Below, one piece after another: positions 1 to 64,000 of a DNA stretch of 64,000 bases. Each line of letters opens with the position of its first letter. The first letter of the stretch is position 1. Source of the DNA: Actinomycetes bacterium (GTDB lineage: Bacteria > Actinomycetota > Actinomycetes > S36-B12); NCBI GenBank assembly GCA_024641635.1, contig JAHECS010000004.1, positions 92,826 through 156,825 on the forward strand, written 5' to 3'. Under the pieces are notes generated by a model. It had not been told where the DNA came from. It saw only the letters and a list, made by a program, of their open reading frames with translations, and did no database searches. The translations under genes were made by a program, and so were the position numbers.

Positions 1-88
1 CGATTCCGGAGTTGGCTCCCGTCACGATGGCCGTCCGGCCGGTGAGGTCGGGAAGATCGGCGGCTTTCCAGCGCAGGGGATCGGGCAT
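1..88 (-). CDS. short-chain dehydrogenase/reductase (SDR) family oxidoreductase, N-terminal fragment running off the window
   Basis: Reverse complement from ATG at 88 reads MPDPLRWKAADLPDLTGRTAIVTGANSGI, the TGxxxGIG Rossmann motif of SDRs; truncated by window edge. Confidence 0.6.
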   Translation of the reverse strand, partial: MPDPLRWKAADLPDLTGRTAIVTGANSGI

Positions 89-166
89 GAGCCCTAGTCA
101 ATCGGGCGCATGAACCCGGCGTCTCGCCGGGCCTGACCATCGCGGACCGGCGCCCCGGACCTCGAT

Positions 167-196
167 TTCACGCGGGCATCCGCGCTTGTGTACGCT
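167..196 (+). promoter_or_regulatory. candidate sigma-70-type promoter for tRNA-Thr/tRNA-Met/rpmG
   Basis: ttcacg (167-172), 18-nt spacer, tacgct (191-196, TAnnnT pattern); predicted start about 7 nt before the tRNA at 210. Confidence 0.3.
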
Positions 197-209
197 TGCG
201 TGGCTTTCC

Positions 210-281
210 GCCCCTTTAGCTCATTGGTAGAGCGCTCCCTTGGTAAGGGCGAGGTACCGGGTCCGATTCCCGGAAGGGGCT
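210..281 (+). tRNA. tRNA-Thr (anticodon GGT)
   Basis: Manual cloverleaf: acceptor gcccctt/aaggggc, D stem gctc/gagc, anticodon loop ttGGTaa, T stem ccggg/cccgg. T loop is tccgatt (C at position 55) and the anticodon stem has one t-c mismatch. No encoded CCA. Confidence 0.85.
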
Positions 282-306
282 CGATGGGGTGAAAGTGCCT
301 CATCGC

Positions 307-379
307 GGCGGGGTAGCTCAGTTGGTAGAGCAAGCGGCTCATAATCGCTGTGTCGCCGGTTCAAGTCCGGCCTCCGCTA
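307..379 (+). tRNA. tRNA-Met, elongator type (anticodon CAT)
   Basis: Manual cloverleaf: acceptor ggcgggg/ctccgct (two G-U pairs), D stem gctc/gagc, anticodon loop ctCATaa, T arm gccgg-ttcaagt-ccggc. Lacks the GGG/CCC anticodon stem of initiator tRNA. Confidence 0.85.
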
Positions 380-442
380 CGCAGGACCAGCACGACCATC
401 GCTCGGCAGGGGTTGCCGGCACCACACGAAAGAGGAAGACCA

Positions 443-610
443 GTGGCCAAGGCAACGGACGTCCGTCCCAAGATCACGTTGGCGTGCGAGGAGTGCAAGC
501 ACCGCAACTACATCACCAAGAAGAACCGTCGCAACGATCCCGACCGGCTCGAGGCGAAGAAGTTCTGCCCCAACTGCAAGAAGCACACGAACCACAAGGA
601 AACCCGCTAG
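443..610 (+). CDS. rpmG: 50S ribosomal protein L33 (bL33), zinc-ribbon form
   Basis: GTG at 443 after gaaagaggaag SD. Product [55 protein letters not shown] carries CxxC...CxxC. The track ORF start at 350 overlaps tRNA-Met and was rejected. Confidence 0.95.
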
Positions 611-623
611 CCGGTCGCCGGGC

Positions 624-1076
624 ATGGCGCTGAATCCGGAGTTCGAGGGGCGGGTGTACCCGCCGAGTTCCTCCTACGTCGTGGGGCGGGAGAAGGTCCG
701 TGAGTTCGCCTCCGGCATCGGGGACCTGAATCCGGTCTTCCATGACGTCGAGGCGGCGCGCGCGCTCGGCTATCTCGACGTCGTCGCGCCCCCGACGTTC
801 GCCGTCATCATCTCGATGAGAGCCAGCGGCGCGGTCGTTCGCGATCCCGAGCTGGGCCTGGACTACTCGCGGGTCGTGCACGGCGAGCAGCGTTTCGAGT
901 ACGCGCGTCCGATCGTCGCGGGCGACGAGCTCGTCGTGACCACGACCATCGAGAGCATCCGGACGGCCGCCGGCAACGACATGATCATGACCCGCGGCGA
1001 CATCGCCACGGTCGATGGCGAGCACGTGGTCACCACCCGGGCACTGCTGGTCTCGCGCGGGCCGGAGGGGGAGTAG
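624..1076 (+). CDS. MaoC-like hot-dog fold protein, HadA-like (probable non-catalytic dehydratase subunit)
   Basis: 150 aa; degenerate hydratase-2 region FASGIGDLNPVFHD (extra residue before His); conserved position after rpmG and before a HadB-like gene. Confidence 0.75.
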   Translation: MALNPEFEGRVYPPSSSYVVGREKVREFASGIGDLNPVFHDVEAARALGYLDVVAPPTFAVIISMRASGAVVRDPELGLDYSRVVHGEQRFEYARPIVAGDELVVTTTIESIRTAAGNDMIMTRGDIATVDGEHVVTTRALLVSRGPEGE

Positions 1077-1078
1077 CC

Positions 1079-1507
1079 GTGGGTTCCCTCATTGCCCGGT
1101 CCGACGTCGCGGTCGGTACCGAGCTGCCCACCCAGTCCTTCACGGTGACCCGCGGCGACCTCGTCCGCTACGCCGGGGCGTCCGGCGACTTCAACGTCAT
1201 CCACTGGAACGAGCGCGTCGCGATCTCTGTGGGACTGCCCAACGTGATCGCCCACGGCATGCTCACCATGGCGCTCGGCGGACGGGTCGTGACGGACTGG
1301 ATCGGCGACCCCGGCGCGCTGGTCTCCTACTCGGTGCGCTTCACGCGACCGGTGGTGGTCCCCGACGACGATGCCGGCGCGACGGTCGAAGTGTCCGGAA
1401 AGGTGTCCGCCATGCACGACGACGGCACGGCGACGGTGACCCTCACCGCCCGGTTCGAGGGGTCGACCGTGCTGGGCAAGGCGCAGGCCGTCGTCCGGCT
1501 CTCCTGA
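1079..1507 (+). CDS. MaoC-family (R)-specific dehydratase, HadB-like catalytic subunit
   Basis: 142 aa; intact hydratase-2 motif YAGASGDFNVIHWNERVA; starts 2 nt after the upstream stop. Confidence 0.8.
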   Translation: MGSLIARSDVAVGTELPTQSFTVTRGDLVRYAGASGDFNVIHWNERVAISVGLPNVIAHGMLTMALGGRVVTDWIGDPGALVSYSVRFTRPVVVPDDDAGATVEVSGKVSAMHDDGTATVTLTARFEGSTVLGKAQAVVRLS

Positions 1508-1537
1508 CCCCCGACCGCGCGGCGTGAATCACCTAGG

Positions 1538-2584
1538 GTGACGCACGTGCCGACGACCCCGCTGCTCGCCGAGCGCACGACACTGCGCGTGGGCGGCCCC
1601 GCTCGGGAGTGGATCACCGCGACGACCGAGGACGAGCTCGTGTCCGCCGTCCGCCGCTGCGACGCCGAGGGGATTCCGGTCCTCCTCGTCGGGGGAGGCA
1701 GCAACCTGCTCGTCTCGGACGCCGGTTTCGACGGCACCGTGGTGGAGATCGCCACGAGGGGCGTGCAGGCTGAGCCGGTCACGGAGAGCGGTGGCGAATC
1801 CGTCCTCATCCGGCTGTCGGCCGGTGAGCCGTGGGATGACGTCGTGTCGCGCGCCGTCGCCCGCGGATGGACGGGGATCGAGGCGCTGTCGGGCATCCCG
1901 GGTCGCTCGGGGGCGACGCCCGTGCAGAACGTCGGTGCCTACGGCCAGGACGTCGCCCAGGTGATCTCGTCGGCGCGCGTGCTGGATCGCACGACGGGAC
2001 GTGTCGTCGACATGGCTGCGTCGGACTGCGGCTTCGGCTACCGGTCGAGCCTGTTCAAGCGCCAGCCCGGCCGGTGGGTGGTGCTGGAGGTGGCCCTCAC
2101 GCTCGGCAGCGACGGCCGCAGCCCGGTTCGGTACGCCGAGCTGGCCGACGCCCTGGGCGTGTCGGTCGGTGATCGGGTCGACGTCGCGGCGATCCGCGGC
2201 GCCGTTCTCGCACTTCGGGCCCGAAAGGCGATGGTGCTCGACCCTGCCGATCCGGACACCTGGAGCGCAGGGTCGTTCTTCACCAACCCGGTGCTGGGTG
2301 CCGACGCAGCGGTGGACGTCCCGGCCGAGTGCCCCAGGTATCCGGCCGAGGATGGCGTCAAGCTGAGCGCGGCGTGGCTGATCGAGCACGCGGGCGTCAC
2401 CCGTGGCTACTCGATCGGGGGTCGGGCGGCCGTGTCCGCGAAGCACACGCTGGCGTTGACGAACCGGGGCGGGGCGACTGCCGCCGAGATCGTCGACCTC
2501 GCTCGCGACGTGCGCGACCGGGTGCGGGACCGCTTCGGGATCGAGCTCGTTCCGGAGCCGGTGCTGGTCGGCGTCAGCCTCTGA
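1538..2584 (+). CDS. murB: UDP-N-acetylenolpyruvoylglucosamine reductase
   Basis: 348 aa; FAD-binding N-terminus LAERTTLRVGGPA...LLVGGGSNLLVSD and MurB C-terminal domain (SAGSFFTNP, KLSAAWLIE). Confidence 0.9.
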   Translation: MTHVPTTPLLAERTTLRVGGPAREWITATTEDELVSAVRRCDAEGIPVLLVGGGSNLLVSDAGFDGTVVEIATRGVQAEPVTESGGESVLIRLSAGEPWDDVVSRAVARGWTGIEALSGIPGRSGATPVQNVGAYGQDVAQVISSARVLDRTTGRVVDMAASDCGFGYRSSLFKRQPGRWVVLEVALTLGSDGRSPVRYAELADALGVSVGDRVDVAAIRGAVLALRARKAMVLDPADPDTWSAGSFFTNPVLGADAAVDVPAECPRYPAEDGVKLSAAWLIEHAGVTRGYSIGGRAAVSAKHTLALTNRGGATAAEIVDLARDVRDRVRDRFGIELVPEPVLVGVSL

Positions 2585-2592
2585 CGCCCCAC

Positions 2593-2628
2593 CCCCGAAC
2601 CGCCCCCCGAACCGCCCCCCGAACCGCC
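2593..2628. repeat. 3 perfect tandem copies of 12-mer ccccgaaccgcc
   Basis: Copies at 2593-2604, 2605-2616 and 2617-2628, directly after the murB stop; the last copy runs into the hairpin left arm. Confidence 0.95.
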
Positions 2629-2689
2629 GAGAGGCACGCTGTGGTCGTGAAACGGACCCGTTTCACGACCACAGCGTGCCTCTCGGCGG
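2624..2689. terminator. long perfect hairpin; probable bidirectional terminator between convergent murB and the aminotransferase gene
   Basis: ccgccgagaggcacgctgtggtcgtgaaacgg / ccgtttcacgaccacagcgtgcctctcggcgg: about 32-nt perfectly complementary arms with a tiny loop. Confidence 0.7.
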
Positions 2690-2710
2690 GGTGGCGCGAG
2701 GGGGCTCCGG

Positions 2711-3913
2711 CTACTCGGCCTCGGACAGCAGGGCGGCCATGCGCCCCACGCCCTCGGTGATGTCGGCATCCGAGGTCGCGTACGACAGCCGCAGGTATCC
2801 CGGGGTACCGAAGGCCTCACCCGGGACGACCGCGACCTCGGCCTCGTCGAGGATGACCGCCGCGAGGTGCGTGGACGACTCGATCGTCGTTCCCCTGAGC
2901 CTTCTCCCCACGAGTTCCTTCACCGACGGGTACACGTAGAAGGCACCCTCCGGCATGGGGCAGGTCACGCCCGGGATGGCATCGAGCAGGCCGACGATCA
3001 GCTGCCGGCGCCGATCGAACGCGACCCGCATCTCGTCGACGGCGGAGAGATCGCCCGACACCGCGGCCAGCGCGGCGATCTGGGACACATTGGCGACGTT
3101 CGAGGTCGCGTGCGACTGCAGGTTGGTCGCCGCCTTGACGACGTCCTGCGGCCCGATCAGCCAGCCCACCCGCCACCCGGTCATGGCGTAGGTCTTGGCG
3201 ACGCCGTTGACGACGACGCAGCGGTCCTGGAGCTCCGGCACGAGGACGGGCATCGACGAGAACTCGGCGTCGCCGTAGACGAGGTGCTCGTAGATCTCAT
3301 CGGTGACGACCCACAGCCCGCGCGATGCGGCCCACTCGCCGATGGCGCGGACCTCGGCGGTCGGGTACACCGCTCCCGTCGGGTTGGACGGTGACACGAA
3401 CACCAGGATCTTGGTTCGCTCTGTGAGCGCCGCCTCGAGCTGCTCCACGGTGGCCCGGTAGCCCGAGGTCTCGTCCGTCAGGACCTCGACGGGCACCCCG
3501 CCTGCGAGCCGGATCGACTCCGGATAGGTCGTCCAGTACGGGGCGGGCAGCAGCACCTCGTCGCCCGGATCGAGCAGGGTCGCGAACGCGTTGTAGAGGG
3601 CCTGCTTCCCGCCGTTCGTGACGAGCACCTGGCCGGCGGCCACGTCGAGGCCCGAGTCGCGGAGCGTCTTGGCCGCGATGGCCTGCTTGAGGTCCGGGAG
3701 TCCGCCGGCCGGCGTGTACCGGTGCCAGCGTGGATCGGAGCAGGCGGCGATGGCGGCGTCGACGATGTACCCGGGAGTGGGGAAGTCGGGCTCGCCGGCC
3801 CCGAATCCGATAACCGGTCGCCCGGCCGCCTTCAGGGCCTTGGCCTTGGCGTCCACTGCGAGGGTGGCTGACTCGGTGATGGCGGCGATGCGACGGGAGA
3901 TGCGATCGGTCAT
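2711..3913 (-). CDS. pyridoxal-phosphate-dependent class I aminotransferase (aspartate aminotransferase-like)
   Basis: 400 aa; [15 protein letters not shown] and PLP-lysine region [15 protein letters not shown] typical of the AspC/AspB family. Confidence 0.85.
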
Positions 3914-4070
3914 GGGTCCATCCTTCCAGCCCGGTCGCGAGCACCCCGCCGAGCCCTCCTCGGCCCGGATTGGACCGGCCCGATGCGGCCAACGTAGACT
4001 GCCCCTCCGCGGAAGTAGGTGGGCGCAAGCCTGCCCTCCCGTCGACGGTGCCGCCCAACCACGGCTCCGA

Positions 4071-4143
4071 AGGGTCGTAGCTCAACTGGTAGAGCACCGG
4101 TCTCCAAAACCGGCGGTTGGGGGTTCAAGTCCCTCCGGCCCTG
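4071..4143 (+). tRNA. tRNA-Trp (anticodon CCA)
   Basis: Acceptor agggtcg/cggccct, D arm gctc-aactggta-gagc, anticodon arm ccggt-ctCCAaa-accgg, T arm ggggg-ttcaagt-ccctc; conserved position upstream of secE. Confidence 0.9.
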
Positions 4144-4180
4144 CGAACGGACGAAGAAGGACGAAGGAGAGTAGGACGGC

Positions 4181-4438
4181 ATGACAGACACCGGTGCCCT
4201 GTCCGACCGCGGGTCGGAAGGCCGTGGCCGCAAGGACCAGGGCCAGGGCAACGTGTTCTCGCGTCTTGCCCTGTTCATCCGGCAGGTCGTGGCCGAGCTC
4301 CGCAAGGTCATCTGGCCGACCCGCAAGGAGCTCATCGCCTACACCACCGTCGTCGTGTTCTTTGTCCTGATCATGGCCGGGATCATCGCCGGCTTCGACT
4401 ATGTCTTCACCAGGGGAGTGCTGTTCATCTTCGGATGA
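4181..4438 (+). CDS. secE: preprotein translocase subunit SecE
   Basis: 85 aa; basic N-terminus, conserved [16 protein letters not shown] and a single C-terminal TM helix; SD ggagag upstream. Confidence 0.9.
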
Positions 4439-4484
4439 CGCAGCCTTCCGCTTCCCCACTCACGACCCGAGGAGATTGACCACC

Positions 4485-5378
4485 GTGTCCGACCAGGACC
4501 TCACGACCCCCACGACCGATCCCTTCGCCACGGCTCCTGCCGACGTCGAGGCCGTCGTGGACGCCGTCGACGACTCGACCGTCGAGGCCGAGGAGATCGC
4601 CGAGGTGTCGGAGGAGCTCGCCGAGGCCGAGGTTGTCGTGGAGGCGGAGGAGCTGGCCGACGCGGCGGAGGAGCTGGCCGACGTGGTCGAGGAGCTCGCC
4701 GAGGCCGAGGTTGTCGTCGCGGCGGAGGAGATCGCAGAAGCCGCTGAGGCCGAGGAGGAGGAGGACGAGGACCCGGTCGCTGCCTTCCGCGAGCAGATGC
4801 GCATCGCGCCCGGTGACTGGTACGTCATCCACTCCTACGCGGGCTATGAGAACAAGGTCAAGGGCAACATCGAGACCCGCATCACCACCATGAACATGGA
4901 GGACTACATCTTCCAGGTCGAGGTGCCGATGGAGGAGGTCACGGAGATCAAGGGCGGCGTCCGCAAGCTCGTCCGCCGCAACAAGTTCCCCGGGTACGTC
5001 CTGGTTCGGATGGATCTCACCGACGAGTCGTGGGGCGCCATCCGGCACACCCCCGGCGTCACCGGCTTCGTCGGGCACGGCCACCAGCCCGCGCCGCTGT
5101 CCCTGGACGAGGTCGTCGGCATCCTGGCCCCCACGCCGGAGAAGAAGGCCGCCGCCGCCGGTGCCGCTGCCTCCTCCGGCGGAGCCGCCCCTGCCGAGCA
5201 GGTCGAGGTCGACTTCGCCGTCGGCGACTCGGTCACGGTCGTGGACGGCCCCTTCGCCACCCTCCACGCCACCGTCTCGGAGATCAACATCGAGGCGCAG
5301 AAGGTCACCGGCCTGGTCGAGATCTTCGGTCGCGAGACCCCCGTCGAGCTGGCCTTCAACCAGATCGTCAAGAACTAG
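4485..5378 (+). CDS. nusG: transcription termination/antitermination factor NusG with acidic repeat N-terminal extension
   Basis: GTG at 4485 after gaggag SD (the track start 4401 would overlap secE). NGN domain [15 protein letters not shown] and [21 protein letters not shown]; about 110 aa of Glu/Ala-rich N-terminus. Confidence 0.9.
4611..4717 (+). repeat. duplicated 29-mer within the nusG N-terminal extension
   Basis: gaggagctcgccgaggccgaggttgtcgt occurs at 4611-4639 and 4689-4717 (78-bp offset, in frame; [10 protein letters not shown] twice). Confidence 0.9.
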
Positions 5379-5434
5379 CACGACCCCTGGGGGCGCCGTC
5401 CCCGGGGCAACGACAACGAAGGACCCGACACACC

Positions 5435-5866
5435 ATGGCACCGAAGAAGAAGGTCGCCGGCCTGATCAAGTTGCAGATCCAGGCGGGCGCGGCAAACCCG
5501 GCGCCGCCCGTTGGCCCCGCTCTGGGTCAGCATGGCGTCAACATCATGGAGTTCTGCAAGGCCTACAACGCGGCCACGGAGAACCAGCGCGGCAACGTGA
5601 TCCCGGTTGAGATCACGGTCTACGAGGACCGGTCGTTCGACTTCACCCTGAAGACGCCGCCGGCCTCGCGACTCATCCTCAAGGCCGCGGGCCTCGAGAA
5701 GGGGTCCGGCGAGCCGCACAAGGTCAAGGCAGGGTCGATCACCAAGGCCCAGGTCCGCGAGATCGCCGAGACCAAGATGCCCGACCTCAATGCCAACGAC
5801 GTCGACGCCGCGATGAAGATCATCGAGGGCACCGCACGCCAGATGGGCATCACGGTCAAGGCCTAG
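5435..5866 (+). CDS. rplK: 50S ribosomal protein L11 (uL11)
   Basis: ATG at 5435; [45 protein letters not shown]; the longer track ORF from 5030 overlaps nusG. Confidence 0.97.
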
Positions 5867-5970
5867 CATCACCCCGGCCGCTCGCGGCCGATCAGCACGA
5901 CACCTGAAGAGTCCACCACCAGTGGGAGAGCCAGCGCGGCTCACACACCACGCCCTGCGAAGGAGCAGAG

Positions 5971-6684
5971 ATGAAGCGCAGCAAGGCCTACCGGGCCGCA
6001 GCAGAGAAGATCGACCCCGCAGCGCTGTACGCGCCGCTGTCGGCGGTCCGCCTGGTCAAGGAGACCACGGCCACCAAGTTCGACCCGACTGTCGAGGTCT
6101 CCATGCGCCTCGGCGTCGACCCCCGCAAGGCCGACCAGATGGTGCGCGGCACCGTCAACCTTCCGCACGGCACCGGCAAGACCGCACGGGTCCTGGTCTT
6201 CGCCAACGGCGAGAAGGCTGATGAGGCCCGCGCTGCGGGTGCCGACTTCGTCGGCGGCGACGACATGATCGACAAGGTCAAGGGCGGCTGGACCGACTTC
6301 GACGCGGCCGTGGCCACGCCGGACCTCATGGGCAAGGTGGGCACGCTGGGCAAGGTGCTCGGCCCGCGCGGTCTCATGCCGAACCCCAAGACCGGCACGG
6401 TCACGATGGACGTCGCCAAGGCGGTCAACGAGATCAAGGGCGGCAAGATCGAGTTCCGTGTCGACAAGCACTCGAACCTGCAGTTCCCGATCGGGAAGGC
6501 ATCGTTCACCGAGCAGGCGCTCGTGGAGAACTACGCTGCCGCCCTCGACGAGATCATGCGCCTCAAGCCGAGCGCCGCAAAGGGCCGCTACGTGCGCAAG
6601 GCGACGATGTCGTCGACGATGGGTCCGGGCATCCCTGTCGACCCGAACCGGGTGAAGGACCTCCTGACGGAGGACGACGCGTAG
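5971..6684 (+). CDS. rplA: 50S ribosomal protein L1 (uL1)
   Basis: 237 aa; [15 protein letters not shown]...[11 protein letters not shown]...[15 protein letters not shown]. Confidence 0.97.
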
Positions 6685-6701
6685 GCCTCAGCACCGCACG
6701 T

Positions 6702-6738
6702 CACGATGGCCCGGCACCTGTGGTGCCGGGCCATCGTG
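6702..6738 (+). terminator. intrinsic terminator-like hairpin after rplA
   Basis: cacgatggcccggcac / gtgccgggccatcgtg: 16-bp perfect stem, 5-nt loop, followed by tt. Confidence 0.65.
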
Positions 6739-6836
6739 TTCGACAATTGCCTCGTTCTCTTGCATGGCGCTCGTGACGGCTACAGACTGTCGCTCGTCCA
6801 GCAGGGTCGGGTCGGCCCGGCCGTCGGGAAAGGGGT

Positions 6837-7625
6837 GTGCGCGTGGCCGAGACGAACGCGGGCGACCTTCTCGAACTGGATGACATCAAGGTCAAGCTGA
6901 GCGGACTCCAGATCCTCGACGGGGTGACCATCCGAGTCCCTCGCGGCCTCGTCACCGGGCTCATCGGGCCCAATGGCGCCGGGAAGACCACCGTCTTCAA
7001 CGTCATCAGCGGCTTCGTGAAGCAGGACTCTGGCTCGGTCACCTACGAGGGCAGGAAGCTGCGCCACATCAAGTCGCACCACCTGGCGAAGATGGGCATC
7101 TCCCGCACGCTGCAGGGCGTCGGGCTGTTCGCCAGTCTCACAGCCCTCGAGAACGTCATGCAGGGCGGGTCGTCACGGCTGAGGTCGGGGATCCTGTCCG
7201 AGTCGTTCGCCATGCCGTGGACCGACGTCGAGCAGGAGCGTCTGCGCGTCGATGCGCTGGCGGCCCTCGACCGGCTGGGCATCGCCGACCAGGCCGAACG
7301 CCTCCCCAGCGAACTCCCGTACCCGATCCAGAAGCGTGTCGCCCTTGCCCGAGCGCTCATGCCGAACCCGAAGCTGCTGCTGCTCGACGAGCCGGCGGGC
7401 GGTGTGAGCGCTGGGGACATGGCTGAGCTCTCGTCGCTCATCCGCAGCTGGGTGCCTGAGCGATCCGTCCTGCTGGTCGAGCACCACATGGAACTGGTCA
7501 TGGCGGTCTGCGACCTCATCTGGGTCCTCGACGCGGGGAAGGTCATCGCGTCGGGCACACCGGACGAGGTACGAAACGACCCGGCCGTGCTGGCGGCCTA
7601 TCTCGGCGAGGAGGGGGCGGCCTGA
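6837..7625 (+). CDS. livG: branched-chain amino acid-type ABC transporter ATP-binding protein (LivG-like)
   Basis: 262 aa; Walker [13 protein letters not shown]-type signature region, Walker B LLLLDEPAGG, C-terminal DPAVLAAYLGE tail; start could also be GTG 6843. Confidence 0.85.
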   Translation: MRVAETNAGDLLELDDIKVKLSGLQILDGVTIRVPRGLVTGLIGPNGAGKTTVFNVISGFVKQDSGSVTYEGRKLRHIKSHHLAKMGISRTLQGVGLFASLTALENVMQGGSSRLRSGILSESFAMPWTDVEQERLRVDALAALDRLGIADQAERLPSELPYPIQKRVALARALMPNPKLLLLDEPAGGVSAGDMAELSSLIRSWVPERSVLLVEHHMELVMAVCDLIWVLDAGKVIASGTPDEVRNDPAVLAAYLGEEGAA

Positions 7626-8329
7626 TGCTGTCGATCTCCGGCCTCTCCGTCACGTACGGGCCCGTCCACGCGCTCACCGATGTCTCCCTGGAGGTTCCTC
7701 GCGGGGAGGTCACGGCGGTCATCGGTGCGAACGGTGCGGGCAAGTCGACGCTGATGCGGACCCTCGCCGGCCTCGTCAAGCCCGTAGCCGGCACCGCGAC
7801 CCTGGACGGCAACTCCATCCTCGGGCACAAGCCGGAGGACGTCGTCCGGATGGGCGTGGCGCTGGTCCCGGAGGGTCGATCGACGGTTCCGGAGCTGACC
7901 GTGGACGAGAACCTCCGGCTGGGCGGGATGTGGCGCAGCAAGTTCGAGAGGGCGGGACTCAACGCGGAGTTCTACGACATGTTCCCCGCCCTGGCCCAGC
8001 GGCGGAACAGCCGGGCGGACACCCTCAGCGGCGGGGAGCGACAGCAGCTCGCCATCGGCCGTGCGCTCATGTGCGACCCCCAGTGCCTGCTCCTCGACGA
8101 GCCGTCGCTGGGCCTGGCGCCACTGATCGTGACCCAGATCCTCGAGCTCGTGAACCGGCTGGCGGTAGAGGTCAACATCGCCGTGCTCCTCGTGGAGCAG
8201 AACGCGGTCACGGCCCTCCGCGTCGCGCACACCGGGGTCGTCCTGAACCTGGGCCAGGTGGTGATGTCCGGCAGTGCCGCGGATATCGCCTCCCACGAGG
8301 AGCTGCGCCATGCGTATCTCGGGTACTAG
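7625..8329 (+). CDS. livF: branched-chain amino acid-type ABC transporter ATP-binding protein (LivF-like)
   Basis: 234 aa; GANGAGKST, LSGGERQQLAIGRAL, LLLDEPSLGLAP; ATG overlaps the livG stop (TGATG). Confidence 0.85.
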   Translation: MLSISGLSVTYGPVHALTDVSLEVPRGEVTAVIGANGAGKSTLMRTLAGLVKPVAGTATLDGNSILGHKPEDVVRMGVALVPEGRSTVPELTVDENLRLGGMWRSKFERAGLNAEFYDMFPALAQRRNSRADTLSGGERQQLAIGRALMCDPQCLLLDEPSLGLAPLIVTQILELVNRLAVEVNIAVLLVEQNAVTALRVAHTGVVLNLGQVVMSGSAADIASHEELRHAYLGY

Positions 8330-8338
8330 GAGCCGGTC

Positions 8339-9217
8339 ATGACGCAGCTCATCGACTACCTCCTGGGCGGACTCGGCTCCGGCATGATCATCGCGCTCAT
8401 GGCGCTGGCGCTCGTCCTGACGTGGCGTGCCACGCGGGTGGTGAACTTCGCCCAGGTGGGGCAGGCAATGTTCACCACGTTCGTGGCCCTGACGATCCAG
8501 ACCCTGACCGGCTCGTGGCTGGTGGCCCTCGTCGCCGCGATCATCGCGGGAGCCCTGCTGGGCGTCATCGTCCAGTACCTCGTGCTGCGTCCCGTGAGGC
8601 GCATGGACACCTCCGGGGCCATCATCGCGACCTTCGGCGTGCTCATCGCGCTGCAGGCGGCGGCGGGGATGATCTGGGGCGGCGACAGCCAGGCGTACCC
8701 GCAGCCCTTCGGGAACACCGCCCTCACCGTGTTCGGCCGGGAGTGGCCGGTGTCCGCCTATGACCTCGTGGTCGTCGGGTTCGGGGTGGTGCTCGTCGTG
8801 GGGCTCACGCTGCTCTTCACCCGGACCGACCTCGGACTCGCGATGAGGGCGACGGCCTTCAATCCGGAGGTGGCCCGACTGTCCGGGGTGCGGGTGAGCC
8901 GCACGCTGACGATCGGCTGGGCGCTGGCGGGCATCGTCGGTGCCGTCGCCGGAGTCCTGGTGGCCCCGACCTCCGCGATCTCGCCGAACAGCTTCGACAT
9001 CCTGCTGGTGTTCGCCTTCACGGCGGCGGTCATCGGCGGGTTGGACAGCCTCGTCGGCGCTGTCTCGGTCGGCATCTTCACCGGCCTGGTCCTGTCGGTT
9101 GTGTCCGGCTACAGCGACTCGAGCAATGCCCCCGTGGTGGCACTCTTCCTGCTGGCCCTCAACCTCGCCCTCAAGCCGGAGGGCATTTTCGGCCACAGCA
9201 AGGCCCGAGCGGTCTAG
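8339..9217 (+). CDS. livH: branched-chain amino acid-type ABC transporter permease (LivH-like)
   Basis: 292 aa polytopic membrane protein with the BPD_transp_2-like pattern (NFAQVGQAMFTTF..., GGLDSLVGAV). Confidence 0.8.
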   Translation: MTQLIDYLLGGLGSGMIIALMALALVLTWRATRVVNFAQVGQAMFTTFVALTIQTLTGSWLVALVAAIIAGALLGVIVQYLVLRPVRRMDTSGAIIATFGVLIALQAAAGMIWGGDSQAYPQPFGNTALTVFGREWPVSAYDLVVVGFGVVLVVGLTLLFTRTDLGLAMRATAFNPEVARLSGVRVSRTLTIGWALAGIVGAVAGVLVAPTSAISPNSFDILLVFAFTAAVIGGLDSLVGAVSVGIFTGLVLSVVSGYSDSSNAPVVALFLLALNLALKPEGIFGHSKARAV

Positions 9218-9226
9218 GGGGGACGC

Positions 9227-10645
9227 ATGCGTGATCTCATGCGCCTCCCTGGCGCTCGGCTGGTGCTGCATGCGGCGATCGCCATCGGCGCCTGGCTCGC
9301 CCTCACCTGGGTGAATGGCGCCGTCGACCCGTTGATGAACTACTACATCGCCCTCGTTGCCATGTACGCGACGGCCATGTTCGGCATGGTGATCCTCGTC
9401 GGCCTGTCCGGGCAGGTGTCCCTCGGCAACGGCGCCCTCATGGCCGTGGGCGGCTACGTCTTCGCCCTGACCACCCTGAACTGGCAGACCATCCCCTTCA
9501 CGGTGATCCCGATGAACGGCATCTGGGCGATGCTGTTCGCCGCTGTTGGCGGAGTGCTCTTCGGCCTGTTGATCGGCGTCCTCGGTGCTCGACTGAGCGG
9601 CCCCTACCTCGCCGGACTGACGCTGGGCATCGCGGTGGGCATCCCAGCCATCGCGAATCGCTTCCCCGAGCTCCTGGGGGGCGAGACCGGTCTTCAGCTG
9701 ACCGTGCCGTACCCGGATGGCGGCTACGCGCCCGTCGTCGAGGAGGTCGACCAGCAGTTCGTCGAGGAGCTCCCGACCGGTCAGGACGAGCTGCCCACTG
9801 GCCAGGACCCGCTTGCGTCCGACGGTTCGGGTGACCTGCTGACGTCGGACAACTTCCCGTCGGGGGATGCGTCGGTGGCGCCGGACGATCTGCTGACGTC
9901 GGACAACTTCCCGTCGGGGGATGCGTCGGTGGCGCCGGACGATCTGCTGACGTCGGACAACTTCCCGTCGGGGGATGCGTCGGTGGCGCCGGACGACCTG
10001 CTGACGTCGGACAACTTCCCCTCCGCGACCCCGGATGCGTCCGCGTTGCCGCTCGACCCCGGATCCACGGACGTGAGCGGGGTCGACGTGAGCGGGGTCG
10101 ACGTCGGCTTCGTGCTCGAGCGCTGGCAGGCGTCCCTCGCCGTCGCCGTCGCCTGCATCGTCGGCTTCCTCGCACTGAACCTCGTGCGCGGGCGCCAGGG
10201 GCGGGCTTGGCGGGCCGTGCGCGACGATCCGGTGGCGGCCGCAGTATCGGGCATCTCGCCCGCACGCTCGAAGGTGTCCGCATTCGTCGTGAGCAGCCTG
10301 TTCGCCGCCCTGGCCGGGGCCGTGTTCGCCCAGATCCTGGCCTACGTCGGTCCGGGAGCGTTCGGGCTCGGTCTGTCCCTCTCCCTCCTCGTCGGCATCG
10401 TCCTGGGCGGGCGGTCGTCCCTGGTCGGCGCCGTCATCGGGGCCGTCCTCCTCGTCTGGCTCCCGGAGTTCGTGCTGTCCCTGTCGAATGACCGTGGCTG
10501 GGAGGAGCAGGTGACGAACAACGCGCCCAACCTCATCTACGGCCTGCTGGTCGTCCTCGTCGTCCTCGTGGCTCCGGGCGGGATCGTGGGAACCCTGCAA
10601 GCGCTTGTAGGCAAGGTTGTTCGACGAGCCCGCAAGGCCGGGTGA
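9227..10645 (+). CDS. livM: branched-chain amino acid-type ABC transporter permease (LivM-like) with a large acidic repeat insertion
   Basis: 472 aa; LivM-like TM core (GQVSLGNGALMAVGGY..., GRAWRAVRDDPVAAAVSGI, SSLFAALAGAV) interrupted at about residues 160-295 by a D/P/S-rich low-complexity segment containing perfect tandem repeats. Confidence 0.8.
   Translation: MRDLMRLPGARLVLHAAIAIGAWLALTWVNGAVDPLMNYYIALVAMYATAMFGMVILVGLSGQVSLGNGALMAVGGYVFALTTLNWQTIPFTVIPMNGIWAMLFAAVGGVLFGLLIGVLGARLSGPYLAGLTLGIAVGIPAIANRFPELLGGETGLQLTVPYPDGGYAPVVEEVDQQFVEELPTGQDELPTGQDPLASDGSGDLLTSDNFPSGDASVAPDDLLTSDNFPSGDASVAPDDLLTSDNFPSGDASVAPDDLLTSDNFPSATPDASALPLDPGSTDVSGVDVSGVDVGFVLERWQASLAVAVACIVGFLALNLVRGRQGRAWRAVRDDPVAAAVSGISPARSKVSAFVVSSLFAALAGAVFAQILAYVGPGAFGLGLSLSLLVGIVLGGRSSLVGAVIGAVLLVWLPEFVLSLSNDRGWEEQVTNNAPNLIYGLLVVLVVLVAPGGIVGTLQALVGKVVRRARKAG
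9767..9808 (+). repeat. 2 x 21-bp imperfect tandem repeat (ELPTGQD x2) in livM
   Basis: gagctcccgaccggtcaggac / gagctgcccactggccaggac, adjacent and in frame. Confidence 0.85.
9836..10020 (+). repeat. about 3.4 copies of a 54-bp tandem repeat inside livM
   Basis: Unit ctgctgacgtcggacaacttcccgtcgggggatgcgtcggtggcgccggacgat at 9836, 9890 and 9944 (one t>c change) plus a partial copy from 9998; encodes LLTSDNFPSGDASVAPDD. Confidence 0.95.
10070..10099 (+). repeat. 2 x 15-bp perfect tandem repeat (DVSGV x2) in livM
   Basis: gacgtgagcggggtc at 10070-10084 and 10085-10099. Confidence 0.95.
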
Positions 10646-10655
10646 CCCCAATGTG

Positions 10656-10684
10656 TTGCAACCCCGGCTCGCGCTGACTAGCGT
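10656..10684 (+). promoter_or_regulatory. candidate internal promoter for the substrate-binding protein gene
   Basis: ttgcaa (10656-10661), 17-nt spacer, tagcgt (10679-10684); followed by 9-bp hairpin gcggcatgt/acatgccgc at 10713-10735. Confidence 0.3.
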
Positions 10685-10804
10685 CCGCACCACCTGCGTC
10701 GCAAGGTCGTGCGCGGCATGTCGTATACATGCCGCTGAGTCGGCGTCCTTGGGGCGCGGGGGCGATCGGCGTCGCCAGCACGCCACCTTGGGAGAGGCAG
10801 ATCT

Positions 10805-12091
10805 GTGAGCAAAGTCCTTGTGACCCGCGTGGTCACGTTCGGAGTCGTGACCGGCCTCGCGCTGGCCACCGCAGCACCGTCGGGCGCGGCGGTCGCTACC
10901 GCTGACCCGGGGGTCAGCTCGAACCAGATAGTCATCGGCACGACGACACCCCTGACCGGCCCTGCCTCTCCGGGCTACAAGGATGTCGCCCCGGCCGCAC
11001 AGGCCTACTTCAACTACGTGAACGCGAACGGCGGAATCAACGGCCGGAAGATCAAGTACGTCGTCAAGGACGACCAGTACAACCCGGCGAAGGCCAAGAG
11101 CGCGACCAGCGAGCTCATCCTCCGCGACAAGGTCTTCACCATCTTCGGGGCGCTCGGCACCCCCACGCACTCCGCCGTGGTGGCCGACATCAACCGGCGA
11201 GGCATCCCGGATGTGTTCGTCAACACCGGCTCGTCGAACTTCGACAACCCGCGCAAGTACCCGACGACGTTCCCGTACTTCCCGTCCTACGTCGTCGAGG
11301 CCAAGGTCATGGCCTCGTACATCCAGGGCGACTCCGCCCTCAACGCCAAGAAGCGCTGCCTCTTCTACCAGGACGGCGAGTTCGGCGACAACGCCGAGAA
11401 GGGCTTCAACGCGGCCGGCATGAAGTTCGCCACGACCGTCTCCTACTTCTCCGGGCAGCAGGTCGCCCCGTTCACCTCGCAGATCACCAAGATGAAGTCC
11501 GAGGGCTGCGATCTCGTCGTCTTCTTCGGAGTGACCTCCGCGACCGCCCAGATGCTCGGCACCTCGGCCAAGGCAGCCTTCCGGCCGACCTGGATGATCA
11601 CGTCCGTCGGGTCCGACCCCACGGTGCTCTCCGGCACGCTCGGCGCGGCCACGAACCAGCTGCTCAACGGCATCTACACGCCGAGCTTCCTCGCTCCGAT
11701 CCAGGACACGAAGAACCCCTACGTGAGCCAGATGAAGGTCATCGCCGACAAGAACCGCCTGCCGTGGAACTTCTACACCTACTACGGCATCAACACGGCG
11801 TACGTGCTGGCGCAGGCGCTCAAGGCGGCGGGTCCGAACCTGACCCGCAAGGGGCTGATCAACGCCCTGCAGACGAGGGCGTCCAGCTTCCGCTCGGCGG
11901 CGGTCGTGCCCATGGTGATCAACTCCCGCTCGCATCAGGGCCTCACGGGCTACTACATGGGCAGGTACAACACCTCGGGTCAGGTGCTGCGACTCACCAG
12001 CTACATCCTGGTGGCCAACAGCGCCTCGACCGGCAAGGCCAAGAAGACCACCTTCCGCCCGGGTGCCCCCACCCGCAAGCTCCTGCCGTAG
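10805..12091 (+). CDS. ABC transporter substrate-binding protein, branched-chain amino acid/amide family (LivK-like), secreted
   Basis: 428 aa; signal peptide VVTGLALATAAPSGAAVATA; Peripla_BP_6-like core (IVIGTTTPLTGPASPGYKD..., NGGINGRKIKYVVKDDQYNPAKA). Confidence 0.8.
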   Translation: MSKVLVTRVVTFGVVTGLALATAAPSGAAVATADPGVSSNQIVIGTTTPLTGPASPGYKDVAPAAQAYFNYVNANGGINGRKIKYVVKDDQYNPAKAKSATSELILRDKVFTIFGALGTPTHSAVVADINRRGIPDVFVNTGSSNFDNPRKYPTTFPYFPSYVVEAKVMASYIQGDSALNAKKRCLFYQDGEFGDNAEKGFNAAGMKFATTVSYFSGQQVAPFTSQITKMKSEGCDLVVFFGVTSATAQMLGTSAKAAFRPTWMITSVGSDPTVLSGTLGAATNQLLNGIYTPSFLAPIQDTKNPYVSQMKVIADKNRLPWNFYTYYGINTAYVLAQALKAAGPNLTRKGLINALQTRASSFRSAAVVPMVINSRSHQGLTGYYMGRYNTSGQVLRLTSYILVANSASTGKAKKTTFRPGAPTRKLLP

Positions 12092-13819
12092 ATGAGGACT
12101 GACATGAAGACAACGTTCACCCGCCGCGTCGTCGCGGCGACAGCGGCGGCAGGGCTCCTGCTCGTCGGAGTCCCGGCCCTGGCGCCGGCAAACGCCGCGT
12201 CGTCCGCCTGCGGTCTCGGCAAGACCTGCGAGGGCTCGCTCGCGGGCCCTCTAGGGGCTTCGCCCTACACGATCCAGATGCCTAAGAAGTTCAACGGCAC
12301 CGTGCTCGTGTACTCGCACGGATACCGCATCGGAACCCCGATACCAGCGGCGCTGGCCGTCCCCCTCGGGTTCGACAAGGATCCGGCCTACGACCAGATC
12401 TCCTTCCCGCTCTTCAAGGAGTCGCTCGGCTCGGACGTGGCCTACATCGGCTCGAACAGGGCCGACGTCGGACCGAGTGACGTGGTCGAGAAGAACCTCC
12501 TGGCGAAGGGGTATGCGCTCGCCGGCACCGGGTACGCCCGACAGGGCTGGGCTGCGGCCGAGGGGCTCGAGGCCAACCAGAACCTGCTCAAGGCGATCGA
12601 CAAGGGTGCCATCAAGGGCGTGAAGAAGACGCTGCTGTGGGGCAGTTCCCTCGGCGGCCTCATCGCGGCCACCACCGCGGAGCGCACACCGGGCTCTGTC
12701 GACGGACTGCTGCCGATGTGCGGCGTGCTGGCCGGCCCCGAGCAGGCCTTCGGCAGCGCGATGTCGGTGCTGTACTCGTGGAAGTCGCTGATCGCGCCGA
12801 GCCTCAAGGTGGCCAACTACAGCGGCTACACCGAGGCGCTGACGGATCTCGGTACCGTCCTGACGACCCTCCAGAAGGTCTCCGGAGACACATCGCTCGT
12901 GTCGAGCGTCGGCTACCCCGTCGCCCAGGCGAACCTGCTGGCCGGCCTCCTGGGCGGCCTGCCGACGAAGTCCCAGGCGTTCGATGGTCAGACCCTGAAT
13001 CCCTTCGCGGATTCCCAAGGGACCGCGGCGGCCATCGCCGGCGGATACTCGTTCGTCTCGGCTGGGCAGAGCTCGGCGGCGGCCATGCTGCAGAACGTCG
13101 GCGGCGCGGCAGCGCTCGGCATCCTGGGGCGTTACGAGCTCGAGCAGCGCATCCGGCTCACGGCGGGCATCCTCCCGGCGCAGAACGCCAACTTCAACAG
13201 CAACGTCAAGGTGTCCTACTCCAGGCTGCTCACACAGGAGCAGCGCGGAGAGTTCGGCGACACGCTGAACGCGTCGACGGTCATGCCGAACCTGATGAAC
13301 GCGATGCTGGCGACCCTCGACTCGACCAAGGGCAGCACCTCGGCGCGCTTCGTGGCCAGCCCCAAGGCCGTCAAGGCGGTTCGCGCTCTCCCGGCGCCCA
13401 CGGGCAAGTACGTGGCCCCGACGCTGATGCTGTCGACCCAGTACGACCCGATCGTCCCTGCCGGCAACACGCAGTGGTACTTCGACCGCGTGTCGGCCTC
13501 GGCGAAGAAGAAGGGTGCGTCCTCGTCGGTCGCCCAGTACTACACCGAGCCGCCGCTGAAGGGCTGGGAGGTCTACGACGAGGGTGCCAAGGGGCCGAAT
13601 GCCGCCGCCAGCACCGCCGCCGCGACCTCGGGCGTCGGCCACTGCAACTTCGCGATCAAGAACGGCGTGCAGATCACGAACGCGGTGAAGGGCCTCGAGC
13701 TCCTCGTCAAGGGCGCCTCTCCCAAGGTGGTCAACCGACTCATGTGGAAGACCCCGGGCGTCATCGCCGACGAGTTCTTCGAGCCGGAGCGGCTGAAGCG
13801 ACCTGATCTGGCCAAGTAG
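12092..13819 (+). CDS. secreted alpha/beta-fold hydrolase of unknown specificity (putative Ser-Asp-His triad)
   Basis: 575 aa; signal peptide ending ALAPANA-AS; nucleophile elbow LWGSSLGG, later QYDPIVP and GVGHCNF in Ser-Asp-His order with a long insert between Ser and Asp. ATG abuts the upstream stop (TAGATG); ATG 12104 is an alternative start. Confidence 0.55.
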   Translation: MRTDMKTTFTRRVVAATAAAGLLLVGVPALAPANAASSACGLGKTCEGSLAGPLGASPYTIQMPKKFNGTVLVYSHGYRIGTPIPAALAVPLGFDKDPAYDQISFPLFKESLGSDVAYIGSNRADVGPSDVVEKNLLAKGYALAGTGYARQGWAAAEGLEANQNLLKAIDKGAIKGVKKTLLWGSSLGGLIAATTAERTPGSVDGLLPMCGVLAGPEQAFGSAMSVLYSWKSLIAPSLKVANYSGYTEALTDLGTVLTTLQKVSGDTSLVSSVGYPVAQANLLAGLLGGLPTKSQAFDGQTLNPFADSQGTAAAIAGGYSFVSAGQSSAAAMLQNVGGAAALGILGRYELEQRIRLTAGILPAQNANFNSNVKVSYSRLLTQEQRGEFGDTLNASTVMPNLMNAMLATLDSTKGSTSARFVASPKAVKAVRALPAPTGKYVAPTLMLSTQYDPIVPAGNTQWYFDRVSASAKKKGASSSVAQYYTEPPLKGWEVYDEGAKGPNAAASTAAATSGVGHCNFAIKNGVQITNAVKGLELLVKGASPKVVNRLMWKTPGVIADEFFEPERLKRPDLAK

Positions 13820-13827
13820 CCGGATGA

Positions 13828-13860
13828 TCGGGGGCGGGGCCGATTTGGTCCCGCCCCCGA
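13828..13860 (+). terminator. terminator-like hairpin after the hydrolase gene
   Basis: tcgggggcggggcc / ggtcccgcccccga: 14-bp stem (one G-U), loop gattt. Confidence 0.65.
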
Positions 13861-14062
13861 ACCTCCCGTACGCTTCCCCCTACCGAAGACCGCTGGTCGC
13901 CGGCAGCAGGAGACTGCAGCCGGTCGAAGGCCCCGCGAAGGCGGGCGGCCCGCGCAGGTGAACGAGCAAGGCCTCTGGTGGGCTCATGAGCCCACCGTCG
14001 CCCCGCCCCGTGCGCCTGCGCCGGGGCGTTCTGCATTCTCGGGGCGACATGAAAGGAGCCTC
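13861..14062 (+). promoter_or_regulatory. rplJ 5' leader (possible L10-L12 autoregulatory leader)
   Basis: About 200 nt untranslated and structured: gtgggctc-at-gagcccac hairpin (13978-13995), cgccccg/cggggcg stem (14000-14028), then SD gaaaggag. Homology to known L10 leaders not tested. Confidence 0.35.
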
Positions 14063-14782
14063 ATGGCCCGGCCGAACAAGGCGAGCACGATCGCCGAGCT
14101 CGCCGACCACTTCCGCGAGTCCAACGCGGCAGTGCTCACCGAGTACCGAGGTCTGACCGTCGCGCAGCTGAAGACGCTGCGTCGCTCGCTCGGATCCACG
14201 GTCACGTACGCGGTCGTCAAGAACACCTTGACCAAGATCGCCGCAAAGGACGCCGGGGTAACCGGCGTCGACGATCTCCTCGCTGGTCCGAGCGCCATCG
14301 CCTTCGTCAAGGGTGATGCGGTCGAGGCGGCCAAGGCGATCAAGACCTTCGCCAAGGAGAACCCCGCCCTCGTCATCAAGGGCGGCTACATGGACGGAAA
14401 GACCCTCAGCGCCGCTGACGTCCAGAAGATCGCCGACCTTGAGTCGCGCGAGGTGCTCCTGTCCAAGCTCGCCGGGGCCATGAAGGCGAAGCAGTCGCAG
14501 GCAGCCGCCCTGTTCGCTGCTCCGCTCTCGAAGGCCGCGCGCGCCCTGGGCGCCCTGCAGACCAAGCTCGAGGCCGATCCGTCGGCCGCGGCTGCTGCTC
14601 CCGCCGACGCTCCGGCAGACGCCGTGGCCGAGGAGACCCCCGCCGACGCTCCGGCAGACGCCGTGGCCGAGGAGACCCCCGCCGAGGCACCCGCCGAGGC
14701 ACCCGTCGAGGCTGCGGCCGAGGCGACCACCGAAGAGACCGCCGAGACGACCGATGTCGTCGAGGAGACCACCGAGGGCTGA
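14063..14782 (+). CDS. rplJ: 50S ribosomal protein L10 (uL10) with acidic Ala/Pro/Glu-rich C-terminal repeat tail
   Basis: ATG 14063 after gaaaggag; [44 protein letters not shown]. 239 aa, of which about 60 C-terminal residues are low-complexity acidic repeats. Confidence 0.95.
14603..14704 (+). repeat. 2 x 39-bp perfect tandem repeat plus 2 x 12-bp repeat in the rplJ 3' end
   Basis: gccgacgctccggcagacgccgtggccgaggagaccccc at 14603-14641 and 14642-14680; gccgaggcaccc at 14681-14692 and 14693-14704. Confidence 0.9.
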
Positions 14783-14826
14783 GGCCCACCCGGCCCTCGG
14801 CCGGATCTACCTGAAAGGACGCCATC

Positions 14827-15216
14827 ATGGCGAAGCTGAGCACCGACGAGCTGCTGGACGCGTTCAAGGAGATGACGCTGCTGGAGCTCTCTGATTTCGT
14901 GAAGATGTTCGAGGAGACCTTCGACGTCACCGCGGCGGCCCCTGTGGCCGTTGCCGCTGCTGCCCCCGCGGGCGGCGCCGGTGGTGGCGAGGCCGCTGCC
15001 GAGCAGGACGAGTTCGACGTCGTCCTCGAGGCTGCCGGCGACAACAAGATCCCGGTCATCAAGGAGGTGCGCGCGCTCACCAGCCTGGGCCTCAAGGAGG
15101 CCAAGGATCTGGTCGAGGCCGCCCCCAAGGCGGTCCTGGAGAAGGTCAACAAGGAGACTGCCGAGAAGGCCAAGGAGGCCCTCGAGGGCGCCGGCGCCAA
15201 GGTCACCCTCAAGTAG
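14827..15216 (+). CDS. rplL: 50S ribosomal protein L7/L12 (bL12)
   Basis: 129 aa; [34 protein letters not shown]...[24 protein letters not shown]. Confidence 0.97.
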
Positions 15217-15235
15217 TCCACCGCGCTCACGCGCA

Positions 15236-15277
15236 ACGAAGGAGGGCCCACCCCGATCGGGGTGGGCCCTCCTTCGT
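15236..15277. terminator. bidirectional terminator hairpin between rplL and the convergent MFS gene
   Basis: acgaaggagggcccacccc-gatc-ggggtgggccctccttcgt: 19-bp perfect stem. Confidence 0.8.
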
Positions 15278-15289
15278 CGCTTGACGCCG

Positions 15290-16909
15290 CTACTCGACGA
15301 GCATCGGCGGATGGTCCTTGTCGTGATCCGAGCGCAGGTGGACGTCCTTCAGCATGAGGGCGAACACGAACCCGACCACGAGGATGGGGACGGCCGCGAG
15401 GAACACGGTGCCCAGGGCGCCGGTGAACGCCTCGAGCACCAACGGCCGGACGCTGTCCGGCAGGGCAGCGATATTGGACATGGCACTCGTCATGCCGTCG
15501 ATCTGGGCGCCGGACGCCGATCCGGCGGGCAGCGTGGCCATCAGCTCGGCGGTGAGCCGGGAGGTGAGGATGGCTCCGAAGAGCGCCGTTCCGATCGTCC
15601 CGCCCACGGACCGGAAGAAGGTCGATCCGCTGGTGGCCACCCCGACATCACGCGGATTGACGGAGTTCTGCACGGCGATGATGAGCACCTGCATGACGTT
15701 GCCGATCCCCACGCCGAGGATGAACAGGTACACGGCCAGCTGCCAGTACGGCGTCTGCACCTCGATCGTCGACAGCAGGAACATTCCGATCGCGGCCAGT
15801 GCGGTGCCGATGATCGGGAAGATCTTGTATCGACCGAGGTGGGAGATGAGGCGGCCCGACACGATCGAGGCGATCAGCAGGCCCGCCATCATGGGCAGCA
15901 GCTGCAGCCCGGCCTCGGTCGGCGACGATCCCTGGACCAGCTGCAGGAACAGCGGCATGAAGACGATGGCGCCGAACATCGCGAGCCCGACGATGAACCC
16001 GATGATGCTGGAGACGCCGAACACCTGGTTGCGGAACAGGCCCATCGGAACGATGGGCTCCGGGACGCGCAGCTGCCGTCGGACGAAGACGGCGAGCAGG
16101 GCAACCGTCAGGACTCCCATGCCGAGGATGGCGGGGGACAGCCAGTCGAAGCGCTGCCCGCCCCACTCGAAGATGAGCAGGAGTGCGCTCACGCCGGCCA
16201 CGAGGAGTGCGGCGCCCAGGTAGTCGACGACGTGGTTCACGCGTCGCTGGGGCACCTGGAGGACCAGGGTGATGACGACGAACGCCGCGATGCCGATCGG
16301 CAGGTTGATGTAGAAGATCCAGCGCCACGAGAGGCTGTCCACGAAGAACCCCCCGAGCAGCGGGCCGGCGACGCTGGCGATGGCGAACACCCCGCCGAAC
16401 AGTCCCGTGTACTTACCGCGGTCGCGCGGCGGGATGATGTCGGCGATGACGGCCATGACGAGAACCATGAGGCCACCGCCGCCCAGGCCCTGGATCCCTC
16501 GGGTGACGATGAGCATCCCCATGGACGTCGACGCGCCGGCAAGCAGCGAGCCGGCCAGGAAGATGACGATGGCCGCCTGCAGCATGATCTTTCGGCCGTA
16601 CAGGTCGGAGATCTTGCCCCAGATCGGGGTCGAGGCGGTGGACGCGAGCAGGTAGGCGGTGACGACCCACGACAGCTGCGCCAGTCCGTTGAGGTCGCTC
16701 GTGATCCGCGGCAGGGCCGTGGAGACGATGGTCTGGTCGAGGGCCGCCAGGAACATCGTGAGCATGAGCGCCGTCATGGTCAGGCCGAGTCGCCCGCCGT
16801 GGATCAGCTCATGGTCCGGAGCCCCCTCGGAGATGAGGGTCGCCTCGGGATCGGGAGTGTCCAGGGGATCGGGCTCGTCCACGCGGCTGGTGGTCGGCAG
16901 GTCGGTCAT
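15290..16909 (-). CDS. MFS transporter, DHA2 (EmrB/QacA-like, about 14 TM) drug/proton antiporter family
   Basis: 539 aa; [28 protein letters not shown], many TM helices; ATG overlaps the marR stop (ATGA on minus strand at 16906-16909). Confidence 0.8.
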
Positions 16910-17391
16910 TCGGGGTTCCTGTCCTGGGCGGTGAGCCCGTCAATGAAGCTGTGGAGGAGTCGGGCGAGAGTCTCGACGTCGTTCTCGGGCCAGCCGCTGA
17001 TCGCTGCCTCGAAACGGCCCACTCGGTCGGCGACCATGACGGCAACCGCCGCCTCACCCGACGGGGTGAGCCGAACCAGCTGAGCTCGGCCGTCCGCCGG
17101 GTCGGTGTCGCGGGCCACGAGGCCATCCCCCTCGAGGGTGCACACGTGGCGACTGACCGTGGACTGGTCCAGGTGCAGTGCGTCGGCGAGCTCGGCCGCC
17201 CTCACGGGGCCTGTCACGGACAGGCGGACGAGGACGGGCATGGTCGCGGACGGCTCGCCGTGGTCACGACGGAGGGCGTAGATGACGTCGAAGAGGGCCC
17301 CGACCAGCTCGGCCGCGGCGGCGTTGGAGGCCGCCGCCGTCACGCTGGCTCGCGCCGCAGCGGTGTCGGACGGAGAAGTTGCTTGCATCAT
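16906..17391 (-). CDS. MarR family transcriptional regulator
   Basis: 161 aa; winged-helix region [47 protein letters not shown]. Confidence 0.85.
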
Positions 17392-17396
17392 GCAAG
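17382..17396. promoter_or_regulatory. perfect 15-bp palindrome centred on the marR start codon (candidate MarR operator)
   Basis: cttgcat-c-atgcaag; the central cat (17389-17391) is the marR ATG on the minus strand. Confidence 0.4.
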
Positions 17397-17647
17397 TATT
17401 CCACGGACCCCGTCAAAGCGGAAATCACGGTCACGGCTGGATAACACCCGGGTACGAAAAGGCCCGCTGTGCTTGACCTTTGGCCGCAACCGCGTCACCA
17501 TCGGCGTGCGCACGATTGATTCGTGCGGCTGGTCCCAGGGCTACCGCCCGCATGACGAGGATCCGCCAGAGGTGCTCGGCGCAGCAACGCTGTCGCCGCC
17601 GAGCCGCCTCGGACCGGATCGAGGGCATGCGCCGCCATAACCCCGGG

Positions 17648-17677
17648 TTGGACAGCGGTGTGCCCGATGGGTAGACT
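17648..17677 (+). promoter_or_regulatory. candidate rpoBC promoter
   Basis: ttggac (17648-17653), 18-nt spacer, tagact (17672-17677); leaves a leader of about 125 nt before rpoB. Confidence 0.35.
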
Positions 17678-17807
17678 GCCGCTTTGCGCTGCCCTCCAAA
17701 TCTCTGACCCCGACCTGCCATGCCGTGTGAGCGGATTTGACAGGCTGGGTGGCCGAGGCGTGGGCGCAGCGCGTCAGAGATGAAGCGCACCGTGGAAGGA
17801 ACTGATC

Positions 17808-21272
<3,465 letters not shown>

Positions 21273-21337
21273 CCACCTGGCTGCAGACATGGCACCCACG
21301 AACTGACCGAGACCAAGACAAGCGAAGGACACCCAAC

Positions 21338-25210
<3,873 letters not shown>

Positions 25211-25222
25211 TCACGCACGTCA

Positions 25223-25257
25223 CGAGGAGGGGTCGGGCTGTGCCCGGCCCCTCCTCG
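25223..25257 (+). terminator. terminator hairpin after rpoC
   Basis: cgaggaggggtcgggc-tgt-gcccggcccctcctcg: 16-bp stem with one G-U. Confidence 0.7.
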
Positions 25258-25286
25258 CATGTCCGGGCCCCATCGACCTACAGGCG

Positions 25287-25361
25287 AGGAACGTGAGGAA
25301 CGTGCGGCTTTCGTGAACGTGGGCGGGCTGCGGCCGCGTTCCTCTCGTGGATCGAGAGGAA
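25287..25361 (+). promoter_or_regulatory. cluster of GGAACG(TG) motif copies plus a 9-bp hairpin upstream of the repeat-protein gene
   Basis: aggaacgtg at 25287-25295 and 25296-25304, gaacgtg at 25315-25321, inverted gcgttcc at 25336-25342; ttcctctcg-tggat-cgagaggaa at 25339-25361. Confidence 0.35.
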
Positions 25362-25475
25362 GTCCTCGGACTTGAGAGCCGGCAGGCGCCTCGCCGGAAG
25401 CCTCCCGAGAACCTCGTGCGGTGTCCTTCTCCTTACACGCCGGCTCCACGCCGGCCTCGCTGACTGGGAGAAGAA

Positions 25476-26486
25476 GTGACGTCCACGGCCGCCAAGACCT
25501 GGAAGCCCACGTACAACGCACCTTCGCGCAAGCGCCTCAATGTGATCGTCCGCGCGGCTGTCGCGACGTCGACGATCGGCGGAATGATGCTGACGGCAGC
25601 GCCGGCCTTCGCCACCCCGTCTCCCAAGCAGGACATGTGCCACGCCACAGGGTCGGGCGGTTGGGTGTCGATCACCGTGAACACGTCAAGCGTCGATGAG
25701 CTAAACGAGAGCGCCGCAAATGGGCACGGCAGCCATTCCGGCGACATCATTCCGAGTTTCCCCTACATGGTGACCCCTCGCGGCAAGGGCGCTCCCGAGC
25801 CGTACGAGGCTGTCTTCCTCGGACTGAACTGGGATGCCGAGCATGAGGCCATCTTCAAGAACGGCTGCGCGGTCGTTCCGCAGTCCGAGGGTGACGAGCA
25901 GTCCGGTGGCGAGCAGTCCGGTGGCGAGCAGTCCGGTGGCGAGCAGTCCGGTGGCGAGCAGTCCGGTGGCGAGCAGTCCGAGGGTGGCGAGCAGTCCGAG
26001 GGTGGCGAGCAGTCCGAGGGTGGCGAGCAGTCCGAGGGTGGCGAGCAGTCCCAGGCCGGTGGCGAGCAGTCCGGTGGCGAGCAGTCCGGTGGCGAGCAGT
26101 CCGGTGGCGAGCAGTCCGGTGGCGAGCAGTCCGGTGACGAGCAGGCTACGCGCGTCGAAGCACCAGTCGTGGAGGGTGCCGTCGTCGAAGCACCAGCCGT
26201 GGACGCTGTCGTCGTCGTCGAAGGGCCAGTCCTCGAGGCGGCAGTCGTGGAGGCGGCAGTCGTGGGGGCCGCCGGGACTCCGGTCCCAGCGACGGTCGTC
26301 CTGCCTGCTGCGGCACCCGCCCGGGCAAGCGTTGCGGTCCCGTCAGCGGCCATCCTGCCCTCCGCCATCGAGGCCGGCGGCGGCTCCACTCAGGCCGACT
26401 TCCCGATCTGGGGCGTCGCGATGATCGTGGCAGCGGCACTCGCCGCGGCCGGCGCGGGCACGCGGTTGCTCAAGAACGAGGCCTAG
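25476..26486 (+). CDS. secreted, C-terminally membrane-anchored tandem-repeat protein (hypothetical surface protein)
   Basis: 336 aa; GTG after gggaga. Signal peptide ...MMLTAAPAFA-TP; Cys/His-containing domain CHATGSGGWVSITV...GHGSHSGDIIPSF; (EQSGG)/(EQSEGG) array; V/A/E-rich segment; C-terminal TM helix plus RLLKNEA tail. Confidence 0.75.
   Translation: MTSTAAKTWKPTYNAPSRKRLNVIVRAAVATSTIGGMMLTAAPAFATPSPKQDMCHATGSGGWVSITVNTSSVDELNESAANGHGSHSGDIIPSFPYMVTPRGKGAPEPYEAVFLGLNWDAEHEAIFKNGCAVVPQSEGDEQSGGEQSGGEQSGGEQSGGEQSGGEQSEGGEQSEGGEQSEGGEQSEGGEQSQAGGEQSGGEQSGGEQSGGEQSGGEQSGDEQATRVEAPVVEGAVVEAPAVDAVVVVEGPVLEAAVVEAAVVGAAGTPVPATVVLPAAAPARASVAVPSAAILPSAIEAGGGSTQADFPIWGVAMIVAAALAAAGAGTRLLKNEA
25896..26138 (+). 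repeat. 243-bp in-frame tandem array: 5 x 15 bp, 4 x 18 bp, 1 x 21 bp, 5 x 15 bp
   Basis: gagcagtccggtggc x5 (25896-25970), gagcagtccgagggtggc x4 (25971-26042), gagcagtcccaggccggtggc (26043-26063), gagcagtccggtggc x4 plus gagcagtccggtgac (26064-26138); copies within each block are identical. Confidence 0.95.
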
Positions 26487-26504
26487 GCGCCCGATCGACC
26501 CGGT

Positions 26505-26540
26505 CAACGGTCCCGCACCCCCCCGGGTGCGGGACCGTTG
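26505..26540 (+). terminator. terminator hairpin after the repeat-protein gene
   Basis: caacggtcccgcaccc-cccc-gggtgcgggaccgttg: 16-bp perfect stem. It overlaps the track ORF start at 26527, arguing for a downstream start of the next gene. Confidence 0.7.
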
Positions 26541-26582
26541 CACGCTTCGGCACGCCTCCATGTCAGTAGCTGAGTCGGGCCC

Positions 26583-26588
26583 TAGATT
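26583..26588 (+). promoter_or_regulatory. candidate -10 element giving a leaderless transcript for the channel-like gene
   Basis: tagatt (TAnnnT) ends 8 nt before GTG 26596; no SD precedes either candidate start. Confidence 0.25.
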
Positions 26589-26595
26589 GGCGCGC

Positions 26596-27483
26596 GTGCC
26601 CGCGGTCAGCACGGAGCCCCCGGAGTCGGTGAGCGCTGGGACGGCGAGGGGCCGGGTCGGTTCCTTCCTGGGTCGGCGAGGCGTGCGTTCTGCGCTTCGA
26701 CTGGGCCTGATAGCGACCTACTCCATCGTGTTCATGTGGGGCGGCTTCTTCGACTGGGCGGGCTGGACCGAGACCTTCCTCTGGTCGGCCGGGGCGATCC
26801 TGTGGATCGTCGTTGCTGCCCTTCTCGTACGCGAGGCACGCAGGAGCGGCAGCTTCTGGCGCTACGTCGTGCGCAACCCGTCGCTGCCGATTCTCCTCGT
26901 CGCCCCGGCCTTCCTGTGGTTCGTGTGGATGCCGATAGTGGCCTTCCTGCTCGTCGTCGTGGCGTACATCCTGGAGCTGCGCAACCACTCTGCGGGCGAC
27001 GGCTTCTGGTTCTCCTTCGGACTCGTGCTCTTTGTCGGAGTGTTCGCGGGCCTCAGCATGGTGGAGGTCGAGAACGAGGCGCACGCGTCGTCCCTGCGCT
27101 CGCCGTCGGATGCGATGTTCTGGGCGTTCGCCAGCCTGCTCAAGCTCAACTACGGACGTTCGCTGTCTCCGGAGACCTCGGACGGGAGGATCCTCGCCAC
27201 GGTGGTCGGCGTCTGTGCGCTGATCGGGGCAAGCTTGTTCACCGCCCAGCTGGTCAAGTGGATCGTGGGATCGGAGCAGGCCGACGGCGCTTCGCCGGAG
27301 TCAGGTGATTCCGACGACGGTGCGGCGGGGGAGGGCCCCGCGGTCATTGGCGACGACGCCAACGCCGCGATCCTCGCCGAGCTGCGTGCGATCCGATCCG
27401 AGCTGGCCGAGCTGCGGGGTCAGACGGCCGGGGCAGATTCGAGCGGGACCGCTCCGGCGTCCGGAGGTACGCTGGTGGAATGA
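26596..27483 (+). CDS. ion-transport (K+-channel-like) membrane protein with non-canonical pore motif
   Basis: Several TM helices, then a pore-helix-like AMFWAFASLLKLNYGRSLSP followed by the final TM ILATVVGVCALIGASLFTAQLV; acidic linker and heptad-like AAILAELRAIRSELAELRG. Start uncertain (GTG 26596, or ATG 26560 in the same frame). Confidence 0.55.
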   Translation: MPAVSTEPPESVSAGTARGRVGSFLGRRGVRSALRLGLIATYSIVFMWGGFFDWAGWTETFLWSAGAILWIVVAALLVREARRSGSFWRYVVRNPSLPILLVAPAFLWFVWMPIVAFLLVVVAYILELRNHSAGDGFWFSFGLVLFVGVFAGLSMVEVENEAHASSLRSPSDAMFWAFASLLKLNYGRSLSPETSDGRILATVVGVCALIGASLFTAQLVKWIVGSEQADGASPESGDSDDGAAGEGPAVIGDDANAAILAELRAIRSELAELRGQTAGADSSGTAPASGGTLVE

Positions 27484-28061
27484 GCGATCAGATACCTCCC
27501 AGCCCCGAATCCGACCCCGAGGGCGCCGCTCCATCGCCGATCGAGCCAGACGCTCCGGCCCCCGACGCCTTCACTCCAGAACCGGCACCGGTCGATGCGG
27601 CCCCTGAGGCGGCCGGCCAGTGGCCCACCGAGGGTTACGTGTCGCCACCACCGACCTACCCCGCCCCAGACACGCCTGCCCCGCCGCCGCCCGCCTATGC
27701 GGCTCCCGAGGCCCCCGCGTACCCGCCGCCCCCCGCATACCCGACGCCCGCCTACCCGGCGACCGGGTACCCCTCGGCTGCAGCGGCCCCCCAGACGTCG
27801 AGCAACGCGATCATCGCTCTCATCCTGGCGATCGTGTCCTGGGCGGTCTGCCCGATCATTCCGGCGATCGTGGCCCTCGTGCTGGCCGGCAACGCCGCAA
27901 AGGAGATCGCGGCGTCCGGCGGACGCATCCAGGGTGCGGGTCTGGTCACCGCCTCGAGGATCGTTTCCTGGGTGAACATCGGCCTGTGGGCGGCGATCAT
28001 CGTCGTGGGCGCGTTCTTCCTCGTCATCGCGATCATCGCGGGGGCGGCGAACAACGCCTGA
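27480..28061 (+). CDS. Pro-rich N-terminus plus DUF4190-type two-TM membrane protein
   Basis: 193 aa; PPPTYPAPDTPAPPPPAYAAPEAPAYPPPPAYPTPAYP, then NAIIALILAIVSWAVCPIIPAIVALVLAGNAAKEI...WVNIGLWAAIIVVGAFFLVIAII. ATG overlaps the upstream stop (ATGA). Confidence 0.7.
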   Translation: MSDQIPPSPESDPEGAAPSPIEPDAPAPDAFTPEPAPVDAAPEAAGQWPTEGYVSPPPTYPAPDTPAPPPPAYAAPEAPAYPPPPAYPTPAYPATGYPSAAAAPQTSSNAIIALILAIVSWAVCPIIPAIVALVLAGNAAKEIAASGGRIQGAGLVTASRIVSWVNIGLWAAIIVVGAFFLVIAIIAGAANNA

Positions 28062-28145
28062 CCCCGCGAATCGGGACAATTCGCCCAGGAGTGGTCGGCC
28101 TGGTCTGTGGGTGACGGACCTCACGGCGGATGCCCGGACCCCGTT

Positions 28146-28175
28146 TTGACTCTCCTCGCGGCCTCCGGGTAACCT
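28146..28175 (+). promoter_or_regulatory. candidate str-operon (rpsL) promoter
   Basis: ttgact (28146-28151), 18-nt spacer, taacct (28170-28175); leaves a structured leader of about 200 nt (gtcgcacc/ggtgcgac, ccgacc/ggtcgg stems). Confidence 0.35.
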
Positions 28176-28383
28176 TGCTCATCGTGCCCAACCCGGTTGG
28201 GCGCGTCCCGACGTGCGCTCCTTCCCCGTGAGCTGCGCACCGGCGCTGATGGCGCCCGGGATCCATCCACGATCTGGATGTCGCACCGCGCGGGCGGAGG
28301 TGCGACACACCCGACCGCGTGGGTCGGAGATGCAGGACAGCACGACCGCACGAGCACATCGACGAGAAGGCAGGAAGGCAACA

Positions 28384-28758
28384 GTGCCAACCATCCAGCA
28401 GCTGGTCCGCAAGGGCCGGCAGGACAAGGTCTCCAAGAACAAGGCGCCGGCGCTCAAGGGCAGCCCGCAGCGCCGTGGCGTCTGCACGCGCGTCTACACG
28501 ACCACGCCGAAGAAGCCGAACTCGGCTCTCCGCAAGGTCGCGCGCGTCCGCCTCAGCTCGGGCGTGGAGGTCACCGCCTACATCCCCGGCGTGGGCCACA
28601 ACCTGCAGGAGCACTCGATCGTGCTCGTCCGTGGCGGTCGTGTCCGCGACCTGCCCGGCGTTCGTTACAAGGTCATCCGTGGCGCTCTCGACACCCAGGG
28701 CGTAAAGAACCGCAAGCAGGCGCGTTCGCGCTACGGCGCGAAGAAGGAGAAGGGCTAA
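28384..28758 (+). CDS. rpsL: 30S ribosomal protein S12 (uS12)
   Basis: GTG 28384; [55 protein letters not shown]. Confidence 0.97.
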
Positions 28759-29228
28759 TGCCTCGCAAGGGTCCCGCCGCCAAGCGGCCCGTCGTCATCG
28801 ACCCGGTCTACGGCACCCCGATGGTCACTCAGTTGATCAACAAGGTGCTTCTCGACGGCAAGCGCTCTACTGCCGAGCGCATCGTCTACGGCGCCCTCGA
28901 GGGCTGCCGCGAGAAGACCGGTACCGATCCGGTCCAGACGCTGAAGCGTGCCCTCGACAACATCAAGCCGACCCTCGAGGTCCGGTCGCGTCGCGTCGGT
29001 GGCGCCACCTACCAGGTGCCGGTCGAGGTCAAGCCGGGTCGCAGCACCACGCTGGCCCTGCGCTGGCTCATCGGCTACTCACGGCAGCGCCGCGAGAAGA
29101 CCATGACCGAGCGGCTGATGAACGAGCTTCTCGACGCCTCGAACGGCCTCGGCGCCGCTGTGAAGAAGCGCGAGGACACGCACAAGATGGCGGAGTCCAA
29201 CAAGGCCTTCGCGCACTACCGCTGGTAA
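28758..29228 (+). CDS. rpsG: 30S ribosomal protein S7 (uS7)
   Basis: ATG 28758 overlapping the rpsL stop (TAATG); [44 protein letters not shown]. Confidence 0.97.
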
Positions 29229-29272
29229 CCCCACCCCAAGACTGAACCTCGAGAACAGACGGAGAACTGAGC

Positions 29273-31372
<2,100 letters not shown>

Positions 31373-31423
31373 TCGCGGATCACTGAAACACAAGAGAACA
31401 GAACCAAAGAAACCGATCCGCGA
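31373..31423 (+). other. 9-bp stem enclosing an A-rich, low-GC 33-nt loop in the fusA-tuf spacer
   Basis: tcgcggatc (31373-31381) / gatccgcga (31415-31423) around actgaaacacaagagaacagaaccaaagaaacc. Confidence 0.5.
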
Positions 31424-31458
31424 TACCGCTGGACGGCTAACTACAAGGGAGAACTCAG

Positions 31459-32655
31459 GTGGCTAAGGCCAAGTTTGAGCGCACCAAGCCGCACGTCAAC
31501 ATCGGCACCATCGGTCACATCGACCATGGCAAGACGACGCTGACGGCCGCAATCACCAAGGTGCTGCACGACGCGTACCCGGACGTGAACCCGTTCACGC
31601 CGTTCGACATGATCGACAAGGCTCCTGAGGAGCGTCAGCGCGGCATCACGATCTCGATCGCGCACGTCGAGTACCAGACCGAGGCGCGCCACTACGCGCA
31701 CGTCGACTGCCCCGGTCACGCCGACTACATCAAGAACATGATCACCGGTGCGGCCCAGATGGACGGTGCGATCCTCGTCGTCGCCGCCACTGACGGCCCG
31801 ATGCCGCAGACCAAGGAGCACGTCCTCCTGGCCCGCCAGGTCGGCGTCCCCTCGATCGTCGTCGCGCTGAACAAGTGCGACATGGTCGATGACGAGGAGC
31901 TCATCGAGCTCGTCGAGATGGAGGTCCGCGAGCTGCTGTCCACCTACGAGTTCCCCGGCGACGACATCCCCGTCGTGCGCGTGGCGGCCTTCCCGGCGCT
32001 GCAGGGTGACGAGAAGTGGGGCGCCTCGATCCTCGAGCTCATGAACGCGGTCGACGAGTACATCCCGACCCCCGAGCGCGAGATCGACAAGCCGTTCCTC
32101 ATGCCCGTCGAGGACGTCTTCACGATCACCGGCCGTGGCACCGTCGTCACCGGTCGCATCGAGCGCGGCATCGTCAAGGTCAACGAGGAGATCGAGGTCG
32201 TGGGCATCCACCCCGGCCCGCCCACCAAGACCGTCGTGACCGGCGTCGAGATGTTCCGCAAGCTCCTCGACGAGGGCCAGGCTGGCGAGAACGTGGGCCT
32301 GCTGCTCCGCGGCGTGAAGCGCGAGGACGTCGAGCGCGGCCAGGTCTGCTGCAAGCCGGGCTCCATCACCCCGCACACCGACTTCGAGGCTCAGGTCTAC
32401 ATCCTGTCCAAGGACGAGGGCGGCCGTCACACGCCGTTCTTCAACAACTACCGCCCGCAGTTCTACTTCCGCACCACGGACGTGACCGGCGTCGTGACCC
32501 TCCCCGAGGGCAAGGACATGGTCATGCCGGGCGACAACACCGACATGTTGGTCGAGCTGATCCAGCCGATCGCCATGGAGGAGGGCCTGCGCTTCGCCAT
32601 CCGCGAGGGTGGTCGCACCGTCGGTGCGGGCCGGGTCATCAAGATCAACAAGTAG
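31459..32655 (+). CDS. tuf: elongation factor Tu
   Basis: 398 aa; GTG start after gggaga; [31 protein letters not shown]. Confidence 0.97.
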
Positions 32656-32684
32656 TCACCTGACTGCCTGCTGATCCCGCGAAC

Positions 32685-32721
32685 TTCGTGGGGGGCGGCG
32701 CGACCCGCTGCCCCCCACGAA
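32685..32721 (+). terminator. terminator/attenuator hairpin after tuf
   Basis: ttcgtggggggc / gccccccacgaa: 12-bp stem with 13-nt loop, followed by atcgaaa. Confidence 0.6.
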
Positions 32722-32800
32722 ATCGAAAGCGGAGCACCACCGAGCACCACCAGCACGACACACCAGAAGCGGCACTACACGAGTAAGGACACCAGCCACC

Positions 32801-33109
32801 ATGGCGGGACAGAAGATCCGCATCCGGCTCAAGGCCTACGACCATGAGGTCATCGACTCCTCGGCGCGCAAGATCGTCGAGACGGTGACCCGCACGGGCG
32901 CCCAGGTCGCGGGACCGGTGCCGCTGCCGACGGAGAAGAACGTCTACTGCGTCATTCGCTCGCCGCACAAGTACAAGGACAGCCGCGAGCACTTCGAGAT
33001 GCGTACCCACAAGCGCCTCATCGACATCCTCGACCCCACCCCCAAGACGGTGGACTCCCTGATGCGGCTGGATCTCCCGGCCGGCGTCGACATCGAGATC
33101 AAGCTCTAG
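32801..33109 (+). CDS. rpsJ: 30S ribosomal protein S10 (uS10)
   Basis: 102 aa; [29 protein letters not shown]. Confidence 0.97.
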
Positions 33110-33141
33110 ACCTGTAGACCACTGAGGCAAGGACACATCTG

Positions 33142-33792
33142 ATGGGCACCAACGTGAAGGGCGTTCTGGGCGAGAAGCTCGGCATGACCCAGGTCTGGGA
33201 CGAGAACAACAGGGTCGTCCCCGTGACCGTGGTCAAGGCTGGGCCGTGCGTCGTCACCCAGGTCCGCTCCCCCGAGACCGACGGGTACTCGGCCGTGCAG
33301 ATCGCGTTCGGCGCGATCGATCCGCGCAAGGTGAACAAGCCGCAGAGCGGCCACTTCGCCAAGGCCGGCGTCACCCCTCGCCGTCACCTGGTCGAGATCC
33401 GCACCGAGGACGCGTCCGAGTACACCCTGGGGCAGGAGCTCGCTGCTGACACCTTCGAGGCCGGCCAGATGGTCGACGTCATCGGGACGACCAAGGGCAA
33501 GGGCTTCGCCGGCGTCATGAAGCGGCACGGCTTCCACGGCCTGCGCGCCTCCCATGGTGTCCAGCGCAAGCACCGCTCGCCCGGCTCCATCGGTGGCTGC
33601 GCCACCCCGGGCCGCGTGTTCAAGGGCATGAAGATGGCTGGTCGCATGGGCGGCGTTCGGCAGACCACCCAGAACCTGAAGGTGGCCGGCGTCGACACCG
33701 AGCGCGGCCTGCTGCTGCTCAAGGGCGCCGTCCCCGGCCCCAAGGGCGGACTCGTGTTCGTCCGCACCGCTGTGAAGGAGAACCAGGCATGA
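33142..33792 (+). CDS. rplC: 50S ribosomal protein L3 (uL3)
   Basis: 216 aa; [26 protein letters not shown]. Confidence 0.97.
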
Positions 33793-34463
33793 CCGCGGTT
33801 GACGTCCGCACTTCGGCGGGCAAGGCATCCGGCAGCGTCGAGCTGCCGGCGGAGATCTTCGACGTTCAGGTGAACGTGCCGCTGATCCACCAGGTCGTCG
33901 TCGCGCAGCTCGCGGCGGCCCGTCAGGGGTCGGCCGACACCAAGAACCGCGCGGAGGTCCGTGGCGGCGGTCGCAAGCCGTACAAGCAGAAGGGCACCGG
34001 TCGCGCTCGCCAGGGCTCGACCCGCGCTCCGCAGTTCGCCGGCGGCGGCGTCGTCCATGGCCCCACCCCCCGCGACTACGCCCAGCGCACCCCCAAGAAG
34101 ATGAAGGCGGCCGCCCTTCGCGGCGCGCTGTCCGACCGGGCTCGCGACGGACGCATCCACGTCATCACCGAGTTCGTCACCGGCGACACTCCCTCGACCA
34201 AGTCGGCCCTGCAGGCCATCCAGTCGCTGGGCCTCGAGGGCGCACTCCTCATCGCCATCGATCGTGAGGACGACCTCTCGGCGCTGAGCCTGCGCAACGT
34301 GCCGGCGGTGCACGTCCTCTACGTCGACCAGCTGAACACCTACGACGTCCTGTGCAGCGACCAGGTGGTCTTCACCTCCGCCGCGCTCGACGCCTTCCTT
34401 GCCGGGCCCGCCACGGGCAAGTCCGTCAAGGCCGTCGCTACCGAAAGTGAGGCCGCGGAATGA
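33789..34463 (+). CDS. rplD: 50S ribosomal protein L4 (uL4)
   Basis: 224 aa; [30 protein letters not shown]; ATGA overlap with rplC. Confidence 0.97.
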
Positions 34464-34759
34464 GGATCGCCGACCCCCGCGACATCCTGATCGCCCCGGT
34501 GATCTCGGAGAAGAGCTACTCGCTCCTCGACGAGAACAAGTACACCTTCCTGGTGTCCCCGGACGCGAACAAGACGCAGATCAAGCTTGCGGTGCAGGAC
34601 GTGTTCGGCGTCAAGGTGACGTCCGTGAACACGAACAACCGCGAGGGCAAGCGCCTTCGCACGCGCACCGGCTTCGGCCGTCGCGCGTCGACCAAGCGCG
34701 CCATCGTCACCGTCGCCGCGGGTGACCGCATCGACATCTTCGGAGGCCCGGTCTCCTGA
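34460..34759 (+). CDS. rplW: 50S ribosomal protein L23 (uL23)
   Basis: 99 aa; [28 protein letters not shown]; ATGA overlap with rplD. Confidence 0.97.
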
Positions 34760-34804
34760 CCGGGTATCTGACGGGCCTTCCACACACGAGACGGAAAGAC
34801 AGCT

Positions 34805-35641
34805 ATGGGAATCCGCAAGTACAAGCCGACAACGCCGGGCCGTCGTGGCTCCAGCGTGGCCGACTTCGTCGAGGTCACCCGGTCCGAGCCGGAGAAGTCG
34901 CTGGTGCGCCCGCTGCCCAAGAAGGGCGGCCGCAACAACTCGGGCAAGATCACCACGCGGCACCAGGGTGGCGGCCACAAGCGCGCCTACCGCGTCATCG
35001 ACTTCCGTCGTGCCGACAAGGACGGCGTGCCGGCGAAGGTCGCTCACATCGAGTACGACCCCAACCGGACTGCCCGTATCGCGCTGCTGCACTACGCGGA
35101 CGGCGAGAAGCGCTACATCATCGCGCCGAACAAGATGAAGCAGGGCGACCCGATCGAGACCGGCCCCAGCGCCGACATCAAGCCGGGTAACAACCTCCCG
35201 CTTCGCAACATCCCTGTCGGCACCGTGATCCACGCAGTGGAGATCAAGCCCGGGGGTGGCGCGAAGATCGCCCGCTCCGCCGGTTCGTCGGTCCAGCTCG
35301 TGGCGAAGGACGGCCCGTACGCGCAGCTGCGCATGCCGTCGGGCGAGATCCGCAACGTCGACCTGCGCTCGCGCGCGACGGTCGGCGAGGTCGGCAATGC
35401 CGAGCAGTCCAACATCAACTGGGGCAAGGCCGGACGCATGCGCTGGAAGGGCAAGCGCCCGACCGTCCGCGGTGTGGCCATGAACCCGGTCGACCACCCG
35501 CACGGTGGCGGTGAGGGCAAGACGTCCGGCGGCCGGCACCCGGTCAACCCGAACGGCAAGCCCGAGGGCCGTACCCGCAAGGCCAACAAGGCCAGCGACA
35601 AGTTCATCGTCCGCCGCCGCAAGTCCGGCAAGAAGCGTTAG
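34805..35641 (+). CDS. rplB: 50S ribosomal protein L2 (uL2)
   Basis: 278 aa; [17 protein letters not shown]..., [15 protein letters not shown]. Confidence 0.97.
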
Positions 35642-35649
35642 GGATAGAC

Positions 35650-35931
35650 ATGCCACGCAGTCTGAAGAAGGGCCCGTTCATCGACGGCCATCTGCTGAAG
35701 AAGGTCGACGCGCAGAACGAGGCCAACTCGAAGAACGTCATCAAGACGTGGTCGCGTCGTTCCATGATCGTGCCGGCCATGCTCGGCCACACGATCGCCG
35801 TCCACGACGGCCGCAAGCACGTGCCGGTCTTCATCTCGGAGAACATGGTCGGGCACAAGCTCGGCGAGTTCGCCCCGACCCGCACGTTCAGGGGCCACGT
35901 CAAGGACGATCGCAAGGCCAAGCGCCGCTAA
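35650..35931 (+). CDS. rpsS: 30S ribosomal protein S19 (uS19)
   Basis: 93 aa; [19 protein letters not shown]...[11 protein letters not shown]. Confidence 0.97.
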
Positions 35932-35979
35932 TCAGCGGGCTTCATCACCGAAACCAGTCAAGAGAGCAAGGGGAAAGAC

Positions 35980-36507
35980 ATGGAAGCCAGGGCCCAGGCG
36001 CGGTACGTCCGCGTCACGCCCATGAAGGCGCGCCGCGTCATCGACCTCATCCGAGGCATGAACGCAGCAGACGCCCAGGCGGTGTTGAAGTTCGCTCCGC
36101 AGGCAGCGAGCGAGCCGATCGGCAAGGTGTTGGACAGTGCCATCGCCAACGCGACGAACAACCACGCCATGGACTCACGGTCCCTCGTGGTGAGCGCCGC
36201 GTTCGTCGACGAAGGTCCGACCATGAAGCGCATCCGCCCCAGGGCACAGGGTCGCGCCTACCGGATCCGCAAGCGCAGCAGCCACATCACCGTGATCGTC
36301 TCCGACGGCATCGCCCCGGTGGTCAGGGCGGCTGCGAAGCCGGCAGCGAAGCCGGCGGCGAAGCCCGCCGCCGAGAAGGCGCCTGCCGCAGAGAAGGCCG
36401 CGGAGAAGCCGGCGGCCAAGAAGGCTCCGGCCAAGAAGGCTCCGGCCAAGAAGGCCGCCGCGAAGAAGGCCTCGGCTCCTGCCGAGTCCGCAGAGAAGGA
36501 AGGGTGA
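35980..36507 (+). CDS. rplV: 50S ribosomal protein L22 (uL22) with Ala/Lys/Pro-rich C-terminal tail
   Basis: 175 aa; [26 protein letters not shown] core; tail [47 protein letters not shown]. Confidence 0.95.
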
Positions 36508-36514
36508 CCCGACA

Positions 36515-37342
36515 GTGGGCCAGAAAGTAAACCCGCACGGCTTCCGGCTGGGCATCACCACCGACTTCAACACTCGCTGGTTTGCCGACAGCTCCAAGCC
36601 GGGCCAGCGCTACCGCGACTACGTCGCCGAGGACGTCAAGATCCGCAAGCTCCTGTCCCAGGGCATGGAGCGCGCCGGCATCGCACGTGTTGAGATCGAG
36701 CGCACCCGGGACCGCGTCCGCGTCGACATCCACACCGCGCGACCCGGCATCGTCATCGGCCGCCGTGGCGCAGAGGCAGACCGCATCCGTGGCGACCTCG
36801 AGAAGCTCACGGGCAAGCAGGTGCAGCTGAACATCCTCGAGGTGAAGAACCCCGAGATCGAGGCCCAGCTCGTCGCGCAGGGCATCGCGGAGCAGCTGTC
36901 CAGCCGCGTCTCGTTCCGCCGCGCCATGCGCAAGGGAATGCAGAGCACCATGAAGAGCGGCGCCAAGGGCATCCGCGTTCAGGTCTCCGGTCGCCTCGGC
37001 GGCGCGGAGATGTCCCGCACCGAGTTCTACCGTGAGGGTCGCGTCCCGCTGCACACGCTGCGTGCGGACATCGACTACGGCTTCTACGAGGCTCGTACGA
37101 CCTTCGGTCGGATCGGCGTGAAGGTGTGGATCTACAAGGGCGAGGCCCTTGGATCGCGCGCCGAGCGTGAGGCAGCGGCCGCGGCCGCTCGCCTCTCGGG
37201 ACCCCGCACGCGTCCGGACCGGCCGCGTCGTCCGCGTCAGGACGACGAGGTCGCCGCTCCCGAGGCGCCTGTCGAGCCGACTGCCGAGGTTGTCGCCGAG
37301 TCGGCGCCGGCCGAGGTCGTCGCGGAAGGCCAGGAGGGCTAG
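36515..37342 (+). CDS. rpsC: 30S ribosomal protein S3 (uS3) with C-terminal extension
   Basis: 275 aa; GTG start; [18 protein letters not shown]...; Ala/Glu/Pro/Arg-rich last 60 residues or so. Confidence 0.97.
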
Positions 37343-37344
37343 TC

Positions 37345-37767
37345 ATGCTGATTCCCCGCAGGGTCAAGCACCGCAAGCAGCACCACCCGACGCGCCGTGG
37401 CGTGTCCAAGGGTGGCACCGAGGTGACGTTCGGCACGTACGGCCTCCAGGCCCTCGAGCCGGCGTACGTGACCAACCGGCAGATCGAGTCAGCCCGTATC
37501 GCCATCACGCGGCACATCCGCCGTGGCGGCAAGGTCTGGATCAACATCTACCCTGATCGTCCGCTGACCAAGAAGCCTGCCGAGACCCGCATGGGCTCCG
37601 GCAAGGGATCGCCCGAGTGGTGGGTCGCGAACGTCAAGCCCGGACGCGTGATGTTCGAGCTGTCGTATCCGGACGAGACGGTCGCCAACGAGGCCCTGAC
37701 TCGCGCGATGCACAAGCTCCCGATGAAGTGCCGGATCGTTCGGCGCGAAGAGGCAGGTGACAACTGA
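37345..37767 (+). CDS. rplP: 50S ribosomal protein L16 (uL16)
   Basis: 140 aa; [15 protein letters not shown]... Confidence 0.97.
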
Positions 37768-38018
37768 TGGCCGCAGGTACGCAGGTAGGAGAGCTCCGCA
37801 ACCTCGATGATGCGGAACTGACGACCAAGCTCCGCGAGGCGAAGGAGGAGCTTTTCAACCTCCGCTTCCAGGGTGCGACCGGTCAGCTGGAGAACCACGG
37901 TCGGCTTCGTGCGGTCCGCAAGGACATCGCGAGGATCTACACGATCCTTCGCGAGCGCGAGCTCGGCATCACTCCGATTGCCGGCATCGGCAACGACAGC
38001 GCGGCAGGTGTCGCATGA
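37767..38018 (+). CDS. rpmC: 50S ribosomal protein L29 (uL29)
   Basis: 83 aa; [34 protein letters not shown]; TGATG overlap with rplP. Confidence 0.95.
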
Positions 38019-38299
38019 GCTCGAATGAGGCAACGGTGAACGAGGTTTCCCGCGGCTACCGCAAGACCCGCGAGGGCCTGGTGGTCAGCGACAAGATGGA
38101 CAAGACGGTGGTCGTTGCGGTCGAGGACCGCTTCAAGCACCCGCTGTACGGCAAGGTCGTCCGTCGGACGAGCAAGCTGAAGGCACACGACGAGGCCAAC
38201 GCCGCCGGTATCGGCGACCGAGTCCTCCTCATGGAGACCCGACCCACGTCCGCGACCAAGCGGTGGCGTGTGGTCGAGATCCTCGAGAAGGCCAAGTAG
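38015..38299 (+). CDS. rpsQ: 30S ribosomal protein S17 (uS17)
   Basis: 94 aa; [33 protein letters not shown]; ATGA overlap with rpmC. Confidence 0.97.
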
Positions 38300-38357
38300 C
38301 CAACCCCACAGTTCCGCCAGGCTCTCGTGAGAACCGGCAGACGATCAGGAGAATGCA

Positions 38358-38726
38358 GTGATTCAGCAGGAGTCGCGACTTCGAGTCGCCGACAACACCG
38401 GTGCGAAGGAGATCCTGTGCATCCGGGTACTCGGCGGCTCCGGCCGTAGGTACGCGGGCATCGGCGACGTCATCGTGGCGACCGTCAAGGACGCCATCCC
38501 CGGCGGTGGTGTCAAGAAGGGCGAGGTCGTCAAGGCGGTCATCGTGCGCACCAAGAAGGAGCGCCGCCGGCCGGACGGCTCGTACATCCGCTTCGACGAG
38601 AACGCAGCCGTCATCCTCAAGGGCGACGGTGAGCCCCGCGGCACCCGCATCTTCGGCCCGGTTGGCCGTGAGCTGCGTGAGAAGAAGTTCATGAAGATCA
38701 TCTCGCTGGCTCCGGAGGTGCTGTAG
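38358..38726 (+). CDS. rplN: 50S ribosomal protein L14 (uL14)
   Basis: 122 aa; GTG start; [27 protein letters not shown]. Confidence 0.97.
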
Positions 38727-38728
38727 CC

Positions 38729-39088
38729 ATGGCTCTCAACATCCGCAAGGGCGATCTCGTCCAGGTGATCTCGGGCAAGGACCGGGGCGTCAAGGGCAAG
38801 GTGATCGAGGTCTACCCGGACTCCGATCGCGTCATCGTCGAGGGCGTCAACCGGATCAAGAAGCACACCAAGGTCGGGCAGAACGCCCGCGGTGCGAAGA
38901 CCGGCGGCATCATCACCACCGAGGCGCCGATCCACGTGTCCAACGTGATGGTCATCGATCCCGAGGACGGTCGCCCGACCCGCATCGGCTACCGCAAGGA
39001 GCAGGTCGAGAAGCGTCGTACGGACGGCTCGACCTACGAGTCCGAGCGCAGCGTCCGAATCTCCCGTCGCACCGGCAAAGACATCTAA
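38729..39088 (+). CDS. rplX: 50S ribosomal protein L24 (uL24)
   Basis: 119 aa; [24 protein letters not shown] (KOW motif). Confidence 0.97.
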
Positions 39089-39099
39089 GGAAAGAGCTG

Positions 39100-39669
39100 A
39101 TGACCGCAACCTCCACCGAGACCTCGGTGCCCCGCCTCAAGGCGCGGTACCGCGAGGAGATCGTGCCCGCTCTGCGGGAGGAGTTCTCCTTCCAGAACGT
39201 CATGCAGGTGCCCGGCCCGACGAAGATCGTCGTGAACATGGGCGTGGGAGACGCAGCCCGCGACTCCAAGCTCATCGAGGGCGCCATCCGCGACCTCGCC
39301 GACATCACCGGCCAGAAGCCGCAGGTCACCAAGGCCCGCAAGTCCATCGCGCAGTTCAAGCTGCGCGAGGGCCAGCCGATCGGTGCCCATGTCACGCTGC
39401 GTGGCGACCGCATGTGGGAGTTCCTCGACCGGCTGCTGTCGGTCGCCCTCCCGCGCATCCGCGACTTCCGCGGTCTGTCGCCCAAGCAGTTCGACGGGCG
39501 TGGCAACTACACCTTCGGTCTCAACGAGCAGTCCATGTTCCACGAGATCGACCAGGACAAGATCGACCGGGTTCGTGGCATGGACATCACGATCGTGACC
39601 ACTGCCAAGAACGATGACGAAGGCCGCGCCCTGCTTCGCCTTCTCGGATTCCCCTTCAAGGAGGCCTGA
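39100..39669 (+). CDS. rplE: 50S ribosomal protein L5 (uL5)
   Basis: 189 aa; [28 protein letters not shown]. Confidence 0.97.
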
Positions 39670-39674
39670 GCCGT

Positions 39675-39860
39675 ATGGCGAAGAAAGCGCTCGTCCAGAA
39701 GCAGCAGAAGACCCCGAAGTTCAAGGTCCGCGCATACACGCGGTGCAACAAGTGCGGTCGCCCGCACTCGGTGTACCGCAAGTTCGGCCTGTGCCGAGTG
39801 TGCTTGCGGGAGATGGCCCACGCCGGCGAACTGCCTGGCGTGACGAAGAGCAGCTGGTAA
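39675..39860 (+). CDS. rpsN: 30S ribosomal protein S14 type Z (uS14, zinc-binding)
   Basis: 61 aa; [20 protein letters not shown] with CxxC...CxxC. Confidence 0.95.
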
Positions 39861-39921
39861 ACCACGACGTTGAAGGTCCGCCACGGCGGAAACCACAGCG
39901 AGGAAGGCCATAGGCCAAGAC

Positions 39922-40320
39922 ATGACAATGACCGACCCCATCGCGGACATGCTTGCGCGACTGCGCAACGCGAACTCCGCGTACCACGACACCGTGGCGA
40001 TGCCCCATTCGAAGATCAAGGCGAACATCGCCGAGATCCTTCAGCGTGAGGGCTACATCGCCGGTTGGTCCGTCGAGGATGCCACCGTCGGCAAGACGCT
40101 GACCCTGGACCTCAAGTACGGGCCCTCCCGGGAGCGCTCGATCGCCGGCCTGCGCCGCGTCTCGAAGCCCGGCCTGCGCGTCTACGCGAAGAGCACCGCG
40201 CTTCCGCGCGTGCTCGGCGGCCTCGGCATCGCCATCCTGTCCACGTCGTCGGGTCTCCTGACCGACCGACAGGCCGCACAGAAGGGCGTAGGTGGGGAAG
40301 TCCTCGCCTACGTCTGGTAG
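39922..40320 (+). CDS. rpsH: 30S ribosomal protein S8 (uS8)
   Basis: 132 aa; [25 protein letters not shown]. Confidence 0.97.
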
Positions 40321-40333
40321 GGGAGGTTCGGAC

Positions 40334-40870
40334 ATGTCACGTATCGGACGTCAGCCGATCACCATCCCCTCGGGCGTGACCGCCAAGGTGGAGGGCCGCG
40401 AGGTCACCGTCACGGGGCCCAAGGGCTCCTTGACCATGACCATCGCCGAGCCGATCGTCGTGTCGGAGGAGGACGGCGCCCTCGTCGTCTCCCGCCCGGA
40501 CGACGAGCGCGACTCCAAGGCCCGTCACGGTCTCACCCGCACCCTGGTGGCCAACATGGTCACCGGCGTGACCCAGGGCTACGAGAAGGGCCTCGAGATC
40601 GTCGGCACGGGCTACCGGGTCGCGGCGAAGGGCACCGACCTGGAGTTCCAGCTCGGCTTCAGCCACCCTGTCGTGGTCAAGGCCCCGGAAGGCATCAGCT
40701 TCCAGGTCGATACCCCGGTGAAGTTCAAGGTGCAGGGGATCGACAAGCAGAAGGTCGGAGAGGTCGCGGCCAATATCCGCAAGATCCGCAAGCCGGAGCC
40801 CTACAAGGGCAAGGGCGTGCGGTACGAGGGCGAGGTCGTTCGCCGCAAGGCCGGAAAGGCTGGTAAGTGA
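40334..40870 (+). CDS. rplF: 50S ribosomal protein L6 (uL6)
   Basis: ATG 40334 after gggagg; [31 protein letters not shown]; the track start 40292 overlaps rpsH. Confidence 0.97.
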
Positions 40871-41253
40871 TGAGTTCCTTCGCCCCCAAGCTGGGCACGC
40901 GCACCCCCACCACGGTGGGCCGTTCGCGTCGCCACCTGCGCGTTCGCAAGAAGGTCACCGGCACGCCTGGACGCCCCCGGCTGGTCGTCACGCGGTCGGC
41001 CCGTCACATGATGGTCCAGGTCGTCGACGACACCCAGGGCGTGACCCTGGCGGCGGCTTCCACCATGGAGGCCGACCTGCGCGGCGCTTCGGACGACAAG
41101 ACGGCCAAGGCCCGCAAGGTCGGCCAGCTCGTCGCGGAGCGCGCAAAGAAGGCCGGTATCGAGGCCGTCGTGTTCGATCGCGGCGGGAACAAGTACCACG
41201 GTCGCGTGGCTGCCGTCGCTGACGGCGCCCGCGAGGGTGGCCTGACCTTCTAA
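40867..41253 (+). CDS. rplR: 50S ribosomal protein L18 (uL18)
   Basis: 128 aa; [35 protein letters not shown]; start GTG 40867 or ATG 40870. Confidence 0.95.
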
Positions 41254-41285
41254 CGACGTACGAACTTCAACGGAAGAGGTAGAGC

Positions 41286-41876
41286 ATGTCTGAAACGTCG
41301 CGCCGCAGCGGCGGCGCTGGCGATCGCCGGGAGCGCAAGGAGCGCACTCCCCGCGAGGAGAAGTCCGCGTACGTCGAGCGAGTCGTTGCCATCAACCGCG
41401 TCGCCAAGGTCGTCAAGGGCGGACGTCGCTTCAGCTTCACCGCTCTCGTCGTCGTCGGTGACGGCGACGGAATGGTGGGCGTCGGATACGGGAAGGCCAA
41501 GGAGGTGCCGGCCGCCATCGCCAAGGGTGTCGAGGAGGCGAAGAAGCACTTCTTCAAGGTCCCGCGCATCCAGGGCACCATTCCTCACCCGATCACGGGG
41601 GAGGCTGCGGCAGGTGTCGTCATGCTGCGCCCCGCCGCTCCTGGTACCGGCGTCATCGCCGGCGGCCCGGTGCGCGCCGTGCTCGAGTGCGCAGGCGTCC
41701 ACGACATCCTGAGCAAGTCGATGGGCTCCGACAACGCGATCAACGTCGTTCACGCGACTGTGGCTGCGCTCAAGGGCCTCGAGTCCCCTGAGGCCGTGGC
41801 CGCCCGTCGCGGACTCCCGTTGGAGGACGTCGCCCCGGCGGCCCTCCTCCGTGCGCGGGCCGGGGCTGGTGCGTGA
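41286..41876 (+). CDS. rpsE: 30S ribosomal protein S5 (uS5)
   Basis: 196 aa; [30 protein letters not shown]. Confidence 0.97.
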
Positions 41877-42058
41877 TGGGTCGGCTCAAGGTCACTCAGA
41901 AGAAGTCCGAGATCGGGGGGACGAGTGTGCAGCGCAACACGCTGCGCTCGCTGGGCCTCAAGCGGATCGGCGACACCGTCGTCAAGGAGGACCGCCCCGA
42001 AATCCGTGGCATGGTGAACGCCGTGTCACACCTGGTCGTTGTTGAGGAGGTCGACTGA
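41873..42058 (+). CDS. rpmD: 50S ribosomal protein L30 (uL30)
   Basis: 61 aa; [29 protein letters not shown]; ATGA-type overlap with rpsE. Confidence 0.95.
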
Positions 42059-42060
42059 CG

Positions 42061-42501
42061 ATGGCACTCAAGGTCCATCACCTGCGCCCGGCACCGGGCG
42101 CCAAGACGCCGAAGACCCGCAAGGGTCGTGGTGAGGCGTCCAAGGGCAAGACGGCCGGCCGTGGCACCAAGGGCACCAAGGCCCGGTACCAGGTTCCGGC
42201 TCGCTTCGAGGGCGGCCAGATGCCCCTTCACATGCGGCTTCCGAAGCTCAAGGGCTTCAAGAACCCGTCGAAGGTGGAGTTCCAGGTCGTGAACGTCGCC
42301 GCCATCGGCAAGCTGTTCCCCGAGGGCGGCGCCGTCACGGTGTCCGACCTCGTGGAGAAGGGCGCGGTCCGCAAGGGCCAGCCGGTCAAGGTTCTCGGGC
42401 AAGGCGAGATCAGCGTGGCTGTCTCGGTGAGTGCGGATGCGTTCTCCGATTCGGCTCGTGACAAGATCGTCGCAGCGGGTGGGTCAGCCACGGTCCTCTA
42501 G
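42061..42501 (+). CDS. rplO: 50S ribosomal protein L15 (uL15)
   Basis: 146 aa; [36 protein letters not shown]. Confidence 0.97.
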
Positions 42502-42546
42502 CAGGACCGTGCTCCATCCCCTCAACCCGAGACTGCAGGAGGCTAA

Positions 42547-43845
42547 GTGCACATCAGTGCGTTCGGGGCTGCCCTGCGTACGCCGGACCTTCGTCGGAAG
42601 ATCTTCTTCACGATCGGACTGCTCGCGCTGTACCGGCTGGGATCGGTCGTGCCTACGCCAGGCGTCGACTACGCGGCCATCCAGCGATGCATCGACGTCG
42701 TCCAGGACAACTCGGTGTACGCGCTCATCAACCTGTTCAGCGGCGGTGCGCTGCTGCAGCTGTCGGTGTTCGCGCTCGGCATCATGCCGTACATCACCGC
42801 GAGCATCATCCTGCAGCTGCTCACCGTGGTGATCCCACGCCTGGAGACGTTGAAGAAGGACGGGCAGGCCGGTCAGGCCAAGATCACGCAGTACACGAGG
42901 TACGTCACCATCGGCCTGGCCATCCTCCAGTCGACGGCGATCATCTCCCTCGCACGCACGCCCGGCGCGCTCTTCAGCGGCTGCAACGAGTCCATCATCC
43001 CGAACGACGCCGTCTGGGTCGTCCTGGTCATGATCACCGTGATGACCGCTGGCACCGCCGTGATCATGTGGTTCGGCGAGCTCATCACCGAGCGTGGTGT
43101 CGGGAACGGAATGTCCGTCCTGATCTTCACCTCGATCATCGCCACGATCCCGGCGCAGTTCGCGTCGGTGTTCGGAAGCCAGGGCGCATTCGCCTTCTCG
43201 ATGACGCTGCTCGTCGGCCTGGCGGTGGTCGCCTTCGTGGTCTTCGTCGAGCAGGCCCAGCGCCGGATCCCGGTCCAGTACGCGAAGCGCATGGTCGGCC
43301 GGCGCATGTACGGCGGCACCTCGACCTACATCCCGCTGAAGGTGAACATGGCCGGTGTCATCCCGGTCATCTTCGCGTCCTCGCTCATGTTCCTGCCCGT
43401 GCTGCTCGTGCAGCTCACTGGCAGCCAGTCCGACTGGGCCATCTGGGTCCAGCAGAACCTCGGCACGGGCACGGGCACGTGGTACCTGACGCTGTACTTC
43501 ATCCTGATCGTCTTCTTCTGCTACTTCTACGTGTCCATCACGTTCAACCCCGTCGACGTGGCCGACAACATGAAGAAGTACGGCGGCTTCATCCCCGGCA
43601 TCCGGGCAGGAAGGCCGACGGCGGAGTACCTCGACTACGTGCTCACCCGCCTCACCGCTCCCGGCTCGCTGTACCTCGGAGTCATCGCCGTCCTGCCGGT
43701 CTTCGCCTTCGGCTTCCTCGGCGTCGGCAGCAACTTCATCTTCGGCGGGACCAGCCTGCTGATCATGGTCGGCGTGGGCCTCGACACCGTGAAGCAGATC
43801 GAGGCGCAGCTGCAGCAGCGCAACTACGAAGGGTTCCTCCGCTGA
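42547..43845 (+). CDS. secY: preprotein translocase subunit SecY
   Basis: 432 aa; GTG start; DLRRKIFFTIGLLALYRLGSVVPTPGV, LFSGGALLQLSVFALGIMPYITASI. Confidence 0.97.
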   Translation: MHISAFGAALRTPDLRRKIFFTIGLLALYRLGSVVPTPGVDYAAIQRCIDVVQDNSVYALINLFSGGALLQLSVFALGIMPYITASIILQLLTVVIPRLETLKKDGQAGQAKITQYTRYVTIGLAILQSTAIISLARTPGALFSGCNESIIPNDAVWVVLVMITVMTAGTAVIMWFGELITERGVGNGMSVLIFTSIIATIPAQFASVFGSQGAFAFSMTLLVGLAVVAFVVFVEQAQRRIPVQYAKRMVGRRMYGGTSTYIPLKVNMAGVIPVIFASSLMFLPVLLVQLTGSQSDWAIWVQQNLGTGTGTWYLTLYFILIVFFCYFYVSITFNPVDVADNMKKYGGFIPGIRAGRPTAEYLDYVLTRLTAPGSLYLGVIAVLPVFAFGFLGVGSNFIFGGTSLLIMVGVGLDTVKQIEAQLQQRNYEGFLR

Positions 43846-44414
43846 TGCGCCTGGTTCTCATGGGCCCGCCGGGGGCGGGCAAGGGCACCCAGGCGGGTGT
43901 GATCTCGGGGATGCTCGGCGTGCCCCACATCTCGACGGGGGACATCTTCCGTGCGAACGTGTCGAAGGGAACGTCGCTCGGCATCGAGGCGAAGCGGTAC
44001 ATGGATGCCGGCGAGTATGTGCCCGACGGCGTGACCAACGCGATGGTCCGTGACCGCCTGACCCATGACGACTGCCGCCCGGGCTTCCTCCTGGACGGGT
44101 ACCCGCGGACCGTCGAGCAGGTGGGCGAGCTCAACGCCATGCTGCAGTCCGCCGGGCATCGCCTCAGCCAGGTGCTCGAGCTGACCGTCGACATCGACGA
44201 GGTCGTCGGGCGGCTGGTGAAGCGGGCCGCGGACCAGGGTCGCAGCGACGACACGGAGGACGTGATCCGTCGTCGCCTCGAGGTCTACTTCGAGCAGACG
44301 GCCCCGCTGACCGCGATGTACGACGCTCAGGGCCTCCTGCTGCGCGTTGACGGCCTTGGCTCGATCGATGAGGTGACCGCGCGGATCGTGGCGGCGCTCG
44401 CCATCGAAGCCTGA
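43845..44414 (+). CDS. adk: adenylate kinase
   Basis: ATG 43845 overlapping the secY stop (TGATG); MRLVLMGPPGAGKGTQAGVISGMLGVPHISTGDIFR. Confidence 0.95.
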   Translation: MRLVLMGPPGAGKGTQAGVISGMLGVPHISTGDIFRANVSKGTSLGIEAKRYMDAGEYVPDGVTNAMVRDRLTHDDCRPGFLLDGYPRTVEQVGELNAMLQSAGHRLSQVLELTVDIDEVVGRLVKRAADQGRSDDTEDVIRRRLEVYFEQTAPLTAMYDAQGLLLRVDGLGSIDEVTARIVAALAIEA

Positions 44415-44424
44415 CGGAGCCGAC

Positions 44425-45237
44425 GTGTTCCGCCGCAAGGGCTCCATCGAGATCAAGACGCCTGACGAGCTTGCCGTCATGAGGCAGGCCGGACTGGTGG
44501 TGGCCAAGGCCCTCGCCGCGATCAGCGGGGCGACGCGGCCGGGGATCAGCACCGGTGAGCTGGATGCCATTGCCAGGGACGTGCTGGCGGACAACGGCGC
44601 CACATCGTCCTTCCTCGGCTACAAGGCGCATGGCGCCGTCCCGTATCCAGGCGTCATCTGCGCCTCGGTCAACGACGAGGTCGTTCATGGGATCCCGGGG
44701 GACCGGGTCCTGCGCGATGGGGACGTCCTGTCAGTCGACTTCGGCGCCATCGTCGATGGCTGGAACGGTGACGCCGCGGTCACGATCCTCGTGGGCGACG
44801 TGACTCCCGAGATCGCGGACCTGAGCCGCGTCACGGAGGATTCGCTCTGGGCCGGCCTGAGGCAGGCACGGGTCGGGGCCCACCTCACGGACATCAGCCA
44901 CGCCGTCGAGACGACGATCGTGGAGTCCGCCCCTCCGGGAGGGGGGCGCTACGGAATCGTCGAGGACTACGGCGGCCACGGCATCGGCTCGAGCATGCAC
45001 ATGGACCCACACATCCTCAACTACGGCAGCCCCGGACGTGGCCCGATCCTGCGGGCCGGCATGGCCCTGGCGATCGAGCCGATGGTGACCCTCGGCAACC
45101 CCGAGGTGGGCGTGCTGGCGGACGCGTGGACGGTCGTCACCCTGGACGGGAGCACAGCGGCCCACTGGGAGCACACGGTTGCCATCACCGACGACGGCCC
45201 GTGGGTGCTCACCGCGCTCGACGATGTCCGCCTGTAG
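44425..45237 (+). CDS. map: type I methionine aminopeptidase
   Basis: 270 aa; metal ligands in DVLSVDFGAIVDGWNGDAA, GHGIG, IEPMV and HWEHTV contexts. Confidence 0.93.
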   Translation: MFRRKGSIEIKTPDELAVMRQAGLVVAKALAAISGATRPGISTGELDAIARDVLADNGATSSFLGYKAHGAVPYPGVICASVNDEVVHGIPGDRVLRDGDVLSVDFGAIVDGWNGDAAVTILVGDVTPEIADLSRVTEDSLWAGLRQARVGAHLTDISHAVETTIVESAPPGGGRYGIVEDYGGHGIGSSMHMDPHILNYGSPGRGPILRAGMALAIEPMVTLGNPEVGVLADAWTVVTLDGSTAAHWEHTVAITDDGPWVLTALDDVRL

Positions 45238-45267
45238 CCCGGCTTCGGCGCCCACCCGACCCCGGAT

Positions 45268-45295
45268 TTTGTGCACGGGCGCACGAGCCGTAGAC
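45268..45295 (+). promoter_or_regulatory. candidate promoter for infA-rpmJ-rpsM-rpsK-rpsD-rpoA-rplQ
   Basis: ttgtgc (45268-45273), 16-nt spacer, tagact (45290-45295); same -10 hexamer as the rpoB candidate. Confidence 0.3.
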
Positions 45296-45407
45296 TTGGG
45301 CGGTCGGTTTCAGGCTTCCCCGCCACCATGCCTGCCTCGACCCGGATTCCGGGCTGTCAGGCGTGCGCGGGTGCAGGGGACCGCTCCACCACAAGGAAGC
45401 AGAGGTT

Positions 45408-45629
45408 ATGGGCAAGAAGGACGGCGCGATCGAGCTCGAGGGCACGATCACGGAGTCATTGCCCAATGCGATGTTCCGGGTGGAGCTCGACAACGGGCAC
45501 AAGGTGCTCGCGCACATCAGCGGGAAGATGCGGATGCACTACATCCGGATCCTGCCGGACGACCGGGTAGTCGTGGAGCTTTCGCCCTACGACCTCACGC
45601 GCGGCCGGATCGTCTACCGCTACAAGTAA
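45408..45629 (+). CDS. infA: translation initiation factor IF-1
   Basis: ATG 45408 after ggaagcagagg; [42 protein letters not shown]. Confidence 0.97.
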
Positions 45630-45673
45630 GAAGCTAGAACCGACAACGAAACGAACGGACCGAAAGAGCCATC

Positions 45674-45787
45674 ATGAAGGTGCAGCCGAGCGTCAAGAAG
45701 ATCTGCGACAAGTGCAAGGTCATCCGTCGCCACGGTCGCGTCATGGTGATCTGCGAGAACGTTCGCCACAAGCAGCGCCAGGGCTGA
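45674..45787 (+). CDS. rpmJ: 50S ribosomal protein L36 (bL36), zinc-binding form
   Basis: Not in the ORF track (37 aa); ATG 45674 gives [37 protein letters not shown], stop 45785-45787. Confidence 0.95.
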
Positions 45788-45976
45788 TCCCAGCACCTGA
45801 CGCGGCCGGCGGGGAGACAACCCGACCGTCCGAACACATGCAGAGACCCGACCCCTGCAGCCCCGCGTGCGAGGCCGCAGGACGACACCCCCGGGCACGA
45901 GGCCGGGGACCTGCCTTGGCGGGCAGGACTGGCTCTGTACCGAAACCTCGTGCATGACAGAAGAGAGAACGCCCAC

Positions 45977-46354
45977 ATGGCACGACTCGTTGGTGTCGAC
46001 CTGCCGCGCGACAAGCGCATGGCAGTGGCACTCACCTACATCTATGGCGTCGGTCGCTCGCAGGCGGCGAAGGCCCTCGAGGCCACGGGCGTGAGCCCGG
46101 ACCTGCGGGCCAAGGACCTCACCGACGACCAGGTCCTCGCCCTTCGCGACTGGATCGACGAGAACCTCAAGGTCGAGGGTGACCTCCGACGCGAGGTTGC
46201 CGCCGACGTCCGCCGCAAGGTCGAGATCGGCTGCTACCAGGGTCTGCGTCACCGCAGGGGCCTGCCGGTTCGTGGCCAGCGCACCCACACGAACGCTCGC
46301 ACCCGCAAGGGTCCGCGCAAGACCGTCGCTGGCAAGAAGAAGGCCGGCAAGTAA
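45977..46354 (+). CDS. rpsM: 30S ribosomal protein S13 (uS13)
   Basis: ATG 45977 after agaagagag; [26 protein letters not shown]. Confidence 0.97.
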
Positions 46355-46384
46355 GCCGCCCCTGAGACACTGGAGAACTGATTC

Positions 46385-46792
46385 ATGGCACCTAAGTCCG
46401 GCAAGGCAGGCGCGGCCAAGAAGGTCCGCCGCAAGGAGAAGAAGAACGTGGCCCACGGCCACGCTCACATCAAGAGCACGTTCAACAACACCATCGTCTC
46501 GATCACCGATCCCACGGGTGCGGTGATCTCCTGGGCAAGCGCCGGGCAGGTCGGCTTCAAGGGAAGCCGCAAGTCCACGCCGTTCGCCGCGCAGCTGGCC
46601 GCCGAGGCTGCCGCTCGCCGTGCGATGGAGCACGGCATGCGCAAGGTCGACGTGTTCGTCAAGGGTCCCGGCTCCGGCCGCGAGACTGCCATCCGTTCGC
46701 TGCAGGCCACGGGCCTCGAGGTCGGCTCGATCGCCGACGTCACCCCGGCGCCGCACAACGGAACCCGTCCGCCCAAGCGTCGCCGCGTCTGA
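46385..46792 (+). CDS. rpsK: 30S ribosomal protein S11 (uS11)
   Basis: 135 aa; [30 protein letters not shown]. Confidence 0.97.
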
Positions 46793-46824
46793 CCGCGCGA
46801 ACAGAACCTAGGAGATAACGAACC

Positions 46825-47451
46825 ATGGCGCGTTATACAGACGCCGACTGCAAGCGGTGCCGCCGCGAGAAGATGAAGCTGTTCCTCAAGGGTGCCAAGT
46901 GCGAATCGCCGAAGTGCCCCTTCGAGAAGCGTCCCTACCCCCCGGGCCAGCACGGCCGGGGCCGGTCGAAGGACAGCGAGTACCTGCTGCAGCTGCGCGA
47001 GAAGCAGAAGGCCACCCGGATGTACGGCGTTCTCGAGAAGCAGTTCAGCAACTACTACGCCGAGGCGCAGCGCCAGGCCGGCAAGACCGGTGAGAACCTG
47101 CTGCAGATCCTCGAGACCCGTCTCGACAACGTCGTGTTCCGCGCGGGCTTCGCGAAGTCCCGTGACATGGCCCGTCAGCTGGTGACCCACGGCCACTTCA
47201 TGGTCAACGGCCACAAGGTGAACATCCCCTCGTACCGCGTGTCGCCCAACGACATCGTCGAGGTGCGGCCCGGCTCGCGCGAGCTCACGCCGTTCATCGT
47301 GGCTCACGCCGAGATCGGCGAGCGCCCGGTGCCCGCGTGGCTCGAGGTCATCCCGTCGCAGATGCGCATCCTGGTGCACTCGATGCCGGCCCGCGCCGTC
47401 ATCGACACGCAGGTCAACGAGCAGCTGATCGTCGAGCTCTACTCCAAGTAA
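46825..47451 (+). CDS. rpsD: 30S ribosomal protein S4 (uS4)
   Basis: 208 aa; [44 protein letters not shown]. Confidence 0.97.
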
Positions 47452-47521
47452 TCGCCATCAGGCCCGCGAGGGCCGGAGTTCGCGACGTCAAATAGCGGTC
47501 GTCGCGGGAAGGAAGTCCAAC

Positions 47522-48538
47522 GTGCTTATCAGCCAGCGTCCCGTGCTCACTGAGGAGCCGATCAGCGAGTTCCGCTCGCGCTTCGTGCTTGAGCCCCTCG
47601 AGCCCGGTTTCGGCTACACCCTCGGCAACTCGCTCCGCCGCACGCTGCTGTCGTCGATCCCCGGAGCCGCTGTCACCAGCATCCGCATCGACGGTGTCCT
47701 CCACGAGTTCACGACCGTCCCGGGTGTGAAGGAGGACGTGACCGAGCTCATCCTCAACATCAAGCAGCTGGTCATCTCGTCCGAGCATGACGAGCCCGTC
47801 GTCATGTACCTGCGCAAGCAGGGTCCTGGCACCGTCACGGCCGCCGACATCCAGCCGCCCGCGGGCGTCGAGGTGCACAACGCGGACCTGCACATCGCCA
47901 CCCTGAACGCGAAGGGCAAGCTCGAGATCGAGCTCGTCGTCGAGCGTGGGCGCGGCTACGTGTCCGCCGTCCTGAACAAGCAGGCCGGTCAGGAGATCGG
48001 CCGCATCCCGGTCGACTCCATCTACAGCCCCGTGCTGAAGGTGACCTACAAGGTCGAGGCGACCCGCGTCGAGCAGCGCACGGACTTCGACAAGCTCGTT
48101 CTCGACGTCGAGACCAAGCAGTCGATGCGCCCGCGTGACGCCGTCGCCTCCGCCGGCAAGACCCTGGTGGAGCTCTTCGGCCTGGCCCGCGAGCTCAACC
48201 TCGACGCCGAGGGCATCGACATCGGCCCGTCGCCGACCGACGCGTTCGTGGCCGAGCAGCTGTCGACCCCGATCGAGCAGCTCGACATGACCGTGCGCTC
48301 GTACAACTGCCTCAAGCGCGAGGGCATCCACACCGTGGGCGAGCTCATCACCCGCAGTGAGGCCGACCTCCTCGACATCCGCAACTTCGGTGCGAAGTCG
48401 ATCGACGAGGTCAAGGTGAAGCTGGCCAGCCTCGGCCTGGCGCTGAAGGACAGCCCCCCCGGGTTCGACCCCGGAGCCGCGGTCTACTTCACCGACGAGG
48501 ACGACGACCTGGCGTACGCCGAGGACGAGCAGCTCTAG
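47522..48538 (+). CDS. rpoA: DNA-directed RNA polymerase subunit alpha
   Basis: 338 aa; GTG start; [31 protein letters not shown]; C-terminal domain [22 protein letters not shown]. Confidence 0.97.
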
Positions 48539-48574
48539 CAGCTGCACCTACACGGAAAGCACTGAGGAGAAGCA

Positions 48575-49174
48575 ATGCCTACGCCAACCAAGGGTCCCCG
48601 TCTCGGCGGCGGGCCTGCACACGAGCGGCTCATGCTGGCGAACCTCGCCACGGCGCTGTTCGAGCATGGGCGCATCACGACGACCGAGGCCAAGGCCAAG
48701 CGCCTTCGCCCGCTGGCCGAGCGCCTGATCACCTTCGCCAAGCGTGGTGACCTGCACGCGCGCCGTCGCGTCATGACCGTGGTCAAGGACAAGTCCGTCG
48801 TGCATGTGCTGTTCACCGAGATCGGCCCGCAGTACGCGGGGCGCCCGGGCGGCTACACGCGCATCACCAAGATCGGTCCTCGCAAGGGCGACAACGCCCC
48901 CATGGCCGTCATCGAGCTCGTCGAGCCCATGGCGGAGCAGGTCGTCGCCGAGGCCACCGGCGCCACCAAGCGCGCGGCCAAGGAGAAGGCCGCTGCGGCT
49001 CCCGCTGCGGCTGCTGAGGTCGTGGCGGATTCACCGGAATCGGTCGAGACCGAGGTCGACGCGGTCGAGGAGTCGGTCGTCGAGTCCGAGGCCGACGACA
49101 GCGCCACTGAGGCCGCCGTCGTCGCCGAGGACGCGGCTGACGCCGATGCTGACGAGGCGAAGGACGAGTCCTGA
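48575..49174 (+). CDS. rplQ: 50S ribosomal protein L17 (bL17) with acidic C-terminal extension
   Basis: 199 aa; [37 protein letters not shown]; about 70-aa Ala/Glu/Asp-rich tail. Confidence 0.97.
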
Positions 49175-50031
49175 CCGACCCCGCATCCCCTGATCAGCCC
49201 GTCCCCGGAAGCCCGGGTGGCGGGCTGATCCGTCTGCGCCTCGACCTCGCGTACGACGGGACCGACTTCCACGGGTGGGCGGCCCAGCCGGAGTCCGCCG
49301 GCCTGCGTACGGTGCAGGGCGAGCTGCAACGGGTGCTCAGCCACCTGTTCGGCCAGCCGGTCGAGGTGCAGTGCGCCGGTCGCACGGATGCCGGTGTGCA
49401 CGCCCGCGGCCAGGTGGCCCACCTCGACGTGACGGGGCCGCCGGACCCCGTCGACGCACGCCGCATCAACCGAGCGCTTCCGGACGACATCCGGGTCACG
49501 GGGATGCGCACGGCACCGCAGGGATTCGATGCGCGGTTCTCGGCCATCTGGAGGCGGTACGGATACCGCGTGGCCGACAACGGGCTGGGCCCCGACCCGC
49601 TGCATCGCCGGCACACGCTCGCCTGGCACCGACCACTCGACCTCGACACGATGAACACTGCCGCACGCGACCTCCTCGGCGAGCACGACTTCGCGCCGTT
49701 CTGCAAGCACCGCGAGTTCGCGACGACGGTTCGCGCGCTGCAACGCCTCGAGTGGGCGCGGGATGACGACGACGTTGCCGTGATGACCGTGCAGGCCGAC
49801 GCGTTCTGCCATTCCATGGTGCGCTCGCTCGTCGGCGTGATGCTGCCGGTGGGGGAGGGTCGTCGGCCGGTCGAGTGGCCGGCCCAGGTGCTCCGCTCCG
49901 GCGAGAAGGACTCGGCCGTCACGACGATGCCGCCGCACCCGCTGACCCTCGAGGCCGTGGGCTATCCGCCGGACGACCAGCTGCTGGCTCGACAGCGCGA
50001 GACCCGCAGCCTGCGGACTCTGGGGGCGTAG
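49171..50031 (+). CDS. truA: tRNA pseudouridine(38-40) synthase TruA; start codon unresolved (CTG 49171 proposed)
   Basis: Catalytic motif GRTDAGVHA. Conserved N-terminal strand [16 protein letters not shown] is encoded at 49231-49278, upstream of the first ATG/GTG/TTG (GTG 49312). Frame is open from the stop at 49150-49152; the only in-frame NTGs are CTG 49171 (CTGA overlap with the rplQ stop), 49225 and 49234. Confidence 0.7.
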
Positions 50032-51722
50032 TGGGCCACATCGACGTGCAGCACGTCACGTACGCCCTGCCCGACGGGCGGGTGCTGCTCAGTGACGTCT
50101 CCTTCCGGGTTCCCGACGGAGCGACCGCTGCCCTCGTGGGGGCCAACGGCGCGGGGAAGACGACGCTCATGCGGATGATCGCGGGCACGGCGACGTCAGA
50201 GCAGCCGCCGGACGGAGACATCTCGCCGCACGAGGGATCGATCGTCTGCTCGGGGTCGGTTGCCGTGATGCGGCAGTTCATCGGGCAGATGTCAGAGGGC
50301 ACGGTGCGCGACCTGCTCCTCGACGTCAGTCCCGAGCGCCTGCGACGGGCAGCGCGGAAGCTCGACGATGCCGAGCTTGCGCTGATGGAGAGCGACGACG
50401 AGCCCACGCAGATGCAGTACGCGCATGCGATCTCGGACTACGCGGACGCCGGTGGCTACGACGCCGACGTGCTCTTCGATGTCGTCACCATGGCGGCCAT
50501 GCGGGAGCCCTACGAGCGGATCCGCTGGCGCCAGGTGTCCACTCTCTCGGGCGGCGAGCAGAAGCGCCTTGTCCTGGAGCTGCTTCTCCGGGGCAACGCC
50601 GACATCCTCCTGCTCGACGAGCCGGACAACTACCTCGACGTCCCCGGCAAGGTCTGGCTCGAGCGGGCGCTGCGCGAGACTCCCAAGACGGTGCTGCTCA
50701 TCAGCCACGACCGCGAGCTGCTCAACCAGTGCGCCAGCCATGTCGTCGCCGTCGAGCTGGGCGCTGCCGGCAACAGCGTCTGGGTGCATGGTGGCGGCTT
50801 CGCCTCCTTCCATGCCGCACGGGCCGATCGGTTCTCGCGTCTCGAGGAGCTGCGGCGGCGCTGGGACGAGGAGCACGTCAAGATCAAGGAGCTGGTGCAG
50901 TCCCTCAAGGTCAAGGCGAAGTACAACGATGGGATGTCGTCTCGGTACCAGGCCGCGCAGACGAGACTTCGCAAGTTCGAGGAGGCCGGACCTCCCATCG
51001 CCGTGCCGAGGGAGCAGAGCGTCCGCATGCGCCTGACCGGGGGGCGCACGGCCAAGAGGGCCGTCGTGTGCGAGCAGCTGGAGCTCACGGGACTGACCCA
51101 GCCGTTCGACGCCGAGGTCTGGTTCGGGGAGCGGCTCGCTGTGCTGGGGGCGAACGGATCGGGCAAGTCGCACCTCCTTCGGCTGCTCGCCCTGGGCGGG
51201 AGCGACCCGGATGTCGAGCACCGTCCGGTGGGCGATGTGGAGATCGCGCCCGTGCGCCACACCGGGGTGGCCCGCCTCGGTGCGCGCGTGCGTCCGGGCT
51301 GGTTCGCGCAGACCCATGTCCGGCCCGATCTGTCCGGCCGGACGCTGCTGGAGATCCTCCATCGCGGCGACGAGCGGCGCTCGGGGATGCCACGTGAGCA
51401 GGCGTCGCGCGTGCTCGATCGCTACGAGCTGGCCGAAGCGGCCGAACAGGACTTCGACACGCTCTCCGGGGGCCAGCAGGCGCGCTTCCAGATCCTGCTC
51501 CTGGAGCTCGGCGGAGCCACCATGCTGCTCCTCGACGAGCCGACCGACAACCTCGACCTGGCGAGCGCGGAGGCCCTGGAGCTCGGTCTTGACCGGTTCG
51601 AGGGCACGGTCGTCGCCGTCACTCACGACCGGTGGTTCACGAGGGGATTCGACCGGTTCTGGGTCTTCCGGGGGGACGGAACCGTCGTGGAGACCCCCGA
51701 GCCCGTGTGGTCGGACTGGTAG
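50031..51722 (+). CDS. ABC-F family ATPase (two ABC domains, no TM domain)
   Basis: GTG 50031 overlapping the truA stop (TAGTG). GANGAGKTT / LSGGEQKRL / [11 protein letters not shown], then a linker of about 70 aa rich in R/K/E, then GANGSGKS / LSGGQQARF / [11 protein letters not shown]. Confidence 0.85.
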
Positions 51723-51735
51723 CCGGGCTGCCCAC

Positions 51736-51784
51736 CTTGAGGTTGGCGGCGCGTTCGCGGCGCCAGATCGGCGCCAACCTCAAG
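51736..51784 (+). terminator. hairpin after the ABC-F gene (possible terminator)
   Basis: cttgaggttggcg (51736-51748) / cgccaacctcaag (51772-51784): 13-bp stem, GC-rich 23-nt loop; no T-tract. Confidence 0.45.
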
Positions 51785-51805
51785 ATCGGCGGGGGACGGG
51801 GCGAT

Positions 51806-51835
51806 TTGGAGGGCTCCGTGGCTGCCCGGTACTCT
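51806..51835 (+). promoter_or_regulatory. candidate rplM-rpsI promoter
   Basis: ttggag (51806-51811), 18-nt spacer, tactct (51830-51835); leaves a structured leader of about 110 nt (ccgtga-tccg-tcacgg hairpin at 51845-51860). Confidence 0.35.
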
Positions 51836-51951
51836 GGGCTGCTGCCGTGATCCGTCACGGCCTGGCTGCCAGGGATGGCATCCAGTACGGCGCCCCACCG
51901 ATGGGGCGTGCAGAGTCCAGGTCCCGACGAGTGAAAGACAGGTGCGGCTCC

Positions 51952-52395
51952 ATGCGCACGTACAGCCCCAAGCCCGGCGACAACACCCCCGTCTGGCACG
52001 TGATCGACGCCTCTGACGTCGTCCTCGGCCGTCTGGCCACCCACGCCGCCACGCTCCTGCGCGGCAAGCACAAGCCGACCTTCGCTCCTCACATGGACAT
52101 GGGCGACTTCGTGATCATCATCAATGCAGAGAAGGTCGCCCTCACCGGCGCCAAGAAGCAGCAGAAGATGGACTTCCGTCACTCCGGCCATCCGGGCGGT
52201 CTGACGGCCACGTCCTACAGCGAGCTGCTGGAGTCCAATCCGCGTCGCGCCGTCGAGAAGGCCGTCAAGGGGATGCTCCCGCACAACAAGCTCGGTCGGC
52301 AGCAGCTGAAGAAGCTGAAGGTCTACGCCGGCTCGGCGCACCCCCACGCTGCGCAGCAGCCGCAGCCCTTCCAGATCACCCAGGTCGCGCAGTAA
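51952..52395 (+). CDS. rplM: 50S ribosomal protein L13 (uL13)
   Basis: ATG 51952; [47 protein letters not shown]. Confidence 0.97.
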
Positions 52396-52425
52396 TCGTG
52401 CGACGCGGCAGCAACGAGAGGATCA

Positions 52426-52932
<507 letters not shown>

Positions 52933-52936
52933 TCCG

Positions 52937-54286
52937 TTGGGGAGGCTGTTCGGCACCGACGGCGTTCGGGGCCTCGCCAACCGCGATGTCACGGCTGAGC
53001 TCGCACTCGACCTCGCGGTCGCTGCGGCCCACGTCCTCGGGGACCGGGGGGCCTTCGAAGGCCACCGCCCCAAGGCGGTCGTCGGCCGGGACCCTCGGGC
53101 CAGCGGCGAGTTCCTCGAGGCTGCCGTGGTCGCCGGGCTGGCCAGCGCCGGTGTCGATGTCGTGCTCGTCGGGGTGGTGCCCACCCCGGGTGTGGCCTTC
53201 CTGACCGACGCGCTCGGTGCCGACCTCGGCGTGATGCTGTCGGCATCGCACAACCCCATGCCGGACAACGGGATCAAGTTCTTCTCGCGGGGCGGTCACA
53301 AGCTCGATGACGTCATCGAGGACGCCATCGAGGAGCGGCTGCGCGAGCCGTGGGACCGTCCGATCGGCGCGGACGTCGGGCGGGTGCGACATGCGCCCGA
53401 GGAGGTGGCGCGCTACGAGCAGCACCTGCTGTCGACGCTTCCGCACAGCCTGGCCGGCCTGACCGTCGTGGTCGACTGCGCCAACGGTGCGGCGTCGGTG
53501 CTCGCCCCAGAGGTGTATGCGGCTGCCGGCGCGACCGTGATCCCGATCCACGCGGAGCCCAACGGCCTGAACATCAACGACAACTGCGGCAGTACCCACA
53601 TGGACGACCTGGTCGCCGCGGTGCGCAGCAGCGGGGCCGACGTGGGCCTGGCCCACGACGGAGATGCCGATCGCTGCCTCGCGATCGATGCCGATGGTGA
53701 GCTCGTCGACGGCGACCACCTCCTGGCCATTCTCGCGATCGCGATGAACCGGACCGGTGAGCTGGTCGACGGCACCGTCGTGGCCACGGTCATGGCGAAC
53801 CTCGGTTTCAAGCATGCGATGACCGACGCCGGCATCTCGGTGGTCGAGACCGCGGTCGGCGACCGCTACGTCCTCGAGGCCATGCGCGCCAACGGCTTCG
53901 TGCTCGGCGGTGAGCAGAGCGGCCACGTGGTGATGTCCTCGTACGCGACGACGGGTGACGGCATCCTCACCGGCCTGCATGTCCTCGGCGAGATGGCCCG
54001 CTCGGGCCAGACCCTGGCGACGCTCGCCTCGTCGGTCGCGAAACTCCCGCAGGTCCTCATCAACGTCCGCGGGGTCGATCGAGCAGGACTCGTCACCTCC
54101 GACGCCGTCCGAGAGGCCCTCGCGAGCGCCGAGCAGCAGCTCGCTGGGACCGGCCGGGTCCTGCTTCGCCCGTCGGGGACCGAACCGGTCATCCGAGTCA
54201 TGGTGGAGGCGGTCACCGAGCACGAGGCCCGACGAGTCAGCGAGGAACTGGCCGACGTCGTGCGCGTCGAGCTCGCGATCGACTGA
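52937..54286 (+). CDS. glmM: phosphoglucosamine mutase
   Basis: 449 aa; TTG start; LFGTDGVRG, active-site loop [15 protein letters not shown], metal loop HDGDADR. Confidence 0.95.
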
Positions 54287-55193
54287 GCACGAGCTGCTGG
54301 AGAGCCAGCGTCGCCCATCCGGCTAGCGCCATCCCGGCGATGTTCAGCACCAGGGTGAGGGTGCTCGCCCGGAACTCCGTCCACTGCGCGAAGGCGAGCG
54401 ACAGGGCGATGCTGCCGGCCGCGGGGATCGTCGTGACCGAGATGAAGACCCCGACGAGTGCGCCGGATCTTGCTGAGGTGAGGGCGAGGACGCCGGCGGC
54501 GCCGGCGATCAGCGCGATCGTCAGGGACCATCCGTTCGGGTAGTAGATGAATCCGGTGCCGGGCCGCAGGGCGGGGTCGATCGCACCGACGTCCGGTACG
54601 CCGGCGAGGCCGGCGAGCGCGGCCACCGCTGCGGTCACCGCGATGGCGACGCCGAAGCCGATGGCCAGGGATCGAAGCGCCTGACGGAACAGGTGGGGGC
54701 GTCGTCGAACGAGACCGAGCCCCAGGGCGGCCACGGCGACGAACTCCGGCCCGAGGACCATCGCCCCGATCACGAGGATGGCCGAGTCGGTGATGATGGC
54801 GATGGCGGCCAGCAGCGTGGCGAGGATCATGAAGGACAGGAACGTCCACGTCACCCGGGAGTCGCTGTAGGCGCGTTCCACCACCTCGGCCCAGACGACC
54901 GCGTCCGCTTCGTCAATCGGGGCCCGCTCCTCTGCGGTCAGGCCGGATCGGGACACGTAGGTGGCGACCGGGAGAAGCTGGATGGAGCCCTCCCGGGGCA
55001 CGCCGAGGTCGTGCAGCGCCTCGACGACCGTGTTGGCGCTCTCCCTGGCGACGTCCGCCTCGACGATGTCACCCGGTGGCCTCCGGAGCGCGCCCTCGAG
55101 CACGGCGAGCGTGCTCAGGGTGGGTATTGCCTCGAACACATCGACCACGGCCGCGGTCAGATCCGAGGTGCAGCACACGCGAACCGTGATCAC
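54237..55193 (-). CDS. DUF389-family integral membrane protein
   Basis: 318 aa; soluble N-terminal domain then TM core ([34 protein letters not shown]...); its 3' end overlaps the glmM 3' end by 50 nt. Confidence 0.7.
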
Positions 55194-55260
55194 CCGGCCA
55201 TTGTTCCGTTCCTTGCGCCCCCCGCAGGCCTTACGAGAACGGTTCGTGAACTCCCGCGCG

Positions 55261-55273
55261 TAATGTTCGCTCC
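55261..55273 (+). promoter_or_regulatory. candidate -10 element placing the glmS transcription start at or next to its ATG (leaderless mRNA)
   Basis: taatgt (55261-55266, TAnnnT) ends 8 nt before ATG 55274; no purine-rich SD in tcgctcc. Confidence 0.3.
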
Positions 55274-57124
55274 ATGTGCGGAATCGTTGGATACGTGGGT
55301 CAGAAGCAAGCCCTCGAGATCGTCGTTGCGGGCCTGCGGCGCCTCGAGTACCGGGGGTACGACTCCGCGGGCGTCGCGGTGGTCAGCGGGGAGGAGCTGG
55401 TCGTTCGCAAGAAGGCGGGCAAGCTGGTCAACCTCGAGACCCTGCTCGGGTCGGACCCCATGCCCGACTCGACGACGGGCATCGGCCACACGCGCTGGGC
55501 CACCCACGGCGGTCCGACCGACAGCAACGCCCATCCTCATGTCAGCGAGGACGGCACGGTCGCGGTCATCCACAACGGGATCATCGAGAACTTCGCCGAG
55601 CTGCGCGCCGAGCTCAACGCCGCTGGGGTCAGCCTCTCGTCGGAGACCGATACCGAGGTCGTCGCGCACCTGCTCGCACTCGAGCTGCCTGCGGCCGACC
55701 GTGACCTTCCGGAGGCGATGCGGCGCGTCTGCCGTCGGCTGGAGGGAGCCTTCACCCTCGTCGCACTCGATCGCGAGCAGCCCGACCTGGTCGTCGGTGC
55801 CCGACGCAACTCTCCGCTCGTCGTGGGTGTCGGGCAGGGCGAGAACTTCCTCGCCTCGGACGTCGCCGCCTTCGTCGACCACACCCGGGAGGCTCTCGAA
55901 CTCGGGCAGGACCAGGTCGTCATCCTGACCCCGACCTCGGTCACCGTCACCGACTTCGACGGCGAGCCTGCCGCCGTGCGTCCGTTCACCGTCGACTGGG
56001 ATGCCTCGGCGGCCGAGAAGGGCGGGTTCGACCTGTTCATGCTGAAGGAGATCGCCGAGCAGCCCAGGGCTGTCGCGGACTCGCTGCGGGGCCGCATCAC
56101 CCGCGACTCACGCATCCAGCTGGACGAGACGAACCTGGACGAGGCTGCACTGCGAGCCATCACGAAGGTGGTCGTCATCGCGTGCGGCACGGCGGCTCAT
56201 GCGGGCATGGTGGCGAAGTACGCCATCGAGCACTGGACTCGCGTGCCGGTCGAGGTCGAGCTGGCGAGTGAGTTCCGGTACCGGGACCCCATCGTCGGTC
56301 CCGACTCTCTGGTCATCGCGATCTCCCAGTCCGGCGAGACGATGGACACCCTCATGGCGCTCCGCTACGCGAAGGCGCAGGGCGCGCACACGCTGGCGAT
56401 CTGCAACACCGTCGGCTCGACGATTCCCCGTGAGTCGGACGGCGTCCTCTACACGTATGCGGGTCCGGAGATCGCGGTCGCCTCCACCAAGGCGTTCCTC
56501 ACGCAGATCATCGCTGCCTACCTCGTCGGGCTGTACCTGGCTCAGGTGCGGGGCACCATGTTCGAGGACGAGATCCGCGGCGTGCTCGCGGAGCTCGACG
56601 ACATGCCCAGCAAGGTCGACCTGGTCCTGGACACGACCGAGCCGGTGCGGGCGCTGGCCCGCGAGCTGGCAGGCGCCACCTCGGTCCTGTTCCTCGGCAG
56701 GCACGTCGGGTTCCCGGTCGCGCTGGAGGGCGCCCTGAAGCTGAAGGAGCTCGCGTACATGCACGCCGAGGGCTTTCCCGCCGGTGAGCTCAAGCACGGC
56801 CCGATCGCGCTGATCGAGGAGGGAGTCCCGGTCATCGTCATCGTGCCCTCGCCACGGGGCCGCGCCGTCCTCCACGACAAGATCGTGTCGAACATCCAGG
56901 AGGTCCGGGCCCGCGGCGCCCTCGTCGTCGCGATCGCGGAGGAGGGAGACGAGTCGATCACGCCGTACGCGGAGCACATCATCCGCATCCCCGCCGTCCC
57001 CACTCTCATGCAACCGCTGGTCGCCACCGTGCCGCTGCAGGCATTCGCCTGCGAGATGGCCACCGCCAAGGGCCATGACGTGGACCAGCCGCGGAACCTC
57101 GCCAAGTCCGTCACGGTGGAGTAG
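55274..57124 (+). CDS. glmS: glutamine--fructose-6-phosphate aminotransferase (isomerizing)
   Basis: 616 aa; N-terminal nucleophile MCGIVGYVG, SIS domains, C-terminal KSVTVE. Confidence 0.97.
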   Translation: MCGIVGYVGQKQALEIVVAGLRRLEYRGYDSAGVAVVSGEELVVRKKAGKLVNLETLLGSDPMPDSTTGIGHTRWATHGGPTDSNAHPHVSEDGTVAVIHNGIIENFAELRAELNAAGVSLSSETDTEVVAHLLALELPAADRDLPEAMRRVCRRLEGAFTLVALDREQPDLVVGARRNSPLVVGVGQGENFLASDVAAFVDHTREALELGQDQVVILTPTSVTVTDFDGEPAAVRPFTVDWDASAAEKGGFDLFMLKEIAEQPRAVADSLRGRITRDSRIQLDETNLDEAALRAITKVVVIACGTAAHAGMVAKYAIEHWTRVPVEVELASEFRYRDPIVGPDSLVIAISQSGETMDTLMALRYAKAQGAHTLAICNTVGSTIPRESDGVLYTYAGPEIAVASTKAFLTQIIAAYLVGLYLAQVRGTMFEDEIRGVLAELDDMPSKVDLVLDTTEPVRALARELAGATSVLFLGRHVGFPVALEGALKLKELAYMHAEGFPAGELKHGPIALIEEGVPVIVIVPSPRGRAVLHDKIVSNIQEVRARGALVVAIAEEGDESITPYAEHIIRIPAVPTLMQPLVATVPLQAFACEMATAKGHDVDQPRNLAKSVTVE

Positions 57125-57171
57125 CGCTGCACCCGGACCTGACCCCCCGCGCCCTCGCCGGACTGCCCTCC

Positions 57172-57552
57172 GTGGTCGGCGTGGGCGTGGACCTCGTTGA
57201 CACCGAGCGGTTCGCCCGCGTCATCCAGCGGACCCCCGGCCTCGTCCCGCGCGTCTTCACCGACGCGGAGGTGGAGCTGTCGGGCGGACCCCGCCTTCGC
57301 CCCGCCTCGCTGGCGGCCCGCTGGGCGGTGAAGGAGGCCGTCGCCAAGATCCTCGTCGACACCTCCGGACTGCGCTGGCACGACTGCCAGGTGCTGTCGG
57401 GTGACCGTGGTGAGCCCCTCCTGCTGCCCCGTGGCACAGTGGCCGAGGCCGCTGAGGCCCGCGGCATCGAGTCATGGCTCCTGTCACTCAGCCATGATGG
57501 TCACATGGCCATCGCCTTCGTCGTCGCCCTCCGGTCGGTGGGCGAGCCGTGA
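57172..57552 (+). CDS. acpS: holo-[acyl-carrier-protein] synthase
   Basis: 126 aa; GTG start; VGVGVDLVDTERFARVI...WAVKEAVAK. Confidence 0.9.
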   Translation: MVGVGVDLVDTERFARVIQRTPGLVPRVFTDAEVELSGGPRLRPASLAARWAVKEAVAKILVDTSGLRWHDCQVLSGDRGEPLLLPRGTVAEAAEARGIESWLLSLSHDGHMAIAFVVALRSVGEP

Positions 57553-59072
57553 TCCCGCTGCGCAGCGTGGACCAGGTGCGCGCGGCGGAGGAGGCGGCCT
57601 TCCGGCTCGTTCCCGCCGGCGCGCTCATGCAGCGTGCCGCGCGTGCGCTCTCCATCTCGTGTGCCCGCCTGCTCATCGAGGCCCGGGGCGGCGTGGTCGG
57701 CGCCCGCGTCGTGCTCCTCGTCGGCTCCGGCAACAACGGAGGCGACGCGCTGTGGGCCGGTGCCATGCTCGCGCAGCGGGGGGCCCGGGTCGACGCCGTG
57801 TGCCTGGCCGAGCGGGTTCATGAGCAGGGTGCCGAAGCGCTGACCCGTCGCGGAGGTCGCCTTCACCGCGGCTCGACGGCGGACCCAGGGGTCACCGCAG
57901 TCGTGGCCGACGCGGATCTCGTGATCGACGGCATCCTCGGGATCGGCGGCTCCGGTGGCCTGCGACCTGACGCGGCCGCCCTTGCCTCCCTCGTCGACGC
58001 CTCTGGTGCCGTGGTCGTCGCGGTCGACGTGCCCAGCGGGGTGGACGCGGACACGGGCGTGGTGTCCGGCAGCGCCGTCGTCGCGGACGTCACGGTCACC
58101 TTCGGCGCCGTCAAACCCGGACTTGTCGTCGCACCGGGTCGGTTCCACTCGGGTGCCGTCCAGGTGGTCGACATCGGCCTGGAGTTCGACGACGAACCGG
58201 TCGCCGCGGTCCTGGACGATCTCGACGCAGCCGGCTGGGTCGTCGAGCCGGCGGACGACTCGTACAAGTACCGCCGGGGCGTCGTTGGCATCTCGGCCGG
58301 CTCGCGTCAGTACCCCGGCGCGGCACTCCTCGTGACGGCTGCCGCGCGTCACTCCAACGTGGGAATGGTCCGCTTCCTCGACCGAGCCGACGGCAACGCG
58401 GCCGCCGTGGTCTCCCACTTCCCCGACATCGTGGTCGACGGCTCGCCGCCCGCTGACCAGCACCGCGCCACCGCGTGGGGATGCGGCTCAGGCTTCCCGG
58501 GGGATCGGACCGACGACGCCACCGTGGCCGCCGTCCTCGAAGCGCCGGCGCCGGTGGTCCTCGACGCCGGGGCCCTGTCCGTCGTCGCCGAGTCTGCGGA
58601 AGCCCGCGAGCGGATCGCCGAGCGGGCGGCCGCGGGCCTGGTCACGGTGCTCACTCCCCACGACGGGGAGTTCGAGCGTCTGGCGCCCGGGCTGCTCGAG
58701 AGCTCGGCCGGACGCATGGCGGCTGCCGTCGCCGCGGCGGACAGGCTGGGCGCCGCCGTCGTCCTCAAGGGTCCGGGCACCATCGTCGCTGACCGCGACG
58801 GCGTCGTGTACGTCGATACGGAGGGGACAGCCGATCTCGGCACGGCCGGCTCTGGTGACGTGCTGACGGGGATGATCGCGGCGCTTCTCGCGGGGGCCTG
58901 GACGGACGGACGGCGTGATCCGGCGATGCTGACGGAGGCGACGGCGGCCGCCGTGTGGCTCCACGGGCGGGCGGGGCGCCTTGCCGGCGTCCACGGACCG
59001 GTGACGGCGACCGATATCGCGGCGGCAGTGCCTGCGGCCATCCGATCCGCACGGTTCGGCGACGAGCGGTGA
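57549..59072 (+). CDS. nnr: bifunctional NAD(P)H-hydrate epimerase / ADP-dependent dehydratase (Nnr, YjeF-type)
   Basis: 507 aa; YjeF_N GSGNNGGDALWAGAML; C-terminal kinase-fold GTAGSGDVLTGMIAALLA; GTGA overlap with acpS. Confidence 0.88.
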   Translation: MIPLRSVDQVRAAEEAAFRLVPAGALMQRAARALSISCARLLIEARGGVVGARVVLLVGSGNNGGDALWAGAMLAQRGARVDAVCLAERVHEQGAEALTRRGGRLHRGSTADPGVTAVVADADLVIDGILGIGGSGGLRPDAAALASLVDASGAVVVAVDVPSGVDADTGVVSGSAVVADVTVTFGAVKPGLVVAPGRFHSGAVQVVDIGLEFDDEPVAAVLDDLDAAGWVVEPADDSYKYRRGVVGISAGSRQYPGAALLVTAAARHSNVGMVRFLDRADGNAAAVVSHFPDIVVDGSPPADQHRATAWGCGSGFPGDRTDDATVAAVLEAPAPVVLDAGALSVVAESAEARERIAERAAAGLVTVLTPHDGEFERLAPGLLESSAGRMAAAVAAADRLGAAVVLKGPGTIVADRDGVVYVDTEGTADLGTAGSGDVLTGMIAALLAGAWTDGRRDPAMLTEATAAAVWLHGRAGRLAGVHGPVTATDIAAAVPAAIRSARFGDER

Positions 59073-60205
59073 GGCGCGCGGCGGCGGTCGTCGATCTTGC
59101 GGCGATCCGGGCGAACCTGGCGAGGATCACCGCGCTGGCCGGCAATGCGACCGTGATGGCCGTCGTCAAGGCGGATGCCTATGGACACGGGATGGGCCCG
59201 GTGGCGCGGACGGCTCGCCGATCGGGGATCGAATGGCTCGGTGTCGCTCTCCCGTCCGAGGCCCTTGCCCTGCGTGCTCAGGGCGACGAGGGGCGCGTGC
59301 TCGCCTGGCTGTGGGCGCCGGGCGACCCCGACATCCCGGCATGCGTGCGGTCCGACGTGGACCTCTCGGTCTCGACCGAGTGGGCCCTTGCCGAGGTCGT
59401 CGCGGCCGCTCGCCGCGTCGGGAGGAGCGCCCGCATCCACATCAAGGTGGACACGGGCCTCTCCCGCAACGGTGCCACGGCGGAGCAGCTGCCCGGCCTG
59501 CTCGTCGCAGTGCTGGATGCGCTCTCGGAGGGCGTCGTCCAGGTCGAGGGCATGTGGTCGCACCTGGCCGACGGCGACACGCCTGACGCGGCTTCTGTCA
59601 GCGAGCAGCTGGCTCGATTCCAGTCGGTGCTCGACGAGGCGGACGCGCTGGGCATCCGCCCCCGCCTTCGGCACCTGAGCAACAGCGGCGGGCTGTGGGC
59701 ACACCCGGAGTGCCGGTTCGACCTCGTGCGGACAGGCATCGCGATGTACGGACTGTCCCCGGCGCCGGGCCTGGGCACGTCAGCGGAGCTCGGGCTCACT
59801 CCCGCGATGACGCTCGTGGCCCGCCTCGCCCATCTCAAGGGCGTGGCCGCGGGTGCGAGCGTGTCCTACGGCGGCACATGGACCGCCACGAACGAGACGG
59901 CGCTCGGCCTCGTCCCCCTGGGCTACGCCGACGGCATCCCGCGGTCCGCGGGCAACCGCGGCGAGGTGGCGGTGGGAGGACAGCGTCGTCCGATCGTCGG
60001 TCGCGTGGCCATGGACCAGTTCGTCATCGACCTGGGCGCGCGCGAGCTGCCGCACGTGGGCGACGATGTGTACGTGTTCGGGCCCGGTCGGCATGGCGAG
60101 TGGACGCCGGACGAGTGGGCCGACACGCTCGACACGATCGGCTACGAGATCGTCACGCGCATCGGACCCCGTGTTGCACGGGAGTACGTGGAGGGACAGC
60201 CATGA
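59069..60205 (+). CDS. alr: alanine racemase
   Basis: GTG 59069 (GTGA overlap with nnr); PLP-lysine motif AVVKADAYGHG, later VSYGGTW and MDQFVIDLG. Confidence 0.92.
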   Translation: MRRAAAVVDLAAIRANLARITALAGNATVMAVVKADAYGHGMGPVARTARRSGIEWLGVALPSEALALRAQGDEGRVLAWLWAPGDPDIPACVRSDVDLSVSTEWALAEVVAAARRVGRSARIHIKVDTGLSRNGATAEQLPGLLVAVLDALSEGVVQVEGMWSHLADGDTPDAASVSEQLARFQSVLDEADALGIRPRLRHLSNSGGLWAHPECRFDLVRTGIAMYGLSPAPGLGTSAELGLTPAMTLVARLAHLKGVAAGASVSYGGTWTATNETALGLVPLGYADGIPRSAGNRGEVAVGGQRRPIVGRVAMDQFVIDLGARELPHVGDDVYVFGPGRHGEWTPDEWADTLDTIGYEIVTRIGPRVAREYVEGQP

Positions 60206-61296
60206 GCCCGGACGTCACGCCCGCACTGCGGATGGCCGGTCGCGGACTCCTCGCCGCCGGGGCACTGGCGGCCGGTGCGGCACTGGGCGCGGTCGCGGAG
60301 CGGTCCCTGCTCCGGGCAAGCGGCGCCCGGGAGGGCGAGGTGCCGGAGGACTTCGGGAGCCTGCGAGGTGAGGTACGGCAGATCGCGGCGGCCGACGGCA
60401 CGCTCCTGCACGTCGAGATCGACGAGCCTGACGACGCGGAGGCCGCCGACCTCACCGTCATCTTCAGCCATGGGTACGCGCTCAATCTCGACTCGTGGCA
60501 CTACCAGCGGCAGGCGATGAGGGGGCGTGCGCGGCTGGTCTTCTACGACCAGCGCAGCCACGGGCGGTCGCAGCGTGCGGAGTTCGATTCGCATCACGTC
60601 GACCAGCTCGGCCACGATCTCAGCACCGTCATCGACGCGGTGGCGCCCGACGGGCCGCTGATGCTGGTCGGCCACTCGATGGGCGGCATGACCGTCATGG
60701 CCCTGGCCGCTCATCGGCCCGAGCTCTTCCACGAGCGCGTCTACGGGGTCGCGCTCATCGCGACGACCGCTGGAGGTCTCTCGAGCGGCCCGCTCGGCCT
60801 GCCGCCCGGCGTGGGCCAGCTGTTCCACCGGGTCGCACCGCCGATGGCAGCAGCCATCGCGCGGCGACCATCCCTGGTCGAGCGAAGCCGATGGAACCAG
60901 AGCGATCTCGGACTGCTGCTCACTCGCCTGTACTCGTTCGGGTCGACGGCGACCGAGCAGGCCAGCCGGTTCGTTGCCAGCATGGTGTCCACGACGCCGA
61001 TCGACGTCGTGGCCGAGTTCCTGCCCGCGCTGCAGGAGCACGACAAGCGCGCTGTCCTCAGCGTGTTCGAGGGGGTCGAGCTGCTCGTGCTGGTCGGTGA
61101 CACCGACCGGCTGACGCCCAAGGAGCAGAGCGCCGAGATCGTCAGGCAGCTGCCCGGAGCCGAGTACGTGGTGGTCCCGGACAGCGGGCACATGGTGACG
61201 TTGGAGAAGCACGAGGAGGTCGACGCCCATCTCATCGACCTGCTGGAGCGGGTCCGGCGCGATCTGGCCCACGAGACGGCCGACGGGGTCGCGTGA
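60202..61296 (+). CDS. alpha/beta hydrolase (membrane-anchored or secreted N-terminus), unknown substrate
   Basis: ATG 60202 (ATGA overlap with alr); hydrophobic N-terminus GLLAAGALAAGAALGAV; HGY oxyanion region, nucleophile elbow GHSMGG, late DSGHM (His). Confidence 0.75.
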   Translation: MSPDVTPALRMAGRGLLAAGALAAGAALGAVAERSLLRASGAREGEVPEDFGSLRGEVRQIAAADGTLLHVEIDEPDDAEAADLTVIFSHGYALNLDSWHYQRQAMRGRARLVFYDQRSHGRSQRAEFDSHHVDQLGHDLSTVIDAVAPDGPLMLVGHSMGGMTVMALAAHRPELFHERVYGVALIATTAGGLSSGPLGLPPGVGQLFHRVAPPMAAAIARRPSLVERSRWNQSDLGLLLTRLYSFGSTATEQASRFVASMVSTTPIDVVAEFLPALQEHDKRAVLSVFEGVELLVLVGDTDRLTPKEQSAEIVRQLPGAEYVVVPDSGHMVTLEKHEEVDAHLIDLLERVRRDLAHETADGVA

Positions 61297-61787
61297 CCGC
61301 GCTGACCACCCGGAGATTCGCTGTGCCCACGGCGGCATCGATGCGCGAGCTCGGCTCAGCGGTCGGACGGGCCTGCTCGGGCGGGGACGTGATCGTGCTG
61401 ACCGGTGAGCTCGGTGCCGGGAAGACCACCTTCACCCAGGGCGTGGCGCAGGGTCTCGGCATCGACGAGGCCGTCACGAGCCCCACGTTCGTCATCGCGC
61501 GAGTGCACCGCCACGCCTCCGGTGGGCACGACCTCGTGCACGTGGACGCCTACCGGCTCGGATCGGCCCTCGAGCTCGATGACCTGGACCTCGAGGCGGA
61601 CCTCGACACCAGTGTCGTCGTGGTCGAGTGGGGAGGCGGGCTGGCCGAGCATCTGTCGCCGACCCTCCTCGACGTCGACATCGATCGCTCCGACCACGAG
61701 GATGACGAGGAGCGCACCGTGACGCTCGCTGCCCGGGGCACCGGCTGGTCCGCCCGTCTGGGCGACGATGCTGCGTGGCCCACGTGA
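61293..61787 (+). CDS. tsaE: tRNA t6A37 biosynthesis ATPase TsaE
   Basis: 164 aa; GTGA overlap with the upstream gene; P-loop GELGAGKTTFTQG, SPTFVI, HVDAYRL. Confidence 0.9.
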   Translation: MTALTTRRFAVPTAASMRELGSAVGRACSGGDVIVLTGELGAGKTTFTQGVAQGLGIDEAVTSPTFVIARVHRHASGGHDLVHVDAYRLGSALELDDLDLEADLDTSVVVVEWGGGLAEHLSPTLLDVDIDRSDHEDDEERTVTLAARGTGWSARLGDDAAWPT

Positions 61788-62428
61788 TCCTGGGCATCGA
61801 CACGTCGAGCGCGCTCACCTCGGTGGCGGTGGTGGACGGTGATCTGGTGGTGGCAGAAGGCGGCCACCTCGACCCTCGCCGTCACGCCGAGGTGATCGGT
61901 CCGCTGCTGGCGGACGTCGTGGGCCGGATCGATCGCGGCGATGTCACATCCGTCGCCTGCGGCGTGGGCCCCGGCCCGTACACCGGCCTGCGGGTGGGGA
62001 TCGCCTCCGCGCTCGCCCTCGGGGCCGCCTGGGGGGTGCCGGTGCTCGGCGTCTGCTCCCTCGATGCGGTGGCCGCAGCCGAGCTGGCGGAGCACCCGGG
62101 GTCGCCGGTCACCGTGGCAGTCGATGCGCGTCGCTCCGAGGTCTACTGGGCGCGATACGACGGGAGCGGCCTGCGTGTCGAAGGGCCCCGCGTGGGTCCG
62201 GCAGATGGCGTGCCGGCTGACGTGGTCGGCCGGCATCCGACCGGTGCCTGGGTCGCCTGGCGCGTGCAGGCCTTGCTCGCCGCGGGCGCCGTTCCGCCCT
62301 CGGGGGAGGTCCCGCTCGACGCTCATGGTGAGGACAGCGGCGCGACGGCGAACGCCCTTGCCGGTGCCACCCTGCTGCCTCCGCGTCCGCTGTACCTGCG
62401 GCGCCCTGATGCGGTGGCGAGCTCATGA
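61775..62428 (+). CDS. tsaB: tRNA t6A37 biosynthesis protein TsaB
   Basis: 217 aa; ILGIDTSSALTSVAVV, GVGPGPYTGLRVGIA; 13-nt overlap with tsaE. Confidence 0.88.
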   Translation: MAHVILGIDTSSALTSVAVVDGDLVVAEGGHLDPRRHAEVIGPLLADVVGRIDRGDVTSVACGVGPGPYTGLRVGIASALALGAAWGVPVLGVCSLDAVAAAELAEHPGSPVTVAVDARRSEVYWARYDGSGLRVEGPRVGPADGVPADVVGRHPTGAWVAWRVQALLAAGAVPPSGEVPLDAHGEDSGATANALAGATLLPPRPLYLRRPDAVASS

Positions 62429-62438
62429 GCGGCGTCGC

Positions 62439-62933
62439 ATGGGCGAACGAGGTGGCCTCGTGAACGTCGTGGTCGAGCCGATGCGCTGGTGGGACGTGGA
62501 CGCGGTGCACGACCTTGAGTGCGACCTGTTCCCGTCGGACGCGTGGTCCGCGGAGCAGTTCTGGCAGGAGCTGGCCCAGCCGACCCGGCGCTACCTGGTC
62601 GCCCGCGAGGGCGCCGCGATCGTCGGCTACGCGGGCGTGTTCGTGATGGCCCCGGACGCAGACGTCCAGACGGTCGGGGTCCGCCCGGACCGTCAAGGTC
62701 ACGGGATCGCCGGCGCTCTTCTCTCGACGCTCATCGAGGCCGCGGAGGCCGGGGGCGTCACCCACACCATGCTGGAGGTGCGAGCGGACAACCAGGCTGC
62801 CCACGCCCTGTACGAGCGGCTCGGCTTCGAGCGGATCAGTGCGCGGCAGCGGTACTACCCGGACGGGGGCGACGCGATCGTCATGCGCCGCGCCCGGTCG
62901 TCGGCCGAGCGGCTGGTCGGCCATGACGACTGA
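62439..62933 (+). CDS. rimI: ribosomal-protein-alanine N-acetyltransferase (GNAT)
   Basis: ATG 62439 (GTG 62460 alternative); acetyl-CoA motif [29 protein letters not shown]. Confidence 0.85.
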
Positions 62934-63972
62934 CGCCCCCGTCGTGCTGGGCATCGAGACCTCGTGCGACGAGACCGGTATCGGCATCGTGCGCGGGCAC
63001 GAGCTGCTGGCGAACGAGATCGCGTCCAGTGTCGACGAGCACGCCAGGTTCGGCGGCGTCGTGCCCGAGGTCGCCAGCCGCGCGCACCTGGAGGCGATCG
63101 AGCCGGCCCTCGGGCGGGCCTGCGCCACCGCGGGGATGCGTCTCGACGATGTCGACGCCATCGCCGTGACCGCCGGTCCGGGTCTTGTCGGAGCGCTCCT
63201 GGTCGGGGTGGCGACGGCGAAGGCCCTGTCCGTCGCCCTCGGGGTCCCTGTGTACGGGGTCAACCACCTCGCCAGCCATGTCGTCGTGGACGAGTTGCAG
63301 CACGGCCCGCTGCCCGATCCCACGGTCGGGCTGCTGGTCTCCGGCGGGCATTCGTCGCTGCTGCTCGTTGCCGATGACGTCTCCACCATCACGCCGCTCG
63401 GCCAGACGCTGGACGACGCTGCGGGGGAGGCCTTCGACAAGGTGGCGCGGCTGCTCGGCCTGCCCTTCCCGGGTGGGCCATGGATCGACCGCATCGCACG
63501 CGAGGGGGATCCGCGTGCGATCGCCTTCCCGCGCGGCCTGAGCGGCCCCGGCGACCGGGATCGCTATCCCTACGACTTCAGCTTCTCCGGCCTGAAGACC
63601 GCGGTCGCCCGCTGGGTCCGTGCCAAGGAGGCCGCGGGGGAGCCGGTCCCGGTCGCCGATGTCGCGGCCTCCGTGCAGGAGGCGATCGTGGACGTGCTCA
63701 CCGCGCGGCTCGTCGCGGCCTGCGTGGAGAAGGGCGTTGGGACGGCTGTCATCGGCGGGGGAGTGGCCGCCAACTCGAGGCTGCGCACCATGGCTGAGGA
63801 GCGGTGTGCGGCCGCCGGTATCTCGCTGCGGGTGCCCCGGCCGGACCTGTGCACCGACAACGGGGCCATGGTGGCCGCGCTCGGATCCCGCCTCGTGCGC
63901 GACGGCGTGCCGCCGTCGCCGCTGGATTTCGTCACGACGTCGAACCTGCCGGTGACCCGCCGGTCCTGGTGA
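62923..63972 (+). CDS. tsaD: tRNA N6-adenosine threonylcarbamoyltransferase TsaD
   Basis: ATG 62923 (11-nt overlap with rimI); [36 protein letters not shown]. Confidence 0.93.
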
Positions 63973-64000
63973 GCCCAGCCGCTCCACGGGCTCCTGAGGG

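Follow-up and report, generated by a model that had tools for sequence, protein, structure and literature searches.

The stretch of actinobacterial DNA analysed here (the window, 64 kb in all) raises the question of why a membrane-spanning subunit of an ABC importer should be interrupted by a long acidic loop built from near-identical DNA repeats, and what such a loop might do for the transporter that carries it.

A LivM-type permease with an acidic insert

The gene in question scores 103.6 bits with the Pfam family PF02653 (BPD_transp_2), for which the cut-off is 26.8. The alignment falls into two stretches on either side of the insert, the second of which aligns aa 296-445 with profile positions 135-268. 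The gene belongs to an operon located inside a ribosomal-protein cluster, in which a second PF02653 permease, two ABC ATPases and a Peripla_BP_6 substrate-binding protein (SBP) are arranged in the order livG-livF-livH-livM-SBP (6837-12091), an order kept in related loci. As judged from these matches and this gene order, the protein is a PF02653 permease of the LivM/UrtC type, in line with the preliminary description, which had recognized a LivM-like permease in the letters alone. The more restrictive family models gave scores below their thresholds, with 96.5 bits against 366 for the strict LivM model (NCBIfam NF008450), confined to the C-terminal half, and 71.2 bits against 296 for UrtC (TIGR03408). 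As these scores lie far below the cut-offs of the E. coli LivM and UrtC models, they do not permit assignment of a substrate, and this includes branched-chain amino acid specificity. An identical protein is present in a public collection (P0001), and the closest relative, at locus L001, is 83% identical, and 84% identical in the N-terminal core. Three stop codons separate livM from the SBP gene. In the gap between them we saw neither a promoter or terminator consensus nor an unusual RNA fold, and an Rfam scan of 4000-16000 matched a tRNA only. The operon up to livM, and the membrane cores of the latter, are laid out as follows:

6837-7625, + strand: livG-like ATPase (ABC_tran plus BCA_ABC_TP_C, Pfam)
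7625-8329, + strand: livF-like ATPase (ORF, Pfam)
8339-9217, + strand: livH-like permease, without the insert (ORF, Pfam)
9227..10645, + strand: livM-type permease gene (ORF, 472 aa plus stop codon)
9227..9724, + strand: N-terminal membrane core, aa 1-166 (hydropathy, charge counts, AlphaFold2 helices)
10103..10642, + strand: C-terminal membrane core, aa 293-472, with TM6 at 299-323 and further helices after it (Pfam stretch, AlphaFold2 helices)
10187..10255, + strand: basic EAA-like coupling loop, predicted cytoplasmic, RGRQGRAWRAVRDDPVAAAVSGI, aa 321-343 (LivH alignment, charge counts)

The side of the membrane on which the insert lies, which the preliminary description had left to topology prediction, can be deduced from the two cores. 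The N-terminal core starts with a positively charged segment (MRDLMRLPGAR). Five predicted TM helices come next (10-32, 35-60, 65-85, 98-122, 126-145), and then a GGETGL...PYPDGG motif. Beyond the insert, TM6 is followed by a basic loop in which the LivM segment GRAWRAVRDDPVAAAVSGI aligns with the EAA-like loop GLAMRATAFNPEVARLSGV of the LivH paralogue. The EAA loop of ABC importers is cytoplasmic, and its counterpart here fixes TM6 as running from outside to inside. The positive-inside rule together with the helix count, and the EAA-like loop after TM6, therefore both place the insert outside the cell, and it is predicted to form an extracytoplasmic loop between TM5 and TM6. The insert is also probably intrinsically disordered, since AlphaFold2 assigns a pLDDT below 50 across residues 151-295 (59 for the model) and recovers no secondary structure in the insert other than 3-residue helical turns at motif copies 1-3 (207-209 in copy 1). 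This accords with the earlier characterization of the segment after GGETGL...PYPDGG as an acidic disordered loop. Sequence and profile searches of the PDB found no relative, this permease family having no solved structure, and a docking face is consequently not mappable.

By alignment of the cores the insert comprises 126 residues, close to the roughly 135 first estimated. It contains 23 Asp and 5 Glu and not a single Lys, Arg or His, which gives a net charge of -28. Its internal features are:

9725..10102, + strand: acidic insert, aa 167-292, 126 aa, predicted disordered and extracytoplasmic (core alignment)
9767..9808, + strand: two 21-bp repeat units, each encoding ELPTGQD (Tandem Repeats Finder, 2.0 copies, 80% matches)
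9836..10020, + strand: 54 bp x3.4 array encoding LLTSDNFPSGDASVAPDD (Tandem Repeats Finder, 99% matches, score 363)
9833..9862, + strand: motif copy 1, DLLTSDNFPS, aa 203-212 (regex, translation)
9887..9916, + strand: motif copy 2, DLLTSDNFPS (regex, translation, direct reading)
9941..9970, + strand: motif copy 3, DLLTSDNFPS (regex, translation, direct reading)
9995..10024, + strand: motif copy 4, DLLTSDNFPS, then a diverged linker ATPDASALP (regex, translation, direct reading)
10070..10104, + strand: 15 bp x2.3 repeat, DVSGV DVSGV DV (Tandem Repeats Finder, 100% matches)

The perfect or near-perfect tandem repeats of 21, 54 and 15 bp that had been reported from inspection are borne out base for base by Tandem Repeats Finder and direct reading, and all three keep to the livM reading frame. 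Between the two 21-bp units there are 4 differences, each of them synonymous, so that both encode ELPTGQD. A single substitution, T to C at 9997, separates the three full 54-bp units from perfect identity, and the fourth diverges after 24 nt. When the DNA is matched against itself at an offset of 54, the longest run is 107 nt, whereas 20 shuffles of the window gave no run longer than 10. A regular expression for the encoded motif, applied to all six frames of the 64-kb window, matched livM alone.

Spread of the insert and evolution of its motif array

An acidic insert occupies the same site in all 79 orthologous loci, which derive from uncultured Nanopelagicales-type actinobacteria, organisms prominent in lakes. 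These loci span a GC content of 51-71% and core identities down to about 50%. Their inserts are 43-171 aa long and without exception negatively charged (-9 to -74), the charge being far denser, with up to 43% D/E excess, in loci that, to judge by their MAG names, may come from estuarine or brackish sites. The reading frame is unbroken through every array, and in complete genes the insert is never lost or frameshifted. About 120 representative LivM homologues of no more than 49% identity, on the other hand, have 0-14 residues at this site, in agreement with the preliminary description, which took canonical LivM proteins to have a short loop. The insert-bearing LivM is a new form of a known transporter type, and the loop, by its distribution, is a defining trait of one orthologous group from uncultured freshwater and estuarine Nanopelagicales-type actinobacteria. 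The recent expansion originally proposed accordingly holds for the homogenised 54-bp units, which are the only recent part, and not for the insert as a whole, which is ancient and present in 79 of 79 loci. A search of 5.8 billion proteins with the insert alone returned a frameshifted livM fragment (P0121) as its sole match, a weak negative in that the composition filter removed the query itself. No description of the feature emerged from literature searches on insertions or repeats in LivM, on cryo-EM of LivHM and on binding proteins of Nanopelagicales.

This distribution bears on the simplest explanation of the insert, namely that it is a functionless, slippage-prone stretch of low complexity tolerated at a permissive junction between two five-helix halves. 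The position between TM5 and TM6 is indeed a plausible domain junction, insert length ranges widely, and acidic low-complexity extensions are also found in the same genome as tails on the cytoplasmic housekeeping proteins L10, L17 and a NusG-like protein. However, a neutral origin accounts poorly for an insert that persists across the whole range of GC content and core divergence, is missing from all other sampled LivM lineages, shows neither loss nor frameshift in complete genes and, as detailed below, retains a peptide motif despite synonymous codon turnover. We consider it improbable.

The D/P/S/T-rich segment is not low complexity of a generic kind; it is an array of a conserved short peptide motif. 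Its general form is D-hydrophobic-L-[TS]-x-acidic-acidic-hydrophobic, with variable acidic or Pro/Ser/Ala linkers between copies. In close relatives it takes the form D-[LM]-L-T-x-D-N-F-P-S and it becomes degenerate further out. Instances number 225, against 3.6 expected in shuffled inserts, and are present in 72 of the 79 loci at 1-8 copies per insert. Even where the units of an array are down to 56-80% identity in DNA, the peptide D-[LM]LT-x-DNFP-S is kept, codon use at the conserved positions varies, with Ser encoded by both TCN and AGY codons, and the linkers vary freely between units while the motif does not. These observations show that the motif is under purifying selection and is not an artefact of composition. 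Upstream of it, relatives carry a second motif, ELPT[EG]Q, repeated 2-4 times. A sortase LPXTG signal was considered and rejected for this element, as ELPTGQD contains L-P-T-G without the X, the orthologues read LPTEQ, LPTSQ or VPLEQ, and no anchor follows.

The conserved Thr and Ser of D-LL-T-x-DNFP-S, set in a Pro/Ala/Ser-rich segment that is predicted to be exported, raise the alternative that the loop serves to carry post-translational modifications, for instance O-mannosylation of Thr/Ser beside Pro, with the glycan as the functional entity. Pmt-type O-mannosylation in actinobacteria targets Pro/Ala/Ser-rich exported regions. Against such a role, distant members have swapped the P-S part for acidic residues (EDDFLTEDDF) and keep the LT core alone, and no glycosyltransferase was seen in the operon; it is thus a quite improbable explanation.

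While the motif is conserved, the number of its copies is not. Unit identity within a genome reaches 1.00, and arrays have been re-homogenised independently in different genomes. Pairs of proteins with 100% identical flanking cores (320 residues) have inserts of 140 and 116, 130 and 107, and 175 and 138 aa. The units being multiples of 3 and near-identical, and copy number varying between alleles with identical cores, the insert has the hallmarks by sequence of a variable in-frame tandem-repeat locus. The anticipated length variation between strains is therefore seen in these pairs, and orthologues sharing a large loop with invariant repeats, the case held to speak against the first interpretation, were not encountered, as orthologue loops vary. 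Copy number would change by in-frame slippage or unequal recombination, and the three near-identical 54-bp units in the window would be the record of one recent copy-number event.

It could be argued that the units were falsely expanded or collapsed during assembly. The 185-bp array is about as long as a short read, copy number in the window is known from the assembly alone, and part of the copy-number difference between metagenome proteins could be collapse. As a general account of the repeats this is nonetheless extremely improbable, for 3-4 near-identical units recur in independent assemblies (L001-L003, L007, L008, L016), including Mb-scale contigs and complete-chromosome MAGs, and the frame is always intact.

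Tandem units in frame are typical of variable surface proteins, and this invites the interpretation that the loop is a hypervariable surface segment, exposed by an abundant transporter and under phage or grazer pressure, a receptor or a shield whose copy-number changes are selected for altered recognition. The differences between identical-core proteins and the independent re-homogenisation of arrays would fit this interpretation, as would the location of the operon in a ribosomal-protein cluster, which may imply high expression. We nevertheless hold it to be decidedly unlikely, since strong conservation, and not diversification, marks the motif core, and variation affects the number of units, not residues that resemble contacts.

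The binding protein and a possible docking role

Downstream of livM two further genes encode predicted secreted proteins:

10805..12091, + strand: cognate substrate-binding protein, Peripla_BP_6 (Pfam, 176 bits)
12092..13819, + strand: co-operonic secreted alpha/beta hydrolase (Pfam Hydrolase_4; signal peptide, pI 9.3)

The binding protein of the window has a predicted Sec-type signal peptide, no lipobox cysteine and a pI of 9.9. The same combination is the rule among its orthologues. The lipobox cysteine is missing in 70 of 72 ingroup binding proteins, both regular-expression matches looking spurious, and an AxA signal-peptidase I site precedes ADPGV; these proteins are therefore probably secreted. 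They have a pI of 8.7-10.0 in 71 of the 72 loci, the exception being L045 with a pI of 6.4, and net charges of +4 to +27. Binding proteins tend to be more positive where the loop is longer and more negative (rho 0.48, p = 6e-5; rho -0.31, p = 0.011), weak correlations that are uncorrected for phylogeny. The nearest outgroup, of Thermoleophilia type and from soil, has the same operon without the insert, and its binding proteins carry a lipobox (AACGSS) and a Ser/Gly linker in 38 of 39 loci, with a pI mostly of 4.5-7.

The predicted outside location of the loop and the unanchored, basic nature of the binding proteins lend circumstantial support to the idea of a tether. Specifically, we propose that the loop could be an extracytoplasmic, disordered, polyanionic arm for multivalent capture and docking of the binding protein, a tentative reading to which we give rather less than an even chance. 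The cognate binding protein, which is basic, has no lipobox and is predicted to be exported with a cleavable Sec signal peptide, would diffuse away from a single-membrane cell unless retained. The negative arm would attract it electrostatically, an arrangement suited to low-salt water, and a specific contact would come from the hydrophobic core (LL...F) that every motif contains, with DDLLTSDNFPSGDASVAP and DDLLTSDNFPSGDASVAPDD as candidate peptides. In this way the arm would retain one binding protein or more close to the translocator, and perhaps the hydrolase as well, which is likewise basic and predicted to be secreted, with a presumed benefit to the physiology of uptake. On this view the permease would have taken over the flexible tether from the binding protein, on which soil relatives have a lipid anchor and a Ser/Gly linker. 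The stronger version, in which lipid anchoring has been replaced throughout a widespread freshwater clade by a non-covalent tether borne by the permease, each motif docking one free basic binding protein and the strain-variable copy number setting how many (perhaps together with the hydrolase) are held, is more doubtful and we lean against it.

Several observations weigh against the docking arm. Fifteen loci from lake metagenomes (GC 45-49%) have the same operon, hydrolase included, and a LivM with 2-5 residues at the insert site, and they encode basic binding proteins (pI 9.3-9.7) that have no anchor. These loci are a counter-observation to the tether, as they indicate that such proteins do not require an arm, and they rule out a strict coupling of free basic binding proteins to the acidic insert. 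Freshwater microbes in general have secreted proteins shifted to basic pI (PMC6706942), and the basic pI of the binding proteins may reflect this shift alone. On the side of the arm, a segment with a charge of -28 that is predicted to be extracellular opposes this trend of the habitat. Further, the acidic tails on housekeeping proteins noted above suggest that the genome is prone to making such segments.

A related possibility is that the loop acts by charge alone, as a non-specific polyanionic brush or antenna without a protein partner. It could hold negatively charged wall polymers away from the mouth of the transporter, bind or buffer divalent cations, or raise the local concentration of cationic solutes in dilute water. 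In favor of this, net negative charge is the most universal property over the 79 loci, the window copy being devoid of basic residues, and the denser charge at the suggested estuarine and brackish sites is as expected against screening by salt; the outgroups with free basic binding proteins do without the loop. Yet charge alone leaves unexplained both why the hydrophobic motif (LLT...F/V) is retained down to about 50% core identity at 225 instances against 3.6, and why it stays invariant amid freely varying linkers. We regard a brush as unlikely.

Relation to known systems and to the neighboring hydrolase

The window system has its Pfam family and operon logic in common with the HAAT transporters (TC 3.A.1.4; E. 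coli LivHMGF with LivJ/K). Canonical LivM/UrtC proteins likewise have a GGxxGL motif ahead of the loop and an EAA-like loop after TM6, and differ in having 0-14 residues (about 120 representatives) where the window LivM has 126. In function, the proposed docking arm most resembles an element of the maltose transporter of E. coli, MalFGK2, namely the large periplasmic P2 loop of MalF, which makes contact with the binding protein and retains it at the transporter. Both elements reside in a transmembrane subunit and are extracytoplasmic, by prediction in the case of LivM. MalF P2, however, forms a folded domain about 180 residues long, belongs to a type I (BPD_transp_1) permease in a bacterium with two membranes, and has no sequence relation to the LivM loop, which is predicted to be disordered and is repetitive, polyanionic, variable in copy number and part of another permease fold in a single-membrane cell. 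A folded domain of the MalF P2 type is accordingly not what the low pLDDT of residues 151-295 indicates.

In bacteria that lack an outer membrane, binding-protein-dependent ABC importers are generally taken to rely on a lipid anchor, a membrane helix or a covalent fusion for retaining the binding protein at the cell. The fused binding domains of OpuA and GlnPQ in Gram-positives, and lipoproteins with Ser/Gly linkers, keep the binding protein near the translocator where there is no outer membrane; the window system, in contrast, has neither fusion nor lipobox, its flexible element belongs to the permease, and attachment, if any, would not be covalent. By sequence prediction, the binding protein of this clade lacks lipid anchor, helix and fusion alike, and the permease has gained an acidic repeat arm at its predicted outer face. 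Were the docking arm real, it would represent a new tethering principle, combining an array of short linear motifs with low-salt electrostatics and using copy number as a natural dial, and hence a new way to organize binding-protein-dependent uptake in single-membrane cells. Should the tether prove wrong, the loop would still clearly illustrate that a polytopic membrane protein of a bacterium can carry a functional disordered motif array on its outer side, and the insert could serve as a strain-level length marker for these populations. With contingency-type and surface repeat loci it shares a unit length that is a multiple of three, near-identical DNA units and polymorphic copy number. Unlike them, it lies in a loop of a core polytopic transporter rather than in an adhesin or antigen, and its repeats alter length and not expression state.

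The hydrolase encoded downstream of the binding protein may be a second client of the acidic arm. Its gene is kept in one clade and is missing from 15 complete loci that retain the insert, which rules it out as an obligate partner of the latter. Within the motif, the residue at position +7 (F/Y/L against V/A) matches the presence of the hydrolase perfectly, a match that falls on a single clade in the NJ tree and so amounts to one event.

The permease gene and its operon

The permease is a PF02653 member encoded by the fourth gene of a complete HAAT-type operon, which lies between rplA and rplJ:

6837-7625, plus strand: livG-like ATPase with a BCA_ABC_TP_C tail
7625-8329, plus strand: livF-like ATPase
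8339-9217, plus strand: livH-like permease
9227-10645, plus strand: livM, fourth operon gene, 472 aa (ORF and PF02653 match)
10805-12091, plus strand: Peripla_BP_6 substrate-binding protein (SBP)
12092-13819, plus strand: secreted alpha/beta hydrolase, 575 aa (weak Hydrolase_4/S33 aminopeptidase match)

The gene order nusG-like, rplA, livG, livF, livH, livM, SBP, (hydrolase), rplJ, rplL (window 4371-15213) is kept in most related loci from our genomic scans (L001-L080). This ribosomal gene neighborhood is otherwise ultra-conserved, and the placement of a transporter in it is unusual. A tRNA gene at 4071-4143, upstream of the nusG-like gene, is the sole Rfam match within 4000-16000; no L10 or L1 leader was found at the Rfam gathering threshold in that interval. 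A 159-nt gap (10646-10804) separates livM from the SBP gene, the remaining operon genes abutting or overlapping. Within it lies one perfect 9-bp hairpin (at about 10713-10735); a search of the gap for a consensus promoter or terminator found none, and its overall fold is not better than that of shuffles. A 1445-aa ORF on the minus strand (7598-11935), antisense to livF-livH-livM-SBP, was dismissed as a spurious long ORF of the kind commonly met in high-GC DNA (GC of the window 68%; GC3 0.82-0.94 in the sense genes).

The 472-aa protein matches PF02653 (BPD_transp_2) with 103.6 bits (gathering score 26.8) in two stretches, the second of which (residues 296-445) restarts at profile position 135, indicating that the family profile has no counterpart of the intervening segment. 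The protein scores 96.5 bits for E. coli-type LivM (curated cut-off 366) and 71 bits for UrtC (curated cut-off 296), so that "LivM-type" is right as a name and no substrate can be assigned from family models.

Repeats, distribution and topology of the insert

With the conserved cores as boundaries, the insert spans residues 167-292 (126 aa); it has 23 D, 5 E and zero K, R or H. Tandem Repeats Finder and direct reading recovered its DNA repeats exactly as claimed in the preliminary description, all of them in the livM frame:

9767-9808, plus strand: 21-bp repeat, 2 copies
9836-10020, plus strand: 54-bp repeat, 3.4 copies
10070-10104, plus strand: 15-bp repeat, 2.3 copies

The two 21-bp units, which both encode ELPTGQD, differ at 4 positions, each synonymous. 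Among the three full 54-bp units there is one substitution, and the fourth has diverged past 24 nt; matches at offset 54 run for 107 nt, and 20 window shuffles gave runs of no more than 10 nt.

An insert of about 81-168 aa is present at the matching site in all of the best 120 homologues (65-100% identity); the homologue listing gives 94-187 aa because it counts 19 flanking core residues in. A scan with one genome per species yielded 80 loci, every one in a MAG of uncultured Actinomycetes or Candidatus Nanopelagicales from fresh or estuarine water, and an acidic insert of 43-171 aa was found in 79/79 loci with both cores locatable, the insert-bearing loci spanning a locus GC of 51-71%. Several MAGs of the clade bear the names "Bifidobacterium breve", "Rubrivirga sp.", "Gammaproteobacteria bacterium" or "Aquiluna sp." (L014, L015, L018, L021, L023, L036, L040, L042 and others); as their livM operon and synteny place them with Nanopelagicales-type actinobacteria, these records look mislabelled. 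When 1.84 billion cluster representatives were searched with HMMER, the family came out as a single full-length cluster plus fragments, with scores falling from 565 to about 200 bits outside it. Every one of about 120 outgroup representatives (at most 49% identity, mostly 330-390 aa) has 0-14 residues at the site, in line with the short canonical LivM loop stated in the preliminary description, and on this comparison the insert is a synapomorphy of its orthologous group. The suggestion of recent expansion holds for the near-perfect units, which are young, and fails for the insert as a whole, which is old and clade-defining.

Two features of the predicted topology place the insert outside the cell. 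The N-terminus (MRDLMRLPGAR) is basic and is followed by five hydrophobic helices before the insert. Beyond it, TM6 (299-323) leads into RGRQGRAWRAVRDDPVAAAVSGI; this segment can be aligned to the matching loop of the LivH paralogue and represents the EAA-like coupling loop; in ABC importers such loops contact the ATPase on the cytoplasmic side. The AlphaFold2 model is modest (mean pLDDT 59 from a 56-sequence alignment), with pLDDT below 50 for residues 151-295, where the sole secondary structure is 3-residue helical turns at motif copies 1-3 of four. Searches by sequence and by profile recovered no solved structure of any relative of the permease family.

The motif array and its evolution

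In close relatives the insert carries a repeated D-[LM]-L-T-x-D-N-F-P-S motif; forms in distant members include DDMLTMDNFP, EDLLTEEDLLTE, DDFLTEDDFLSE, SDMLTPSDVTG, DDLLTVDDAQSGVA and EVLEFDQEE. Counted with the relaxed pattern [DE][LMFIV][LI][TS]x[DES], the motif occurs 225 times in 79 inserts; composition-preserving shuffles predict 3.6 occurrences. There are 0-8 copies per locus and at least one in 72/79 loci, the other seven having recognisable motif variants. This enrichment indicates that the insert is a motif array rather than mere low complexity.

DNA identity between units of one genome ranges from 1.00 down to 0.56. Freshly homogenised arrays are seen in the window's own copy, L001, L002 and L016, and L007 has one near-identical unit pair; the arrays of L004, L005, L008 and L009 are old, with the peptide core still kept. 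Among 56 distinct DNA units the Asp preceding the core is invariant, though it lies outside the selection pattern, and the Ser after Pro is 86% conserved using both TCN and AGY codons; the Leu, Thr and Pro codons vary freely, and linker positions have an entropy of 2-3 bits. This conservation of residues under codon turnover, the exclusively synonymous differences within the ELPTGQD pair and a reading frame intact through the insert in all loci together demonstrate translation of the segment and purifying selection on the motif. That the insert is neutral and tolerated at the TM5/TM6 junction ranks third among the rival explanations, and a role as glycosylation scaffold fourth.

Strain-to-strain length variation, anticipated in the preliminary description, is evident in many pairs of database proteins whose flanking cores are 100% identical over 320 residues and whose inserts differ:

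P0085 / P0107: insert of 140 vs 116 aa (3 vs 2 units)
P0063 / P0072: insert of 130 vs 107 aa
P0057 / P0059: insert of 175 vs 138 aa

Collapsed repeats in assemblies from short reads may account for part of this variation. The repeat architecture is nevertheless seen again in Mb-scale contigs and in MAGs with complete chromosomes (L001-L003, L007, L008, L016), which their contig sizes and names suggest to be long-read assemblies, and an assembly artefact is the least probable of the rivals. Variation of a surface segment under phage pressure stands second among them. We consider it highly probable that the insert is a functional extracytoplasmic disordered array of short linear motifs, confined to one LivM-type clade, and that in-frame slippage or recombination alters its number of copies over evolution. 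Our literature searches found no description of it.

Insert charge is densest (reaching -74, about 43% net acidic) in MAGs judged by name to be estuarine or brackish, from bays and the Caspian (L021-L028, L037, L040, L042, L074), whose inserts have arrays of DDFLTEDDFLSE; those of lake members have a net charge of about -10 to -30. The denser charge may compensate for salt screening. Acidic Ala/Pro/Glu/Asp-rich low-complexity extensions, segments that the source genome readily makes, also occur on three cytoplasmic housekeeping proteins of the window:

4371-5375: NusG-like protein, acidic N-terminal region
13958-14782: L10, acidic C-terminal tail with a near-duplicate 13-residue segment
48566-49171: L17-like protein, acidic C-terminal tail

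The binding protein, the hydrolase and possible functions

In 72 insert-bearing loci the SBP has a predicted Sec-type signal peptide with an AxA site immediately before ADPGV and no true lipobox cysteine, two regex matches lying upstream of the start or within the hydrophobic core. The mature protein has a pI of 8.7-10.0 in 71/72 of these loci and a net charge of +4 to +27. The nearest LivM outgroup, soil relatives named as Solirubrobacteraceae and Baekduia, shares the livGFHM-SBP order and has 0-10 residues at the LivM site. Its SBP, with a pI mostly of 4.5-7, carries a classical lipobox (...AACGSS) and behind it a Ser/Gly-rich linker in 38/39 metagenome-scan loci and in L083. Thus, in a single type of operon, the soil forms have a flexible tether on the SBP, whereas the insert-bearing forms have a flexible acidic arm on the permease. 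Multivalent capture and docking of the free, basic SBP is the leading, though tentative, candidate for the function of the insert. The acidic linkers would supply electrostatic attraction and the hydrophobic motif core a specific contact. We are more doubtful of a novel reading in which the array is a permease-borne, motif-based, non-covalent tether that has taken the place of the lipid anchor, its copy number serving as a dial. The nearest functional analogue of the proposed docking role is the P2 loop of MalF, which, unlike the predicted disordered insert, is a folded domain, and belongs to a different permease fold.

SBP charge shows weak correlations with loop length (rho 0.48) and loop charge (rho -0.31), with no correction for phylogeny. 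Strict coupling of a free basic SBP to the insert is contradicted by fifteen lake-metagenome loci (L141, L146-L149, L151, L153-L157, L160-L163; GC 45-49%), probably from acI-type actinobacteria, which have a livGFHM-SBP-hydrolase operon, an unanchored basic SBP (pI 9.3-9.7) and 2-5 residues at the LivM site. In all subunits they are about as distant from the insert-bearing group as the soil relatives are. Their operon occupies a different genomic site, with a tsaE-like gene downstream in L148. In freshwater microbes the secreted proteins show a general shift towards basic pI (PMC6706942), which can explain a basic SBP without any tether; against the same trend an extracellular segment of -28 stands out. 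A polyanionic brush or cation antenna acting without a partner is the foremost rival to the docking arm.

The hydrolase starts at the base right after the SBP stop codon and has a signal peptide and a pI of 9.3 (close to 9 in the majority of loci); no NCBIfam model matches it. A possible role is the extracellular release of the transporter's substrate. The hydrolase occurs in one derived clade of the insert family and in the insert-less lake loci; as an obligate partner of the insert it was rejected, being absent from fifteen complete loci that still have motif arrays. Across L001-L076, 45/45 motif-bearing loci with the hydrolase have F, Y or L at motif position +7, and 12/12 without it have V or A. 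As the hydrolase loci form a single clade in the NJ tree, this match represents one evolutionary event and not independent evidence.
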